The translations under genes and the position numbers were made by a program. Below are positions 1 through 64,000 of a stretch of 64,000 nucleotides of DNA, piece by piece. How positions within the stretch are numbered: the stretch's first letter is position 1; each line of letters opens with the position of its first letter. A model generated the notes under the pieces. The model saw nothing but the letters and a program-made list of their open reading frames with translations. It did not search any database and had not been told where the DNA came from. Origin of the DNA: a virus; the IMG/VR virus record IMGVR_UViG_3300000651_000003, positions 1 to 64,000 of that record; one strand, written 5' to 3'.

Positions 1-382
1 CGTTGCACGTCCTTCGGAGCTCGCCTCGAACCTATGCCTGCATAGAACAACTGTTCACTCATCGCATCGCCTCCACTAGCTTGCGTTCGATAACAGGAGG
101 ACCCCTATCGCCTTTTTGCTCAGGGGTACCCCGTTAAAACAACGCGCGCTCCTATCAACCCCACCAAAACTCAAAATAGCTCCTCGTTAAAATAACTCTC
201 GCCAAGTCCAGCCCGGGTGATTCACACAAAATTCTATTGCGTACTCCCGGGTCACCATTAAGTTCTCGGTTCCATCAGGTTCAATTAGTTGCACCATTGC
301 TCACTCTCCCAGATTTGGACAGGGCAATCATACTTTTCAATTCGCTAACCCTTGCCCGACAAAAAACTCAAAAATAACTCTT

Positions 383-3325
383 TCAGAGGTACCAAAACCA
401 TACAGCAACATTCACCCGTCTACATTCCGTGGCCCTGCAACGGTGACAGACTCTCTCAACCTCATACCGGTCATTGATTTGTTGAGACGACCGCCAGACA
501 TTCCATCTATGGCCCCGGAACCAGCACACAGCCTTCTTAATCATTAGAATGGTACGACCTTTCATGACGTCTCTCCCGACCAACTAGAATTGTTTGCTAG
601 CACCATCATACATACCCAAGCATTGTCGTCCGCACAAAAACGAATCTCGCTATCTACTTCAACCGTGACAGTATCTGACGTGCTAGAATGAATCACCTTC
701 ATCTCATGGCCCGGGCACCCACCTTGACGGCAATCATTGAGGCACTGGTACACTCCTACTGCTACATGCTGGCTCATTTCTCCTCCGGTACGGTTAAAAC
801 TCCCTGTACAATTCGGTTCGGTATTCATTCCTTACGTCTAGACTCGGGCAACTCATGATGCGGTAAATCTTATCCGGCTTGTAATCTCTTTCGGTGTGCT
901 CTCGAATTTGCTGGTCCGTCATGTCTGAGAATGGCTGAATCTTAATCTCGACTTTACCAGTTACGATTTCGCAAATGATTCCGTCCGGCTCCCCATATAC
1001 TAATTCCCCGGCATTGCCGCTGACTGGCCCTACCATAAACTTGCGAGGTCGCACATCATCCTTCTTCTCGATTACTGCCTCACCAGTTCCGTCGTCAGCA
1101 GCAAAGCAATCCTCGAGTTGCTTGCCGTCAAGATAAACATCAAAATACCTAAGAGGCGCACTTTGATTGACTCTAAGTCCACCTATCTCTTCAACGTCGT
1201 CTTCCGGAATTGTGAAGTATCCGGTATCGCTTGGAATATACTTTACAGCTACCCACTCGCCTCCTCCGACGATAGCCTTGTCATCATTACACAGCCCATA
1301 GTGATCCGTAGCCTTGAATAGAATTTGACCAACCTTCACTTCGAGCGCAGCTCTGTCTGCACGCTTGACTCTATACCGCATACTTACCATCCTCTGCATA
1401 ACCGAGTTTCTCTCGGATAGCGTTTTGGCGATTGATCACATCCTGAGGAATTACTACACAGCATACATGCCCACAGGACTTGCACTTGACTCGCCAGACT
1501 CCATTGTAAACTCGACAATGGCAGCAAGCCCAGCCAGCCATCACATATTTGGTCTCTGGGATGTACTGGCACCCATCAGTCACAATTACCGACATAAACT
1601 AATTCCTCCAATTGTGAGCAGCGGCCCCAAAATGAACTCCTCCCACAGCGAAACCCAGCACCCGGGCCAGCCTTGGCTTCCAACGCGACAGCAGCATAAT
1701 CGTGCCGCATGAGCTGTAACCCACGAGTAACGCCCGGGAATTGCTTATACGGCCCGTGCTATTGGCAAGCAATGGGTTTATTTCGAAGCCATGCTGAGAC
1801 GAAACTACATCAGTGGTGACTCCACCAAAGCAAACTCCTATGCTCGCGATCGTAGCCGGCTTCTTTAACTCGTCTCCCCAACTCTGCCGAGCCGGCTGGT
1901 AGAATTGTTGGCTGTATGCAGCAGTGCATAATAGCAAAATCGTAAACGTAATTCTAGCTATCCCTCTCATTGTCTCTCTTTCTCCTTTCAATGTAACAAA
2001 CAAGTAAAGCGTTCTGATGCAGATGTAACATAGACTGTTGGACATCTTCTGGCAGATCGTCTAGTGTTATACCGAGCTTCTTCATCTCACGCAAAACTTT
2101 CCGGTAGCTGACTTCAGCCTCTTTCGCAGAAGGTGGAATCTCAACATTAGCCCAGTCAATTTTCTCTATCGAGGTTGATGCATGCATCTTGGATCCTTAC
2201 TGACGCACTCACCATTCGGTAGCGTCAAACAAAAATAGTCCGGTGGTAACTCATGCAGGCCATCAGCTCGGGCCGAGTAATATACTTTGGTAGGAACGGC
2301 ATCTGCATGTTCTCGGGCCGCCTGACCCATTGGAGTGTTCGAGAATGCAGGATCGTGTACTATCCGCTTTGCAGCCGCCTCGAGCCGTGCCCGGGCTTCC
2401 GTAATCATGTCATCTACCCGGGTATCAATCAAACCAGTGTTTGGTGAGAACAATCCTTCTCTGACAAGGTACTTAAAAATAGTACGCCAGAGAGGGCGGT
2501 TATTCTTATATGAGATATCATTCTCATTTTCCCACAGCTCGCGATGCATCATGAGCCATGTAATCTTTTGTTCGCGTTTAACTGGGTCTTTCATTTCCAA
2601 CTCCCTTTATCCTTACCTTCGGTGTACTTATTACGGCTCTTCCAGTCATCAGCTTTGCGTGCCCACTCATCCACATCCATGACAACTCCGAACACAAACG
2701 CAAGGGCTAGCAGAATAAACCAAAACTTACTCAGGTATGGATTGACTTGCCAGCCGATAAGTGCGCACCCAACAGTGATCCATGCTCTCATTTCCTTTCC
2801 TCCTCAATCGCCTTTAGAATACCGTGGTACTTTGATTCCAACTTCTCGTAGATAGAACTCACGACGCTCCAACTTCTTCTTCAGTTTCTCTATTACCTTC
2901 CGCAGCTGCGCATTCTCGGCTCGCAGGTAGGCTAATTTGAACTCTTTATCATTGCTCTCTGCCTGTAAGTCTCCTACCTCACGGTCGATGATGGCGGCAC
3001 GAGCTTTATCTCGATGCGCGATCATTACTTCGCGCAATTTCATGTGCATCGGACTACCTTTTTGAACATCGCCGACGTTTAAGGCTGTCAATGTTGCTTG
3101 GGCGCAACTTATGATTTCTTGCACCGCTCGTTCACCTGCGCTCGTGGGAGCAGAAAAAGGAATGCGCCGTCCATGTTGATCGATGTCGTCAGATAGATGG
3201 ACAGGGCTAAAGCGAGGCTGTCCACAGCCGGGGTTGCCGTCAGGTAATACCACGTTATGCCAACAATGATCGGTTCCGTCTGGCGATTCTACGAACTCAT
3301 GCGGCTTTTGTTCACTTGGTGTCAT
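383..3325 (-). CDS. Cluster of small hypothetical genes (383-583, 562-~777, 794-1399, 1371-1595, 1599-~1970, 1954-2187, 2166-2600, 2591-2791, 2804-3325)
   Basis: Tightly packed or overlapping minus-strand ORFs, several with GGAG-type RBS. Some are Cys-rich (383-583, 1371-1595). Two are hydrophobic (1599-1970 signal-peptide-like; 2591-2791 membrane). Confidence 0.65.
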
Positions 3326-3486
3326 GGCTCTCCCTCAACCAAATTTCTCTCCGCAGTGTTTGCATATAGAATAGCGACAAGAGGCGTTGACTGATTCAAT
3401 TTTGCAACCCGCCCAAAAGCATATGAAAATCCGGCCAAGCAAGTATTTAATGTCCTGCCAAAACATCACGCTAGGCTCCTCCCTCC

Positions 3487-4089
3487 TCAGCGGCTCTCGC
3501 CGCCACGCTTAATTCCGAAATCTTTGCCTTTGATTTTAACCATGCGGCCGTCCTCGTGATGCCATACAATTCCTTCAATATCGTGCGTCTTGAAGTATTC
3601 GTAAAGTCCACCGAATGTGCGCGGAACTTCGGGTAGTTGCATCCATCCGTGAGGAGCAATTCCATCAACAAGGAAGTTTTCGGAGTTGCCTTGAAAGTGC
3701 GGGCCACAGGCTTCGTAAGTGCCGTCAAGCAAAACTTTGTCGGGCGCATCGTCATCGCCGCCGTAGGTAGAGTTTGAGAAAGCCAGCCGAAACCATTTAT
3801 CTTCCGGGCCACAACCAACTGGAATCCATCCGGGCCAACTTGTCGTTACAGGATCGGGTTCTGGCTGCGCTGCTTCCCAATATGGAGGTGGATTGTGACG
3901 GCCCTTTTTCGCCTTCAGGTCGTAACGCTTATAGAGCACGCCGTCACGAACCATGCAGCAAGCGCCGTCGTACTTCCGAGTTGCTATGCCTTCGCCAGCC
4001 AGCACCCATTCAGCACCGGGAACAACCTCGTCACGGACTAATCTATCGCCGTCATAATTCCTCTGGAATAAAGATATGATCTTCTGCAT
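3487..4089 (-). CDS. RNA ligase-like nucleotidyltransferase (DUF5565/RLIG1-like)
   Basis: ATG at 4089 follows GGAGG. Starts MQKIISLFQR, has ligase motif I (ATRKYDG), GTYEACGP, and C-terminal IEGIVWHH..GRMVKIK. Confidence 0.75.
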   Translation of the reverse strand: MQKIISLFQRNYDGDRLVRDEVVPGAEWVLAGEGIATRKYDGACCMVRDGVLYKRYDLKAKKGRHNPPPYWEAAQPEPDPVTTSWPGWIPVGCGPEDKWFRLAFSNSTYGGDDDAPDKVLLDGTYEACGPHFQGNSENFLVDGIAPHGWMQLPEVPRTFGGLYEYFKTHDIEGIVWHHEDGRMVKIKGKDFGIKRGGESR

Positions 4090-4100
4090 TTTGTTCCTCC

Positions 4101-4490
4101 TCAGGGGCTCTCGCCGCCCACCAGTTCGTCCTGTTTCTTCAATCGCTCGATGCAGCCTTTGTGACCATGTTTGGCGAGCACGCGCATCATCGCCACCTGA
4201 TGAGTTACGAACGTTCCATGTTCGGTTACGTCCCAAAGAGCGCAGACTAATTGACCCATATCGGAAACAAGGAAATCTTTGGCCCTCTCAGCCGCTCGCT
4301 TTTCTTGCAGGATCACTACCGCATCCGGCTCCGCTCCTACCTCACGGTCGATGAGGGCGGCGACCTTATCAATCTCTTCGTAGGTAAACACAGCAGCAAT
4401 GTTGTTCCACTTGGTGCCGAGAGCCTGTGGCACTTGAAGTTCCCTGAAAATCTTTTCTGCAATCTGCCGCGCTCGTTCACTTGGTGTCAT
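4101..4490 (-). CDS. Hypothetical protein, partly related to 2804-3325
   Basis: Shares the MTPSE start and the AA(L/I)IDREVG segment with 2804-3325, also at DNA level. Confidence 0.65.
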   Translation of the reverse strand: MTPSERARQIAEKIFRELQVPQALGTKWNNIAAVFTYEEIDKVAALIDREVGAEPDAVVILQEKRAAERAKDFLVSDMGQLVCALWDVTEHGTFVTHQVAMMRVLAKHGHKGCIERLKKQDELVGGESP

Positions 4491-4713
4491 GGCTTCTCCG
4501 TTCTATTTCCGCAATAACTTTCCTCACGATGCGAACGCAGTCGTTGTAGTTCAGAAAGGATTCGCCGTTCTTTAACGTCCAAGCGATACTCTTCGGGTCG
4601 CTGTCCTCGTATTCGTCACACGCATCGCAAAGATTGCTAATCACGCCTTCAGTAAAGCCTAAATCTTCCCGACATCGAGCACACTGGCGACGCTTACGCG
4701 CTGCTGCTGTCAT
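4477..4713 (-). CDS. Small CxxC-CxxC zinc-finger-like protein
   Basis: CARC...CDAC; GGAG RBS upstream. Confidence 0.6.
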   Translation of the reverse strand: MTAAARKRRQCARCREDLGFTEGVISNLCDACDEYEDSDPKSIAWTLKNGESFLNYNDCVRIVRKVIAEIERRSHDTK

Positions 4714-4884
4714 GGCTGCTCCTTCGATGCGGCTAATGGATAGACCTTCCCGTCAACTCGGATTGCCGAAACATCTCCCGCTGATTCTTTCGACTTCGCG
4801 TCATACCATAATCCAGAGACGGCACTTTGCCACCAGACACGAATAGCGAATATGGGTTTTAACCGCCTCCGCTGCTGCTGTCAT
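4710..4884 (-). pseudogene. Small gene apparently broken by one extra base (or a sequencing error)
   Basis: ATG 4884 frame stops at 4801. Removing one A from the run at 4857-4860 gives a 57-aa ORF whose TGA overlaps the next ATG (ATGA at 4710-4713). Confidence 0.45.
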
Positions 4885-4939
4885 GGCTGATGCTCCGGTA
4901 GGTTTAGCGGTATCCTCTCTAAGTAGGTTTGCTTCCAAG

Positions 4940-5203
4940 TTAGGCCACAGCATGTACGTCCTCCTGAATTAACAATCCTTGTTGTTTGGCGCATTCGGCG
5001 TGGTAGTGATAACCGCTTTCATACAGAGGCGACTCTCCGACGTATTCAACATAAAGCGAACCTGCGGGAATCGACTCGGCGCACTTGGTTCGCTTCCGTC
5101 CGTCGTGGCCACCAGCGCAGTAATGCTGCTTGCGAGCACGTCGTATGATCGTAGTGCCGTCATCCATCGACGGGTTGATTAAGTAACCGGGGATAGTGTT
5201 CAT
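4940..5203 (-). CDS. Hypothetical Cys/His metal-binding protein
   Basis: RARKQHYC...C...YHAEC pattern; GAGG RBS. Confidence 0.6.
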   Translation of the reverse strand: MNTIPGYLINPSMDDGTTIIRRARKQHYCAGGHDGRKRTKCAESIPAGSLYVEYVGESPLYESGYHYHAECAKQQGLLIQEDVHAVA

Positions 5204-5501
5204 TTGCGTGTCCTCTCAGTCGTGAATTTGAAGCAGTAAACACAATGCTCCAATATCCATTTTACCACCCGTGTCAAACAAGACCCGCGTTAAACGCATG
5301 TAGATTCAACGGTCGTATACCTCATGGCCCAATGCACGAATCGCACGAACCACTTCTGGTTGTTGTGGGTTGCGCCAAGACGACGCCCACGTAAACTTTC
5401 ATTTCGTCTCCTTTGGTTGGCCTCCGCGTCCTTACCACCTTTATCGGGATTCCCAGAAGTCAGGATCGTCAAAAGCTGGGTTCCGGTCGCTCCGTCATGC
5501 C

Positions 5502-6431
5502 TTACTCATCGGCAAAACCCTCGTCTTCGATAAATGATTCAATATCAGAAAAATGTTTCGAAATTACTCTCAGACTCTTGCGGTGCTGGTCTTCTTCCTC
5601 AACCGCAATCCCCCAAGCGGTCTCGTCTCTGACTTCGAGTACAGACTCCTCAATTAACCCGGCAATAACTTTCGGATCAAGTGCATCTAGTTCCCACGAC
5701 TCGTCGCCGTGCAGGGCGACATATTCCTTGCTCCTCGGATCTGTCATCTTAGCCGGGTTGGGAGGAGGATTATGTTCCTCTACTTGGTCGAAGTTAAGAG
5801 CGATACGTTTGAAAGCAAGCTTCCCTGCATAGGAACCCATGAATAATCTCAGCCTGCCTTCAATGTCAGACGACATATGGATGCCAGATGGGTCGTGGTC
5901 GCCGAGGTGGACAATCAAAATCTGTTTACCGCTGGCTGCATAATATCGAATTCGCTGCCCTGCTTCCCACATCATCGACTGAGACATATAACCTCTGCAC
6001 GATGCATAGGTGATATCGAGATTTCTACAAACAGCTTCAATGACTCCTACCAGAGCATCTTTCTCAATAAAGACTTCAACATGGAAGTCTTGCTTCTCCC
6101 ACTTATCGATTCTGAATTGATTGGCTGCTGTCTTAACCAGCTCATCAGGAGTGGCCCAGTGAGGGGTCGCTCTCATAAAACGAGTGCGGTCCTCGAGGGA
6201 GTGCCAGTCAACCAGCCCAGCCAGTCTGGCATCACTCATAACGCGAGATAACTTCGAGTACTCGAGTTGTTTATTAGGGATGAAGCCTCTGGCCACCAGC
6301 TGGTAGTACAACTGCCTGAGCGTGAGAGTCATCTCTAACTCTTGGTACTCTGCAATGATGTCGTTGCATAGGTGGATTTGTTGTAGCGTTGCAGCTCTGA
6401 AGTCTTTACTGATGTATCTAATTTTTGGCAT
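5502..6431 (-). CDS. Topoisomerase VI-A/Spo11-like protein (winged helix + Toprim)
   Basis: LTLRQLYYQL (wHTH with Tyr), VEVFIEKDAL (Toprim Glu), GDHDPSG (DxD), WELDAL. Confidence 0.75.
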   Translation of the reverse strand: MPKIRYISKDFRAATLQQIHLCNDIIAEYQELEMTLTLRQLYYQLVARGFIPNKQLEYSKLSRVMSDARLAGLVDWHSLEDRTRFMRATPHWATPDELVKTAANQFRIDKWEKQDFHVEVFIEKDALVGVIEAVCRNLDITYASCRGYMSQSMMWEAGQRIRYYAASGKQILIVHLGDHDPSGIHMSSDIEGRLRLFMGSYAGKLAFKRIALNFDQVEEHNPPPNPAKMTDPRSKEYVALHGDESWELDALDPKVIAGLIEESVLEVRDETAWGIAVEEEDQHRKSLRVISKHFSDIESFIEDEGFADE

Positions 6432-6434
6432 GGA

Positions 6435-9400
6435 TTAAAGTTCTAGCGCCTCCTCCTCATCTACCGCAGCGATTGCTTGGCTCTCTATATCCTTGACACC
6501 GTGAGTGTGGTAACCCTCTGCGAAAGGAAATTGTGAGTGGCAAGCATGCATCGCATCCGCAGTAGTAACTGCTTCAATGTACGAAGCGACTGGCCCCTCA
6601 GGTCCCGTCGCAAATACCTGCCAGCCCCGCCGAGCCGGCTGCATAGAAATAACGGCCCCGCATTCCACTAGCTCCTCAGGTCCGTCCAATAGCTTGAGTG
6701 GTACGAGCTCTCCTTCCTCTACATTTTTCACAACAGCCTCGAACTTTGGTTTGGGCCTCGCCGGCACATACTTGAGCTCAGCCATGCGATCGTACCACTC
6801 AAGCACTTCTGGGTCAGACGATATGTGATCAAACGGGTAATGAGCGCCGACTATTTCTGCCAGCTTAATCAGCACACTGACCGGTGGCTGAAACGCGTTC
6901 AATTAAGACCTCCCTCGCGATTGCGTCGACGAGACTCCCGAGCCATCGCATTCTTAATAGCCCTGTGCCTGCGATACTGCGGAGTGGCCCGGGAAGCCTT
7001 GTTATTGACTCTACTCCTTGGGTGAGAATAATCATCACCAGTAACAACAGGAGCCACCTTACGCGCAACTTGCCGGGCACCGAAGATACCCGAGATTGCA
7101 CTCACGATTGCCAATGCTTTGAACCGCTCTCTGAAGCTCATCTCATTTCTCCTTTTGTTAGTGTGAGCACCTTGGTCAACCACTCGCTACCCACCGACCC
7201 GCCTCTATGGGCGTGATCGCCTAAGCCTTGTCCGTTGCGGTGCTCACGTTTGCCATCTTAAGCCTAGGCCAAATAGTTCTTCAACAGAATTTTATTGGCC
7301 CCTAGTTAACTGCACTCGACTCCAGCACTTCAAAGACATGAGAAACAATCCTTGGACTGACTTGCAGTGTGCCTACGAACTTGCGCGGCTTGTCGTCAAT
7401 AAACGGGTGACCGGTACCCACCAAGTCGAAGGTTCGGGTCTCAGGGTCAGCCGCTTTGTCATCATCAACCAAAGCCCAAATACAAGGAGTTGCAGACACA
7501 ATAGTGACTCCCTCAGTAGACTTTTTAAACTCCGCCTGTAGCTGGGCTGTTAGTACCTCGGCCCCAAAGGGCATCGAGATTGTCTGGCGGCCATCGGCGG
7601 CAGCCAATTCGAATTTCCAAATCGTCTTCATAGTTCCTCCTCATGGTTTGTTAGTTGTCGTACCTTCTCAAGTCTAGCTGCTTCTTGGTCGACTCGTCTT
7701 TGAGCCAGATCAAGGTCGCGTTGAACTTTCCTGCTCCAATGCAACCTTGGCCTCTGCCCAAGTTTTTCGAAAATGGACCCAGCGGGAATCTTTGGCGCAC
7801 CGCAACCCGGCTGGGTTGACTGGGTCAGGTATTACTACCGTCGCCTCGTTCTCTCGGATAACCTCAACTCGTTGGATCGCTGGCTCTGCATAACACTGAG
7901 CTTTGTAGTATCTCATATTCAGACGGCTCCTACTTTGTCTGCACATGCAACGCATACATTGCCAAAGGTGGTGTCGATGACTTTGCCGCAGCCCACGCAA
8001 TTGCCTTCGAACGGGTCGACAAAGTCACCGTTCGATAGTTTGCGATTGCGTCGACGAGCTCCGTTGTTTCGCGAGGAGACCCGCTGAGCTTTGACGCTAT
8101 CGCACCACACATCCATATACCAGCCATGACGCTCATCTCCGAGCTTGCCGGCAGGAATGCTGCTTTTGAAGTTGGTGTAGTCGATATAGTTGACTTCATT
8201 GACCAAGACTACAGCCAACTCACCCCGGGTAATGTCGCAGCGGAAGCGGTAGTCGCGGCCTACGCCGTGAGTCTCGGTCACCTTGGCTCGCGGGAATAGT
8301 TGCTGGAGATCTCCGCGAATACGCGCCCGCACATGCAATAGGTCAGGGTTGCTCTCATTCTGCACCACAGAAATCATCGCAGTGTTAAGAAAAATCCACA
8401 TCTTTAGTTACCCTTTCTCCAAGCTTCCTCTTCAGGGTCGCTCGGTTCAAATTGATCCCAATCAAGACTCGGAATGCATACCCGAGCGGAGATGCCCTTC
8501 TCAGTCTTGACTTCCATCCCGGCTTTCAGCAGAGCCAGAGTTTCGAGGAGCCGGCTCGCGTCTTCGTCGCTGTCAACATAAACCCCGATCCATTGCCGCT
8601 CTCTGACAATCGCATAACCCGTGATCACCCAGCCCGGGTGTTTCGATTGGATCGTGGCTCTGATTTGCCCATGCACTTCTGAGCCTTCTCGGTCCCACTC
8701 AGAGTCAGGAACACCCGGCAATTCTATCTTGCCGTTTTGATGGATAATCCTTGGCCCCTTCTCCGGGTTTTTGCGATTGATTCCGTAGTTAACCTTCATC
8801 TCTTGCTCCTCCAAAAAGAGAGGAGGGCCAGAGTCCGGCCCTCCCCGAATTGGAAGGCTGCTGCCACTCGACTTAGGCAGCCTTCGCAAAGTAAACGCGG
8901 CCGACGCCTTCGCGCTTCTCGGTCGCAACGAGACCCAAGTCCGCGAGCATCGCAGCCACGCGCTTCGGGTACTGGCCCTCGAGTGAGTTCGCCTTGAGCG
9001 GCTTCTCACTGGTCTTCTTGTTGATCCGAGCGAGCATCTTCTTCGCCGATTCGCTTTCGACTCCGCCCGCATAATAATTCTTCTCAGCTTTCTTAGTAGC
9101 CATGGTATTCACCTCTTTCTCAATTGTGCCGCAGCAGTTTCGGCTATGCTGGTGGGTGCCCTGTCCTCTCCCCTTGACTGAGCACCCATCAAAATAGCTA
9201 GGCCATTAGTTACGCCACATATCTCACCTCCTATGTTTTGTCTGTTCGTTCCCATGTTGTTAGTCTATGCTTCGTTGTAACAAAAATCAACTCCTATTTG
9301 TCTGCCTGCTTGTCGATTGACTCATCGGCAATCTCGGCCTTGGTCATGGCCCGGTTGCTAAGCAAAAACCCGTAGGTGTCAGAGCCTTCAAAATCCGGGT

Positions 9401-11001
9401 GGTTGATCATAAAGATGCCCAGCCGCCGCAGAGCTTGGTGGAAGCCCATGATCAACCCATCCTCGCCCTCAATATCTTTCCAGTCGGCAGCCACCAACTG
9501 AACTTTGAGTTTGGGGTCGTCGTCAATTACCGACTCGAGTGCGAAGGGCAGGTAGCAGTGAAAATCTCTGACCGCCGCCTCTGCCGTCTCAAAGTTTTTC
9601 CAGTAGCCATGGCCGTCTTGATGCTCTGCCTCGTCGGCGTACTCGACCGCAGCGGCCCTGACGGCCTTCAGGAATGCCCTGCGATTTACCTTGGTCTGCT
9701 TGAATGCGTCTTTTCTCTCGTTGCTCACGCTGTCCTCGCTTTCTCCCACTTGCCTGCCTGTACTTGGGCAGTGCCTTTGTTAATACCACGCTTGATGCAC
9801 TCGGCAACGATTTCGCGCTTGGTGGCATCAGCATTCTTTGCCAGCAACTCGTCAGCGATTGCCCAGACCCGTTTAGTCGAGCCGGCGCTTGACGGATCGC
9901 GTTGGAATTTGGGAACCCTTGCGGTCTTGGTCGCTCTGGCTCCCGAGCCGCCTTCTTCGCCGGCATCTTCCGGGTGCCAGTCGTCGCCATACTTGGCCTT
10001 CATATCAGCCACATAGGCGTCATGGTTGGCTCTGCGATAAGCCGCCAACGAAGCCGGCTCGCCTGACTGTGCCCAGTCAATGAATGACATTGCAGCGCAT
10101 CGCTCGGCATCGCAGGTAGCCACATAACCTTCATAGGCTTTGGTCTGCTCCTTGGTCGCGGTGCCGGGAACTTCCCTGCCGCGATAAAACAAATTGTTCG
10201 GCCCTACTGTTAGGTCGTAGCTCATTATTCCTCCTCGCATTCGCCAGTCTCGCGACCAATCTTGTATTGAATGTCATTCAGCTCTTTCAGCAACTCGACC
10301 AGCCTCTCAGTAACTGCATGAGTTGCCTTCTCAATCCGGTTGTACTCGGAAGGGCTCAAAACATCCCCGAGGTCGTTGAAGTGCTCGAACTCGGCCCTGA
10401 GTTTGTCAACCTTGCAAGCCTTGGCTTCGAGCTGCTCGTATGGCGACTTCATTTCCTCCTCAGACTGGGCAAGCATGTCAGCGAAAGACGAATCTTCCAA
10501 AACCATGTCGGCCAGCTCGCCCGTGGTCATTTCCAGCAACTGCTCTGCAACTGACTCAGCAGCCTTGCGCTTGCGAGTCTCTGCTTTGATCTGCTCCTTG
10601 GTCTTCTTCATTACTCACCTCCTCGAACTCGTTGAAGTCGGTCGTGGCCCTTGACTGGGCAGTTGGTCATAGGAACAATGATGCAGCCATGCTTGTCGAC
10701 CTTGCAAATGCAAAGGTCGTGATCCGAAAGGATCTGAGTCACTTCGTAACGACCGAAGCGCGGGCTGCATAAAGCCTCAAGCGCTTTGCCTGCTGAGTTC
10801 AGTTCACTATGACGTGCCCGGGCTTCGTCATAGTCGTCAAATGTTTCTACTGTCTTGGTAACCACTCTCAATTTACTCACCTCCCACCTCCTTTGCTTTG
10901 AGACCGCATACTTTGCATTCTTCGTCATGCGGGCAATAAGTAACGTTTTCGCAGTTGGGGCACTCGACTAACGGCCGGCTGCATATTGGACATTCATTCA
11001 T
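6435..11001 (-). CDS. Cluster of small hypothetical early genes (6435-6902, 6899-~7141, 7302-7631, 7919-8401, 8404-8799, 8873-9112, 9294-9749, 9725-10240, 10225-10611, 10611-10928, 10873-11001)
   Basis: Co-oriented, abutting ORFs with RBSs. 7302-7631 (MKTIWKF..GTGHP) and 7919-8401 (MWIF..SVV..LHVRAR) resemble common phage hypothetical families. 10873-11001 is a 42-aa Cys-rich finger. Confidence 0.65.
9262..9290 (-). promoter_or_regulatory. Sigma70-like promoter TTGATT-17-TAGACT
   Basis: -35 at 9285-9290, -10 at 9262-9267, 17-bp spacer, intergenic, same -35 as the 11161-11189 promoter. Confidence 0.6.
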
Positions 11002-11029
11002 GGCTAATCTCTCCTTTTGAATTTTTGCG

Positions 11030-11140
11030 GAGCGCAATTCAGAGCGGCCCGTTAAGGCAGGATTTGCTGATGGAGTCTGGCTAGAATTAGAAGAGTCAGT
11101 CTGGTGGGCCGTATTGGCTGGGCCGCTCTGAATTGCGCTC
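11030..11140. repeat. Perfect 21-bp inverted repeat (11030-11050 / 11120-11140)
   Basis: GAGCGCAATTCAGAGCGGCCC and its exact reverse complement, 69 nt apart. Confidence 0.9.
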
Positions 11141-11160
11141 TCGTCCTTAATCATGGCCCT

Positions 11161-11189
11161 ATTATGGGCGTTTTGTTTCTCAAAATCAA
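11161..11189 (-). promoter_or_regulatory. Sigma70-like promoter TTGATT-17-CATAAT driving the leftward cluster
   Basis: -35 at 11184-11189, -10 at 11161-11166, located at the strand switch. Confidence 0.65.
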
Positions 11190-11262
11190 CCTCAAAAACG
11201 AATTTCTTACTGTTGATAATAAAGGAGTTAGAGGCTCAAATTGAGCGCGAGGTAAATTCTAT

Positions 11263-11292
11263 TTGACCTTCTATTGCTGCTGGGCCTATATT
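11263..11292 (+). promoter_or_regulatory. Putative rightward promoter TTGACC-18-TATATT
   Basis: Lies in the divergent intergenic region and is followed by a 15-bp hairpin at 11350-11397. Confidence 0.45.
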
Positions 11293-11411
11293 TTTGAGTA
11301 TCTTGAGAAGGCCTGATGCGGTGCTGGGAATCAACGCATTTGGGCTAATGAGAGGGTCAGAGTTTCTTATTTACCAGTCTGAACTCTGGCCCCTCTCCCG
11401 GGTCCCCTGAG

Positions 11412-12051
11412 ATGCATTGTGATTCGATTTACTCACAGGTCGTAACCCACACCGAAGCTCGGGAAGTGCTGAGTGTCTGGCACCGACCCATTGACCCTGT
11501 GTCTCCTCTGCTAGTCGAGTTTGCTAGTACCGTATACTCAGACTCCTGTGACGAAGCTTTCCTGAAATTCATTAGTTTCACCAAGTCGTGTGATTGTTGG
11601 AGATGCAGCCAGCTTAACAGCAGAGCAGAGCTGACTCCTATCGACTGGTACCACACATTCATCTTATTCGCTGCCTATGGCCCCTGCTCCTTAACCATTA
11701 CAAACTAACATGACAACATTTAACGTAGAATACTGGATGATTGCGTCGCAAGGTTTCGACATAATTCAGGAACCGGCAGTGGCTACTCCTGACAACCCAG
11801 AAGCCCGGGGCGGACAGAGCTTGAGACCTTTTGTCAGGAACGAAGTAATTGCTGAACACCCGGCATTACATGCCCTGAGATTCTCTAGTCAAAACTCGGG
11901 AATAGTTGACTACGCAATCATCTGGGCGACACCAATTACAAAACAAATGTTTGAGCATGTCATGGGGCCTGAGAGGCTGGAGAAGTTTCGCGAGCGGCAA
12001 GCGCTCAATCAAAAGGTCGTCAACATAGCTGAAGGACGCAACGGTGGCTGA
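11412..12051 (+). CDS. Two hypothetical proteins (11412-11708, 11710-12051)
   Basis: Abutting ORFs at the start of the rightward block. Confidence 0.55.
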
Positions 12052-12418
12052 CGTAATCACCCAGCTGGAATTCAGTTCGCCCATCAAAACTGTGTCGGAA
12101 GCCAACCGCCCCGGCAGAGAGTCGTGGAGGACTCAGTGGGAACGGAAAAAAGACCAAAAGGCTTCGATGCATTATGATCTTTGTAACGCACTGAGAGGTC
12201 GGCAGGTCAAACTACCATGCACAGTAACTTTAGTACGAGTAGGACCGAAGCTAATGGACGACGACAATCTGGCCCGAGCTTTTAAGGCCATCAGGGATTC
12301 AATTGCAAACAAGTTGGGAGTAGATGATGGTGAGACCGACAAAATCCGTTTCAGGTATGACCAGATAGCGATAGGTAAGCACAAATACTTAGTCAAGGTA
12401 AACATTCAATCAGATTAA
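12044..12418 (+). CDS. RusA-like Holliday junction resolvase
   Basis: VTLVRVGPKLMDDDNLARAFKAIRD..LGVDD acidic motif. Confidence 0.7.
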   Translation: MADVITQLEFSSPIKTVSEANRPGRESWRTQWERKKDQKASMHYDLCNALRGRQVKLPCTVTLVRVGPKLMDDDNLARAFKAIRDSIANKLGVDDGETDKIRFRYDQIAIGKHKYLVKVNIQSD

Positions 12419-13178
12419 ATGGAAGAATTGCTAAAAGAAATAGGAGTGTTAGTAGACTGCGAAGCTAGGTTCCAACTTCCCTGCCTGCCAGTCATCGTCA
12501 AACTAATCAGCCACCACCTAACCATGCCGAAAGAAGTTGAGCAAGCACCGGTAACGAAACATAAAAAGTTTGTCTGGCCCGGCAATGGCATCGTTGACTT
12601 CCGCAAGTACTGGCAGGAAGTTGACAAACAACAGCAGGCCCAATGAGCCACTTGGAAGAGATAAAAAATCTTCTGACAGCAATCGAATTGTTGTGTGAGC
12701 TTAAAAGTATTGTGATTGCAGAAGTCGAGAAGGCGGGTCACTGCTACAACGTAGATTTTGATGCCATCGAGGATTTGTCGGGGGCCATATTGCACTGCAA
12801 AGCTCAGATAAATTACCACCAAACGGAAATCTATTTCGGCAGATGAGCAGATTCCTTAACTCAGCTCAGGTACACGGCAAGGCGTTTGTCGTCTTGATGA
12901 GGATGGCCCAAGGTGATTGTCTAATTGAGTATGTGCAGAGAAAATTCCTACACACATCAGAGCCAAATCAAAGAACTACGCTTGAGGTACATTCGAGCAC
13001 TATCTGCTCGTTGATGTTAAAGGGTTTGATCTTCCCAACTACATTCGACTTTGAAAATGGCCGGCGCCACTATGACATCACTGACGAAGGTCGGTCTGTG
13101 GTTAGATTGATGAGGTACCGCTCCCGAGAGTCTGATGGTACTGACTACTACTGTGGCCGGCAGGTAAATCCAAGATGA
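12419..13178 (+). CDS. Three small hypothetical proteins (12419-12646, 12643-12846, 12843-13178; the last is winged-helix-like)
   Basis: ATGA-coupled ORFs; L..KGLI...Y.IT..GR in the last one. Confidence 0.55.
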
Positions 13179-13954
13179 AGATAACAGGTTACGTAACAAT
13201 TGTAGATTTCTCTCATCTCATTCACCTATGCCATGCAACTGCCCTGTACGAAGAAGGAGATGTGACCAAAATCACAATCGACAGGGTTGTAGGAAAGCTC
13301 ACCACTGTAAAACGCGAATTGAATAAACTTAATATCAGAGGGTATGACCTCGTATTCGTTGAGGACCGCCCTGCAGTTAGGAAGCTCAACCTACTACCAA
13401 CATATCGCAATAAACGCGGTGGCCTCGAGGATCAGAAAAAAGCAGTCAAAGAATACCTGTTGCAGAACGGTAAGAAAAGCCGCTTCTGTTTTAGTGAAGG
13501 TAATGAAGCCGATGATGTAATTTCGACTATTTGCAGATTAGTACTGGAGCGAGACGGCCTGCACGCGATCGTGGTTACATCAGACAAAGACTTGTGGCAA
13601 CTCTTAGGCTCCAGAGTTTCAATCTTCAATCCCATCAAAAAAGAAATGGTGACGCCCGAGCTGGTAGAAAAACAGTTCAGGTGTGGCCCAACCCACATCC
13701 CGTTAGTCAAAGCCCTCTGGGGAGACTACGGTGACAGCGTGCCGAATGTAGTTCCGCGAACCCAGAAGCATTTGCTACCAGCCGTGCTTCAGAGCGATGG
13801 TTCGCTTTCCTCGTTCTTCCGTACGATAGATGATGAATATCGCTGGTACTTAAAGCCGGAAGTATTCAATGTGCTCGTGGAGAAGAAGCCTGACATCGAC
13901 ATTAACTACCAACTGGTTAAGCTTGATGAAAGGTGCGAACTGGTGTGGGAATAG
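13175..13954 (+). CDS. 5'-3' exonuclease (FEN/PolI N-terminal-like)
   Basis: IVD, YRNKR, EADDVI, TSDKDLWQL, GDYGDSVP motifs. Confidence 0.9.
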   Translation: MKITGYVTIVDFSHLIHLCHATALYEEGDVTKITIDRVVGKLTTVKRELNKLNIRGYDLVFVEDRPAVRKLNLLPTYRNKRGGLEDQKKAVKEYLLQNGKKSRFCFSEGNEADDVISTICRLVLERDGLHAIVVTSDKDLWQLLGSRVSIFNPIKKEMVTPELVEKQFRCGPTHIPLVKALWGDYGDSVPNVVPRTQKHLLPAVLQSDGSLSSFFRTIDDEYRWYLKPEVFNVLVEKKPDIDINYQLVKLDERCELVWE

Positions 13955-14034
13955 GTAAACCATTTGCTCGAAATAAAAGCTCGTAGAACCATAGAGATAT
14001 ACTAACCTCGAGAATACTGTCCCTAGAGGTATGC

Positions 14035-15018
14035 TTGATGACTAGTCGTTTGGCCTTAGTACAAAAAGAAGAGCCGCCAGAGTCGACCGCGTTAACTCCT
14101 CACGTCGGCAATGGGTTTCTTTCCAACACAGAAAAGCTTCATGCTATTGAAACCGAGGTAATTAGAAACCTCGAGAGTCAGTCCGAGGACGAGATTCTCG
14201 AGGTCAGGCGCCGTTCTAAAATCCTCGGGAAGACAGCTTGGAAGATTGAAGTAGCCTGCGACGCCCAAATACTCAGCCGGGCTGAGAACATGCGCAAGGC
14301 CCCGGGCTGGAAAAGAACGTGGAAGGGCGACGTGGGCGGTCGAGGAGTGACTGCTGCTGTGCGCAAGCGAGCCAAGGCGCTGGGGGTCACTCCAAATACA
14401 ATATTCAAGAACGCTGCAATATTTCGTCTTATCAAATCTGTTGAAAGTGATAATCCTGATAATACTAAATCGCTGGGCATCCTCGACGAGAAAAGTTACT
14501 TCCACGCTGCATTGACAGCAGCAGATCCGAAAACAGCATTGCTGACGTTTGCAGAGGAGAAAAAGGTACGCAAACGATTTAGGGTTAGCGATGCTTACCG
14601 GTACCTTGAAAAACACTGCCTGACCAGAAAGGCTGTTACTACAAAGGTTGTACAATCCGCTCGGGCAGAGATATCGAAACTGTCAAGACGCAACCTCGAA
14701 ATACAACACGTCCTTGACTGCATATCAAAAACTCAGGCCAACATCAAGCTATGCCCGTCCTCAGAGGTTAACAGAATCCATCAAGACTACATAGACGAAT
14801 TACGCTTTTATATCGAAGGGGATCTGTTCATGGAGGATTTGGCTGTGTTGCTCAAGCGGTCAATTTCCAAGGGCAACAAAACATCAGACCAAATGAGTAA
14901 GGATGTTGGATTACCGATCGATGTTGTTGAAAGAGAAATCAGCCTGCTAGCTACGGTCAGTCACTTAGTTCGAGTGCCGGGCACAACCCCTCAAGAGTGG
15001 AGCATAAACATAAGATGA
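14035..15018 (+). CDS. Hypothetical basic protein, possibly DNA-binding
   Basis: 327-aa ORF with HTH-like segments (AKALGVTPNTI; SKDVGLPIDVV). Confidence 0.6.
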   Translation: MMTSRLALVQKEEPPESTALTPHVGNGFLSNTEKLHAIETEVIRNLESQSEDEILEVRRRSKILGKTAWKIEVACDAQILSRAENMRKAPGWKRTWKGDVGGRGVTAAVRKRAKALGVTPNTIFKNAAIFRLIKSVESDNPDNTKSLGILDEKSYFHAALTAADPKTALLTFAEEKKVRKRFRVSDAYRYLEKHCLTRKAVTTKVVQSARAEISKLSRRNLEIQHVLDCISKTQANIKLCPSSEVNRIHQDYIDELRFYIEGDLFMEDLAVLLKRSISKGNKTSDQMSKDVGLPIDVVEREISLLATVSHLVRVPGTTPQEWSINIR

Positions 15019-15686
15019 ACAAAGTCGACCGAGATAAATTTTTTTCTGGTTACAGAAGTACTTTTATCACTCTAACCCAAGAACAGGTAGATGGGTTGAA
15101 CTCGCTGCTTGACTCTCTGGAGTCTGACCAGTACGTGACTGACAACCGGTGGGCCGCCTACATGCTCGCCACTGTTAAACACGAAACCGCCAACACATTC
15201 AAACCGATTCACGAATACGGCAGCCGCCAGTATTTCATTAACAGATATGGGGGACAAACAGCTCTCGGTCACAACCAGCTTGGAAACGTTACTCCCGAAG
15301 ACGGAGCTACCTACGCCGGTGAAGGGGATGTTCAGCTCACTGGCAAAAAGAATTACGAGCATGCCGAGACTGAGTTGCGCGCTCAGTACCCAGACCAAAT
15401 ATCCGATTTTGAAAAACGGACTGGCAAAACATTCGACCTGATTGCAGGAGACCAGCCCGGAGATGAAGCCGATCCGCAGAACGCAGCCGACCCAACCATC
15501 GCATACTTAATTATGTCTGCCGGCATGAGACAAGGTTGGTTCACCGGCAAGAAGCTACCGGATTTTATACACGATGACGTATGTGATTACGTCAACGCAA
15601 GGACAATCATCAACGGGCATGATAAGGCGGACAAGATTGCTACATACGCCCATGCATTTCAGTTAATACTAAACGGTCAACCATGA
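15015..15686 (+). CDS. Endolysin, glycoside hydrolase family 19-like
   Basis: AYMLATVKHET..PIHEYG, VQLTGKKNY, GWFTGKKL, ARTIING.DKA..IA. Confidence 0.85.
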   Translation: MNKVDRDKFFSGYRSTFITLTQEQVDGLNSLLDSLESDQYVTDNRWAAYMLATVKHETANTFKPIHEYGSRQYFINRYGGQTALGHNQLGNVTPEDGATYAGEGDVQLTGKKNYEHAETELRAQYPDQISDFEKRTGKTFDLIAGDQPGDEADPQNAADPTIAYLIMSAGMRQGWFTGKKLPDFIHDDVCDYVNARTIINGHDKADKIATYAHAFQLILNGQP

Positions 15687-15705
15687 CCTTAAACAGGGAG
15701 AAGGT

Positions 15706-15891
15706 ATGAGTTTCAAACAAATTTTGGCGATTCTTGCGATTGTCGTCCATGTGGCGAACGTCGCTTTGGCTGCGGGTGCCGGAATAATCCCGGCAAAGTA
15801 CGCTGCGATTATTGCAACCGTAGTAGGGCTTGTTCAAGGGTTCCTGCCGCGTGTTCAAGGGTCTGATGCATCTGACGTAAAAACTTCGTGA
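15706..15891 (+). CDS. Holin-like small membrane protein
   Basis: 61 aa with two hydrophobic helices, directly after the endolysin. Confidence 0.6.
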   Translation: MSFKQILAILAIVVHVANVALAAGAGIIPAKYAAIIATVVGLVQGFLPRVQGSDASDVKTS

Positions 15892-15895
15892 CCTC

Positions 15896-16706
15896 ATGAT
15901 CGAAGGTGTCTTCAGGTACATCGCTCGTGTGCTGGCGGGTCTGCTTGAGAAGTTTGCAGACCCGCAGCTTCAATCTAAGCTCGACGCCTACAATACCAAG
16001 GTCGCGGCACTAGAGCAAAAAGAAAAAGATGCTGCTGATGCTGAAAAGGCCTCAGAAGCTGCTTACCAAAAGAGTCTGGCATCACGGCAGGCGTGGGAGT
16101 CGTTAATAACTGAGTCGAGCAGTAAAGAGCAAGAACTGGAGAGTCAACTCAAAGCCAGCCAAGACCGAGTCAAGGAGTTACAGGATGCTGTGGACAAAGC
16201 TAAGCTTGATATTGATCACCTGTCTGACCATGATGCTATTCGCGGTGACGTGTAATGCTCAGGAAGTAAAGCTTGTTGAGAAGCTTGCAGACGGGTCGTA
16301 TGTAGTGTCGATAGCAGGAGTTGAGTACCGAGCGCTCGCAGCAGACCGCATGCGCACCGTTGAGAAAAACGAAGTAGAGCTGACTGCTCTGAGAACCGTA
16401 ACATCAGAACAACAAAAACAAATTCAAGCACAAGACCAATTGCTCTCCCTTGCCGGCGAGCGTAACGACCTTCAAAAGAAAATCTCTGACAGCCTTCAAA
16501 CCGATTTAGATAGAACCAGAGCCGACTCTGCACGCTGGCAGAATCTCTTCACCTCAGAAAGAGAATTACGACAGGAGTCCCAGCAGTTCATACCACATGG
16601 CTCCACCACAAAATGGGACAAGCTTCTCGGGTTGTTCGATAGTCAAGGATTCCAATTTACCCTTAAAGCAGCTATACCAGTTTGGACAGCAGTGAGGTGC
16701 AAATAA
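15896..16706 (+). CDS. Overlapping spanin-like pair (15896-16255 coiled coil; 16185-16706 signal peptide plus coiled coil)
   Basis: Overlap in different frames within the lysis cassette; N-terminal hydrophobic segments. Confidence 0.5.
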
Positions 16707-16751
16707 ATCTGCCGACCCTGATTCACCGACACGGGGGACGACAAAAAAAAA

Positions 16752-17751
16752 ATGAAAGAATTCTTTAAACGCCAGTTCGTAGTGCCTTTCGAGGTCACCT
16801 TTGGAATTTACAGTGTGTACGGCGGCCTCATGGGTATAGTAGGGTTCGGTCAAGTGAACACTTTCGTTAGACAGGAATTCGGAGATACGCTAACTACTAT
16901 ATGTAATGCTTTATATGTTGTAGCCGGGCTTGCAATATTTTTCGGGATAGGATTGAACAAACGAAACATTGAGGCTTCTGGTTTGGTATTACTCATAGCA
17001 TCATTAGTAGTAAGAGCTATTGCTCTGGAGAAGCTTATTGATTGGTGGACTCCTCAGATGCCAGCACTAATCGGGAATTATGTATATTCAGCAATTTTCA
17101 TTGTCGCATGTATTCTGAGAGTGAGGTTTTTGTTTCTAATAAGAACGCTAGTAGTTTCAGAATCGGTTGCGGCCCCCAAATAGGATGGACTTACTAACTG
17201 TAACAATCACCCTTGCAGGCGGTGGAGGAGTTCTGGGCGGGTTGTATGCACTTCTAAAGTTAAGACCAGAAGCCGGACAGATAACAGTCTCTGCCGCTCA
17301 GGGAGCTATCATAGTTCAAACTGGAGTCATTGAAAATCTACAGAAAGAGATTACAAGGCTCTCTCAGCATCACACCGAACTGGAAATGGAAAATACCGCT
17401 CAGCAAAGATCAATTGATGAGTCACAGGCTACTGTGGCTAGGCTGAGACTGACTGTAGAATTTTTACAACGAGACCTAGATCGCCACGGTCGCATGTCCG
17501 AGTTAGCTCGACGTCGGTCTCACATACTAGCCAAGGCATTTTCTAGTTTAGAGTTGAAGGTGGACGGGCTAATAGATGAAATGAACAGACACAACGTTCC
17601 TGTTCCACCGGAGTACCAGCCAGCAAAACTAAGGGCAGAAGTACGCGAGCAGTTAGATGAGGTTGCAGAACTGGAAAGACAAGTGACATACGACGCTGTT
17701 TTAGTTAAGGCTCCCGGAAACCCAGATACCGAAGGAGATGAAACTGTTTGA
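16752..17751 (+). CDS. Four-TM membrane protein (16752-17183) and membrane-anchored coiled-coil protein (~17184-17751)
   Basis: Hydrophobicity pattern and lysis-region context. Confidence 0.6.
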
Positions 17752-17973
17752 TGTACCATCGGGACATCGAGTGAGAATTCACTCCAACAAAATCACGTTT
17801 AAGGAACGTGGTTCATCGACAGTCATTGGAGAAGACATTACGTGGGAAGGCACGACCACAGAGCGTTACAGATTCGCTTGGGGAACCCTGCGCAGAATGA
17901 TAGTCAACCCTAACGCGAACTTTAACAGAGCAATGGCTGTGTGGGCCAGAAATCACGACTGCGAGGTACTTGA

Positions 17974-18813
17974 TTGAGCGACCTAGTTAAAAAACCGAAG
18001 GCATGGGAGCGACAAGTCCAGCTTGGTGAGTCTCAGAAAGCCCACGAACTTTTCCTCGAGTATCACGCTCTAGGTCTTGACCGCAGTGTACCCAAACTCG
18101 CAGAAAAGACTGGCAAGCCGGCAGAATCGCTATCCGCTCTGAGCTTCAAATTCAAGTGGGTTCCACGAGCTATCAAGTATGATCAATACCTGATAGAAAT
18201 CCGTCAGCGAGCAATCGAAAATCAAACCAAGACCGAAGCTATCCTCTGGGCCGAGAGGGAAGCCCAATACCGACATGAAGCATATAGCTTTTCTGAGAAA
18301 CTCTGGGCGCGAGCGCAAGAGATGCTCGACTCGCCATTGTACGAAGAAAAGGTTGAGAAGAAACAGAAAGTCGAAGTGGGTGGCGAGGTAGTGGAAGTCA
18401 ACACTGTAGTGATTCGTAAGCCTGTGCGCTGGAATATGAAGACTGCGCTGGAAACAGCGGAGCTCAGTGACAAGATGCGCCGGCTATCTCTGGGAGTGCC
18501 GACTTCTCGTTCCGAGATAAATCTAAATGTTAACCAAGACAGCATTGACGAGCGCCTCGAAAAAGCCAGAGCGGCAATGAATATGTGGATTCAAACCAGA
18601 CTCGAGGCCGCTATTGACAGGCTAGTGAATTTCAACCCAGAGATGTCGAGAGAAGACGCCAAGCAGCAATTGCTTTCAGAGCTGCCAATTTGGTTTGCTG
18701 CTGACTACAAACTGCCCTCACCAACGATGCTGTTGACTGAAGGAGACGATGAACCTGAAGCGAGTGAACCCCCTGTAGAACCACTACAACTGGAAGAGGA
18801 GGTCGTGCACTGA
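17974..18813 (+). CDS. Putative terminase small subunit
   Basis: WERQ..GES.KA...F..Y..LG.DRS...W..RA..YD pattern, upstream of the large subunit. Confidence 0.6.
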   Translation: MSDLVKKPKAWERQVQLGESQKAHELFLEYHALGLDRSVPKLAEKTGKPAESLSALSFKFKWVPRAIKYDQYLIEIRQRAIENQTKTEAILWAEREAQYRHEAYSFSEKLWARAQEMLDSPLYEEKVEKKQKVEVGGEVVEVNTVVIRKPVRWNMKTALETAELSDKMRRLSLGVPTSRSEINLNVNQDSIDERLEKARAAMNMWIQTRLEAAIDRLVNFNPEMSREDAKQQLLSELPIWFAADYKLPSPTMLLTEGDDEPEASEPPVEPLQLEEEVVH

Positions 18814-19173
18814 TGGTTATCTCACTGCTTGTTACTACCGTGGGAATTCTCTTGTGGGTATTTGCGTCCGGCAAACCTCAGGAGGCTGGGTACGTGATTT
18901 TTGCGGTAGGACTTTTCTACCTCGTAGGTTTATTGGCAGGTACCAACTGGTCTGGCCTGCTGCCGAAGAAAGGACAATAACAATGGACTGGGATAAGTTC
19001 AGAAAATTACAGGAACAGCACTTGGCTGAAGCTCGCACGATGATCTACGCTCTGGAGAGATTCTTTGCTCCTCCTGCTGGCCCTCGGGCATCAGCCCGAC
19101 TTGTGCATGGATTGAGAAATGAGGTTGAACGAACCGAGTCCATTCTGGCTTTGATGAAATAGGAGGAAAAAAA

Positions 19174-19833
19174 ATGCCTTACGGAATCAAGCCCTCTGGA
19201 GACAAATTCGTTGTCTACAACACTGACACTGGCAAACCAGTCCCGGGTGGTGAACATGCTACCCGGGCCGATGCTCTGGCACATCAACGAGCCTTAATGG
19301 TGAATGTCAAAGACGCATTGAAAAATTCAGAAGTCACATTCTTTGATAAGAAGGGAAATCCCTGTGACCCTGTCAAAGCTTTCTCAGTTCGAGTAGAGCA
19401 GAATGGAATTGTAGCTTACTCCGGTCCATTGTACTTCGGCGGCCCCGGTAGCGGCAGGCACCCAGAAGGCGGAAGTAAATCAAACCTTCACGATCAAGCA
19501 TCTAGAGCTCACGGCAAAGCAGAAGCAGCCAATTTGAAAGCACATCAATCAGGTAGGTCGAATACGTCTCCTGAAGCTCAGCACGACAGGTTAGCAGCAG
19601 TAAGCTCCTCTAAGAATGCCTTAGAGGCTTCGAAAGCTACTGGAGATCAGCATCTAATCGGAAGAGCGCAAAATGCATTGGACAGCGCGCAAAAAGGAAA
19701 TTTCTACACAGCATCAAACCAGCATGGAGATTCAAGATCGATGCATAGTTCTGCAGCCACCACTAGTAGGCTAGGCGGTCCGGGGCCAGCACGAGGCGAG
19801 CCTATGTACAACTTGGGAAGACGAGTCAAGTGA
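19174..19833 (+). CDS. Head-region protein carrying the FGGPGSG tag
   Basis: N-terminal MPY.I..SGDKFVV...G.H.T..DAL...RAL motif; FGGPGSGRHPEGG at 19435; His/Ala-rich helical tail. Confidence 0.75.
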   Translation: MPYGIKPSGDKFVVYNTDTGKPVPGGEHATRADALAHQRALMVNVKDALKNSEVTFFDKKGNPCDPVKAFSVRVEQNGIVAYSGPLYFGGPGSGRHPEGGSKSNLHDQASRAHGKAEAANLKAHQSGRSNTSPEAQHDRLAAVSSSKNALEASKATGDQHLIGRAQNALDSAQKGNFYTASNQHGDSRSMHSSAATTSRLGGPGPARGEPMYNLGRRVK

Positions 19834-21380
19834 ACCCAGACCTTTCCATAATCCGCGAGTCGGTCAGCGTGTACAATCAAAACGCGCAGGCTGGCGCAGC
19901 CGCGGAACCGAGTCATGGTAACTCGAGGTGGGAACCGAATCCCGGTCCTCAAACTGACGCACTGTTGAGTGAAGCAGATGAGCTATTGTATGGAGGAGCC
20001 GCAGGCGGCGGTAAAAGTGATTTGTTGCTTGGGATACCCGGCATCTCCCATCTGCGTTCCATCATATTTCGACGAGTCTTCCCAGAGCTACGAGGTCTAA
20101 TCGACAGGTCGAGAGAAATCTACAACTTCAGAGGAGACAGCCACGCAAAGGATAGCTACAATGAGCAGCTGCATACATGGCGACTACACGACGGCCGCGT
20201 GATTGAGTTTGGAGCATTGCAGTACGAAAAAGATAAGGAGTCCTACCGCGGCAGACCGCATGACTTCTACGGTTGGGATGAATTGACAGAGTTCACTGAA
20301 TCCCAGTACAGATTTGTCAACGCTTGGAACCGCACAACCAGACCGGGCCAGCGATGCAGAATCATAGCAACCGCAAACCCACCACACACTGACGAGGGCC
20401 GTTGGATAATCGGGTATTGGGGGCCGTGGATTGATGACAAACACCCAAACCCAGCCAAGCCCGGGGAGCTCAGATGGTTTGCTGTCATTGACGGAGAAGA
20501 TGTAGAAGTTGGTGGTCCTCAACCCATCACGCACAAGGGTGAAGTAGTAATACCAAGAAGTCGAACTTTCATCCCCGCGCTGTTGGCGGATAACCCGTAC
20601 CTGATGCGCACCAACTACGGCGCAGTGCTGCAAGGCCTGCCAGAGCCGCTACGCAGCCAGATGCTTCTAGGAGATTTCAAGGCTGGCATCACTGATGACC
20701 AATGGCAGGTAATTCCGACTGCTTGGGTAGACGCCGCGATTGAAAGAGGCAGGCAGAACCGGCTGCCACCCGGGCCGATGACTGCGCTGGGAGTAGACCC
20801 GTCTAGAGGTGGTCGCGACCAATTCATCATAGCACCAAGATTCGACAACTGGTTTGCTCCGCTTATTAAGTACAAAGGAGTACAAGTTCCTGACGGCCCT
20901 ACGGGTGCAAGGTTAGTGGTTGAAGCTCATCAAGGAAATGCTGTCATCAATGTTGACGTAATCGGGCTGGGTTCATCGGTCTATGACTCGCTGAAAGACT
21001 TACCCGGGCTGCAAGTAGTTCCAATCAACAACTCGCAGGCATCGAAGATGCGAGATAAGACTGACAAGTACAAGCTCGTAAATGTCAGAGCAGCGTCGTA
21101 CTGGAAATTCAGAGAGGCGTTAGACCCGGAGAACGAAGTGGGGATTTGCCTGCCGGACGATAACCAGATGCGAGCTGACTTGGTCACTCCTCGATTTAAG
21201 GTTACTGCTCAGGGTATCCTTGTTGAGCCAAAGGAAGATATAATCAAGCGCCTTGGGCGGTCGCCGGACTGTGGAGATGCTGTTGTGATGGCTCACTTCA
21301 TGACTGAGTTGTACCAGCAAGAGCTACCAGCGTTTGCGTTCTTTAGCGCAGAACGCGAAAGCGTGTGGAGGGTCAAGTAA
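19830..21380 (+). CDS. terL: Terminase large subunit
   Basis: PNPGPQ, Walker A GGAAGGGKS, Walker B WDE, TANP, GVDPSRGGRD, RSPDCGDA nuclease motifs. Confidence 0.95.
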   Translation: MNPDLSIIRESVSVYNQNAQAGAAAEPSHGNSRWEPNPGPQTDALLSEADELLYGGAAGGGKSDLLLGIPGISHLRSIIFRRVFPELRGLIDRSREIYNFRGDSHAKDSYNEQLHTWRLHDGRVIEFGALQYEKDKESYRGRPHDFYGWDELTEFTESQYRFVNAWNRTTRPGQRCRIIATANPPHTDEGRWIIGYWGPWIDDKHPNPAKPGELRWFAVIDGEDVEVGGPQPITHKGEVVIPRSRTFIPALLADNPYLMRTNYGAVLQGLPEPLRSQMLLGDFKAGITDDQWQVIPTAWVDAAIERGRQNRLPPGPMTALGVDPSRGGRDQFIIAPRFDNWFAPLIKYKGVQVPDGPTGARLVVEAHQGNAVINVDVIGLGSSVYDSLKDLPGLQVVPINNSQASKMRDKTDKYKLVNVRAASYWKFREALDPENEVGICLPDDNQMRADLVTPRFKVTAQGILVEPKEDIIKRLGRSPDCGDAVVMAHFMTELYQQELPAFAFFSAERESVWRVK

Positions 21381-22198
21381 TGACGAAACAATTCGGTGGA
21401 CCGGGGTCTGGACGACACGCAGAAGCTGGTTCGAAAGAAGTAAAACCAACTGTCACTGGAGCTCAGCAGCCCAAGATAGCTCAGGTGATGAGTCCCGGAA
21501 AATACGTGGGAGCCTTTCAGACAGGAGCAGGCAAACATGAAATTCAAGATCGCACAGGTGACACTCCCAAAGTAATTGGACGTACTCACAATCCGGGTGA
21601 CCAGTTAGGTACTAGAGCTTATCTAGTCAATGCTCATCCTGAAACAGGAGCTACCATATCAACTCACATAGGAAATTACACAGGACTTAACTCAGCTATG
21701 AATGCAATAATGGCTCACACTTCATTGAGAGAAGACCCGGAGTATGTCAAAGATGTATTAGGTGGAGACAAGTTCGGTAAGATAAAGGCATCTGAGATAA
21801 CGTACCTTGACAATCGCGGTCAGCCATGCGAACCATCAAAAGCATTTACAGTAAGGGTAGAGCAAAACGGTTTTGTAGCCCACTCGTTTGGAGGACCGGG
21901 CAGCGGCAGGCATCCTGAAGGAGGAGCGAAAGAAGAGGATAAGTCTCAATCTGATAATGCAAGTAAAGCTCAAGTAGAAGCTGCAAAAGATACTGGGTGG
22001 AAGTTCGGTAACTCAGATCAAATCAAAGGACCAACGGGCATCGAAACGCGTTCGAACTTTACTGACAAGGCAGGCAACAACATCAGACTTGTGAGCGGTC
22101 CAATGGGACACTTCGCTCAGGTCAACGGCAGGCTCGCAGGAGTAGGTTGGACTCCAAGCTTGAAGCAGGCAGTTAAGAATGCCCAGAACATTTTGTGA
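21380..22198 (+). CDS. Head-region protein with two FGGPGSG tags
   Basis: Likely ATG 21380 (TAATG coupling to terL); tags at 21392 and 21887. Confidence 0.75.
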   Translation: MTKQFGGPGSGRHAEAGSKEVKPTVTGAQQPKIAQVMSPGKYVGAFQTGAGKHEIQDRTGDTPKVIGRTHNPGDQLGTRAYLVNAHPETGATISTHIGNYTGLNSAMNAIMAHTSLREDPEYVKDVLGGDKFGKIKASEITYLDNRGQPCEPSKAFTVRVEQNGFVAHSFGGPGSGRHPEGGAKEEDKSQSDNASKAQVEAAKDTGWKFGNSDQIKGPTGIETRSNFTDKAGNNIRLVSGPMGHFAQVNGRLAGVGWTPSLKQAVKNAQNIL

Positions 22199-22551
22199 GG
22201 CTGATGATGAAATATAACCGAGAGGCGAGACCTCATCTTTCTAGTCGTACAGCTCCTCTTCGTAGCGAGGGGTTGAAACAGTTTGGTGGTCCCGGCTCTG
22301 GCCGACACCCGGGTGGAGGATCTACTGAAGACAAAATCAATGCAGCCAATGCAGCCACAAAAGTAGCATACGAAGAGAACAGAGCAGGAGCTCACAGGGC
22401 CGCTGCCGACGCTCATCGAGAAGCGGCAAAGTCGATTACTGTTGGCGGTGGTTCGAAATACGACACCAGCGATTTAAACCACCATATGTCGATGGCAGAT
22501 ACTCACGACCTTGTAGCGAATCAGCTACGAGCTCATGCGATCATGAAGTAG
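22195..22551 (+). CDS. Small head-region protein with FGGPGSG tag
   Basis: KQFGGPGSGRHPGGG (F at 22282) followed by AHRAAADAHREAA; start codon uncertain. Confidence 0.7.
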   Translation: MRLMMKYNREARPHLSSRTAPLRSEGLKQFGGPGSGRHPGGGSTEDKINAANAATKVAYEENRAGAHRAAADAHREAAKSITVGGGSKYDTSDLNHHMSMADTHDLVANQLRAHAIMK

Positions 22552-22554
22552 AAC

Positions 22555-24291
22555 ATGGCAAAACGAACAGCCAAAAAGGCAGCAGAGTCAGACAACCGGT
22601 TGGGGATGACCCCTACGATGCTTGGGCAGTATCCCTCTCCCGAGGACTTCGACCTCTACTCAGAGATGGGTAGAAGCGGCCTGATTCAATACGCAGGTTA
22701 CCTTCACGAGGAAATCCAGCCAGAGTTAGTGGGCAGGCAATGGCGTCGCGTCGCCAAGCAAATGTTGATGAACGACGCGATGATCAATGCTATGTTCCAC
22801 ACTGTTGAAATTCTCTGTCGACAAGTCAAGTTCGATATTATCGGAGGTACTAGTGATCCTAAAGGAGATGAAGCGCGAGACTTCGTTAAGGGTGCAATCC
22901 TCGAGGATATGAATCAACCTTTCACCGAAACTCTGTCTGAGTGTCTAACTATGCTTCCGTGGGGCTGGCACTGGGCCGAGATTGTTTACAAGAAACGCAA
23001 CGGCCCCACCGAGGATGGTACCAGCAGCATCTTCAACGACGGCAAAATCGGGTTCCGCAAGTGGGCACCTCGTGCGCAGGAAACCTTGTTGCACTGGGCA
23101 TTCGACCAAAACGGCGACGTACAAGCGATGGTGCAGCTTTCTCCTCCTGACTGGCACACAACAGCTATCCCGATTTCAAAGAGCCTGTTATTCCGAACAT
23201 CTACCAACAAATCAAACCCGGAAGGCCGCAGCCTGCTGAGAGCAGTGTACGTGCCATATTACTTCAGCTCGAAGATTCAGAATCTCGAAGGTGTGGGTGT
23301 TGAACGAGATGCCACTGGCATACCATGGATGTCGATTCCTTCGGAGTACATGTCTCCTACAGCTACCGATTCCCAGAAAGCAATTTACGAAACAGCCAAG
23401 TCAATCGTAACCAATGTGCGTAACAGCGAACAGGCTGGGTTCGTAGTTCCTTCTGATACTTGGAAAGACGCTAACGGAGCGCCCACTTCTGTGAAGATGT
23501 TCGACTGTGGCTTGCTTCAAAGCGGAGGAGCCAAGCAATACGACACAGCGAAAATCATTGAGCGCTGGGATCGCCGCAAGCTGATGGTAATGCTCGCCGA
23601 CTTCATCGTGATGGGCCATGAGAGAGTTGGTTCATTTGCGCTGGCTGATGCAAAGACGGACTTGTTTGCAGACGCTTGCGGCGGATATCTAGATGCAATA
23701 ATCGAAGTTGTTAACCGGTACGCAATCCCGAGGCTGCTGAAAGTTAACAACATGCCCACGGACAAGCCGCCGAAAATGATTCACGGCGACATTGAGAATG
23801 TTGACCTGAACGAAATCGGGACGTTCATTCTGCACCTCGCTCAGGCCCAGATGAACATCGAGCCTATCGCCAAGCAGCTTTACGAAAGAGCCGGCTTCGA
23901 TGTACCAGCAGACACTCCTCTGGTAGCACCTGCTACTCAGCCAGTTACCGGTTCTCCGATTCCAAAAGGTGGTGGTACTGGCGGAGGCGCTGGTTCTCAG
24001 GAGCAGCAACTGGGCGAGTACCCGCCCACATCCGGGCAGAACAATCAGGGTGAGGGGGATGAGGAGTCTGATGACGAGTCAGCCTTGGTAATGAACGAGA
24101 ATGGCAGAAAACGGTTAGTATTTGCGCCTGCTAATGGTCATAGTAACGGCAAAAAGCAGTTCGCCATGCCGAATGATAAACAGGCAGTCAAGGTTAAAGA
24201 TATCAACGACACGATCGTTTGGCTCAAACGTGAGCGGTTCAACCAACTCGCTCAGATGATGCAGGCCGGCGAGTTCAAGAAGAAAAAGTAG
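22555..24291 (+). CDS. Portal protein (Mu gp29/DUF935-like)
   Basis: GWHWAEIVYK, NPEGRSLLR..Y, GVERD..G.P, GSFALA, N...IPRL...N; position after terL. Confidence 0.9.
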   Translation: MAKRTAKKAAESDNRLGMTPTMLGQYPSPEDFDLYSEMGRSGLIQYAGYLHEEIQPELVGRQWRRVAKQMLMNDAMINAMFHTVEILCRQVKFDIIGGTSDPKGDEARDFVKGAILEDMNQPFTETLSECLTMLPWGWHWAEIVYKKRNGPTEDGTSSIFNDGKIGFRKWAPRAQETLLHWAFDQNGDVQAMVQLSPPDWHTTAIPISKSLLFRTSTNKSNPEGRSLLRAVYVPYYFSSKIQNLEGVGVERDATGIPWMSIPSEYMSPTATDSQKAIYETAKSIVTNVRNSEQAGFVVPSDTWKDANGAPTSVKMFDCGLLQSGGAKQYDTAKIIERWDRRKLMVMLADFIVMGHERVGSFALADAKTDLFADACGGYLDAIIEVVNRYAIPRLLKVNNMPTDKPPKMIHGDIENVDLNEIGTFILHLAQAQMNIEPIAKQLYERAGFDVPADTPLVAPATQPVTGSPIPKGGGTGGGAGSQEQQLGEYPPTSGQNNQGEGDEESDDESALVMNENGRKRLVFAPANGHSNGKKQFAMPNDKQAVKVKDINDTIVWLKRERFNQLAQMMQAGEFKKKK

Positions 24292-24306
24292 AAAGGTGAA
24301 AATCAA

Positions 24307-25047
24307 ATGGCTCTCGTAACAATGCCCTCTCGCGTTCAGAGCAGCACTACGCTCATTCGCCCAGCTAATACCACAGTATACAGCGCAAAGAGCGCCGTTG
24401 GTATCAACCTTGCTGTCTCTGGAGCCACCAACCCTGCATCGCCGTCACCGATCGTAATTACCACACCGGCTCACGGACTGGTCGATGGCGATCCCGTAAC
24501 TATTGCGTCTGTTGGTGGCAATACGAATGCCAACGGAAACTTCTACGTAAAGGTGACTGGGTTCTCCACTACCACCTTTGCTCTATATTCAGACAAGGCT
24601 CTTACTCAGCCTGTCATCGGCAATGCCACATACACTTCAGGTGGAACTGTTGCCAAGGTGCTCCGATTCCAAAAAGTAGTTCGCACCAAGTCCGGTGGCG
24701 GCGGAGTCATCGGAGCTACTCTGTTGACTGACCAGACAAGCAACACTGAGAACTTCAGGCTGCACTTGTATTCAACTCCTCCGACAGCAATTCTCGATGG
24801 CGGCGCATGCTCCTGCCCGTTGATTGCAGACGCTGCTATCTACCTTGGTTCATTTGACTTCGGCGCAGCAAAGACCGAAGGCAGCAGCACATCTGCTTAC
24901 GCAAACGCTGCTCTCACGAATAACAGAGTTAACTTCCAAACATCCTCGATTGAGCGAGATATCTACGGTGTGTTGGAAACCCCAGCAGGATTCACTCCTG
25001 CCAGCGGACAAAAATTCGTCATCAACCTTGTGACCGAGCAGGACTAA
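24307..25047 (+). CDS. Beta-rich virion protein
   Basis: GATN.ASP..IVITT.AHGL.DGD.VTI..V.GNT.ANG module, common in virion proteins. Confidence 0.6.
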   Translation: MALVTMPSRVQSSTTLIRPANTTVYSAKSAVGINLAVSGATNPASPSPIVITTPAHGLVDGDPVTIASVGGNTNANGNFYVKVTGFSTTTFALYSDKALTQPVIGNATYTSGGTVAKVLRFQKVVRTKSGGGGVIGATLLTDQTSNTENFRLHLYSTPPTAILDGGACSCPLIADAAIYLGSFDFGAAKTEGSSTSAYANAALTNNRVNFQTSSIERDIYGVLETPAGFTPASGQKFVINLVTEQD

Positions 25048-28000
25048 ATGCTTGCGTTTCCACCAGCAAAACCTAAGCCACTTACATTCGGTGGCCCGGG
25101 TTCTGGGAACTATGGTCACAGCGGCATCATAGGTCAACGAGGAGGCAGCGGCCCCGGCGGGGGCGTGCCCGATCTACCCGATACCAAAGTAGTGAACTCG
25201 AAAGGCGAACCGCTGCTGGTTTACCACGGCACTGCCAGCGAGTTACAAGGTGGCAAATTTGCGATTAGTGCTCCAGCTGCCCCGTTGAAATGGGAAGGTG
25301 ACGAAAAAGTTCAATTCGCGAAATACACGATCGGCGTGGATATGGTTTTCCACGACAGCAATGCTGGTTCCTACACAGCAGTTCAAAACGGAAGTCTTCA
25401 CCCCGGGTTTAACTCGATGGATGAAGCGAAAAGCTACATCCAATCCGCCCAGCCCGACATTAAATTCACTGGCAGAGATGCAATCTTCTTTGCAGCCAAC
25501 CCAATCTACGCAGAAAAATACGCCAAGGACTACGAAGACAGACCCGGTGGAGGTACGCCAAGAATAATCTCCGCCTACCTTGATTTAAAAAACCCGATGG
25601 ATCCCGCTAAGCCAGAATCATGGGACGCGGTGAAGCCCACAGTAGAGAACTGGTTGAAACAAGAAGAAGGCAGAGTAGTTCCGGAACAGCTAGATAGAAT
25701 GCAAAGTATGTTCAAGGGCGGTTATTGGGGAATGGTAGAAGCGATACCCGGAATGGTAGATGCAATTAAAGCTGCCGGGTACGACGGCTATATCAACAAG
25801 GAAGGAGGAGAGATAAAATACCACGGGCAGTCGGAGCAGAACTACATGAGAAAGGGAGGAGCGGATCGCAGCACAACTTATGCAGTTTTCAACCCCGCGG
25901 CCATACATGTAAGAGAAGAAATACCGAGGGAAACTCAGCGATTTGAAAAGTTGGCCTACTACAAACCCGGCGTCAAAGCCTCTCAAACAAAATCATTCGC
26001 AGCCACTGGTCAGCAGCAACCGTTCTCTGCATACATTTGGAATCCCTACGCCAGAGCATATGTATCGGCCACAGGAGAAGAAGTAGACACCGAGGACTTG
26101 CGCACTCTTGTTGGTGAGCTAATCTCAGACTCCACTGAAAATCTGCGAGCGCTGGCAGAAGCAGTGCAAAACGGTGAGGAAACTAACCTTTCTCAGTTCA
26201 ATATCTCGATGAAAGAGGAACTTAAAAACCTCTATATCGCAGAACATGTTCTGGTTAAAGGTGGCATCGACCAAATGCAGCAGAGCGATTGGGGATCGCT
26301 TGGGTCGTCACTCAAAGACCAGTACTACTACGTAGATAAGCTTACTCGCGACCTCGAGAATGGCGACATTGGAGTCAAGGATGAAAATGGGGAAGTAATT
26401 GTTCGAGATAGCGGGATCCCAGAGCTTGATGATTCATTCCTTGACAGAGTAAGCCTATACACTGAATCTCCATGGGGTGCAGCCGGCGAGTTTGAAAATG
26501 TACTTAAGGACCGGGAAAACGATCTTGGTTCGATGGAGCGTCTTGTTCTTGGTGACAGTAAACAGTCGTGCGCTGAGTGCCTCGCCGACTCAGAACTGGG
26601 GTGGCAGCCGGCTGGAACGCTAAAAGATATCGGAGACCGCGAATGCGATATCGGATGCAACTGTAGTTTTGCGTTTGAAAACCAAGCTCTTGACGAAGCA
26701 GCTCAGTCGTTTGAGTTCAGTGAAGCTTTTGCATTCGGCGGTCCCGGCAGCGGTTGGTATGCATCAGCCGGTCACGTGCCGGGAGAGAAAGCAGAAGAAG
26801 ATAAGAGCATACCCAAGGGGCCGTGGGAAAAAGTCAAGACCGCTGATGAAGCTTTGAAGGCGCTGTCCGAAGGTAGATATGTGCAGCTTGACCCTGACCA
26901 AGTCGGTACGGTAATGACAAAGATGGCTGCGATGGTCAAGGATGCAGAAGCCAAAGGTAAAGAAGCTCCGAAGTACAACCTATGCAACATCTCTGTACCG
27001 GGTACTAACGTCTTTTGTGGAGGTGGCGGAGCTACCCACCCTCGCATTGAGATGCCTCGCATTCCAAACAAAGACCGCAAGGGCTTTGAAGACTACTTAC
27101 GTAGCAAAGGCATCCCGTTTCAGAAAGATGAAGTACGAGTCGACAAGCTAAAGGCTTCTCAAACTGAGATTGACGGAGCCAAGGTTGCTCAAAACATTCA
27201 AACAGCTCGCGAGGGTGGGAAGAACCCTCTGGATTCTCGTATCTTTGTTTCTAAAGATAACTTCATCATTGACGGCCATCACAAGTGGGCCGCAGCTGTC
27301 GGACTAAAGTACACAGAGGGCCAGAACTTCAAGATGAAGGTGGTACGTGTTGATCTACCTGTCACGGTTTTGTACCACGTGGCAAACATGTACACCGATA
27401 AGATGGGTTACCAACGACTGGGTCACGGAGAAAGCTCGTACAAAAAGGCTACCGAGCCATACCAGTTCTATGGCACGGCCAGCAGTGGTAACTACGGTCA
27501 CTTGGGCCGTCCTGGAGAAGTAGGCGGGTCTGGCGAAGGTGGTGAGAAGAGCCAAGAGTACTGGGATCAAGCTAAGCTTGTTGGTCCTCAGGGAGGCTCG
27601 GTGCCGGGAGGGAGGTTCGAAGGGCCAGACGGCAAACAGTATTACGTCAAATGGTACAAAAACCCAGACCAAGCTCGTAGCGAAATCTTTGCACAGAAAG
27701 TTTACAACACTCTTGGAATTAAAACTCCTCAGGGACAGATCGCTACTGTTGATGGTAAGCAAGGCATCGCAACTCCGTGGATACAACACGCCGGTTCGTA
27801 CAAAGATAATGTGCAAGGGCTTCATGACGCGATGGAACAAAACCCAGAGCAAGCGATGAAATTGTTTGTAGGATCGGTAGCTACTCAGAACTGGGATGTT
27901 GTGGGTACAGGAGCAGATAATATTGTATACGATGTTAAGAATTCCCAGCTGGTTCCGATTGACAATGGCGGGTCCTACTTGTTCCGTGCTCAAGGAGGAG

Positions 28001-29772
28001 CTAAAGCGTGGAACGAAAATGCTACCGAAGTAAACACGTTGCTGGACCCAAATAAGAACTACTATGCTGCGGCTGCTTTTAAAGGTATCCTAGACAAACC
28101 TGAGAACTTGTTACTTGGAATGCACTACGCAGCCACACTTATCAAAAATTCAGAGGAGCTGCACGGCCCGGGGACTACCAAGGCTCAGTTCGAAGCGAAG
28201 ATCAAAGATATGAACGAGAAGTTCAATGATCTGTACAAAATCGCTTTGGATAAAGAGGTTGCGAGTAAGGAAGATATCTATACAAAGGCAGGGTTTCCAC
28301 CATACGAGGAGTCTAACGCTGTGATGGGAACTATGGCCCCAGAAGATAAAGAACTAATTGACAAACTCAGCAATACATACCAAGGTGATCCCAACTGGGA
28401 TCCTTTTCAAAATAACTCGGCAACGTCAGTCATTAGGTGGATGGGAGCTAACGGATATAAGTCGGGCGACGTACAGAAAGTATTTGATGCTTACGGGAAA
28501 ACAATTTCTCCTGCTACCATCAAGACTCAGCTCTACGCCGGCAAGACTGGTAAAGGAGATCTCGCCAATCTAAATGAAGGCCACATAGCATCTATAGCAA
28601 AAGCCACAGGGTTTGGTCCTACTTCTTCTGGTGGACAGAAAGTTTCTTCTGCTCCTCCACCCGAGCCTCCTGTTATACCGAAAAATCCCTTCGAGAACAC
28701 TGCTCACTCGAATACTGCTATCATTCGCTACCTCGGTAAAGAAGGATTCTCTGTAAAGCAGGCTCAGGACTATTTTGCACAGCATGGAGCTAAGATCGCA
28801 GACAGCACTTTAAAGATTCAGTTGGCTGCCGGCAAAAACGGTACCCGAGGAGCGCCTGCTAACATCAGCAAAGAAGAGCGAGCCCACATCGAAGCCACTA
28901 TTGGCAAGCCTGCTGGCACGCCTTCAGCCACTGCTGGTCAAACAGTTTCTGCATATCTGGGTTCGAAGACTCCGCTGCCTCCCGACACCAAAGCCAGTGT
29001 GACTGTTGATGGTAAGGACGGCAATGCAAAGCTGGACAAGCATACAGACAACGCCAGCAGTTATTACCAGCAGGTAATGCAGAGCCACCTGATTCAGCAA
29101 GCTAAGGTTAACCCTGCTCTCAAGTCTCAGCTTATTCAAATCTCGATGAACAAGGCAGGAACGATTTATGCTGAAGACAAGAGAATAGAATATGGAGCTA
29201 AGAAAGTAGCTCACGACATACAGAGCTCATGGGGAGGGTCGTCAACGGATCACAACTACACCTCTCTGGGGTTGCAAGTAGCAGTGGCTAATAAGTTCGG
29301 GTTACCCACTACCATCAAGGGTGGTGGTCAGGGAGACGGCACTTACGCAGCAAAGATGGGGTACAAAGAGTGGGGTCTGAAAAGCAACGGCCCATCAGCT
29401 ACTATGCTCGACGTAGCTAAAGAGATTGGCAAGTCGCCTGCATTTGTGGCATTCGCTGACAAGACATATCAGATGACTCAGGAGAACCTAGCTAAACAGG
29501 GTATCAAAGAAGTCACACTTTATCGGTCCATGACTTCTTCAGGAGGAGTACCAAATGTAACTCCTAACTATCTACCAGCCAAAGCGGTACTAAACCCTAT
29601 ATCGTCGTTCTCAACCCAGATGCACTCGTTCGGGCAGTACAAGTTTACGCTGACCGCACCTGCGTCTAGAATCTTTTCTCATGCGAATACAGGCCCGGGC
29701 ACAAACTACGAGAACGAAGTTGTAGTGATCGGCGGCAAAGTATCTACTCTGATTAAAAAGAGTGGTTACTAG
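25048..29772 (+). CDS. Polyvalent MuF-like head protein: ART-like, MuF-like, ParB-like, kinase-like, 2 helical repeats, C-terminal ADP-ribosyltransferase
   Basis: KVVNSKGEPLLVYHGT...GYDG; SCAEC...ECDIGCNC; IIDGHHKWAA; GKQYYVK..NWDVVG..DNI..IDNGG; LYRS..ISSFST..ENEVVV. Confidence 0.8.
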   Translation: MLAFPPAKPKPLTFGGPGSGNYGHSGIIGQRGGSGPGGGVPDLPDTKVVNSKGEPLLVYHGTASELQGGKFAISAPAAPLKWEGDEKVQFAKYTIGVDMVFHDSNAGSYTAVQNGSLHPGFNSMDEAKSYIQSAQPDIKFTGRDAIFFAANPIYAEKYAKDYEDRPGGGTPRIISAYLDLKNPMDPAKPESWDAVKPTVENWLKQEEGRVVPEQLDRMQSMFKGGYWGMVEAIPGMVDAIKAAGYDGYINKEGGEIKYHGQSEQNYMRKGGADRSTTYAVFNPAAIHVREEIPRETQRFEKLAYYKPGVKASQTKSFAATGQQQPFSAYIWNPYARAYVSATGEEVDTEDLRTLVGELISDSTENLRALAEAVQNGEETNLSQFNISMKEELKNLYIAEHVLVKGGIDQMQQSDWGSLGSSLKDQYYYVDKLTRDLENGDIGVKDENGEVIVRDSGIPELDDSFLDRVSLYTESPWGAAGEFENVLKDRENDLGSMERLVLGDSKQSCAECLADSELGWQPAGTLKDIGDRECDIGCNCSFAFENQALDEAAQSFEFSEAFAFGGPGSGWYASAGHVPGEKAEEDKSIPKGPWEKVKTADEALKALSEGRYVQLDPDQVGTVMTKMAAMVKDAEAKGKEAPKYNLCNISVPGTNVFCGGGGATHPRIEMPRIPNKDRKGFEDYLRSKGIPFQKDEVRVDKLKASQTEIDGAKVAQNIQTAREGGKNPLDSRIFVSKDNFIIDGHHKWAAAVGLKYTEGQNFKMKVVRVDLPVTVLYHVANMYTDKMGYQRLGHGESSYKKATEPYQFYGTASSGNYGHLGRPGEVGGSGEGGEKSQEYWDQAKLVGPQGGSVPGGRFEGPDGKQYYVKWYKNPDQARSEIFAQKVYNTLGIKTPQGQIATVDGKQGIATPWIQHAGSYKDNVQGLHDAMEQNPEQAMKLFVGSVATQNWDVVGTGADNIVYDVKNSQLVPIDNGGSYLFRAQGGAKAWNENATEVNTLLDPNKNYYAAAAFKGILDKPENLLLGMHYAATLIKNSEELHGPGTTKAQFEAKIKDMNEKFNDLYKIALDKEVASKEDIYTKAGFPPYEESNAVMGTMAPEDKELIDKLSNTYQGDPNWDPFQNNSATSVIRWMGANGYKSGDVQKVFDAYGKTISPATIKTQLYAGKTGKGDLANLNEGHIASIAKATGFGPTSSGGQKVSSAPPPEPPVIPKNPFENTAHSNTAIIRYLGKEGFSVKQAQDYFAQHGAKIADSTLKIQLAAGKNGTRGAPANISKEERAHIEATIGKPAGTPSATAGQTVSAYLGSKTPLPPDTKASVTVDGKDGNAKLDKHTDNASSYYQQVMQSHLIQQAKVNPALKSQLIQISMNKAGTIYAEDKRIEYGAKKVAHDIQSSWGGSSTDHNYTSLGLQVAVANKFGLPTTIKGGGQGDGTYAAKMGYKEWGLKSNGPSATMLDVAKEIGKSPAFVAFADKTYQMTQENLAKQGIKEVTLYRSMTSSGGVPNVTPNYLPAKAVLNPISSFSTQMHSFGQYKFTLTAPASRIFSHANTGPGTNYENEVVVIGGKVSTLIKKSGY

Positions 29773-29811
29773 TCGAAGCAGATTATGATGTGGTAAATTA
29801 TACGATGGGAA

Positions 29812-30030
29812 TTGTTTACAATGCCTGACAGTGATGAAGAAATTATTGTTTACCCAGACGACGACATAGAGAATGCCGACTGGATTAAGACTTTTAGCTG
29901 GGGTCTGCCAACAGACAAAGACGAGTTCCTACAAGCAATTGGCGGCCCTGAGATGCTAGACCACTTCATGACTCTGCCTGCCGCCCGTCCAATGCCAGAG
30001 AGCCTGAAAAAGGAGTTAGGCCTTGCCTGA
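29812..30030 (+). CDS. Small acidic protein, possible immunity partner
   Basis: Directly downstream of the C-terminal ART domain; acidic N-terminus. Confidence 0.5.
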   Translation: MFTMPDSDEEIIVYPDDDIENADWIKTFSWGLPTDKDEFLQAIGGPEMLDHFMTLPAARPMPESLKKELGLA

Positions 30031-30469
30031 GTTCGGTCTTCCAAAAGTGTTTTCCGACAACCTTGAAGACTGGATGCCATTTCCAGACAACATGGAGTCG
30101 CTTGGTATCTCTCGCACTTCTATGCCTCAAGTTCAGGGCCAGCACCGAGGAGCCTTGATCAAATTCCTCAACGCCCGAGGGTTTGACCATGAAAAGAAGT
30201 ACGTAGACCCACAATCGCTTCACCCTTCTCAGGCAGTCTTCTCACCCACCAAAGTTTCCAGAGCGACCAGCTTCCCCGGGCCGCAGAGAGCTTTGATTGT
30301 TAGCAACGACAACTACGTTGCCGACGGCCACCACCAGTGGCTGGCTAACTACACCAACGACGAAATCCCTGTAATTCAAATCGACTGCCCTATTGCTGAA
30401 CTGCTACTTGAGTTATCTCGCTTCCCATCCTCAGGAGTGTCGGACGTCAACGGTAACTCGAAGTACTAA
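30023..30469 (+). CDS. Stand-alone ParB/Srx-like protein
   Basis: R.SMPQV..L.PSQ..LIVSNDNYVADGHHQW, resembling the internal ParB-like domain of 25048-29772. Confidence 0.7.
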   Translation: MPEFGLPKVFSDNLEDWMPFPDNMESLGISRTSMPQVQGQHRGALIKFLNARGFDHEKKYVDPQSLHPSQAVFSPTKVSRATSFPGPQRALIVSNDNYVADGHHQWLANYTNDEIPVIQIDCPIAELLLELSRFPSSGVSDVNGNSKY

Positions 30470-30527
30470 AAAAGTTTTCACTGAAAAAGTAGTAATAGCG
30501 TAGACACAATCTATAATCTCGTCCAGT

Positions 30528-32552
30528 ATGGAAGCCTACTGGTTCAGAGATTTCACAAAGGAACAACGTGATAAACTCGCAGAGTCCGGAGCCGCGATGC
30601 CGGACGGGTCCTATCCCATAGCTAATTCAAAGGACCTCGAGAACGCAGTTCGGGCTTACGGGCACAACCCCACTCCTGCTGTCAAGGCTCACATCGTAAA
30701 GCGCGCGAAAGCACTTGGTAAGACAGACGAGCTTCCGGCTGATTGGGAAGGGTCCACAAAACAAGCTTCCGATCCCGGAGTAGAAGATGTGCATGTCCCG
30801 GGAGTTCCTCAGCCCGCGTCCAAGAAGAATGATAATGGGCCAAGCCCACACTTCCTCAAACAACTGTACAAGTTGATGCGAGAGAAGGTAGGCACGATGA
30901 TGTCCGAGTCTGACTTCAACACTGCAGTTAAGAGAGCAGCCGGCCACAGCGGTGGCAAGACAAAAGCAGAGCGACTTAAGGCCGCCATGGAAGCAATCAA
31001 ATCCATGAGTGACCAGCACATAGTTGAAATCTTCAACGACTACATGATCACCTCGAGTGAGGAGGCTTTCTACAAAGTTCCGTTTTCGTTCTCTGACGAA
31101 GACGCTGTCGAGCTGGGAACACCTTCCGAAGTAGAGATGTCTTTCACTCCTGTTTCTGCCAGTGAGAACCTGTTAGACATTTGCGCCGACGGTAAGCAAT
31201 ACTGTCTGTTCAACGAGTTACAACAGTTTAGCACTCCACCGAACCGAATTCCGTTGCTTCCCAAGCCCGGGACGTACAAGCATGACAAGTACGGCTCGGT
31301 AAGGATAACCAAAGAACGCAACCAGCGATTCACTGACAACATCAACAACGGCGTCTACCAAAAGAATCTTCCAATCGACTCGGAACATGAGCTCGACCTG
31401 TCAGGAGCTTTCGGTTACATCAAGAAAGCCAGCATGAACGCTGATGGGTCTGTGGACGGTACCGACATCGAGTGGACTGACCGCGGCAAGAAAGCTTTTG
31501 CCGGCAATCGATTCAAGTATTTCTCTCCGAAGTGGTGGGATGCGTGGACCGACCCGATGACAGAACAGAAGTTCAAAGACGTTGTAATCGGTGGAGCACT
31601 TACGACGCGCCCGTTCTTTAAAGAAAAAGCTTTAAAACCATTGATTGCCAGCGAACACGTTATTCTCTCTGACGGAAACGTGAACGGTAACTCTTCTATA
31701 CCAACAGGAGCTAAGAAAATGGCGACAACCGAACAGCAGATCAAAGAGGCCCGGACGCTGGTAGCCGCGGCAGAAGCCAAGGCAATGTCGGAAGCCCTCG
31801 AGGGAAAGACCGACGAAGATATCGAGAAGGCAAAGGCATTAGTTGCGTCAGAAGACGCCCGCATTGCTGCTGAGAAGTCAGCCAAGGATCCTGATGGCGA
31901 CGGCGATGATGATACAAGCGCGTCAGGTGACTCGGATAACTCGCACTTCGACGACAAGGGCAACAAGAAGCCCGGCATGTTCGATAAGGACGGCAAGCCA
32001 CTCGCCACCAAACAAGCATCAGCCAAAAAAGGCGAACCTGAAGAAGCAAAAGAGGCAACCGAAATGACAAAAGAATTCTCAGACCGGCTCAATGCTGCCG
32101 AAGCAGAAGCTCGTTCATTTAAAGAGAAATTGGAAACTGCCGAGAAAGAAGCGAAACGAGCCAACGACCGAGCTGACGCTCAGGAAAAGGCAAACCGTCT
32201 GATGAGATTTACGTCGATGGTCAAGGGCTGGCCCGGGCAAGCACAGCAAAACATCGAGCTACTGGAGCACTTCGCAACCACATGTGGCGAAGACAGCAAA
32301 GAGTTCAAGGCATTCGTCGATGTGCAGCAAGCTTCGGCGAAACAAATCGACGAGGCTGGGTTGTTCAGTGAGATTGGATCGAGCTCGGCTGTTGAACCTG
32401 ATTCGGCTCTCGGTGAGCTCAACACCAAAGCCGCGGCCCTGAGAGCTTCGGACCCGAAACTGACTCAGGCCCAAGCATTCAGTGACGCCTGCGCTCAGAA
32501 CCCAGAGCTCTACGATCGGCACCGTCGCGAGCAACGCCGTCAGTTCAACTAA
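30528..32552 (+). CDS. Prohead protease/scaffold fusion (Mu gpI-like)
   Basis: LPIDSEH..AFGYI..EWT.RG...FKYFSP..GGALTTRPF protease motifs; charged coiled-coil C-terminus; N-terminal AMPDGSYPI..DL.NA domain. Confidence 0.85.
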   Translation: MEAYWFRDFTKEQRDKLAESGAAMPDGSYPIANSKDLENAVRAYGHNPTPAVKAHIVKRAKALGKTDELPADWEGSTKQASDPGVEDVHVPGVPQPASKKNDNGPSPHFLKQLYKLMREKVGTMMSESDFNTAVKRAAGHSGGKTKAERLKAAMEAIKSMSDQHIVEIFNDYMITSSEEAFYKVPFSFSDEDAVELGTPSEVEMSFTPVSASENLLDICADGKQYCLFNELQQFSTPPNRIPLLPKPGTYKHDKYGSVRITKERNQRFTDNINNGVYQKNLPIDSEHELDLSGAFGYIKKASMNADGSVDGTDIEWTDRGKKAFAGNRFKYFSPKWWDAWTDPMTEQKFKDVVIGGALTTRPFFKEKALKPLIASEHVILSDGNVNGNSSIPTGAKKMATTEQQIKEARTLVAAAEAKAMSEALEGKTDEDIEKAKALVASEDARIAAEKSAKDPDGDGDDDTSASGDSDNSHFDDKGNKKPGMFDKDGKPLATKQASAKKGEPEEAKEATEMTKEFSDRLNAAEAEARSFKEKLETAEKEAKRANDRADAQEKANRLMRFTSMVKGWPGQAQQNIELLEHFATTCGEDSKEFKAFVDVQQASAKQIDEAGLFSEIGSSSAVEPDSALGELNTKAAALRASDPKLTQAQAFSDACAQNPELYDRHRREQRRQFN

Positions 32553-32597
32553 TCACGAATTTCTACTTCTTCGTACCTTTAAAGGGAGGACGCTACA

Positions 32598-32990
32598 ATG
32601 GCATTCGAGCAACCCGGAGCAATGGACGGTGGTCGCCCAGCAGGCGCAGACCTTTCGAGTCATCAATTCAAATTTGTCAAACTCAATTCGAGCGGTCAAG
32701 TAATCCTCTGCGCCGCAGCAACCGACAAGCCCTATGGCATTTTGCAGAACAAGCCTATCTCTGGCGCGGCTGCAATCGTCATGCGTGACGGGATGAGCAA
32801 GGTAGTCTGCGCAGGCGACAATGTGAAAGGCAACGTCGGGGGTACTGACGCCAATGGTTTGTTCGCTCCCTATGTCTTTGGCACTGACACCACCAAGTAC
32901 ATCTGTGCAGAAGTGGTAGTTGACGCAGACAACGCCAACGGCATCGGTACTGTGAGTTTCTCGTGCTACTGCCCGCCACGCGGGGCGTAA
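32598..32990 (+). CDS. Capsid decoration/cement protein
   Basis: AGADLS..QFKFVK..GILQNKP..G.AA motif, between protease and capsid genes. Confidence 0.75.
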   Translation: MAFEQPGAMDGGRPAGADLSSHQFKFVKLNSSGQVILCAAATDKPYGILQNKPISGAAAIVMRDGMSKVVCAGDNVKGNVGGTDANGLFAPYVFGTDTTKYICAEVVVDADNANGIGTVSFSCYCPPRGA

Positions 32991-33051
32991 CTAAGGTTTC
33001 TAAAAACGTTTTCGGATGAAATTCGAAACGAAATAACTCTGGAGGAGTGAT

Positions 33052-34020
33052 ATGCCGCAACCAACCCTGAGTGACGTCCACGTAGACGTACCGCTAACTA
33101 ATATCTCAGTGGCGTATATTCAGCAGCAGGACGCCTACATTGCAACTCAGATTTTCCCGATCGTTCCTGTAGAGAAGAAGACCAACAAGTACTTCTTCTA
33201 TACCAAGAACGATTGGTTCCGGGATGAGGCAGAGGCGCGAGCCGACGCTACTGAGTCAAAGGGTTCTGGCTACGGGCTGTCGACCAACACCTACTCGTGC
33301 GAGGTTTACGCCTTCCACAAGGACATTGGTTATCAGACTCGTGCAAACGCTGATGCCCAAATTGACCTCGACCGTGACGCTACCACCTTCGTTACTCAGC
33401 GGCTTCTGCTCCGGCAGGAAATCCAGTGGGTCAGCGATTGTTTCACCACCGGTAAATGGGGCACCGACGTTGTAGGCGGTACCAACTTTACCCAGTGGAG
33501 TGACTTCACAGCCGGCGATCCTATTGAAGACGTTGAACAGGGTAAGGAGACCGTGTTGGCCAATACTGGGTTCATGCCGAACACCATGGTGCTCGGATAC
33601 CAGACCTACCGCAAGGTACGCAATCACCCAGTCATCATTGACCGCATCAAGTACACCACTGGAGTTACTGGAAGAACGGTGACTCCGGCTCTGCTCGCTC
33701 AAATGTGGGATATCGATCGCGTGCTGGTGGCTCGTGCAGTCAAGGCTACCAACAAAGAAGGTGAAACAGCCGCAATGTCGTTCACCTTTGGGAAGCACGC
33801 CCTGCTCGCTTACGTGAACCCGAACCCGGGACTACTGACGCCTAGCGCTGGTTACACGTTCTCATGGCGTGGTGTTTCACAGGGACTCGGCGCAGACGTT
33901 GGCATCACCACTTTCCCGATTCGTCGCCTGAAGGCAGACCGGGTTGAAGGTGAAGTAGCGTTCGCAAACCAGATTGTGGGAAGCGACCTCGGTTACTTCT
34001 TCTCCGGCGCAGTAGCGTAA
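33052..34020 (+). CDS. Major capsid protein
   Basis: VHVD.PLTNISVAY.Q...IA..IFP.VPV, PNTMVLG, PSAGYTF, GYFFSGAVA; strong RBS. Confidence 0.92.
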   Translation: MPQPTLSDVHVDVPLTNISVAYIQQQDAYIATQIFPIVPVEKKTNKYFFYTKNDWFRDEAEARADATESKGSGYGLSTNTYSCEVYAFHKDIGYQTRANADAQIDLDRDATTFVTQRLLLRQEIQWVSDCFTTGKWGTDVVGGTNFTQWSDFTAGDPIEDVEQGKETVLANTGFMPNTMVLGYQTYRKVRNHPVIIDRIKYTTGVTGRTVTPALLAQMWDIDRVLVARAVKATNKEGETAAMSFTFGKHALLAYVNPNPGLLTPSAGYTFSWRGVSQGLGADVGITTFPIRRLKADRVEGEVAFANQIVGSDLGYFFSGAVA

Positions 34021-34056
34021 ATCGGTAATTCAAACCTTAAGCCTTAGGAGGCCGGA

Positions 34057-35010
34057 ATGAAAGTACTGGAAGGCAGAGAACGCGAACTCAAAGAACACTT
34101 CGCAAACCACGCAGTACCGTTTCGAGTGGTCACCGCAGACGACGAGGAAAGTCTCATGTGCATGGACATGACTCAGATTCCTCACGCTTTGCGGTCTGAG
34201 TTCGACGAGACTGGGTTGTTCGTAGGAACTACGGTCGATGAAACCGCCGCAGCCGTCGAAACCGCAGAGCCACAGGAAACTACAGTCGAACCTTTGTCTA
34301 TTGATGAAGCAGTGGCGCAGACCATTGCTCAGAATCCCAGCACTGAAGCTCCGGCTTCCCAAGAATGATAATGGGTTCTAGGCACACACATCGGGTTTTA
34401 CGACCTTTCCCGGCAAGCGGCTCTGAGGTATTGGCTGCCGGCACTCTGGTGAATGCAAGTACTTGGCGTTACACTGACTTGTTGGTCGCGCAAGGGTACA
34501 TAGAGGCTATCAACGATGACGAGCCGGTGGAAGCCCTGAGTATCGAGCCTGAACAGAAACCCAAACCTTGGGAGTCCAACGTGGCAATTCCGTTAGAGGG
34601 AGAACAACGACATCATGACGACGCCAAATAGAGCAACAGGTGGAATGCTATCTGCAGGAGGGTTCTCTGCCAGAGACGGAGTCAGCGGTGGGTTCATTCC
34701 GGCTAGTCAAGTCATGGCCGCCGACGGAGCCATCACGATAAAGAACGGCGTTGTATTCATAACGAAGTCGTCAGCTGCGGCCATTACGTTGGCCGCTCCT
34801 ATCTCAGGTACTGACGATTTCAAGACGTTGAAAATCCTTTCGGCCACTGCTCAGGCACATACCGTTACCAATGCTTCTCCCGGATTCAATGGTGGTGGTG
34901 CAGCCAGCGACGTCGGTACATTCGGAGCCGCAAAAGGCAACGGCTTTGTTGCGGTGGCATATCAAGGTACTTGGTATGTTCAGTCCAATGTGGGTGTCAC
35001 TTTTGCATAG
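34057..35010 (+). CDS. Three small head-associated proteins (34057-34368, 34365-34631, 34615-35010; the last is Gly/Ala-rich, head-fibre-like)
   Basis: Coupled ORFs after the capsid gene. Confidence 0.6.
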
Positions 35011-35028
35011 TGACCGAGTCTTCGAAAA

Positions 35029-35487
35029 ATGGGATGGTCTTACGATTCATCGAAACTCGACGTACCGCTAAATCAAGTTCGCTTCTTGATTGGCGACACG
35101 ATTGAAGGTGCCGCGTTAATTGAAGACGACGACGAAATCCAATTCTGCTTAACCCAGAAAAACAATAACATATATCTAGCTGGAGCCTTTGCACTAAGAC
35201 GAGGCTCCGCTAGGCTTCTGCGCGAACTCAAGTTAATCGCTAATAAGGGCGGACTTGAGGATGATACTATGGCCCAGTCGCAGGAGTTGCTGAAGCGGGC
35301 CGCAGAGTTGGAGTCAGAAGCAGTCAAGGCTGGGGGTGTTTCGTTCTACTTTGGAGGTATTTCGAAGGCAGATGTTCAGACTCGCGAACAGGATGATGAT
35401 CGGGTTGACCCAGCTGTAACAGTTGACTCATTTGAACCGAACAGTGTTCCAGTTTCTGAGATTCCGGATACGATTTGGAGATGGTAA
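35029..35487 (+). CDS. Head-tail adaptor
   Basis: WSYD...VRFLIGDT....DDEI motif. Confidence 0.75.
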   Translation: MGWSYDSSKLDVPLNQVRFLIGDTIEGAALIEDDDEIQFCLTQKNNNIYLAGAFALRRGSARLLRELKLIANKGGLEDDTMAQSQELLKRAAELESEAVKAGGVSFYFGGISKADVQTREQDDDRVDPAVTVDSFEPNSVPVSEIPDTIWRW

Positions 35488-35491
35488 CTGA

Positions 35492-35920
35492 ATGTCTCTG
35501 CAATTTTCAGTAGCAGCGAAAAAGTTTGCGGCCCGGGCAGTGAGGACTATGCCGCGCAGACTCGTTCTACAGAAAATGCCCTCGGCCACTGACGGTCATG
35601 GCTATCCGCAGAGCACGTATGTTGACATTGATCCAACGCATCCTGTTCCGTGCCTGTTTACAATGAAGTCAGGGCACGAGATGGTGCTCAGCGGGGCTTC
35701 GAAAACAGTTACTCTATACAACTTCGAGATTCCGCAGCTGAATTATTACGACGGCATCTGGGCCAATGTTGATTTCTCCACTAAGTACCGAGTGCACCTG
35801 CTTCCAAATAACGACCAAGATTTGGAAGATTTGTTGTTGCAAATTATCGGTGGTGGTGGAGACGACGACCCAATCCTTACGTTTCAGGCGGTGACTCTTG
35901 ACGACTTGTTATCATCATGA
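35492..35920 (+). CDS. Head closure/stopper protein
   Basis: Synteny; DGHG.P...PC motif. Confidence 0.55.
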   Translation: MSLQFSVAAKKFAARAVRTMPRRLVLQKMPSATDGHGYPQSTYVDIDPTHPVPCLFTMKSGHEMVLSGASKTVTLYNFEIPQLNYYDGIWANVDFSTKYRVHLLPNNDQDLEDLLLQIIGGGGDDDPILTFQAVTLDDLLSS

Positions 35921-36369
35921 CGGGCTGGGAACTAGGAGATGTAGATGCGCTCATTGAGTCAACACTGGCTAACGATAGCACGATACAGTCGTTGATGGGA
36001 GTCAGCCCCGCCCGGGTGGCTAATTACCGGGTGCCGTCGGATTTGTCATGGAAACTGCTGTACATTTATTTTTACTCGATACCCGGCAACGACATTCGCG
36101 TTCAGGGCAATGGTCGGGTGATGACAACCGTGGACTATGACATTGAAGTACGAACTACGGGCGCACCAACTGATAACTCGCGAGCAATAGTGGCTCGCAT
36201 TGATGTTTTGATAGGGGCTATGAAAAGACAGCTAACAGCCAATAGCCAATGGGTTGTATGTGCTACTCCGCTCAAGCCGATTAACATTTTGCAGTCGGGT
36301 GAGAGTTCGGATGTCTTTTATGTTCGTCAGGGGCGCACATACGCCATTCAAGTAGTCCAAGGATTGTAA
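35917..36369 (+). CDS. Tail terminator protein
   Basis: Synteny and size; L.ND..I..L.G..RV motif. Confidence 0.6.
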   Translation: MTGWELGDVDALIESTLANDSTIQSLMGVSPARVANYRVPSDLSWKLLYIYFYSIPGNDIRVQGNGRVMTTVDYDIEVRTTGAPTDNSRAIVARIDVLIGAMKRQLTANSQWVVCATPLKPINILQSGESSDVFYVRQGRTYAIQVVQGL

Positions 36370-36379
36370 AGGAGAACCT

Positions 36380-36583
36380 ATGAGATTTGACAGAGTTGAA
36401 GTGCAGGTGCGGCAAGGTGATGAAGGTCATCCGAAAGAAGTGCATATCCCGGTGCTGAGCGTGCCGGCAAAATCGAACTTTAAGTCTGGCACTTACACAG
36501 TGGTTATAGGTAGCGACGACCCGGGTGGCGGTGTGATCACTGGCGACGACCCGGGAGTGATCACTGGCGACGAACCCAAATAA
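36380..36583 (+). CDS. Small protein with C-terminal VITGDDPG repeats
   Basis: AAGGAG RBS; tandem DNA duplication at 36513-36573. Confidence 0.55.
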   Translation: MRFDRVEVQVRQGDEGHPKEVHIPVLSVPAKSNFKSGTYTVVIGSDDPGGGVITGDDPGVITGDEPK

Positions 36584-36609
36584 CCGATAGATAAGCAAGG
36601 GAGAATACA

Positions 36610-37644
36610 ATGGCGGGTAGACCAGATGTAACAATTACCAGTCAATTCGGGGTTGAGACCACTCCGGGTACTCCAGTAGCCGCAAACCGGCTGCTGCCTA
36701 CCATAAGCTTCACCCCGAAAATCAAACGCGATACCAAACAGTTTCGCGCTCAGGGCAACAAATATAACACCACGTCTCATAAGGCCAAACAGTACGCCGA
36801 GGGCGGATATGATGGCATTCTTGACTATAACTCCATCATCTACATTCTTAACGGACTGACAGTTCCAGTAACGTCCCCTGCTGCTATCGTAGGGAGCACG
36901 TCAGGCAAGAAGTGGTCGTATGCTCCTGTCAGCAGAGCATTGGACAACCCAAAGACATATACATTTGAAGTCGGCGGCCCAACAGAGCTTGGTACGAACT
37001 TAGTTGAACAGTATGCTTATGGTCAGCTAACTTCCCTCACTCTAGATTTGAATCAAGATGATTTGAAACTCAGCGGCAACATGATTTGCCAGACGGCAGT
37101 CGCTAACTTCACTCAGACCGCCAGTCCTACAATCGTACCTGAACGCCCTTGCCAGAGAGACCAAATCGACGTCTTCTGCGATAATGTGTATGCGACTTTC
37201 AACGGAGCTACTCCGACCAAAGTCACAGACGCAATGGAAGAGAAGATAGAAATCGGGGTTAAGTTCAAGCCGAAATTCGTCCACAACACCACTTTCAAGT
37301 CGTTTAAAGACGCTGTGGAAGTCGCTCCTTCGTTTGTGTACTCATTCCTGCAGGAGCATAACGCCCAGAGCAGAACTGCGCTGGCTGACGTGATCGCAAA
37401 TGACACCCCTCAGTGGTTGCGCATCCAAGCGAAAGGCTTGGACATAAGCGACGCTCACGACGGGTCAATCACTGAGCTTATTCAGTTCGACGTCTACGGC
37501 AAGTACACAGAACCGGAAGAGGTGCGCGACGCCCTGACGATGGGAGTCTACGGTTACCGGTATCACTTTGTTGCGTTGGACGATCCAGCAAATATGGGCC
37601 GTCCATGGAGAGCAGTAATTCAGAATACAGTAGCATCATTGTAA
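36610..37644 (+). CDS. Major tail tube protein
   Basis: QFGVETTPGTPVAAN..L, PKTYTFE.G, N.VASL; synteny. Confidence 0.85.
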   Translation: MAGRPDVTITSQFGVETTPGTPVAANRLLPTISFTPKIKRDTKQFRAQGNKYNTTSHKAKQYAEGGYDGILDYNSIIYILNGLTVPVTSPAAIVGSTSGKKWSYAPVSRALDNPKTYTFEVGGPTELGTNLVEQYAYGQLTSLTLDLNQDDLKLSGNMICQTAVANFTQTASPTIVPERPCQRDQIDVFCDNVYATFNGATPTKVTDAMEEKIEIGVKFKPKFVHNTTFKSFKDAVEVAPSFVYSFLQEHNAQSRTALADVIANDTPQWLRIQAKGLDISDAHDGSITELIQFDVYGKYTEPEEVRDALTMGVYGYRYHFVALDDPANMGRPWRAVIQNTVASL

Positions 37645-37699
37645 AAACACGAAAACGCTGAACGCGTAGCTCAGTGAGCGCGCCTAAGCAACGAACAAC

Positions 37700-37747
37700 A
37701 GAAGCTCGGCAGTGAAGACATTCTTTGCTGCCGGGTTTCTACTTTTT
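37700..37747 (+). terminator. Hairpin plus T-run after the tail tube gene
   Basis: 14-bp stem 37700-37713 / 37727-37740 followed by ACTTTTT. Confidence 0.55.
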
Positions 37748-37758
37748 GAGGAGGAAAA

Positions 37759-38327
37759 ATGGGAACCAACGGCAGCGGCAACAACAACCAAGAAACATTT
37801 GACCTTAATCAGGTTTTCACCAAGGATGTGTTTACCATACCGGTAGAACTAGTCGAGACCGACGACCTCACCGGAGACATAATTAAGCGCAAAGTTCTGG
37901 TGACGTACAAGTTTGGGAAAGACAACAAGGATGTGTTTGCGCGGAAAGAAGGCCAGTCATACATCGACCAGCTTGAGTCCTTACTCGTCAGGATTCGAGG
38001 AGGTGGCGACGATTTTGATAAGAGTGTGCTCACGAAAGATTACATAGCAGCCATGCGAGACAAGCACGTTATCCAGATCGTGGAAGCTATTTCAAATGAT
38101 ATCTACCCAAACATGAAGACCTCCATAGTTTAATGATGCACTACGCCTATGGAGAGCAGTCTAGGCAATCGAAAGACACGCCAGACAGAGTAGTGATGGA
38201 GTTAGCCTTGGATTTGCACTTGACGCCAGACCAAGTGAGGTCAATAAACATTCGAGATCTCAACAAGCTCAAAATGGTCAGGGCCGCCCGCATACTTGGT
38301 CAGATGCAAAAGAGTCAGGAGTTCTGA
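37759..38327 (+). CDS. Tail assembly chaperone pair with -1 programmed frameshift (37759-38133; extended product to 38327)
   Basis: In-frame slippery heptamer C CCA AAC at 38106-38112; the -1 frame is open into ORF 38133-38327. Confidence 0.8.
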
Positions 38328-38743
38328 TGTACACAGTCAATGCAAAAGTCGTAGGACCAACGCCACAAGAGATGTCAAAGAAGCTGGCTGAGCAGGCAGG
38401 TCAGGTGGTGCTTGCTCAGGCGTTAGGCGCCGTTTCCACCCTCTACCAAATTTACCCGGTGGGTGCTGAGCATAAAGACGGTAGCCCGCATACAAGAGAC
38501 ACTTTCAAAGTCATCGACGAGAAGGGACACATCTATGGCGAGAAAGGCAACTTCTCTGGTGACGGCTCAAGTTATGTAGCTTCCAAGGACAATAAACTTA
38601 AGTTGCTTACTGCAGGAGCTTCGTTCTTCCTAGAGTGGGGAACGATCTTCATGGAACCTCAGCCGCTGATACGAATGATAATGAAAAGAGCTCAACAATC
38701 AATATCTAACGCGCTGAAAAAACTAAACCTTAAACTGAAGTAG
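38327..38743 (+). CDS. HK97 gp10-like tail completion protein
   Basis: FLEWGT.FM.PQP.IR motif. Confidence 0.65.
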   Translation: MYTVNAKVVGPTPQEMSKKLAEQAGQVVLAQALGAVSTLYQIYPVGAEHKDGSPHTRDTFKVIDEKGHIYGEKGNFSGDGSSYVASKDNKLKLLTAGASFFLEWGTIFMEPQPLIRMIMKRAQQSISNALKKLNLKLK

Positions 38744-38752
38744 GAGAACTCG

Positions 38753-41686
38753 ATGCCAGACACAATCGGCCAACAGATCGTATGGGAGTTCGTTCCTAAC
38801 ACTGCTCCTATGGACGCAGCCTTCGTTAAGGCTGACTCCAAAGCGAAGCAGCACGTTAGCTCTGTCAATACCTACTTCAAGGAAGTTGGCAAAACGATTA
38901 ACATCGGCACTCACTTCGATTCTGCAGCAAAGAAGACCGAGTCCTCAGCCAAGGAACACGTTGGTAGGTTGAATTCAATTTTCTCAAAGGTAGGTGAAGG
39001 GATAACAAGTAAGCTTGGCGGCATCGCGTCTGGAGTTGCGTCTGTATTTGGTGGAGGATTTGCTCTCAATGCATTGTCCGGAGCGGAAAGCGCTGTCAGC
39101 AGTCTAGCTCAGACTGGACTGGAGTTCGCAGAGAACTGGGAGAAGGCTCACCTTCGCATGACAGCATTCACAGGTGATGCTCATGAGGCTACGATCGTTC
39201 TCAAACAACTACAGCAAATATCCGTTGACCGAGCTATGCAGATGCAACCACTCTCGGATGCTGCATTCAAACTTGCCGAGATTGGAATTCAAGGCGACAA
39301 AGCAGTCAACATAATGAAGGGCATTACTGCCCAAGCCGCGGTGCTCGGTCGAGGGGCCGAAGGTGTCAATTCTATCGTCATGCAGTTAGAGATGATGGTT
39401 GACTCAGGTAAGGCGGCTGGTCAAGGTCTAATGCGCCTCGAGCGCCAAGGCTACCAAGTCTTCCAGACTCTGTCGAAAATGACTGGTATCTCAAATATCG
39501 ACCTACGCAAAATGATGATGCAGGGTCGATTGGATCCAAAGGTAGCGATTGAGCTGCTGACTGAGGGTTGGGAAAAACAATTCGGCGAAGCTGCTAATAA
39601 AATCACCCACACATTTTCCGATGAGCAGACCCGGACGATGAATGCCCTCGCTCCTCAACTCGCTACTGCAATGGGGCCAATCATCGACGCTGCCGGTCAC
39701 ACGATGAAGGATATTCAGGCAGTGATCAATCAGGCTGGCCCCGGGTTTGCAGAAGGAATTAGCGGTGCAATGTCACTGGCTGCGGGAGCCATGACTAAAG
39801 CGCTCGACTACCTCATTGAACTCGCCGGGATAAAGCTTGAGACACATTCACCTTCAAAAGTGTTCGAGCGCATGGGCACCGAAGTCATGCAAGGGTTAGG
39901 TAATGGTTTCATACAAGGACAAGACAAAGCTCAGAGAGCGTTGGAAGAAACTTACCGCAGAATCATTGCAAACACTGACCTTCAAAAGCTGGTTCAAGAG
40001 GCTTCCAAACAATTCAATGTACCAGCTGAACTTATCAATGCTGTTATGGCAAAAGAGTCGGGCGGCAACCCAAATGCATACAACCCCAAGGCGGGGGCCA
40101 CAGGGTTGATGCAATTTACTGCTGGCACCGCATCTAGGTATAACATCACAAACAGGAGGGATCCTCGACAAAGCATATTTGGTGGTGCCCACTATTTATC
40201 AGATTTGTTAGGTATGTTCGGCGGAGATGTCAGTTTAGCCCTTGCTGGCTATAATGCTGGTGAAGGCAAGGTTATGAAGTATGGTAACGAGGTTCCTCCT
40301 TATGCAGAAACCCAAGACTACGTCAAACGCATAACTCAACTGCTAGAAAATGTAGTACGCAATTCAACATCCGCAGGCTCCTCCGTGGTGTCTACAGGTG
40401 GGTCTATCAAAGTTGATGACGAGATGACCCGGGCGTACGAAACTAAGATAAAGGAGATTCAGGGAAAACTTAACACCTACAACGACGCAATCGCACAGGC
40501 TACCCAGAGGGCTATGGCTGGTGGAGGGCGTGACCCGGGAGCATTGAGAGCAGGCATCGAGCTGAATGAATACCGGAGTCAGTTCAAGGAACTCAGCGCT
40601 GAATACAGCGACCTACAAAAGGCACTCCATGATTACATTAAATCTGTGGAAGATGCTCGTGCCAACGCTCACGTTTTTGATTGGTTCAAGGATGCGGCGA
40701 ATGGAAAGATAATACCACAAGGTTCCTCGACAACATTATTTCCATTTGCAGGGCATCCTCTAGGACTATCTCCTGTGACAACAACTCCGTCAGGAGTGTC
40801 TGCGTTTGCTGGCCCTACTATTCAAGGCAGGGGGTTTCAGAGTCTGAACTCGGTGCAGACCTTCAGTAGCTTTGAAAAGACCACTGAAGAAACGTCTGCT
40901 TCGATTGGTAAACTGGCTAAGAGTGCTCAAGATTTGTATACAGAGGAGCAAAAGAGAACTAACGCATTACGAGTGTCAAGGATGGAAAGTGTTTTCGGAG
41001 AAGCCAGCCGCAAGCTCGGAGAAGGATTGGACCCTTTTGGGGCTCGTCAGGCAGAAATCGATGCACTTGTAAACACTCCAAAAGCTATCGCAGCCGTCGC
41101 TGGTCAGTTCCTGACAAATTTCAAATTCAGCATGAGTGATGTTCGGCAGATTCTTTCAAGTGGGTTGAAGTCAGTAGTGGTTGAGCCATTCGCAAAAATC
41201 GTTGAAGCTCAGATCACCAAGTGGGTCACTCAAATGATGATTGACCTGCTAGGACAAAAAGCGATGTCTACCCAAAGTGATATTGTCACAGCAGATAATA
41301 CTCTGACCACAAGTTTGAATACAGCAGCAATCACAGCGTTGACCACGGCAATCACTGCTCAAACCGGTAGCTCCTTCTTCGATACTTTAATTCAAGGGGC
41401 CGCAGCTGCTGGTGAGAATGCAGCAGGCGGTGCAGACTTCATTGTACCTCCGGGCTACCCTGACGATAGTTACCGGCTGAATCTGACTTCGGACGAGCAC
41501 GTAATGGTAGCTCCTGCTGGCAAACGTTTGGGAGGAGGGAAGCCACAGCAAACGATTCATCAGTACAACATCACTATGAATGCTCCGATCGTAGGAGGCT
41601 CTAGCTACGCAGCACCGAAGTCACAACGAGAATATATGCATATGTGGGGAGCCGCGATGCAAGACATAATGAAAAAGGTAGCTTAA
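38753..41686 (+). CDS. Tape measure protein with lytic transglycosylase (SLT) domain
   Basis: Ala/Gly helical repeats; AVMAKESGGNPNA..AGATGLMQF..ALAGYNAG..PPYAETQDYV. Confidence 0.92.
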   Translation: MPDTIGQQIVWEFVPNTAPMDAAFVKADSKAKQHVSSVNTYFKEVGKTINIGTHFDSAAKKTESSAKEHVGRLNSIFSKVGEGITSKLGGIASGVASVFGGGFALNALSGAESAVSSLAQTGLEFAENWEKAHLRMTAFTGDAHEATIVLKQLQQISVDRAMQMQPLSDAAFKLAEIGIQGDKAVNIMKGITAQAAVLGRGAEGVNSIVMQLEMMVDSGKAAGQGLMRLERQGYQVFQTLSKMTGISNIDLRKMMMQGRLDPKVAIELLTEGWEKQFGEAANKITHTFSDEQTRTMNALAPQLATAMGPIIDAAGHTMKDIQAVINQAGPGFAEGISGAMSLAAGAMTKALDYLIELAGIKLETHSPSKVFERMGTEVMQGLGNGFIQGQDKAQRALEETYRRIIANTDLQKLVQEASKQFNVPAELINAVMAKESGGNPNAYNPKAGATGLMQFTAGTASRYNITNRRDPRQSIFGGAHYLSDLLGMFGGDVSLALAGYNAGEGKVMKYGNEVPPYAETQDYVKRITQLLENVVRNSTSAGSSVVSTGGSIKVDDEMTRAYETKIKEIQGKLNTYNDAIAQATQRAMAGGGRDPGALRAGIELNEYRSQFKELSAEYSDLQKALHDYIKSVEDARANAHVFDWFKDAANGKIIPQGSSTTLFPFAGHPLGLSPVTTTPSGVSAFAGPTIQGRGFQSLNSVQTFSSFEKTTEETSASIGKLAKSAQDLYTEEQKRTNALRVSRMESVFGEASRKLGEGLDPFGARQAEIDALVNTPKAIAAVAGQFLTNFKFSMSDVRQILSSGLKSVVVEPFAKIVEAQITKWVTQMMIDLLGQKAMSTQSDIVTADNTLTTSLNTAAITALTTAITAQTGSSFFDTLIQGAAAAGENAAGGADFIVPPGYPDDSYRLNLTSDEHVMVAPAGKRLGGGKPQQTIHQYNITMNAPIVGGSSYAAPKSQREYMHMWGAAMQDIMKKVA

Positions 41687-41687
41687 C

Positions 41688-42446
41688 ATGCCAATCTATT
41701 TCGACGAAATTCTGCTAGACCCGGGTATGTTTAATCTGAGGTCCATTCAGGGAGGACCCGAGTTCGCTAATGCTAACGAGCGCAATCCTCAGACTGGCAT
41801 AATGAGTGTAGCCGTGCTTAGGTACGACCCGTCGATAATGTGGCAATGTAATTTCGAAGACATTAAATTCGACCCGGGACAGTTAGGCGGAGGATCGGGC
41901 CTGACTTACTTCAACAATTTTTGGTATGGTGGCCTTGGCTCCGCTTATGGTTTCCGAGTTAGGAATCAGTTCGATTATTTTGTGCAGGGTCAGGTAATCG
42001 GATCAGGAGACGGGTCTACACACGACTTCAAACTTTTCAAAACATACACTCGCCCCGGGCCAGCAGGAACAAACGTAGTCTCTGGTCCTTACAATCGCAG
42101 GATTATCAAACCGCTGGCTTCTAGTTTGCTCAGTGCTGACTCGGTCACTCTCTACGAGTCTGACGGCAGCACAGCCAGAGTGGTAGGTTCTCCTACATGG
42201 GAAGTTCCGTTCGTGGCATACTTAGCAGGCACGCCACAAGTTTCCGGGTTTACCATAAGCAACACTCACGGCATCCTACACTTCACCACTGCCCCGGGAG
42301 TTGGCGTTGAAGTTAAGGTGGATTTTCAATTCGACGTGCCGATGAGATTTCTAACCAACATACCTCAGATGACTGCGGACTTCCCCGCTCAGGTAAGCAG
42401 CCTGCCGTTGGTAGAAATCCTGCCGGCAGAACTGGGTATAACATAA
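41688..42446 (+). CDS. Distal tail protein (DUF2460-like)
   Basis: GGPEF, G.AYGFR, G.GDG....F.L.K.Y, FQFDVPMRF. Confidence 0.8.
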   Translation: MPIYFDEILLDPGMFNLRSIQGGPEFANANERNPQTGIMSVAVLRYDPSIMWQCNFEDIKFDPGQLGGGSGLTYFNNFWYGGLGSAYGFRVRNQFDYFVQGQVIGSGDGSTHDFKLFKTYTRPGPAGTNVVSGPYNRRIIKPLASSLLSADSVTLYESDGSTARVVGSPTWEVPFVAYLAGTPQVSGFTISNTHGILHFTTAPGVGVEVKVDFQFDVPMRFLTNIPQMTADFPAQVSSLPLVEILPAELGIT

Positions 42447-43313
42447 ATGCCATATACACCGACAACCTCAGCTGGGATGATAACTGCTCTTGGGTCGAAC
42501 GTTGTATTTCTCTGTCCTATTTGGAAAATCACATCCCGAGACGGACTCACAGCCGCATACTGTGGTCACACTAGACCAGCTGCCGGCAAGAACTGGAATC
42601 CTCTGACGCCTTTTCTATTCAACGGAGTAACATATACACCGTCCGCATCAGTGAATACCCGGGATGTGCATAAAATTGGGTTCAGCCCTAACAGCAGTCA
42701 GATCAACGGTGTATTTGATAACATTATCAAACGGTCCGAGGTGGAAGGCGGACGCTGGAAGCTAGCCAAGGTTACATATGAGTATGTGAACTACCTTGAC
42801 TTGACTCTTGGCTCGACTGGAAAAATTGTAGGAGTCGTAGGGCAAATCGAAGTCAAGAATCCAGAGTATACGATGGAGTTTTTCTCTAATGCCCAGTTGC
42901 TACATCAACTAATCGGTGACATGACGTCACCCACCGATCGTAGCAACTTCCCAGCCGGCTTGTTGAAAACCTCGTATCAATCAAATCGAAATGTGGTTTC
43001 GTCCGCTGACCAACGCCACTTGGTTGTTGACGGCGCAGCCATTGCTGACAACTATTACACGGAAGGAATCGTTTTCTGGACGACAGGCAATAATGCGAAG
43101 TACAACGGAATGGAAATCAAGAGCAATACTGGGAACACTCTTGAGCTCCAACTCCCGATGCCTGAAGTGATTACAGCCGGCGACCATGTAACGCTGCTGG
43201 CTGGGTATGACGGTACCCGAGACCAAATGAAGTCAAAATTCAGCGATATGATCGACTTCCAAGGGGAGCCGGATTTGCCCGGTCTACGCGTTCCATTTAG
43301 TTACCCTCAGTAG
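42447..43313 (+). CDS. Baseplate hub protein (DUF2163/BR0599-like)
   Basis: WKIT.RDG, W.TG.N, GD...L.AGYD......KF.....F.GEP.LPG. Confidence 0.8.
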   Translation: MPYTPTTSAGMITALGSNVVFLCPIWKITSRDGLTAAYCGHTRPAAGKNWNPLTPFLFNGVTYTPSASVNTRDVHKIGFSPNSSQINGVFDNIIKRSEVEGGRWKLAKVTYEYVNYLDLTLGSTGKIVGVVGQIEVKNPEYTMEFFSNAQLLHQLIGDMTSPTDRSNFPAGLLKTSYQSNRNVVSSADQRHLVVDGAAIADNYYTEGIVFWTTGNNAKYNGMEIKSNTGNTLELQLPMPEVITAGDHVTLLAGYDGTRDQMKSKFSDMIDFQGEPDLPGLRVPFSYPQ

Positions 43314-43323
43314 GAGCCATATC

Positions 43324-43812
43324 ATGGGAGAAAGCCTGTTAGACGCCCGTTTTGCGCAAAATACAGCCGTTTTAGACCCTGCCTGCGATCCTTTTGCTAC
43401 CCTTCTTTTGACGGAAGCCCTGACTTGGGTCGGGACTCCCTTTAAACGGGGCCAGAGAATCAAGGGGATTGGGATTGACTGTGGTAGGTTTATCGACGCC
43501 TGCTTTGAGGCTGCCGGGGTAGAGACGGGAGGGTTGCCACTTAGTTACAGTGGCGGCTCGCTGCTCTACCTGCTAGAAAACTGCATCCTTCAAGAGGTTG
43601 GCGACCGCAGGTTGATTCAGCCGGCTGACGTACTGGCCTTTGCGGACGAGAACTGTCGGAATATGGACGAGCCTGTTCACGTAGCATTCGTTGAAAAAGT
43701 GACTCCTATGACCACTTTTATCATCGAAGCTGGACGCAAAGGTGTTTCTCGCCACCGCATACATAATCTTTGGTGGCGCCGTCTTCATTCTATTTGGCAC
43801 TATCCTAGATGA
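43324..43812 (+). CDS. NlpC/P60 tail-associated peptidase
   Basis: A.TWVGTPF....KG.GIDC...HVA. Confidence 0.85.
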   Translation: MGESLLDARFAQNTAVLDPACDPFATLLLTEALTWVGTPFKRGQRIKGIGIDCGRFIDACFEAAGVETGGLPLSYSGGSLLYLLENCILQEVGDRRLIQPADVLAFADENCRNMDEPVHVAFVEKVTPMTTFIIEAGRKGVSRHRIHNLWWRRLHSIWHYPR

Positions 43813-46800
43813 GCAAAAAACGCGACCAACTTATAAAGTCAATCGTGTCCGGGAAAATCAATGATCCCGTGACCATTGCTATCTCTGCCGGCCTCGCCAT
43901 AGGAGGGCAGTTCCTTAGTAAATTACTAGCTCCCAAACAACCCAAACAACAGGTTGGGCTAATGAGCGGTACTGTTCAGATACAAACGTCTGAGCAAGGT
44001 ACATTCATCCCGGAAATTTACGGAGCCGCGCCGTCTGTAGCCTTGGTCACTCCAACTGCGATTACTTGGTCGAGTGTAGTTAATGCCACGACGGGAGCCA
44101 ACGGAGCAATACACAAAAACGGATCGCCTACCACTTATGGAGCGGGTACCCCCGCAGATCAATTCTGGAATGCAGGTGCAGTGTTTGCAGTTCCACTCGC
44201 TGCTGGTCAAGACGCATTTATACAATTTCAACTAGACGACTCGTCTACTAATTTCAGTGGCAGCGCAGTAGGGTTTTGTCTCAACACAACTCCTCAATCT
44301 GGTCTCGGTGGCCCGCCGGGATTTCCTAACCTCGAATTTGGGATAATCGGGGGTACCAACATTACTGGGCAGAATAATGTATCCGCTAACATCATATCCC
44401 ATACATACTCCACCATATCGCAAAACGTGGGCGGTCCATCGTTAGGAAACTGGTACCCGGGAGATGTCTTTCGGATTGAACGCCGCAATAACATCTACCA
44501 TCTCTACCGCGGGTTCGCTGAAGTAGGTAATTTCACGCCTCCTACTCCAACCGCAGTCGTGTATCTGGCTTGGGCCGGCTGGCGCAATAGCTTTGGTTTG
44601 ATAAATGCGTACTACGCAGTGGGCAACATAGGCCCACCTCCTAGCGCAGGGTCTGGCGGATGCAAAGTGCCCGGGCAAGTTATCTGGGCCAAACCTCCTG
44701 AGAAACATCAGTACACCAGTCAGCAAACTACTGGCTCAGGCAAGCATGCCTCTACAACTACCGTTGAGCAAATCTACTACACGATCGACATTCGTTATCT
44801 CTATGCTCGAGGTGGCCCGGGCACCGGTCTTCAGTTATTACGCGAGTATGGCAACACTGACATAATCGTTCACCAAGACCCAAACCTGAACACTCAGTCG
44901 AACGTATATAACCCGTCTCTGGGTGATATTGGCGTTTACGATCCTAAAACTCCTCCCGATCCTACTCAGTGGGAAAAGTCTACTGTACAGAAAAATGATG
45001 GCGACCTAACGTTACTCGACGGCGGCATCGGCGCAGGAGGTGGCTACGGTGGCAGCATTCAGGGTGGTGCATCCACTGTAGAAGTCTACCCGGGAACTTT
45101 GGTTCAAGATATCAGCCCTACAGAAGAAGCAGATATAGACGGTAAATACGGCGCAGGGTCAACTCCGGCTCACCGCGGTACAGCAGGTACTCTCAAACCG
45201 GCATTCAACCTTCAGCGCTGGGATAATCTAGTACCAAATCACACAGCAGTCTGGCAACATTCTTCATTGAAGATGCTCTCAGACATTTACTCATACCTAT
45301 GTACGAACAGAATCGTTGACCAGTACGGCAACCCCCTGTTAGGTGCCGGGGTTTCAAATATTGAATTTCTAACCTCTGTGGTTCATGGTTCCGTTAGAAG
45401 TAACTTCACAGGTCAAGTGGGAATTCGATTTACTACTCCCAACTCAAGTCCGCCAACAATCAGCGCTTTGGGACGCATGAGACGTTCTACTAACACCCAG
45501 ACGCATGCAGTGACTCTTTACAAAGACGATGGAACAGTAATCGCGACTGTGAATGTGGATTGTTCAAGCGGTACTCCTGATGCTTTCAAATACGTAAGCA
45601 TCACGCCTGTGACTTTACTTACCAATACGATCTATCACTTGCTTAGCGCGGAAACGAATGGCGGAGATGAGTGGTATGACGATGTAGGGAGTTCTTTCAT
45701 AGCAGATCCAGCAGTAGGGGGCACTGTCTTCTCCAATTTCACAACGTCAGTGCCAACTTGGAGTGACCATACATCAAACCTCGCTTACGTTCCGGTAAAT
45801 CTTCAGTACCAAATAGGAGCCGGTAATCAGGACTTAGACTTCTCGGATGCATCTGCTGTGGTTTGTCGAGGCTTGTTAATCGACGGACGCAGGTATTCTC
45901 CAGCCGAGATTATTGATAATGAAGACCTACAGGACTGCTACAATTATTTCTCAACAGAAGGCGATGGTAAGCTGTTATTGTTCCAGAATGGAAATGAGCC
46001 TGCAATTACAATTCCGTGGCAAGACATAAACTGGGTAGAAGCAGGCAGCCAGCAGGAAGCTAGTGAGGGATCGATCATATCCGCTACCAAGCTGGATGAA
46101 ACAAAGTTCGACTATGAAGTTGATTTAAAATACGTCAACCCCGGGAACGACTGGGAACCTGACCAGCAGAGCTATATCCGCAAAGTAACACTGGGCACAA
46201 ACAGAAGCCAACTCCAAGTTCAGGCCACTATGAACCCCGACGAGGCTAAGCAGGCCGTTACTCGACGATCGTTTAGAAAATATGTGGGTGAGCCGGTCAA
46301 GTTCAAATTGACTTGGAAGTACATGTACATCTGGCCCGGCTACCGTATCACTACTACTGACCCAGACGGCGAAACTTACGTGATGAGACTAACGGGGGTT
46401 TCAGGAGGAATCGGCATTCGAGATTGCGAAGCTGTTCTTCTTGAGCCGGCTATGTACACTCAATCTCTCAGTGGCGGCATAGCCCCTTTCCACATTCCAC
46501 CGATTCCAATTCCTGCTACCACGATTCTTGCAGCGATGGATGTACCGGCATTCCGCCCGGGAGAAGAAAATCAGTTTGGTATGTATTTCGCCGGCTGCCC
46601 ACGACAGACAGACACTCAACAATGGTTTGGGTTTGGGCTGTACATAAAACGGCCTTCGCAGGTTGAGTACTCGAAGTTAGACGATTTCTCTGGCACCCCT
46701 GCTACTCTGGGCAAGATTGCAAGCGCTACTGATTTGTTAACTGACCCAACAGTATGCGGAGTGACAATAACCGCGAACTCGTCGACCGACTACATCACGA

Positions 46801-48311
46801 CCGCAAACGGCGTTACTCTGAATAACGGAGCAGCGTTTACTCTACTAAACTCTGGTGGTGCATTGCCGGCACCGCTGGTTGCTGGAACAACATACTTTGT
46901 GGTAAACGCTGACTTGGTCAATAGTAGGTTCCAAGTCTCGGCTACCTCTGGTGGCTCGGTAATCAACTTAACCACGAATGGCACAGGTACGAATCTTCTT
47001 TATGTAGGCAAAATCACAGTAGATTTGTACGGGTCTCTGGCTACTCTGCCGAGTGCCACGTCAGAGACCGACATGAGGTCTGGTACGAATCGAGTTGTGA
47101 TGGGAGATACGATCTGCGGCTACATATGGGCAACTCAAGTCGCTGGATATCCGAACAGGTGGGAGCTAACCGGTCTTCTGAATGGTCTGTACGGCACAGT
47201 TGACCACATAACAGACACTCAAGTCGGACGCAACTTCTGTTTCATGGATGCAAATGTACATTTCGTATCTCTTAACGCAAACACTGACTTAAACGTGACT
47301 CTGCCTATCAAGGCAGTTTCAATCTTTCAAGACTTGGCAGATGCAGCAGATTTGTCTGTCGTGTGTACAGGTAATTCAGCAAGGGTGGTTCCTGTGTCAT
47401 TAGGTTCTATGGCTGCGTGGTTCGATGCCACAAATGGTAATGCGCTTCTAGAATGGGTAGGTACTTCTACCCTGACTCCGGGATTGGTAGAGTCTTACGA
47501 CCTTGAGATGAGGGACGGCCCCGGCTCAGGAGCAACTACCAAACTCGCGTTGGTCGTTACGCCAGAGCTGAATTTGTTGGCAGGTAACACTCCTCCTCTT
47601 AAAACCGCTGCTGGCAATACGCTGCCGGGAGGGCAGATTGCATACAGTGACCCCGGTGGCGTAGCATTTACCTACTTCTTGCACGACTTCGATATCAATA
47701 ACTATACAGGTTCGGTACAATCAAAAACAACAGCGAACCCGATAGGTACATTCGTGGAGTTTCAAGTGCAAGCAGGAGTGACTAGTCAGCCAAGCAATAA
47801 CGTGGCACCGAGATTCTTACAGCTAAACACAGATGACAATCTTTCCATCTACGGTTGGGTGCGTTTAGGGCAGATAAATGTTACCACAACTGTTTACTGT
47901 CCCTATGAAAATGCCGGTACCACGGGAACACCTTTCTATCAACTTACTCCCGGTGACCGCATGGGAATAATGTTCCAGCCTGACGGTACAGTTCTATATT
48001 TTATCAATTACCAAGGGCCGAGCAGTCAACCGTTTTTCACTTCCCCAAACAAGTTTGATAAGACGAAGGTCTATCGCATAAACATTATTGAAGGCGATCC
48101 ATCACAATCTCCCGGCACTACAGTATTGTCCTCTGTTAAAAGTGTTAGGTGGTCAAGACCCAATCCAGAATTCATGTTAACCGGTGACATGCAGAAAGGT
48201 TACAACAGCGGAAGTCTACCGGGGACAATTTACGGTAGAATCCGCCAGCATTCCTTCAATGCTGCTGGAAATGTGAGTGCGTGGACTTACTTCCAATTCT
48301 TAAGGGTGTAG
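43809..48311 (+). CDS. Tail tip / host-specificity protein (GTA-like) with inserted beta domains
   Basis: S..G..IPEIYG, G.VIW, VYPGT..Q..P, PAHRG.A, V.LKY.....DWEP..Q, WELTGLL.G.YGT. Confidence 0.8.
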   Translation: MSKKRDQLIKSIVSGKINDPVTIAISAGLAIGGQFLSKLLAPKQPKQQVGLMSGTVQIQTSEQGTFIPEIYGAAPSVALVTPTAITWSSVVNATTGANGAIHKNGSPTTYGAGTPADQFWNAGAVFAVPLAAGQDAFIQFQLDDSSTNFSGSAVGFCLNTTPQSGLGGPPGFPNLEFGIIGGTNITGQNNVSANIISHTYSTISQNVGGPSLGNWYPGDVFRIERRNNIYHLYRGFAEVGNFTPPTPTAVVYLAWAGWRNSFGLINAYYAVGNIGPPPSAGSGGCKVPGQVIWAKPPEKHQYTSQQTTGSGKHASTTTVEQIYYTIDIRYLYARGGPGTGLQLLREYGNTDIIVHQDPNLNTQSNVYNPSLGDIGVYDPKTPPDPTQWEKSTVQKNDGDLTLLDGGIGAGGGYGGSIQGGASTVEVYPGTLVQDISPTEEADIDGKYGAGSTPAHRGTAGTLKPAFNLQRWDNLVPNHTAVWQHSSLKMLSDIYSYLCTNRIVDQYGNPLLGAGVSNIEFLTSVVHGSVRSNFTGQVGIRFTTPNSSPPTISALGRMRRSTNTQTHAVTLYKDDGTVIATVNVDCSSGTPDAFKYVSITPVTLLTNTIYHLLSAETNGGDEWYDDVGSSFIADPAVGGTVFSNFTTSVPTWSDHTSNLAYVPVNLQYQIGAGNQDLDFSDASAVVCRGLLIDGRRYSPAEIIDNEDLQDCYNYFSTEGDGKLLLFQNGNEPAITIPWQDINWVEAGSQQEASEGSIISATKLDETKFDYEVDLKYVNPGNDWEPDQQSYIRKVTLGTNRSQLQVQATMNPDEAKQAVTRRSFRKYVGEPVKFKLTWKYMYIWPGYRITTTDPDGETYVMRLTGVSGGIGIRDCEAVLLEPAMYTQSLSGGIAPFHIPPIPIPATTILAAMDVPAFRPGEENQFGMYFAGCPRQTDTQQWFGFGLYIKRPSQVEYSKLDDFSGTPATLGKIASATDLLTDPTVCGVTITANSSTDYITTANGVTLNNGAAFTLLNSGGALPAPLVAGTTYFVVNADLVNSRFQVSATSGGSVINLTTNGTGTNLLYVGKITVDLYGSLATLPSATSETDMRSGTNRVVMGDTICGYIWATQVAGYPNRWELTGLLNGLYGTVDHITDTQVGRNFCFMDANVHFVSLNANTDLNVTLPIKAVSIFQDLADAADLSVVCTGNSARVVPVSLGSMAAWFDATNGNALLEWVGTSTLTPGLVESYDLEMRDGPGSGATTKLALVVTPELNLLAGNTPPLKTAAGNTLPGGQIAYSDPGGVAFTYFLHDFDINNYTGSVQSKTTANPIGTFVEFQVQAGVTSQPSNNVAPRFLQLNTDDNLSIYGWVRLGQINVTTTVYCPYENAGTTGTPFYQLTPGDRMGIMFQPDGTVLYFINYQGPSSQPFFTSPNKFDKTKVYRINIIEGDPSQSPGTTVLSSVKSVRWSRPNPEFMLTGDMQKGYNSGSLPGTIYGRIRQHSFNAAGNVSAWTYFQFLRV

Positions 48312-48312
48312 A

Positions 48313-51300
48313 ATGGCGAGACCAGATTTCACAGTACCTCTCAATCTAATCAAAAAACCTCTTCTAGACCTTGAAGATTGGGTTGACCAATATCAAACTG
48401 TTCATCTTGATACCGACTATGCCAGCCTGAGCGCCGCTGTGTCTGCAATAGGTTCTGCACAATCGAAGCTAATAATCACAAGACCCAATTTCGTTGTTGG
48501 TACAACTTGTTCAGTGCCTGCTACTCTGCTTATTGAATTCGGTGCTGATGGATTCCTTAATCTGACTAGCGGGCAGACAGCAACCATCCTAAGTCCCACA
48601 AATCTGTGGCCCAACAGACAGCTATTCATTGATTTTGGTGGTAGTGTTAAATTCGCTGCCGGCGTTACAGTTAACCCTGTGTGGTGGCCCGATCTAACTG
48701 CTACTGTACCTGCTCCCACGAATGCTCCTACTCTGTCTGTCGGTGGAACAGGAGTCAGTGCTGGATTAGTGAATGGCACCTCATACAAGGTAGCATACAC
48801 CTATCGGGCTTGGAATGGTGAGACCGGCATATCTCCTGCTAGTGCTGCATTCACAGCAGTCACTAATCAAGGAGTAGCTGCGTTAGCGATCGCCTCACTG
48901 GCAGATAATTCTAAGTGGGCAGTGCAGGCTCACTTCTACATGTCTAACGATGGAGGTACTACTTGGCATAGAACAGACACTGTTACCGATCCTAATTTTC
49001 CGGGAGCTGGAGCTTTCTGTGAATCTGAACCTTTTGGGGGCACCGTGCTTCTTTGGAATGCTTCTGGAGCAGCACCACCGGGAGGTGCAGCTACCACAAC
49101 AACCAAGACTAGTAGAACGGTGAGTCCTCCTGCGAATGCTCCTACTGTCACTCAGCTGGCAAATATAGCAGCAACCACTTACTATGGCGCATTTTCATTC
49201 TTGTGCGGAGACGGAACAGAAAGCGCCTTGAGTGCTATCTCTGCCGGGCAGGCTGTTACTGCTGGTCAATGGATAAATTTCCGTATAAACAATGAACCTC
49301 CCTCAGGGGCTGTTGCAATTCGTAGGTATCTCGGAACAGTGGCATCTGCAGGGTCGATGCACTTGCAGGACACTGTACCTTTATTCCACGTCAATGGCAT
49401 GATTCATACCTACAACTCTGGAGGAGCAGCCCCTTCAGCCGGATCAGCCCACTCAGTTGTTGGTGGATTCCAGAGAGCGTGGGATGCAATTATCGAATCA
49501 GGCGGTGGTGCAATATTAGTAACCACATCGCTGAATTTCCAGTGCCCACTGATACTTCGACTAAAGAATCAGGCTGGAACTACTGTAACAGGTACTCGAG
49601 TTCAAGGCGTAGCGAGTGACCAACTGAATAATGCATCATCAGGCAGGTTAGTTTATACAGGCACGCAGACCGGTATAGTTGGTATTTTAGCTTGTGGTTC
49701 AGCAATTACTTGGAGCGGTCTTGATACCAGAGACGTAAATAACAGAATCAAATACGGTTGGGTAGGATGTGATTTCTATGGTGCAGGCGGTTTCGAATCT
49801 ATCTGGCACAGGTCATACTTCGAAGCTAATTTTGCTGGTGGCATCGGTGGCCACATCTCCGTATTGGGGGCCAGCCCATCATCTCATATATGCTCCGAAC
49901 AGTTTTTTGATAATGTGATATTCAGCGGCAAGGCTTGGGGATTCGACCCTAGAGGAGGACAGACGGGAGACCTAATTTTTAGAAACTGTTCCTTTAACAC
50001 TCAAGGTGATTCGAACTCAGCAAATTCCGGTAACTTGAGACTAGGTGCTGGCTTCAACACACACTTTGAAGGGATGACCTCTTTAGGAGGAGGCGGTGAG
50101 TACAGGATTGCTTGCGTAGGGGATTACCCTCACCCGCTCTACGGTAGATTCACTGGTATAATTGAAGGCTGTTTAAATGATGCGTCGTCAGCTGGAGTAG
50201 CATTCCTGTTCTATAGCTCACCCAATAACAGTGGTGCGGCTTATCAAATGGAATTGATTGGAAATTCTTTCCAATCAAATGACGGAGATACTCTGGCCGT
50301 GTATTCATACGCAGCTCTACAACTAACCCTAGCTGGTAATAAAGGACCCGGTAGGCTTGCTTGGATAAACTTCACTGCTACTAGCAGTTTTTCCGCTGGT
50401 TCGAACCCGTTTATCACAGCAGTAGGCGGTGACAATTTCCTGTCTCAAACATTAGGCGATGTCAAAATCAATGATTCAGTACACATCGACTATACTCGTA
50501 AAGGTCTCACCCTATACACGTCCAGCCTAGCGCTACATAATGAGTCTGGGCAGAAATCTCTCATAGGTACGAATGCTGGCGGAGACATCTCAGTATCGCC
50601 GGCGAGAAGCGTACAAGTCAATGCAAGCACACCTGTAATCGTTAGCACGAACACAGACTCAAACATCAACGCCCCGCGTGATATCTACATCGATGGGCGC
50701 TTTGCTTATATCGCGTGCTACTCTGCCAACAGCATTCGCATCCACGACATTTCGAATCCGCTTTCGCTGGCAAACGGAATCAGCGCGCTGACGGATGCGA
50801 CGAATCTAAACGGTGCCTACAAACTGTGGGTTGCTGGCGGCTATGCTTTTGTATGTTGCGCCAATGCCGGCCGACTGACTGCGGTCGATGTCCGGAATCC
50901 TAACGTGCCGGCCGTTGCGAGTTCGCTTGCCGATGCCACCAACTTCGGCGCGGGTCTTATCGGCATTCAGGTGGTTGGCAGATACGCATACGTGGTCAGC
51001 GAGGCGGGCAATCGAATCACCATCGTCGACGTGAGCAATCCGGGCGCGATGGTCGTTAAAGGTTCATTGCAGGACGCTACCAATCTGAATGGCGCTTATG
51101 CCATCAGAGTGCTTGGCAAGTACGCCTATGTAGGATGCTTCGATGGAAATCGCGTGACGGTAGTTAACATCAGCAATCCTGCGTCGCCCACGGTTGTTGG
51201 CTCAGTTCAAGACGCCACAAATCTCGGCCACCCTGCGCGAGTATATCTCTCGGGTAAGTACCTGTATGTTGCGTGCCAGTCAGTGAATCGCCTTACGGTG

Positions 51301-52137
51301 GTGGACGTGAGCAACCCGGCCTCGCCGTTCGTTGTCGGTTCGGTGCAGGACAATACCATTCTGAATCTAATCACGGACTTAGATGTGATTGACCATTATG
51401 TGATAACGACAGCGCTGACCGCACAACGCATTGCCATCGTAGACGTGGCGACGCCCGCGAGTCCTGTAATCATTTCTTCTCTTAATGACGCGACCAATTT
51501 CAATGGCGTGGTGCCGATTCGAATAGTCGGCAGACATGCGTTTGTTGGCGCAGCCTCGAAGCTGAATGCGGTAGACATTGGCGGAGCGATCCAGACGCTG
51601 GGCCTGACGGCGGGCGGCATAGCGGCGAATCACATTCACGTCGCTGAAGAGTTAGACGTCGCTGGGAGCGGCTACTTTCAGACAGGACTCAATGTCGGCA
51701 TAGGCGGGATCAATTCGCAGGGGCCGCTCTATGCACCCAACGTCATCGATTATGCTGAAGGCACATTCACACCGGGTTTATCATTCGGCGGTGGAACGAC
51801 AGGTATCACATATTCGCTTCAGCAAGGGAGCTACAAAAAGATAGGTAACATGGTGCAGGTTTGGATTCGCATCACGTTGACATCTAAAGGCACCTCTACC
51901 GGTCAGGCCGCTATAACAGGCTTGCCATTTACAGTAGCTACTCCAGCGAATACAATCTCGGGTTTGATCTACCACAACAACATTACATATAACGGAACAA
52001 TTTTAGCAGGTCCCGGTAGCGGCGGAACCACAGCGTCGTTGTGGCAAGTTGTTTCTGCTACAGGAGCGGCAGCGCTCAACGATACCGGATTCACCAATAC
52101 CACCGATTTCATTGTTAGCTTTGCATATCCAATCTAA
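48313..52137 (+). CDS. Tail fibre/spike with beta-helix-like region and LVIVD repeats
   Basis: About six G.YAYV......R.T.VDVSNP..P repeats at ~50670-51580; C-terminal Y.EGTFTP...G.Y.KIGN.V.V module. Confidence 0.8.
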   Translation: MARPDFTVPLNLIKKPLLDLEDWVDQYQTVHLDTDYASLSAAVSAIGSAQSKLIITRPNFVVGTTCSVPATLLIEFGADGFLNLTSGQTATILSPTNLWPNRQLFIDFGGSVKFAAGVTVNPVWWPDLTATVPAPTNAPTLSVGGTGVSAGLVNGTSYKVAYTYRAWNGETGISPASAAFTAVTNQGVAALAIASLADNSKWAVQAHFYMSNDGGTTWHRTDTVTDPNFPGAGAFCESEPFGGTVLLWNASGAAPPGGAATTTTKTSRTVSPPANAPTVTQLANIAATTYYGAFSFLCGDGTESALSAISAGQAVTAGQWINFRINNEPPSGAVAIRRYLGTVASAGSMHLQDTVPLFHVNGMIHTYNSGGAAPSAGSAHSVVGGFQRAWDAIIESGGGAILVTTSLNFQCPLILRLKNQAGTTVTGTRVQGVASDQLNNASSGRLVYTGTQTGIVGILACGSAITWSGLDTRDVNNRIKYGWVGCDFYGAGGFESIWHRSYFEANFAGGIGGHISVLGASPSSHICSEQFFDNVIFSGKAWGFDPRGGQTGDLIFRNCSFNTQGDSNSANSGNLRLGAGFNTHFEGMTSLGGGGEYRIACVGDYPHPLYGRFTGIIEGCLNDASSAGVAFLFYSSPNNSGAAYQMELIGNSFQSNDGDTLAVYSYAALQLTLAGNKGPGRLAWINFTATSSFSAGSNPFITAVGGDNFLSQTLGDVKINDSVHIDYTRKGLTLYTSSLALHNESGQKSLIGTNAGGDISVSPARSVQVNASTPVIVSTNTDSNINAPRDIYIDGRFAYIACYSANSIRIHDISNPLSLANGISALTDATNLNGAYKLWVAGGYAFVCCANAGRLTAVDVRNPNVPAVASSLADATNFGAGLIGIQVVGRYAYVVSEAGNRITIVDVSNPGAMVVKGSLQDATNLNGAYAIRVLGKYAYVGCFDGNRVTVVNISNPASPTVVGSVQDATNLGHPARVYLSGKYLYVACQSVNRLTVVDVSNPASPFVVGSVQDNTILNLITDLDVIDHYVITTALTAQRIAIVDVATPASPVIISSLNDATNFNGVVPIRIVGRHAFVGAASKLNAVDIGGAIQTLGLTAGGIAANHIHVAEELDVAGSGYFQTGLNVGIGGINSQGPLYAPNVIDYAEGTFTPGLSFGGGTTGITYSLQQGSYKKIGNMVQVWIRITLTSKGTSTGQAAITGLPFTVATPANTISGLIYHNNITYNGTILAGPGSGGTTASLWQVVSATGAAALNDTGFTNTTDFIVSFAYPI

Positions 52138-52212
52138 GGAAAAAAGTGAGACTAGGTAATTGTTTCGAGATTATCAGTTAAAATTGACAGCTCGAAGAAA
52201 GGATCCCTTTAC

Positions 52213-52932
52213 ATGGCTGACTTCACTACTTTAACGCTAGACGCGAATAGAGGTACTCAAGGCACTCCAGTATGGGTATCCGTACTTGGCGCGAATAAAG
52301 AAACACGCTGGTCTGATAGCAACGCGCAAAACAATGTTGCCTCTGCCTCATGGCCAGCGATGATTCGCCCCGGCTCGACACAAAACGTCGCATACACATA
52401 TGCATTTACAGCCGACGCGACTGGTGACGGCTACATAGGTTCGAGCGGTGGCACTGTACCGAGCTTCTCCAACTCGAATTACAATTGGGGCAGATGGAAC
52501 TGGGACAATACTGGTACGTTTGCCAGTGCTCCTATCATGACCTCATATCCGACCACTGCCCACGGTTCAATCACTCGAGGTGACAACTCCCTGCTGGGTG
52601 GCAATACAACGGACACCGGAGCTACTCAGCGCAGCTATCTGAAGGCCAACATCTTCGGTCGCGTTGATTCTGCAGGCGCCCCTGCCGCCGCCCCTACCAA
52701 TGCTCCTGTTGTGACTGACGGAGCTACCGGATCAGTTTCTCCAACAGCCGGAGCTAACTGGGCAACGAATTACCAAGGTCTGCAAGGTGACAATGACTAT
52801 TTAACTTTCCCGAACACTCCGGCTGCAACCACCGCAGATACTCAACACTGCATCTTCGCACTATTTACAGGGCCGAATATGACACCCAGCACTTACACAG
52901 TAGTGATTACTCTGAAGTACACTTGGACCTAA
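52213..52932 (+). CDS. Thr/Gly/Asn-rich putative virion protein
   Basis: Composition and position after the fibre gene. Confidence 0.6.
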   Translation: MADFTTLTLDANRGTQGTPVWVSVLGANKETRWSDSNAQNNVASASWPAMIRPGSTQNVAYTYAFTADATGDGYIGSSGGTVPSFSNSNYNWGRWNWDNTGTFASAPIMTSYPTTAHGSITRGDNSLLGGNTTDTGATQRSYLKANIFGRVDSAGAPAAAPTNAPVVTDGATGSVSPTAGANWATNYQGLQGDNDYLTFPNTPAATTADTQHCIFALFTGPNMTPSTYTVVITLKYTWT

Positions 52933-52945
52933 AAAAGGAGCTCGA

Positions 52946-53845
52946 ATGAGAATCAGAATTGACGCAGAAGTAGAGGGAACCGAACAGGTTCAAACGTACA
53001 ACGGAGAATCTCCCACGGAAGCAGTTGCTTTCTTAGATAAACTCGAAACCGAGAAGACATTCGTCCTATCATGTAACATGAAAAATGTGAAGCCCGGGGG
53101 AGAATTCTCGTTGGCTCGTAGAGTGACAGGTAAAGATTGTGCGGCGCTACTGTCGGACATAGTTTCGTGGTTGCAGGAACACGGAGCTCCCAAACCAGAA
53201 GCACCGAAGGAATAAATGGAATCTCTCGTAACAACAGTTACGGCAGCGGAACCAATCCGCAATCCTCCTACGCCTTCAAAGTTAGAAGGCATGCAGATTA
53301 CGAGGTCTGGGCGTAGCTGGTGGGCTGTTAGATATCAATCGGGACGAGTTATCAATGAATGGGCAACGCTACAATTCACTAAACTATTCACTCCTCTAGG
53401 ACCTGCACCTACATCTCGCTGGGAAGACATTTCAAAACAAAACATCAATGGTCTCTATCTGTTTTGCCCGAATGGTAGAGTGGGTGCACTTGAAGGTGAT
53501 TACGAGTACTTCCAATTGAAGGTGGGTGGTGCTCATGCGGTATTCTCATTTGGGAATCGGCCAGTAAAGGTAAAGGACAAGCATATTAGAGCTCATATCA
53601 TAGGCAGGGTAGTAGGCGAAAATGGCGAGTGCGAATGTTACGCTTGGGAGTATCAGGAAACACCTTATTCAACATTCTTTTGCCCTCGGTGCGGAGGATG
53701 TGGTAGAAAAAGAAAATCTTGCCCGGGCTGCGGTAGCCAAGAATTGCGGCGAGACCCACTAATACTTTTTCGAGATAATGTGACCAACATGGCCTATGAG
53801 CAGATAGGGACGATTTCTCTGGGCCATCATACAGGAATCAGGTAA
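52946..53845 (+). CDS. Two hypothetical proteins (52946-53215; 53216-53845 with CxxC zinc ribbon)
   Basis: RBSs present; CPRCGGC..CPGC. Confidence 0.6.
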
Positions 53846-54600
53846 TTGCGCTTTCTGACGATCGAACGATCACCAAGGTGTTTAAGTATGTTCCACAATG
53901 GGGCGGGGGCAGAAAGAACTGAGATTAGCTCAACAGGATACGGTGCTTGGCGAGTGACTCTTCCCGTGAATCGTTCGGTCTTCTGAGAGCGTACAGCCGG
54001 ATAAAGCCGCTCCCGGCCTAATCTATAGAAAGGACTCACTGATGGTTAGGTCAGTGATTGATTGAGAGGCCGACATCACAGGGATTGTTAGGCGAAAAAG
54101 GATGAAGAAGAGAGCGAAGTATGACAGCCAAAGCCTGCCCCGGTGGGAAAGGGCGTAACGACCTTGATGGCCTTGTCGGGGCAGGAAATTAAAATCGATG
54201 CTTTGTGGTGATTGAATTTGGCAATGACCAGAGAGCAGCCAACTCTCAAAGAATCAGGTACGCGAGCACGGCCTGATGCTTCGCTTGAGTGAGGTGAGCG
54301 AAGGTGATCTTTTACAACTCAGCGTTGTGCTGAGTTCTAAGTGGTTATAATTTACCACGATTTGGCGTGTCCGGGTGTTGCAACACTCGGCCTATTTCAA
54401 GCCGGGGCAAAAGAAGATGCTGCTTTAGGGACTCCACATCGCTGTCTAATGCTATCGGTAAAGAACTGGGTATGTGTTTTGATTGAGGGCGACTGAGTCT
54501 TTATCGGTAAGCATTCGTTTTTAGTTGAAAGACTAAAAATTGTCTTAAGCGTAGTTGGGAGCGGTAGGTGGAGAATGAAGCATTTTGCCGCTCTCAACTT
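53846..54600 (+). ncRNA. Large structured noncoding RNA candidate (~750 nt), class unassigned
   Basis: No credible ORF; at least 12 helices; G-U pairs and a GAAA tetraloop are consistent with the + strand only. Confidence 0.8.
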
Positions 54601-54617
54601 CAAAAAAAAAGGAGTTT

Positions 54618-55067
54618 ATGAAAACACCACTGATTATAGTTGCAGTAGTGATAATGATTCTCGCGACGTTAGCGGGAATTTCTCTTGCTCGTAAACGAGC
54701 TTCACTGCTACATATTCCAAGATTCGCGATCACATATACTAAGGAAAACGGACTCAGCGCGATGTCGCCAATGCCGTGGTCAGACCCTGAAGAGTTAGTA
54801 ATTGATGTGAATTTCGTTGACTACAAGCCTCACTGGATTGCATTTGAGTTTGCAGGTGATGAGCTGCGGGAAACGTTAGTTCAAGCATATGACAAAACTG
54901 GATCTTTGATAGAAACTCAACAAATCACCAAGCTAGACAAGGATAGGCGACTGACTGCACAACAAACAGGCTACAGGCAGTACCGGTTCACTCGCCTAAG
55001 CGGCCCCGACGTTCGCATTACAGGAATCTTTTTTGATTCAGTACCACCAGAACAAAGACGAAGGTAA
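54618..55067 (+). CDS. Membrane-anchored or secreted protein
   Basis: AAGGAG RBS; N-terminal hydrophobic helix. Confidence 0.65.
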   Translation: MKTPLIIVAVVIMILATLAGISLARKRASLLHIPRFAITYTKENGLSAMSPMPWSDPEELVIDVNFVDYKPHWIAFEFAGDELRETLVQAYDKTGSLIETQQITKLDKDRRLTAQQTGYRQYRFTRLSGPDVRITGIFFDSVPPEQRRR

Positions 55068-55074
55068 AAACTAA

Positions 55075-56640
55075 TTGAGACGCAAGATCGCATTAGTAGT
55101 CGGGTTTGTTTTGTTGTTTGCGGCCCTGCTTGATGGTTGTAGGAAAAAGGTAATCCCTCCCTCAGAGCCAAGCCCGACACCAGCCCCAGAGAGTTCTCCA
55201 TCTCCCTCTCCTTCTGAAACTCCGTTTATCGAACATGAAGTGATTGGCCCAGTGCCAAGCGTGAAGCAGAAAGTGCAGCGTTCATCGGCCGCAGCTGCGA
55301 CACCAAGCGCAAGTCCCTGCACACCAGCACCGCCAAAAGATCCGAATGCGAGCTATACGATTAGGGCAGGAGTAGTACAGCAGTGGGCAAACTGCTCTAT
55401 TGTTATCTTGTTCGATGGTGATAGCACTGCAACGACATTAGGATTAGCTATGTCAGGGCAAGACACAACGCCAAGCATCGGGCAACATGCAACACTCTAC
55501 TACTATCAAAACAATGTTTATCTGGCAGCGTTTCCGTCGGCTCCGTTTGTAGGTCCATCTCCTACTCCCACGCCTCCCTCGCGAGCGGTGCAAGGAGTCG
55601 TAAGAGTAGCCGGTGCACCGTTCCAAGGACCAATGATTATCAATCGGCAGGGCAGCACGGTAGCTCAAATCACAGGTACAGCAGCAGATGGTACATTTTC
55701 ATTCTCAAGTTCGGTTATCGGCTCAACGCTTGAAGCCAGCTATGGCGCATATCTTTTTAATACAGTTGTTGTAGATAGTTCGTCGCCTGCGTTTGTTCTG
55801 AACGGAATGCCGCCCCCTACGCCGACTCCTACACCGATCCCCAGCCCCACTGCAACACCTACACCGACGCCAACCCCCGGGCCGTCTCCAACGCCTACTC
55901 CGACACCGGTGCCGGGTTTATACTTGTCAGGTGGCACTTTCTATTCGGGTGGCGGTCAATTCAACTACACTTACATTCAAGTACTCGACGCGAACCGAGT
56001 TGAGTTGTGGCGTTATCAAGAACAGGATTCAACTTATCTATACCCGTTGACGGCTAATGGCAACTACATAGTCAGGCCGATGATCGAGATTTGGAACGGG
56101 GAATACAACGCCCAGCCGACTGAATATCAAGTCAGCGTATGTGGTCAGCCGGTGAGTAATTTGAACTTTACGATTGGACCGTCAAGCAACTACCCGCTTG
56201 GTAGCCCAATAGTGGTGCCGTGCGCTAGCCCATCTCCTACACCAACACCTAGCCCAACGCCATCGCCAACTCCTTTGCCTACTCCTACACCAACACCGAC
56301 CCCGACACCCACGCCGGTGCCTACTCCTAATCCAACGCCTAGCCCATCTCCAAGTCCTATTCGAGATGTAATACCGCCAACTATTTCGATAACGTCCCCG
56401 GGGAAAACAGTGACGAGAAAAACCGACGTAGTATTTTCAGTAAACGCGAGTGACAATGTAGGAGTGACGTCTGTTGGATTCTTTGTAAATGGAACGCCAA
56501 TAGGTTGGGTATATACAGCCCCTTATCAAGTTACATGGCATGTTCCGCCGCCAGCCAATACGAATTACACCTTAACTGCGGTGGCCCGAGATGCTGCCGG
56601 CAATGCCACTACGACTACTTTAACGGTCACAGCAAGATGA
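55075..56640 (+). CDS. Putative lipoprotein with Pro-Thr/Pro-Ser linkers and C-terminal bacterial Ig-like domain
   Basis: Signal peptide ending LLDG-C; (PT)n tracts; D..PPT.SITSP...ASDNVGV..V.F.VNG...APY..W...LTA.ARDAAGN. Confidence 0.8.
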   Translation: MRRKIALVVGFVLLFAALLDGCRKKVIPPSEPSPTPAPESSPSPSPSETPFIEHEVIGPVPSVKQKVQRSSAAAATPSASPCTPAPPKDPNASYTIRAGVVQQWANCSIVILFDGDSTATTLGLAMSGQDTTPSIGQHATLYYYQNNVYLAAFPSAPFVGPSPTPTPPSRAVQGVVRVAGAPFQGPMIINRQGSTVAQITGTAADGTFSFSSSVIGSTLEASYGAYLFNTVVVDSSSPAFVLNGMPPPTPTPTPIPSPTATPTPTPTPGPSPTPTPTPVPGLYLSGGTFYSGGGQFNYTYIQVLDANRVELWRYQEQDSTYLYPLTANGNYIVRPMIEIWNGEYNAQPTEYQVSVCGQPVSNLNFTIGPSSNYPLGSPIVVPCASPSPTPTPSPTPSPTPLPTPTPTPTPTPTPVPTPNPTPSPSPSPIRDVIPPTISITSPGKTVTRKTDVVFSVNASDNVGVTSVGFFVNGTPIGWVYTAPYQVTWHVPPPANTNYTLTAVARDAAGNATTTTLTVTAR

Positions 56641-56693
56641 AAGAAGTGCAAATAGAGATGGCACTTAAGTAAAGATATAATCCCTGTTGTAAA

Positions 56694-56942
56694 ATGGCGG
56701 AAGACCAAACAGTTCAAATCAACCCGGCTGGCAGCGGTCAGCTTATTCGCACTCTGCAAGTGCAGACAGTGGGCGTGGGTAGTACTGGTCAGCAAACCAC
56801 CCAGAGCGTACTCATGCAGGTAGTTTCAATAGCAGACGAGAACGGAATACCGATAAATCTCGACGCAATAAACCTGAATGAGAAAATATTAGAAACTCTT
56901 GAAGACATTCGTACGCTTCTGGGAGCAATAGTGTCGAAGTAG
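56694..56942 (+). CDS. Hypothetical protein
   Basis: 82-aa ORF preceded by TATAAT. Confidence 0.55.
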   Translation: MAEDQTVQINPAGSGQLIRTLQVQTVGVGSTGQQTTQSVLMQVVSIADENGIPINLDAINLNEKILETLEDIRTLLGAIVSK

Positions 56943-56957
56943 AAGGAGAACATCTCA

Positions 56958-57755
56958 ATGAGCCTTGAAACAATCATGCAAGGAATTGTCAGTAGATTCT
57001 TGCCACAACCTCAGGCGGACAACCAAGATGACATTCTTCGTCTATCTCGGTACAAAGACGCCTACATACTTCCGGTTGTTCGGAAGAATCACGCCCTTGC
57101 GGATGAAGGCTCCTACTTTGTAACTAACAATGCTCAGACTGCGATCGCTGGAGATACATCAGTAGCGTTCACCGCCACCAAGCCTACCATCTGGATTTTC
57201 AACTCGGACTCCCCGGGCAACCAGTCAGCCAAAAGAATTCACCTTGACTACATTTACTTGTTGTCAGGAGGCACTGCATATTCGAATGCCACCTCGAATA
57301 CCGGGTTCTTCTGTGCAGTAGTGATTGATAATCCATCAGCTGCAACGACAGGTGGTTCCGATTTAACTCCTAACATAGTTTGTCCAAACATTGATGTCAG
57401 CAAAAAGGCTTCGATTGCTACTGTAAGGTATGGCGCCCTGACCGCTCCTGCTGCAACCCAGAACGCTAGAACGATTGTTGGTCAGAGATTGCTGCGCGCG
57501 CCAGTTTCAGGTACTGCAATCACATTGGCCAACGTCGACCAGTTCATGTTGAACTTCGGGGGCGTGGAACCCAATCTTGCGCTTCCTAATGCAGCATCAG
57601 CGACCGTGGAAGCTAACGCAGTTGGCCGCATGTTGCATCTGCCCCCAGTTGTGATAGGCCCCGGCCAGTCGGCATTTATTTACCTATTCATGGTAGCAAA
57701 CAGCGCTGGGGTTGGTGGAACGATGTACCCTGAAATCGCATGGTGGGAGAGATAA
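56958..57755 (+). CDS. Putative virion protein, paralog 1
   Basis: Similar along its length to 57760-58584; both end WWER. Confidence 0.75.
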   Translation: MSLETIMQGIVSRFLPQPQADNQDDILRLSRYKDAYILPVVRKNHALADEGSYFVTNNAQTAIAGDTSVAFTATKPTIWIFNSDSPGNQSAKRIHLDYIYLLSGGTAYSNATSNTGFFCAVVIDNPSAATTGGSDLTPNIVCPNIDVSKKASIATVRYGALTAPAATQNARTIVGQRLLRAPVSGTAITLANVDQFMLNFGGVEPNLALPNAASATVEANAVGRMLHLPPVVIGPGQSAFIYLFMVANSAGVGGTMYPEIAWWER

Positions 57756-57759
57756 CAAA

Positions 57760-58584
57760 ATGGAGCTTCTACAACAAGCGAAGGGGCTAGTCAGCAGAGT
57801 ACTGCCACAGGCCCAAGCCGACAACCAAGTAGATACTATACGCCTCTCTCGGTTTCAAGAGGTGTACGGGATCCCGATCGTTCGCAAGCAGCACGTACTC
57901 GCTGATGAAGGCTCGTACTTCGTGACGAACAACGGGCAGGCCGCGATCACAGCTCAGGTCTTACAGCAGAATGCCACCTCCATCGACCCTACCAAACCAA
58001 CGCTGGCGATTTTCAACTCTGACTCCGACGGCAATGCTGCTGCGAAGAGAATTTTTCTTGATTATGTGCACCTGCTTGCTGGTGGTACTGCATACTCGGT
58101 CGGCGCTGCGGCAGTTCAGGTGGCAATGCTGTTGACCATTATCATTGATGCTCAAGGCGGAGCCTCTGGAGGAACAGACTTAACTCCTAACATAATCTGC
58201 CCGAACATTGACGTAGGGAAAAAGTCATCTCAGGCAGTAGTAAGATTCGGAGCCTTGACTGCACCCGCTCTGTCAGCAAATAGTCGTCAAGTGGTAGGAG
58301 CTCGGTTATTCCGCATGTGCCTGAGTCAGGGAGCTAGCGCGAACCTGTCTGTCGCTAACCTTGACTTCTGGCATATGAACTTCGGTGGTGTTGAACCGAA
58401 CATGGCTCTTCCCAATCCCGGTTCACCCACTATCGCAACTAGCATGTGGGGTTCGAATATGTGTCTGCCCCCAGTAATTCTTGGCCCCGGAGACTCGATG
58501 TGGATGTACATAAGTGTGAATGCATCTGCCGGCACCGTAGTAGCTGGAAACTTGATCCCAGAAATTGGTTGGTGGGAACGGTAA
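57760..58584 (+). CDS. Putative virion protein, paralog 2
   Basis: Shared LADEGSYFVTNN, GG.DLTPNI.CPNIDV, NFGGVEPN.ALPN, PEI.WWER. Confidence 0.75.
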   Translation: MELLQQAKGLVSRVLPQAQADNQVDTIRLSRFQEVYGIPIVRKQHVLADEGSYFVTNNGQAAITAQVLQQNATSIDPTKPTLAIFNSDSDGNAAAKRIFLDYVHLLAGGTAYSVGAAAVQVAMLLTIIIDAQGGASGGTDLTPNIICPNIDVGKKSSQAVVRFGALTAPALSANSRQVVGARLFRMCLSQGASANLSVANLDFWHMNFGGVEPNMALPNPGSPTIATSMWGSNMCLPPVILGPGDSMWMYISVNASAGTVVAGNLIPEIGWWER

Positions 58585-58609
58585 GGACCGCTAACATTCT
58601 TTCTTGAAC

Positions 58610-58641
58610 AGGGTCGGGTCGTGTTTCGGCCCGACCTTTTA
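58610..58641 (+). terminator. Intrinsic terminator
   Basis: AGGGTCGGGTCG / CGGCCCGACCTT stem running into TTTT. Confidence 0.65.
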
Positions 58642-58646
58642 ATTAA

Positions 58647-61600
58647 ATGGCTCTCTTAGATTTTGTACAATTTCACACCAATCGAGACACTACGGGATCG
58701 AACGTAAACACGTTCTCCAGTGCCGTAACGAACGGCAGTGTGATTGTCGTCGATATACTATTTGAGACCTATTATGACGATGTTACCAGCCTCACTGACA
58801 ACAAAGGTAACACCTACATCAGGGCAAGTCACCAACAGAATGGCAGTGTTTGTGCGCTTGCCACATATTATTGTTTGAACGCTGTTGGCGGTTCCTCATT
58901 CGCGATCACGCTTGCTAATAATCTAGGGAGCGCCTTTCCGACGGTTACCACTATCCATGAATATCTAGGCGATGCGAGCGTCAAGTTTCTAGCAGATTTC
59001 TGTGCGGCCGGCGGCGCGGGAGTCGGCGTTCAACTAAATAACGCATCTCCGGCGATAGTTCATGGTTTTGGTCAGAGTGCTACTGCACAGCCAGGAGCCG
59101 GTTCGGGATTTACTATTCGTGAACAGTTTCATTCCGTTCAATACCATTCAACTGAAGACCAAGCTGTAAGCGGTAGTCAAACCTCTGTGACTTTTACCAG
59201 TGGAGGCTACGATACGGCTGTAGGTGTGTCGTTTGGCGTGGGGCCGAAAATTTCCACGTTATACATCGATCCGGGCGGCGACGCTGATAACTTTTTCAGT
59301 GCTGTCAACAACGGCGCGGACATTGCGCAGGACACTTCTGTCAAAGTGCAAGGGATAGGGTCGTACCGTTTTGATTCCACAGCTGGGAACGTAGCTGCAA
59401 ATGCTGCTTGTTACAACGTTCCCGCCCCTATGGGACTCGCGTGGGATTATCGCTTGAACTTTTGGTTTCGATATGACTCCCAACCTACAGGCAGAACTAC
59501 GATTCTGCTTGTCTCAAGCCTTGGCGGAGGTCGGCAGTTCGAACTAGTGGTTAATCCTAGCGGGGCTGGCGTGACCGTCGGGTTAGACGGCGCTAGCCAT
59601 GTCACGACCAGTGACGGAGCCACAGTGCTCTCCGTTAATACGTGGTATCGCATCAGCGTTGCCGTGGTCGTGCATTCAATTAACAACCAAGAAACCTATC
59701 TATTCATCAACGGGACTCAGGAGCTTCATGTCACTTCCATCTACACTGGAGATAGAGTCCCGAGCTACTTCTTTTTTGGCTGGGCAGAAACTCCGGGCGC
59801 AAGCAAGAAGTGTTGGTTTGATCAGCTCTACGTTGATGATGGCGGATATCAATTCACCGACGTTGGAGATGTTCGCAGCACAGCTAAACTCCCGACCGCC
59901 GTCAACGCAAATAACTTCGACACGGTTATCGGCACGGGTGCAGTCAACGAGCGACCTGCCAACGCTAGCAATGGAATGCAACAGGCCGGGAGTTCACAGG
60001 TATCTCAAAATTACAATCTGGAAACGATAGGCTCCGGCGATATTGATATCTCGAATCATCAAATCTACGGATACATGGGATGGGCGGCTGCAAATAGAGC
60101 GGCTGCTACAGGAACGCCAAAATTTACAGTCAATGGGATCGATTACTCGACAGCGTTACCTGCTGTCGCAGATCCCAGTTGGGGTATTACCCAACCAGTT
60201 AGCAGCGCGAGTTATCCGACAGCGGCCGCCGCTATCGGTTTAGTCAGCACCGGAACAACCGACGATACGATCCTATATGAATGCGGAATCGTGATCGCCT
60301 ACAACCCGGTAGCAACCCCTTCACCAATTCGGCGCGGGGTTTTTGGCGGTCTGCTACTTGCGCTCTCTTCTCTGTTGGTTCCGGGGTCATGGGTTAATGC
60401 AGCAACTCGGTTCAAGATATATGGCACCACATGGGCTTCTGCTGCTACAAGGTTTATCGTACAGGTAATAGGATTCAAAGACGCTGCTACCAGATTCAAA
60501 CTATTTGGTATCACGTTCAGAGATGCAAATACTCGTTTTATTCTGTGGGTCCGAAACTATGTAGATGCTGCAACCAGATTCATTCTACAAGTCCGTGGCT
60601 ACAAAGACGCATCCACTAGGTTCAAGATGTATGGCATTACTTGGGCCAACGCTGCCACGCGGTTTGTGTTGAACGTACGCAGCTACAAGGATGCTGCTAC
60701 TAGGTTTAAACTATGGGTACAAGGATACAGGGATGCAAGTACGAGATTTATTCTCCAAGTCCGCAACTATGCAGACGCCAGCACTAGATTTGTTTTAACA
60801 TCGGCTAACACAACATGGAAAAATGCAAACACTAGATTTATCCTCTGGGTCAGGGGGTTCAGAGACGCCAATACCAGATTCAAGGTGGTGGTGCAGGCAT
60901 ACCGAGATGCAGCTACTCGATTTAAATTGACCGTACAATCTTTCAAGGATGCAGCGACTCGGTTCAAGTTGATCGTGCAAGCTTACCGCGACGCGTCAAC
61001 GCGTTTTATCCTGACCGTCAGGGCTTACAAGGATGCAGCGACTCGTTTTGTGCTGACGTCAAGAAGCTACAAAGATGCTAATACTCGTCTCAAACTATAT
61101 GGCATCACATACAGAGATGCAGCCGCAAGGTTTGTTCTAATTGTGCAAGGCACATCTTTCAAAGATGCTGCAACTAGGTTTAAGCTAAGCGGTATCACAT
61201 GGAAGAATGCTTCTACGCGCTTTAAAGTCACTGTACTTACATTCAGGGACGCTGGCTCCAGATTCATCGTAATTGCAAGAGCATTCAGAGACGCGAGCTC
61301 TAGATTCAAAGTAACGGTGCAAGCTTACCGAGATGCGTCAAGCAGGTTCAAAGTTACTGTCAGAGCATACCGAGATGCTGGTACAAGGTTCATCACAATC
61401 GCAAGAAACTTTGCTGATGGCAAAACAAGGTTTAAGGTTTCTGTGCGGAGCTTTAGAGATGGTTCTACAAGATTTAAAGTAGCCACTTTACTACAGTACC
61501 GCAATTCGTTCACTCGGTTCATCTCAGTGGGTGGCAACAGCAGAAATGTGAATTGCAGGTTTGCTCTTATTACAGTTCCACCCGGGTATAGAAAAGCAGT

Positions 61601-61682
61601 GGTGGACCCAGAGTATAGAATAACAACTGTACCACCACAGTTGCGTTTCCCGATCGTAGATAAGGAGGGCCGACCATCGTGA
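58647..61682 (+). CDS. Fibre-like protein: lectin/LamG-like N-terminal domains plus 28 copies of a ~14-aa repeat
   Basis: L..NTWYRI.V......L.ING (LamG-like); (Y/F/W)(K/R)DA(A/S)TRF repeats at 60387-61575. Confidence 0.8.
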   Translation: MALLDFVQFHTNRDTTGSNVNTFSSAVTNGSVIVVDILFETYYDDVTSLTDNKGNTYIRASHQQNGSVCALATYYCLNAVGGSSFAITLANNLGSAFPTVTTIHEYLGDASVKFLADFCAAGGAGVGVQLNNASPAIVHGFGQSATAQPGAGSGFTIREQFHSVQYHSTEDQAVSGSQTSVTFTSGGYDTAVGVSFGVGPKISTLYIDPGGDADNFFSAVNNGADIAQDTSVKVQGIGSYRFDSTAGNVAANAACYNVPAPMGLAWDYRLNFWFRYDSQPTGRTTILLVSSLGGGRQFELVVNPSGAGVTVGLDGASHVTTSDGATVLSVNTWYRISVAVVVHSINNQETYLFINGTQELHVTSIYTGDRVPSYFFFGWAETPGASKKCWFDQLYVDDGGYQFTDVGDVRSTAKLPTAVNANNFDTVIGTGAVNERPANASNGMQQAGSSQVSQNYNLETIGSGDIDISNHQIYGYMGWAAANRAAATGTPKFTVNGIDYSTALPAVADPSWGITQPVSSASYPTAAAAIGLVSTGTTDDTILYECGIVIAYNPVATPSPIRRGVFGGLLLALSSLLVPGSWVNAATRFKIYGTTWASAATRFIVQVIGFKDAATRFKLFGITFRDANTRFILWVRNYVDAATRFILQVRGYKDASTRFKMYGITWANAATRFVLNVRSYKDAATRFKLWVQGYRDASTRFILQVRNYADASTRFVLTSANTTWKNANTRFILWVRGFRDANTRFKVVVQAYRDAATRFKLTVQSFKDAATRFKLIVQAYRDASTRFILTVRAYKDAATRFVLTSRSYKDANTRLKLYGITYRDAAARFVLIVQGTSFKDAATRFKLSGITWKNASTRFKVTVLTFRDAGSRFIVIARAFRDASSRFKVTVQAYRDASSRFKVTVRAYRDAGTRFITIARNFADGKTRFKVSVRSFRDGSTRFKVATLLQYRNSFTRFISVGGNSRNVNCRFALITVPPGYRKAVVDPEYRITTVPPQLRFPIVDKEGRPS

Positions 61683-61963
61683 AGAGATATTTGAAAGACC
61701 CTGACTCAAGATTAGATTATGGTTATGATTGGACTCCTTGGCTCGAGGCTGGGGACAGCATTCTCACATCCACTTGGGTTTTGGATCCGGGCAACCCTGA
61801 CACTGCTTTGATAATTGACTCGTTCAATTTTGCCGGTGCGCTGACTGTTGTCTATCTCAAAGCGGGGACCGTTGGTAAGCGGTATGTGGTGACTAATAGA
61901 ATAACTACGCTTAACGGTTTAATCGATGATAGATCAATACAGGTTGACGTGGTGCAGCGTTAG
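61679..61963 (+). CDS. Phage fibre-tail adaptor-like protein
   Basis: KDPD..LDY..DW..WL..GD.I..STW...G..Y.VTNRITT..G..DDRS. Confidence 0.7.
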   Translation: MKRYLKDPDSRLDYGYDWTPWLEAGDSILTSTWVLDPGNPDTALIIDSFNFAGALTVVYLKAGTVGKRYVVTNRITTLNGLIDDRSIQVDVVQR

Positions 61964-63372
61964 TCGTCGTTTGCCAGATTATCAAACCGAGCGCAGGTGG
62001 GATCCCATCTCAAGTAAACAGTGTCGGTGCGGCCGTTGCGGTGCTTCGCTACAATAATCTCAGCAATGTTGTCGTGCTCTTCATTCTTAGCCTTGTACAT
62101 ATCTCCTCGGTATACGAAAGCAACTAAATCCGCATCTTGCTCTATGGCACCAGACTCTCTCAAGTCAGACAGAATCGGCCGGTGGTCTGTCCTGTTTTCA
62201 GGAGCACGGCTGAGCTGAGACAATACTACCATCGGTACTTTGAGTTCTCGGGCGACTCCCTTGAGGTCGGCCGAGATTTGGGTAATCTCCTCGAGGCGGT
62301 TTTTGTAACTCTTTGTACCCGCCATCAATTGCAAATAGTCCACAACAACCAGTCCAAGTTCTGACCCAGACCTCGACAGCTCGGAAGCCAGCCGCATAGC
62401 CCGGGCTTTTAGCTGGGTCACAGAGATGCGTGGTGTGTCATCGACTTGCAGCTTCTTGCCCACTAGCGTGTGAAATGCGGTCGTGAGCTTGTTCCATTCC
62501 TGCTGAGTGACATAGCCAGACTGATATTTCATGCTATCCATCCTTGACTCTGCGCAGAGCACTCGCATCGCGATTTGCTCCTCTGGCATCTCGAGGGAGA
62601 ATAATGCAGTGGGGACTTGGGGATTCGAGTGAATGGCTGCATGCATCGCGATCAAAACCCCGAGGGCTGTTTTGCCACTGCTGGGCCTGCCGGCAACGAT
62701 GATGAGATCTCCGGGACGCAGACCAAGTGTCAATGCATTCAAATCTACGAAACCAGTATCTACACCTACCATTGCTTTGCCGGACTGCTGTATTTCATAG
62801 GTCTTAGTCAAGCTGGCTTCAGCAATCTCTTCGATTAACGAAAATGATTTCGTAGTGTGGTCTACTGAGATATCAAAAATCGCTTTTTGCGAATGCTCTA
62901 AAACACTTTCCGGGTCATCCTCATCTTCGTAGCACTCCGCAGTGATTTTCGCAGCAGCTTTGATTAGCTGTCGCTTGATGGACTTCCCTTTGATAATCTT
63001 CGCCAGTGGACTCAGGTTCGTGATGTGAAAGTGCCCATCAGTTAGTTTCGTCAGGGCCATTATCCCACCAGCCATTTGCAACGCGCCATCTTTCTTCAAC
63101 TCCTCACCTACAGTAATGGGATTGATTTCTTCGTTGCGCTCAAAGAGACCCATCATAGCAGTAAAAATCTTTTTGCGAGAAGGTACATAATAGTCGTCTG
63201 GTCTCAGCAAGTCGATAGCCTGAGCCATCAGAGAATTGTCCAACATGATTGCTGCTAGAGAAGCAGTCTCAGAAGCTTCGCTGTTAGGTAGAGGGCGATC
63301 AAGGAATTCGTCTTGAGAAGTGGGGCCGTCGTTTGGGGAGCCTATTTGTTTTTCTGCCATTGATTCAACCAA
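61960..63372 (-). CDS. dnaB: Replicative DNA helicase DnaB
   Basis: GRPSSGKT, FSLEM, VVDYLQLM, LSQLSR, DLRESGAIEQDAD, KHRNG. Confidence 0.97.
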   Translation of the reverse strand: MVESMAEKQIGSPNDGPTSQDEFLDRPLPNSEASETASLAAIMLDNSLMAQAIDLLRPDDYYVPSRKKIFTAMMGLFERNEEINPITVGEELKKDGALQMAGGIMALTKLTDGHFHITNLSPLAKIIKGKSIKRQLIKAAAKITAECYEDEDDPESVLEHSQKAIFDISVDHTTKSFSLIEEIAEASLTKTYEIQQSGKAMVGVDTGFVDLNALTLGLRPGDLIIVAGRPSSGKTALGVLIAMHAAIHSNPQVPTALFSLEMPEEQIAMRVLCAESRMDSMKYQSGYVTQQEWNKLTTAFHTLVGKKLQVDDTPRISVTQLKARAMRLASELSRSGSELGLVVVDYLQLMAGTKSYKNRLEEITQISADLKGVARELKVPMVVLSQLSRAPENRTDHRPILSDLRESGAIEQDADLVAFVYRGDMYKAKNEEHDNIAEIIVAKHRNGRTDTVYLRWDPTCARFDNLANDD

Positions 63373-63628
63373 GCGCTTTCTGCGATAGCCACTGGGCTGC
63401 GCACTGCTTTCCGCAAAGGTGGCCGTCCGCCATCTGAGGTTGGAATTGTTCGATGTCTGCTGATACTACCACGTCCTGAGTAGGGTTCTTGCCCCACCTA
63501 AGAATCAGTACGCCTACAGACTCTCCTTCTGATTCAATCTCGAATCCTAGCCACCAACCGTTAGTAGGGCTGAGATATTTGGGTTTGCCACAAATATCGC
63601 ATTTCCATGGTTCGTCGATTTTAGCCAT
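63365..63628 (-). CDS. Small zinc-binding hypothetical protein
   Basis: CDICG...W...HLCG..C. Confidence 0.6.
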   Translation of the reverse strand: MAKIDEPWKCDICGKPKYLSPTNGWWLGFEIESEGESVGVLILRWGKNPTQDVVVSADIEQFQPQMADGHLCGKQCAAQWLSQKALG

Positions 63629-64000
63629 TGATCCTCCTTTGATTGTAGTAGCGCTGCACTTTGATCCACTCTTTAGCGAATGGGTCGCGGCCCCGTTTCT
63701 TCTTTACATTCCAGAGATAATCCCATACTTGAGTGTACAGACCACCGTTGTTACGGTCTTCGCAAATCGCCTGCCCACCAGCTACCGAGATTTTCTCTGC
63801 GTGTTTGGCTGACATGTGGTCATCAGCAAATGCACAGCCAAACGGTGATGTCTCATGAATTGTACAATGATTATCTTGGTCGAGAAATTTACAGGTAGTA
63901 GTTTGTGGTAGGCATGCAGGACGCAGGCTGCCAATTCTAAACGGCACTCCTGCTCTGACAGCGATGGCCCCGGGAGTTGCTTCTAGGTGATCCTCAGCAT
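63621..64000 (-). CDS. YkgJ-like Cys-cluster protein, probably 5'-truncated by the window edge
   Basis: CKFL....CTIH...PFGC. Confidence 0.55.
   Translation of the reverse strand, partial: AEDHLEATPGAIAVRAGVPFRIGSLRPACLPQTTTCKFLDQDNHCTIHETSPFGCAFADDHMSAKHAEKISVAGGQAICEDRNNGGLYTQVWDYLWNVKKKRGRDPFAKEWIKVQRYYNQRRING

Follow-up and report, generated by a model that had tools for sequence, protein, structure and literature searches.

Phages inject proteins together with their DNA to disarm host defences, and only in a few model phages is it understood how this cargo is selected, packed and set free. The head region of an uncultivated phage raises this question through a short glycine-rich peptide, FGGPGSG, that recurs in four of its genes: what does this tag do, and what reads it? 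The window, meaning the whole stretch of DNA that was analysed, comprises 64,000 nucleotides. Six-frame translation located six exact copies, all on the plus strand and within long open reading frames, and one variant, FYGTASSGNYGHLGRPGEVGGSG, at 27466, and FGGPGSG was found nowhere else in the whole 97,308-base genome (Table 1). The number of copies expected by chance over six frames, calculated from composition, is 4e-4. The six copies are 71% identical over their 21 nucleotides, while only 31% of third codon positions are identical, so the tag is conserved at the protein level. These results uphold the initial annotation, which had listed the seven copies, noted their differing codons and described the four carriers as interleaved with the terminase and portal genes.

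Table 1. Tag-bearing genes and neighbouring head genes in the window
Feature	Coordinates	Strand	Product and matches	Tag copies
Carrier 1	19174..19833	+	219 aa	One: 19435..19476 (short form)
Terminase large subunit (terL)	19830..21380	+	phrog_979, E 3.9e-44	
Carrier 2	21365/21380..22198	+	277 aa from GTG; 272 aa from ATG at 21380	21392..21433 (residue 5 of ATG form); 21887..21928
Carrier 3	22195/22207..22551	+	118 aa; 114 aa from ATG at 22207	22282..22323
Mu-type portal	22555..24291	+	Pfam Portal_Mu, E 1.1e-25; phrog_113, E 2.5e-70	
1574-aa polyvalent protein	25048..29772	+	1574 aa	Three: 25087..25152 (full form); 26734..26787 (W type); 27466..27534 (second half only)
Mu I-type head maturation protease, candidate tag reader	30528..32552	+	674 aa; phrog_328	
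Probable major capsid protein	33052..34020	+	Groups with major capsid proteins of loci L128 and L023	

Carrier 1 consists of an N-terminal module, a pre-tag module of ~35 aa ('VRVEQNG'), a short-form tag (FGGPGSGRHPEGGS) and a low-complexity C-terminal module, and searches of Pfam and PHROG with this protein gave no match. Carrier 2 has its first tag almost at its start, comparable to a database protein (P0005) that begins MTKQF-GGPGSG, and carrier 3 is made up of a leader of ~26–30 aa, the tag and a module of ~75 aa. The fourth carrier opens with a 14-aa leader and a full-form tag, followed by an ART-PolyVal domain (Pfam PF18760, 38.1 bits against a cut-off of 31.2) and a possible MuF-like domain; residues 328–547, which end Cys-rich, match phrog_24776 (E 1.4e-21) and gave no match to Pfam PF04233 (MuF). 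A W-type tag then precedes a ParB-like module (phrog_2859, residues 645–798, E 1.7e-24), behind which lie a tag comprising the second half only and a ~770-aa multi-domain tail without a tag. The last domain of this tail is a weak match to DRAT-like ADP-ribosyltransferases, and residues 835–1110 form a domain common to phage genes annotated as ADP-ribosyltransferase. The tags therefore do stand ahead of modules, as had been proposed, but in the 1574-aa protein the tag is present at no more than three module boundaries.

This architecture is reminiscent of phage-type polyvalent proteins, which are long head-associated proteins composed of unrelated conflict enzymes (Iyer, Burroughs, Anand, de Souza and Aravind 2017, PMC5512222) and feature ART-PolyVal, ParB-like and MuF domains, encoded beside portal and terminase genes. 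The 1574-aa protein has ART-PolyVal and ParB-like domains in such a neighbourhood: it combines at least two unrelated effector domains in one polypeptide, as polyvalent proteins do (Iyer 2017), and is encoded between the portal and the protease and capsid genes. The same work proposes that polyvalent proteins are processed into separate domains by embedded zincin peptidases, whereas no embedded zincin peptidase domain was detected in the window's carriers. Term searches of the text of PMC5512222 found no mention of a glycine-rich junction motif.

The local tag is longer than FGGPGSG and reads FGGPGSG[RNW][HY]xxxG; in six of the seven copies the core GGPGSG is followed by N, R or W and then by an aromatic residue or His. 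Of the second half, GH-x-GRPG-xx-GGS, the copy at 27466 alone has an intact version and that at 25087 a degenerate one; four copies have RHPEGGS in its place and one has YASAGHVPGE, and an intact second half is not general among the window's tags. By its sequence, FGGPGSG is a local and partly shortened version of the 20-residue motif x-GGPGSGNFGHxGRPGxVGGS, which stands at the head of the modules in phage polyvalent proteins (6,987 protein clusters), and a profile built from 100 other phage instances takes in the window's copies. In 25 other loci the short form makes up a separate class without the GH.GRPG half. A single genome thereby holds natural dissections of the tag: the first half only, the second half only and the full form. 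The P-loop of adenylate kinases, GGPGSGK, is a look-alike that was rejected, as the tag has no Lys/Thr, and Asn- or Ser-based self-cleavage was rejected as N and S are both missing from some short-form copies in the window.

Among 120 carriers of the motif, 70 have their first copy no more than 45 residues from the N-terminus, no copy lies within 55 residues of the C-terminus, and the median module is 203 aa. Position ahead of modules, presence in several copies and a head-gene context are features that the window's tags share with this wider group. The motif occurs in thousands of phages and is apparently undescribed: full-text literature searches with motif strings returned nothing in a phage context, no Pfam model of it was found, and a motif-profile search of solved structures gave only chance FlgE matches (E > 1). 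Searches of cultured phages gave no matches, whether by megablast of the region (50,697 records) or by tblastn with carrier 2 or a typed 24-residue consensus; in the tblastn searches the low-complexity filter probably masks the tag. DSL-LC01 and Cr-LKS4, two cultured phages that share cargo domains, carry no tag. Candidate tagged prophages of cultured strains are L158 (D before GG; Clostridiales bacterium CCNA10, AP018533.1) and L159 and L173 (mouse-gut isolates).

The residue before GG is concordant within a locus in 89% of cases versus 23% by permutation (maximum 30%), while Gly-codon third positions are 37% identical within a locus versus 30% in random pairs. The identity of this residue follows the family of the head protease, a covariation that the initial annotation had named as a check. 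It is K in all loci with an S78 (11 loci) or S78_2 (4 loci) protease and D in all 15 loci with the DUF2213 subfamily phrog_530, while the 17 loci with subfamily phrog_760 have L, A, H, Q or N. Independent genome contigs gave K with S78 in two of two cases and D or A with DUF2213 in ten of ten. Pooled over a limited number of independent lineages, in which most head genes change along with the protease, K accompanies S78 and S78_2 in 17/17 loci and D or an L/A-type residue accompanies DUF2213 in 42/42. Class-specific preferences extend upstream, where the K class favours V/I/L/F at P3, the L and A classes both favour R/K at that position, and the D class favours E at P2.

The phage of the window combines F before GG with a Mu I-type protease. 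Two loci, L128 and L142, have the portal family of the window (and L128 also its major capsid protein family), yet they encode an S78_2 protease and have K rather than F, which is the only contrast that separates the protease from the other head genes. A Mu I profile found no full homologue in other tag loci, so the link between F and Mu I is confined to this clade; the protease of the F-class locus L023 matches none of the four profiles. The S78 protease of HK97 cuts at K103/S104 (PMC10275583), and literature searches on DUF2213 found nothing on its specificity. This comparative evidence suggests that the P1 residue of the tag fits the specificity of the cognate head protease, as would be expected of a substrate site of an assemblin-fold (MEROPS clan SH) prohead protease. 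The idea of a modular tag cut after the residue before GGPGSG thus gains comparative support, with the amendment that FGGPGSG is only a shortened form of the 20-residue motif.

The candidate reader in this phage had previously been called a protease, and its phrog_328 match, the PF10123 (Mu-like_Pro) domain carried by most of its homologues and an AF2 model (mean pLDDT 73.6) identify it as a Mu I-type protease/scaffold. H287 and S333 are invariant and the C-terminus is helical and scaffold-like. Residues 227–361 of the model align to T4 gp21 (5jbl; Z 7.0, 120 residues) and to the VZV protease (1vzv; Z 6.9), which are only middling matches for the predicted Mu I domain fold (Z about 7), and Foldseek with the whole model returned nothing below 1e-3. 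Since a model of a DUF2213 protease also matches T4 gp21 (Foldseek E 3e-4), the head proteases that are candidate readers of the tag may share one fold; hhalign among the DUF2213, S78 and Mu I alignments, which are shallow, detected no homology (probability <12%). A relative of the window's protease with 64% identity itself carries QF-GGPGSG. No tag was found in the window's other head proteins, so the usual substrates of this protease, if any, use other sites. The major capsid proteins with which that of the window groups match the phrog_1005 major head protein.

We consider it probable, from sequence comparison, that the prohead protease cuts at the tag, whose P1 residue is specific to the lineage, and that a universal header stays behind on the cargo. 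The tag would then direct the processing of proteins that are built into the phage head, and would have two parts: P4 to P1, upstream of GG and here with Phe as the last residue, would suit the phage's own protease, here the Mu I-type enzyme, and the sequence from GG onward would be a header common to widely differing phages. Within the procapsid, cleavage by the protease between Phe and Gly-Gly would remove the short leaders and detach the modules of the 1574-aa protein both from one another and from the MuF-like portal anchor, leaving each cargo module with a GGPGSG start. The freed modules (ADP-ribosyltransferases, the ParB-like nuclease and others) would exit with the DNA at infection.

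The tag could instead be an address label that is never cut and that loads modules by binding a procapsid partner, such as the scaffold, a carrier protease or the inner surface of the capsid. Such a label would explain why free-standing genes are tagged 4–30 residues from their start, a position in which a simple separator would be unnecessary, and why the header is conserved far beyond the needs of a cleavage site, and covariation with the protease family also fits a protease that recruits cargo. We nevertheless judge this unlikely, as one label per polypeptide would be enough, yet tagged proteins fused to MuF or portal have as many as 10 copies, with every module preceded by its own. In addition, the class-specific P4–P1 residues and small P1' and P2' residues resemble a protease subsite pattern, and the occurrence of K with S78 agrees with the known HK97 cut after Lys.

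Parallels for a cargo signal come from several systems. In T4, an N-terminal leader directs internal proteins and Alt into the prohead, assemblin-fold gp21 removes it and the cargo is injected; this capsid targeting sequence is about 10 residues long, ends in L/I-x-E and occurs once per protein, and to our knowledge it is restricted to T4-like phages. In contrast, the window's leaders end in F-GG, tags are also internal, there is no sequence similarity and the tag is common to several head lineages, so the T4 precedent invoked in the initial annotation holds as a functional analogy and not as a sequence relationship. Encapsulin cargo-loading peptides are likewise short and glycine-rich and direct unrelated enzymes into an HK97-fold shell, but they are usually C-terminal, have another consensus, are uncut and do not occur in multiple copies, which makes this likeness one of analogy. 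The MuF polymorphic toxins of temperate phages, reportedly described by Jamet and colleagues in 2017, are said to join a MuF anchor to variable toxin modules and are thought to be delivered with DNA; they have one anchor and one C-terminal toxin, as opposed to the multi-module tagged proteins here. In giant phages, the head protease processes numerous internal head and ejection proteins at a recurrent motif (SPN3US gp245, phiKZ gp175); it is N-terminal propeptides that are cut away there, and most of them exit the head (PMC10052503). Unlike for the tagged proteins, no conserved 20-residue P' header or module-by-module layout is reported for these ejection proteins.

A near-isogenic relative (L001, 97–99% identical to the window) shows module exchange and gene fission at the tag. 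Homology between the two breaks at tags (window positions 21417 and 26780), the first of these breaks falling right after the first tag of carrier 2. Carrier 1 of L001 has an extra tagged module inserted between two tag copies and its module after the tag is replaced, the whole gene for carrier 3 is missing, and the gene for the 1574-aa protein is split at the second tag, where the second half begins with a 14-aa leader and a tag. Exchange breakpoints at tags, along with a sequence rich in Gly, Pro and Ser, would also be expected of a passive flexible linker conserved through its use as a recombination joint for module shuffling. That explanation strikes us as highly improbable, as third codon positions are nearly random (31–37% identical) and DNA would thus give little homology, the N, F, H, R, P and S positions of the motif are 81–98% conserved in protein, and a genome-specific residue before GG that follows the protease would be left unexplained. 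If the tag is a protease site with a header, phages could gain or exchange modules at the tag, or divide them between separate genes there, and keep them functional, because every module has its own header.

The header is nearly identical across phages of differing portal, capsid and protease families, whose hosts range from Clostridia to an archaeal MAG, and cargo families are common to different P1-residue classes. Conservation of the P' side over 20 residues across protease families that are unrelated by hhalign is more than a plain cleavage site would usually show, which makes a further role of the header probable; trimming four or five residues off carrier 2 also seems pointless unless the header itself matters. 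Such constancy points to a reader whose evolution is not coupled to that of the phage, as would be the case if the header acted after delivery or on a universal ligand, for example through an AT-hook-like GRPG contact tethering cargo to the DNA or as an N-terminal signal inside the host cell. We find this very unlikely for a motif whose short form, in the window and at the 25 other loci, lacks the GH.GRPG half, and it would leave the covariation of the residue before GG unexplained. Returning to the protease-site reading, we tentatively suggest that the header may be a portable, nearly universal cargo tag of tailed phages: any protein bearing it behind a residue suited to the local assemblin-fold head protease would enter the procapsid, be released by cleavage and be delivered with the DNA.

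If this portable-tag reading is true, phages trade injected enzymes as plug-in cassettes and the tag would be usable to load chosen proteins into phage heads. One tag common to about 7,000 protein clusters, with a residue before GG that appears tuned to the local head protease, would allow injected cargo in metagenomes to be recognised from sequence. The movement of cargo modules between phages would likewise be accounted for, and the tag may offer a handle for loading capsids with proteins.

Six-frame translation of the window located six exact copies of FGGPGSG and a related variant, bearing out the recurrence described in the initial annotation; amino-acid composition predicts 4e-4 chance copies in six frames, and no further FGGPGSG copy is present in the remainder of the 97,308-base contig beyond the first 64 kb. 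DNA identity among the copies is 71% but just 31% at third codon positions, so conservation acts at the protein level, as had been proposed. Alignment of the copies extends the shared stretch beyond the heptapeptide to FGGPGSG[RNW][HY]xxxG. The four tagged genes (carriers 1-3 and the gene for the long protein) alternate with those for the terminase large subunit (phrog_979) and a portal of Mu type (Portal_Mu in Pfam, E 1e-25), which confirms the interleaving noted earlier, and the tag is missing from all other head proteins of the window. A module of ~35 aa abuts the tag upstream in carriers 1 and 2, and also in both of their counterparts in L001, a near-identical relative of the window.

Coordinates of the tag copies, their carriers and associated features (window positions unless a locus is named)
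Feature	Position	Strand	Details
Carrier 1	19174-19833	+	219 aa
Carrier 2	21380/21365-22198	+	272/277 aa; two tags; in the ATG form the first is at residue 5
Carrier 3	end 22551	+	114/118 aa
Long protein	25048-29772	+	1574 aa; three tags
Exact FGGPGSG	19435, 21392, 21887, 22282, 25087, 26734	+	
Variant tag	27466		FYGTASSGNYGHLGRPGEVGGSG
Pre-tag module	19327-19434, 21788-21886	+	...PC.P.KAF.VRVEQNG.VA..
Tandem repeats	28378-28947	+	two of ~90 aa (…IRWMGANGYKSGD… / …IIRYLGKEGFSVKQ…)
Untagged gene	30023-30469	+	148 aa; phrog_2859
Protease gene	30528-32552		phrog_328
L001 terminase insertion	L001:5098-6157 (window 20013/20014)		1060 bp, in frame (353 aa)
L142 portal ORF	L142:3482-6211	-	910 aa, Mu-type; insert at residues ~293-681
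L128 protease ORF	L128:4488-6308	-	methyltransferase-like module, K-GGPGSGRHPEGG tag, Peptidase_S78_2 head protease

When longer proteins were searched with a profile built from the seven copies, hundreds of metagenomic phage proteins matched; in these, a 20-residue motif (x-GGPGSGNFGHxGRPGxVGGS), followed by a glycine run, divides unrelated modules, including ADP-ribosyltransferases, Zeta toxin, Fic, PI3/PI4-kinase-like, MuF and portal domains, 2'-5' RNA ligase, GNAT, NUDIX and ParB. A DNA pattern search found GGPGSGNFGH in at least 119 IMG/VR loci, and P, N, F, G, R, P and S are conserved at 81-98% at pattern-free positions among the matches listed. A 102-instance profile, run against 1.84 billion cluster representatives, recovered 6,987 of them (E ≤ 1e-3), and single proteins carry as many as 10 copies. 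One contig binned with a Methanomassiliicoccales (archaeal) MAG (CALKWP010000078.1) carries a full-form tag preceded by R; other genome matches are mostly Clostridia prophages with D before GG. Profile searching found the motif in no solved structure, full-text searches for motif strings returned nothing in a phage context, and the passages of the polyvalent-protein paper reached by term searches (Iyer et al. 2017; PMC5512222) do not mention it. No tagged cultured phage was found in a search that is blind to low-complexity sequence.

The window copies are a natural dissection of this motif. Four consist of the first half alone (GGPGSG-RH-PEGGS), one is a W-type form (GGPGSGWYASAGHVPGE), the 25087 copy spans the full length but is degenerate in its second half, and that at 27466 combines a degenerate first half with a perfect second half and retains the Phe. 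The exact short form GGPGSGRHPEG is a separate class that occurs in 25 IMG/VR loci; as many as 11 copies lie on a single contig, and long forms are absent there. That the first half stands alone in other phages suggests that it is sufficient.

Tags lie near N-termini and never near C-termini, which marks them as headers of the modules that follow: 70 of 120 carriers have their first tag in the N-terminal 45 residues (eight of them in the first 10), the C-terminal 55 residues are tag-free in all 120, and the median inter-tag module is 203 residues long. Many carriers (among them the tagged database proteins P0002, P0004, P0023, P0047, P0075 and P0108) share a leader of ~25 residues before the first tag (M-x-x-x-P-L-x-P-x-x-x-A-R-x-L ... 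L-R-x-L), and this leader may form a helix with an anchoring or targeting role of its own. The long protein begins with a 14-residue leader and a tag, followed by an ART-PolyVal domain (above the Pfam cut-off) and a MuF-like domain, then a tag, a ParB-like module and a tag, and ends in ~770 untagged residues with a weak DRAT-like ADP-ribosyltransferase match at the end. The earlier placement of tags at its domain boundaries therefore holds at three cut points and does not extend to every boundary. The untagged tail also contains a tandem repeat pair with weak HTH-like matches. Immediately upstream of the protease gene, a cargo-type domain occurs a second time, in a separate untagged gene whose product is of the same family as the ParB-like module.

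L001 (IMG/VR contig 3300000893_000005) matches the window at 96-99% identity in most genes (99.7% for the portal protein), and mosaicism between the two is located exactly at the tagged genes. Homology in carrier 2 ends just past the first tag, at window position 21417, carrier 3 is not present in L001, and carrier 1 has one additional tagged module there. The L001 long gene contains an additional ART-like module flanked by two W-type tags and is split at W-type tags, its second half opening with 14 leader residues similar to those at the start of the gene, and then a tag. The split and insertions imply that modules work either fused or as separate genes, each with its own header. The L001 large terminase gene bears an insertion, absent from that of the window, with weak LAGLIDADG and homing-endonuclease matches, which looks like an intein. 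The portal gene of a further tag-bearing locus, L142, probably also contains an intein, its insert matching LAGLIDADG_3 and PHROGs annotated as terminase or primase.

In the 91 loci that bear two or more copies (303 copies in all), the residue before GG is identical in 89% of within-locus pairs (permutation 23%, maximum 30%), whereas third-position identity of the invariant Gly codons is only 37% within loci and 30% in random pairs; the copies must therefore be old, with selection maintaining the residue. K, D and L/A make up the main classes, and F is found in the window and its relatives. Tagged ORFs were cut at the tags, modules and neighbouring ORFs were clustered, and representatives were annotated. 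In the test that the initial annotation had proposed, this residue covaries with protease type: K precedes GG in all loci with Peptidase_S78 (11) or Peptidase_S78_2 (four), D in all 15 with DUF2213 of subfamily phrog_530, and L, A, H, Q or N in the 17 with subfamily phrog_760. No protease family crosses classes among these loci, whose lineages are not independent samples; among 30 independently sampled prokaryote genome contigs the rule recurs, in that S78 occurs with K (2/2) and DUF2213 with D or A (10/10). Two loci, L128 and L142, have the Mu-type portal family of the window, and L128 also its capsid-protein family, yet their protease is S78_2 and their residue is K, not F, a contrast that sets the protease apart from the other head components. 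The L128 protease is itself a tagged module and could be self-released. F occurs with a Mu I-type protease in one clade, and the protease of one F-class locus (L023) was unmatched by all four protease profiles used. Identical cargo families are found in several classes, which points the same way as the L128 and L142 contrast: the residue that a module acquires is the local one.

Sites of herpesvirus assemblin (V/L-x-A|S) and T4 gp21 (L/I-x-E|) typically have a hydrophobic P3 residue and a small P1' residue. In the tags, residue preferences further upstream also vary between classes. P3 is V/I/L/F in 66% of K-class copies and R/K in 71-83% of the L and A classes, which have a common protease subfamily; P2 is E in 32% of the D class. 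Cleavage by the HK97 S78 protease at K103/S104 (PMC10275583) fits the pairing of K with S78.

The window protease matches phrog_328, most homologues match Pfam Mu-like_Pro, and H287 and S333 do not vary among 24 homologues; a 64%-identical relative carries QF-GGPGSG at its residue 80, again with F. Its AF2 model (mean pLDDT 73.6) predicts a beta domain and then long helices, a layout expected of a protease-scaffold fusion. The full-length model gave no Foldseek match below 1e-3. The only structural matches covering modelled residues 227-361 were T4 gp21 (Z 7.0, 120 residues, rmsd 3.8) and the VZV protease (Z 6.9), both middling scores. A DUF2213 model matched T4 gp21 best (E 3e-4, probability 1.0), and H76, S126 and H156 are invariant in this family. 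Comparison of sequence profiles revealed no link between DUF2213, S78 and Mu I. On these models, an assemblin-type fold is likely for DUF2213 and plausible for Mu I; S78 presumably shares it (MEROPS clan SH).

These sequence patterns support, as an inference, the cleavage after Phe originally proposed, and we consider processing of the tag by the head protease somewhat probable. Cleavage alone does not account for the strong conservation of the header across protease families, which might reflect an S' groove that related proteases have conserved, a procapsid contact used in loading, or a role after delivery. The best explanation is a two-part signal, comprising a lineage-specific P4-P1 stretch and a universal header from P1'. 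The phage's own head protease would read the former and cut X|GG inside the procapsid, setting modules free with the header retained on each. The weaker claim, that the tag serves as a functional header for cargo modules carried in the capsid, is very probably correct.

Follow-up and report, generated by a model that had tools for sequence, protein, structure and literature searches.

A gene-free, helix-dense stretch among the tail genes of a siphovirus as a candidate for a large phage RNA

Few classes of large, protein-free phage RNA exist. Recent work showed that two of them, GOLLD and ROOL, assemble into cages made of RNA alone; tRNA genes often neighbour them in phages and prophages. The RNase III sites of the T7 type are single elements of about 60 nt. 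GOLLD and ROOL are large ornate RNAs, often phage- or prophage-borne, that have been studied by cryo-EM (bioRxiv 10.1101/2024.12.08.627333).

The IMG/VR record IMGVR_UViG_3300000651_000003 is linear, 97,308 bp long and an estimated 87% complete, and the window that we analysed is its first 64 kb (64,000 nucleotides). The phage is of the siphovirus type, and the + strand carries genes for terminase, portal, major head protein (phrog_1005), a 977-aa tape measure and large tail proteins. Among the tail genes we found the following stretch, which we regard as a plausible and credible, though unproven, candidate for a new large RNA of phages:

53846..54617, + strand, helix-dense gene-free stretch of 772 nt, from the stop codon of g209 (53843-53845) to the ATG of g149 (54618)

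The gene-free stretch and its predicted fold

The longest start-to-stop ORF in 53846-54617 has 70 aa and the longest stop-to-stop frame 76 aa, both strands considered, and none of the nine longest frames matched Pfam at E<=1. Coding is excluded because 1-nt indels separate the window copy from its only homolog, on the contig L058 (described below). Coding in another frame or genetic code was also considered and rejected: translation table 11 leaves the flanking genes open, Pfam gave no match, and 1-nt indels set the two variants apart. A translated frame of the stretch compared with a protein database found no look-alikes of spurious ORFs. The preliminary description of this DNA had called the stretch noncoding, and the limit of 76 codons, the indels and the Pfam result agree with it. 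It had further called it the longest gene-free stretch of the genome, which is not quite accurate: positions 10929-11709 are slightly longer, with 781 nt holding no ORF of at least 100 aa (smaller ORFs there are not in the count).

This other region lies between divergently transcribed gene blocks and holds a long inverted repeat whose arms each measure roughly 25-30 bp (GCGGAGCGCAATTCAGAGCGGCCCG...). Its fold has a z-score of -4.1 on the + strand, and the 300-nt piece starting at 10951 ranks third in the whole window. This region might serve in regulation or as an origin.

The minimum free energy (MFE) of the whole stretch is -275.9 kcal/mol on the + strand, with z -5.6 against dinucleotide shuffles, compared with z -3.35 on the - strand (20 shuffles for each strand). 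Four pieces were each set against 100 dinucleotide shuffles:

53846-53995, 5' piece, z -2.8 on the + strand and -0.8 on the - strand
53996-54190, middle piece, z -1.1 on the + strand and -1.3 on the - strand, not significant
54187-54400, 3' piece a, z -4.2 on the + strand and -4.1 on the - strand
54401-54610, 3' piece b, z -4.4 on the + strand and -0.7 on the - strand

Folding is significant in three of the four pieces, and in two of these (53846-53995 and 54401-54610) on the + strand only; five 210-nt pieces of the flanking genes, used as controls, gave z from -1.2 to +1.7 over both strands. When 300-nt sliding windows were corrected for GC content, the + strand windows starting at 54301 and 54451 took ranks 1 and 2 of 425 overlapping windows; on the - strand of the same scan, 53846-54617 was ordinary. 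The structure signal of the stretch is real, local and largely specific to the + strand. This bias fits an RNA made from the strand on which all the neighbouring genes are transcribed, and, as a lead only, the domain-wise z-scores are compatible with a chain of separately folding modules. Both the unusual degree of structure and the G-U positions had been pointed out in the preliminary description, the latter as a sign of an RNA on the + strand. The z-scores bear out the first, and the 35 G-U pairs among the 251 pairs of the + strand MFE fold are in keeping with the second.

The nearly equal z-scores of piece 54187-54400 on the two strands indicate mostly Watson-Crick palindromes. Such equal stability would also be seen in an element that works as DNA, for instance an origin, a site of packaging or recombination, or an array of protein-binding palindromes. 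Such an element seems highly improbable to us for the stretch as a whole, because the 5' domain and 54401-54610 are significant on the + strand only, the location is in the middle of the tail module and remote from the genes for terminase and replication, and iterated repeats are absent.

The predicted fold of the + strand can be divided as follows:

53847..53993, + strand, 5' domain with an outer helix, about 53847-53873 with 53966-53993, around a branched interior
54036..54186, + strand, hypervariable middle module with hairpin 54036-54057, a poorly defined stretch and a closed stem-loop
54187..54400, + strand, 3' domain a, a multi-branch junction with hairpins 54231-54247, 54253-54277, 54279-54303, 54316-54336, 54341-54358 and 54371-54390
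54401..54599, + strand, 3' domain b, with an imperfect hairpin at about 54448-54515, a GAAA-loop hairpin at 54518-54539 and a terminal hairpin at 54553-54599
54600..54620, + strand, A9 tract, AGGAG Shine-Dalgarno and ATG of g149, directly 3' of the terminal hairpin, as read from the sequence

Every helix listed in the preliminary description is present in this fold, with the exception that 54448-54464/54498-54515 is imperfect and shifted in register. The stem-loop of the middle module is closed by a perfect 9-bp helix (54134-54142/54177-54185), and the terminal hairpin has 18 bp and a stability of -24.0 kcal/mol on the + strand against -13.8 on the - strand.

The arrangement at the 3' end brings in another explanation, a purely cis-acting intercistronic leader. 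Here the late mRNA lying upstream would be shielded at its 3' end, and the g149-g521 message at its 5' end, by the stacked hairpins. These would also offer processing sites for RNase III or RNase E and would gate the translation of g149 by hiding or exposing its Shine-Dalgarno. The 18-bp hairpin, the A9 tract and the AGGAG stand directly before the g149 ATG, as a leader would require, and the alifold consensus of the two known copies pairs the Shine-Dalgarno region with an upstream GGACUCC. Against the leader, this pairing is not consistent between fold predictions.

The variant copy and the search for relatives

The sole homolog that we found is L058:5631-6448, on a contig of a JGI metagenome from a variant of the same phage. 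Beyond it, blastn and nhmmer searches of all collected related loci found no homolog of the stretch, nor did blastn against 50,697 records of cultured phages or against five records of capsid relatives, or blast against 764 sampled genomes of Dehalococcoidia and Dehalococcoidales (401 from the class, 363 from the order), the class and order of a MAG that carries the tail module. Three exact 18-19-mers from the conserved parts gave only two chance matches in IMG/VR.

Outside a rebuilt middle segment the variant copy is about 99% identical, and the flanking genes have 96-97% nucleotide identity. In the 5' 190 nt there are six substitutions, one of which converts a U-G pair to C-G; the 3' 430 nt have two substitutions and four 1-nt indels, and at 3' domain b 208 nt are identical. 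The middle segment 54036-54186 (151 nt) has 33 mismatches and 58 gap columns, and the module of the variant is 46 nt longer with one extra hairpin. Two of the helices are nevertheless kept in the rebuilt segment: 54036-40/54053-57 changes from UCACU/AGUGA to UCACC/GGUGG, and 54150-53/54162-65 from AGGG/CCUU to AUGG/CCAU. The fold of the variant copy has z -10.3 overall and z -2.7 for its middle part, compared with -1.1 for the middle of the window copy.

Among the 237 predicted pairs of the alifold consensus, built from these two sequences, three show double compensatory changes and eight show one-sided compatible changes, and all but one of the changes fall in the poorly alignable middle module. 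Two sequences allow no covariation statistics. Of the differences outside the middle module, 6 of 11 are in unpaired positions by single-sequence MFE folds, so that an enrichment at unpaired positions, also considered, is not significant. By eye, a loop changing from AGUGAG to GGUGAG (about 54288) seemed to accompany the change from CUCACU to CUCACC (about 54036); the local hairpin explains this equally well, and we rejected a loop-helix co-change.

Purifying selection was likewise rejected as a conclusion from the two substitutions in 428 nt set against the synonymous divergence (pS) of about 0.09-0.12 in the adjacent genes, because equally identical coding blocks occur elsewhere in the pair: 48746-49175 and 55095-55524, each of 430 nt, show no substitution. 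That the 5' and 3' parts are nearly identical is thus no proof of selection, since the divergence is mosaic and coding blocks are just as identical.

The mosaic is strong over the pair of genomes, with identical 430-nt blocks beside blocks with pS of 0.32, and points to frequent recombination. The variant contig also holds, at 4172-4729, an extra ORF of 185 aa between g239 and g89 that the window is without.

The stretch could also be a functionless remnant, either a recombination spacer left by the entry of the cassette or the decayed remains of a gene or mobile element, with hairpins that are incidental or left over. Its only known homolog belongs to a variant of this phage, so it is lineage-specific, as a remnant would be; its conservation can be explained by the mosaic identity blocks, and its middle part decays fast. 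We still hold a remnant to be unlikely. Strand-specific excess stability in three sub-domains would be unexpected for decayed coding sequence, and the flanking genes have z near 0; neither inverted nor direct repeats were found at its ends, the 97-kb genome holds only this one copy, and no frame shows a trace of a protein family; and phage genomes seldom retain 0.8 kb of junk. A MITE or other small mobile element was rejected on the same single copy and missing terminal repeats, and a search for antisense or guide complementarity to the phage's own genome gave chance 11-14-mers only.

The preliminary description had proposed a check with Infernal against Rfam, which we carried out. With Rfam 15 at gathering thresholds there were 0 matches in the whole window, and with permissive filters at E<=10 the region 53600-54800 gave only three noise matches (E 4-8) to unrelated small RNAs. 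The covariance models of GOLLD (RF01998) and ROOL (RF03087) did not match the stretch at either setting, and no match came from those of OLE, RNase P, tmRNA, 6S, HEARO and the other large Rfam families. The stretch therefore matches no known family, and the suggestion of a divergent member of GOLLD, ROOL or the like was not borne out. In the 64-kb window, ARAGORN predicted neither a tRNA nor a tmRNA, and neither a reverse transcriptase (PF00078) nor a tyrosine integrase (PF00589) was found in the 97-kb record. No adjacent tRNA, reverse transcriptase or endonuclease gene had been reported beforehand; the absence holds for tRNA over the 64-kb window and for reverse transcriptase over the 97-kb record.

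That the stretch belongs, in highly diverged form, to one of the catalogued families (GOLLD, ROOL, OLE, a group I or II intron, RNase P or tmRNA) is to us the most remote of possibilities. The likeness to GOLLD and ROOL is confined to size and phage location, the Rfam 15 and ARAGORN searches returned nothing beyond the noise described, and the flanking genes are intact, so that no intron splits a gene here. A group I or group II intron (Rfam models RF00028 and RF00029) was rejected for its lack of an Rfam match and of a reverse transcriptase, and because g209 is complete, with an end that agrees with those of its 78 homologs, and g149 begins with a Shine-Dalgarno and ATG of its own.

The insertion in the tail module

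The stretch and its neighbours are arranged as follows:

53216..53845, + strand, g209, upstream gene of a conserved tail-module family, complete, C-terminus aligned with its homologs, with a CxxC...CxxC insert
54618..55067, + strand, g149, downstream orphan with an N-terminal hydrophobic segment (likely membrane)
53846..58646, + strand, insertion of about 4.8 kb between g209 and g1011, containing the structured stretch, g149, g521, a small ORF, g265 and g290

The family of g209 has 78 homologs and no Pfam or PHROG match, and the closest relatives of g209 are P0002, P0003 and P0004, with 48-55% identity. Searches of IMG/VR for related loci with g209, g149, the 1500-aa tail protein or the alignment of the g209 family were unsuccessful, as was a search for this family in the capsid relatives. 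Its zinc-ribbon-like CxxC...CxxC insert, about 30 aa near the C-terminus, is present only in the window phage, P0002 and P0004 among 22 aligned sequences. For g149, the sole other known version outside the window's own record is that of the L058 variant.

In the relatives, a homolog of g239 (60-70% identical) is followed by a homolog of g209 and usually by a g1011-like repeat protein. The gaps are 0-240 nt, and no gap of 0.7 kb was found in 52 metagenomic loci and two contigs of Dehalococcoidales MAGs. Judged by this gene order, an accessory insertion specific to the lineage begins with the stretch. On the two MAG contigs (L116 and L117), which carry the module of g239, g209 and g1011-like genes, g239 is 63-68% identical, a weak hint at the host range of the tail module. 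The closest cultured relatives of the capsid are Arthrobacter phages, at 51%.

The neighbouring genes of the stretch are all on the + strand. We found no promoter- or terminator-like site bracketing the stretch and no terminator-like site between g209 and the stretch, so it should be made within the late transcript. Flanking repeats, iterated repeats and a second copy in the 97-kb genome were all absent.

These observations return to the cis-acting leader. The lack of an own promoter or terminator, the orientation shared with the neighbours and the co-occurrence of the stretch and the orphan g149 in both known copies are all as expected of a leader. On the other hand, the stretch has about 770 nt and at least 15 helices, far above the sizes known for stabilisers and RNase III sites, and the relatives bridge the same gene junction with gaps of only 0-240 nt. 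With these points and the inconsistent prediction of the Shine-Dalgarno pairing, we think it rather unlikely that the stretch is a leader and nothing else.

Further along the insertion, g521 (55075-56640) has a lipoprotein-like N-terminal signal (...LLDGC), long linkers rich in Pro, Thr and Ser, and a C-terminal Ig-like domain of the Big_7 type; a role at the surface or in exclusion is conceivable for this member of the accessory cassette. A moron-like unit follows at 56653-58640. It begins with a promoter-like site, TAGAGA-17-TATAAT (56653-56681), continues with a small ORF at about 56694-56942 and the paralogs g265 and g290, whose N-termini are about 60% identical, and ends with a GC-rich terminator-like hairpin and T-run at about 58611-58640, just 5' of g1011.

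Interpretation and comparison with known systems

Our preferred explanation, to which we tentatively give a little less than an even chance, is that the stretch is the template of a structured RNA of about 750-770 nt, specific to the lineage and built of several domains, made from the + strand on the late (tail-gene) transcript. The RNA would have three parts: a closed domain at the 5' end, a middle that is rebuilt rapidly, and a 3' half in which a multi-hairpin junction is followed by three long hairpins. We infer its transcription and processing, any function in trans, and that it acts through its folded shape; most likely it would be a stable RNA trimmed from the polycistronic transcript. 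The last hairpin, the A-tract and the Shine-Dalgarno may double as the 5' leader of g149.

This structured RNA is supported by the absence of an ORF, the 1-nt indels, the z-scores of -5.6 and, in the variant, -10.3, and the + strand signal of the sub-domains. Further support comes from the middle module, which was rebuilt with helices kept and is structured in the variant (z -2.7), and from the position of the stretch as an insertion relative to 52 metagenomic and two MAG loci, with neighbours in the same orientation. It is weakened because the comparison has two sequences only, because no own promoter or terminator is seen and because near-identity is unremarkable for this pair of genomes; in addition, the middle module of the window folds no better than shuffles and the 6 of 11 differences at unpaired positions are not significant.

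A more far-reaching proposal, which we consider rather doubtful, is that the stretch represents a new class of large ornate phage RNA, with 5' and 3' scaffolds that frame a fast-evolving, specificity-setting middle, standing at the head of a mobile accessory cassette of the tail region. The middle module might then set the specificity for a target in the host or in a rival phage, or for the partners of self-assembly, and the carriers might be phages that infect uncultured bacteria of soil or sediment, perhaps Dehalococcoidales.

At present the stretch is an orphan candidate on thermodynamic support, and we flag it for more related contigs or metatranscriptomes. A further large phage RNA unrelated to GOLLD and ROOL would, if true, widen a small set, and its site in the structural operon, together with a conserved scaffold round a rebuilt insert, would make it a compact system for studying the role of an RNA in infection.

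Two kinds of described system can be compared with it. As with RNase III hairpins of the T7 type and intercistronic stabilisers, hairpins stand here between co-transcribed late genes, the last one directly before a ribosome-binding site; unlike those single elements of about 60 nt, the stretch has about 770 nt and closed multi-helix domains. It differs from GOLLD and ROOL in that it has no covariance-model match and no tRNA genes in the 64-kb window, lies within an operon of tail genes with no promoter or terminator of its own, and is known from a single phage lineage. With GOLLD and ROOL it shares a size of about 0.6-0.8 kb, carriage by a phage, many helices with multi-branch junctions, and independence from any associated protein gene.
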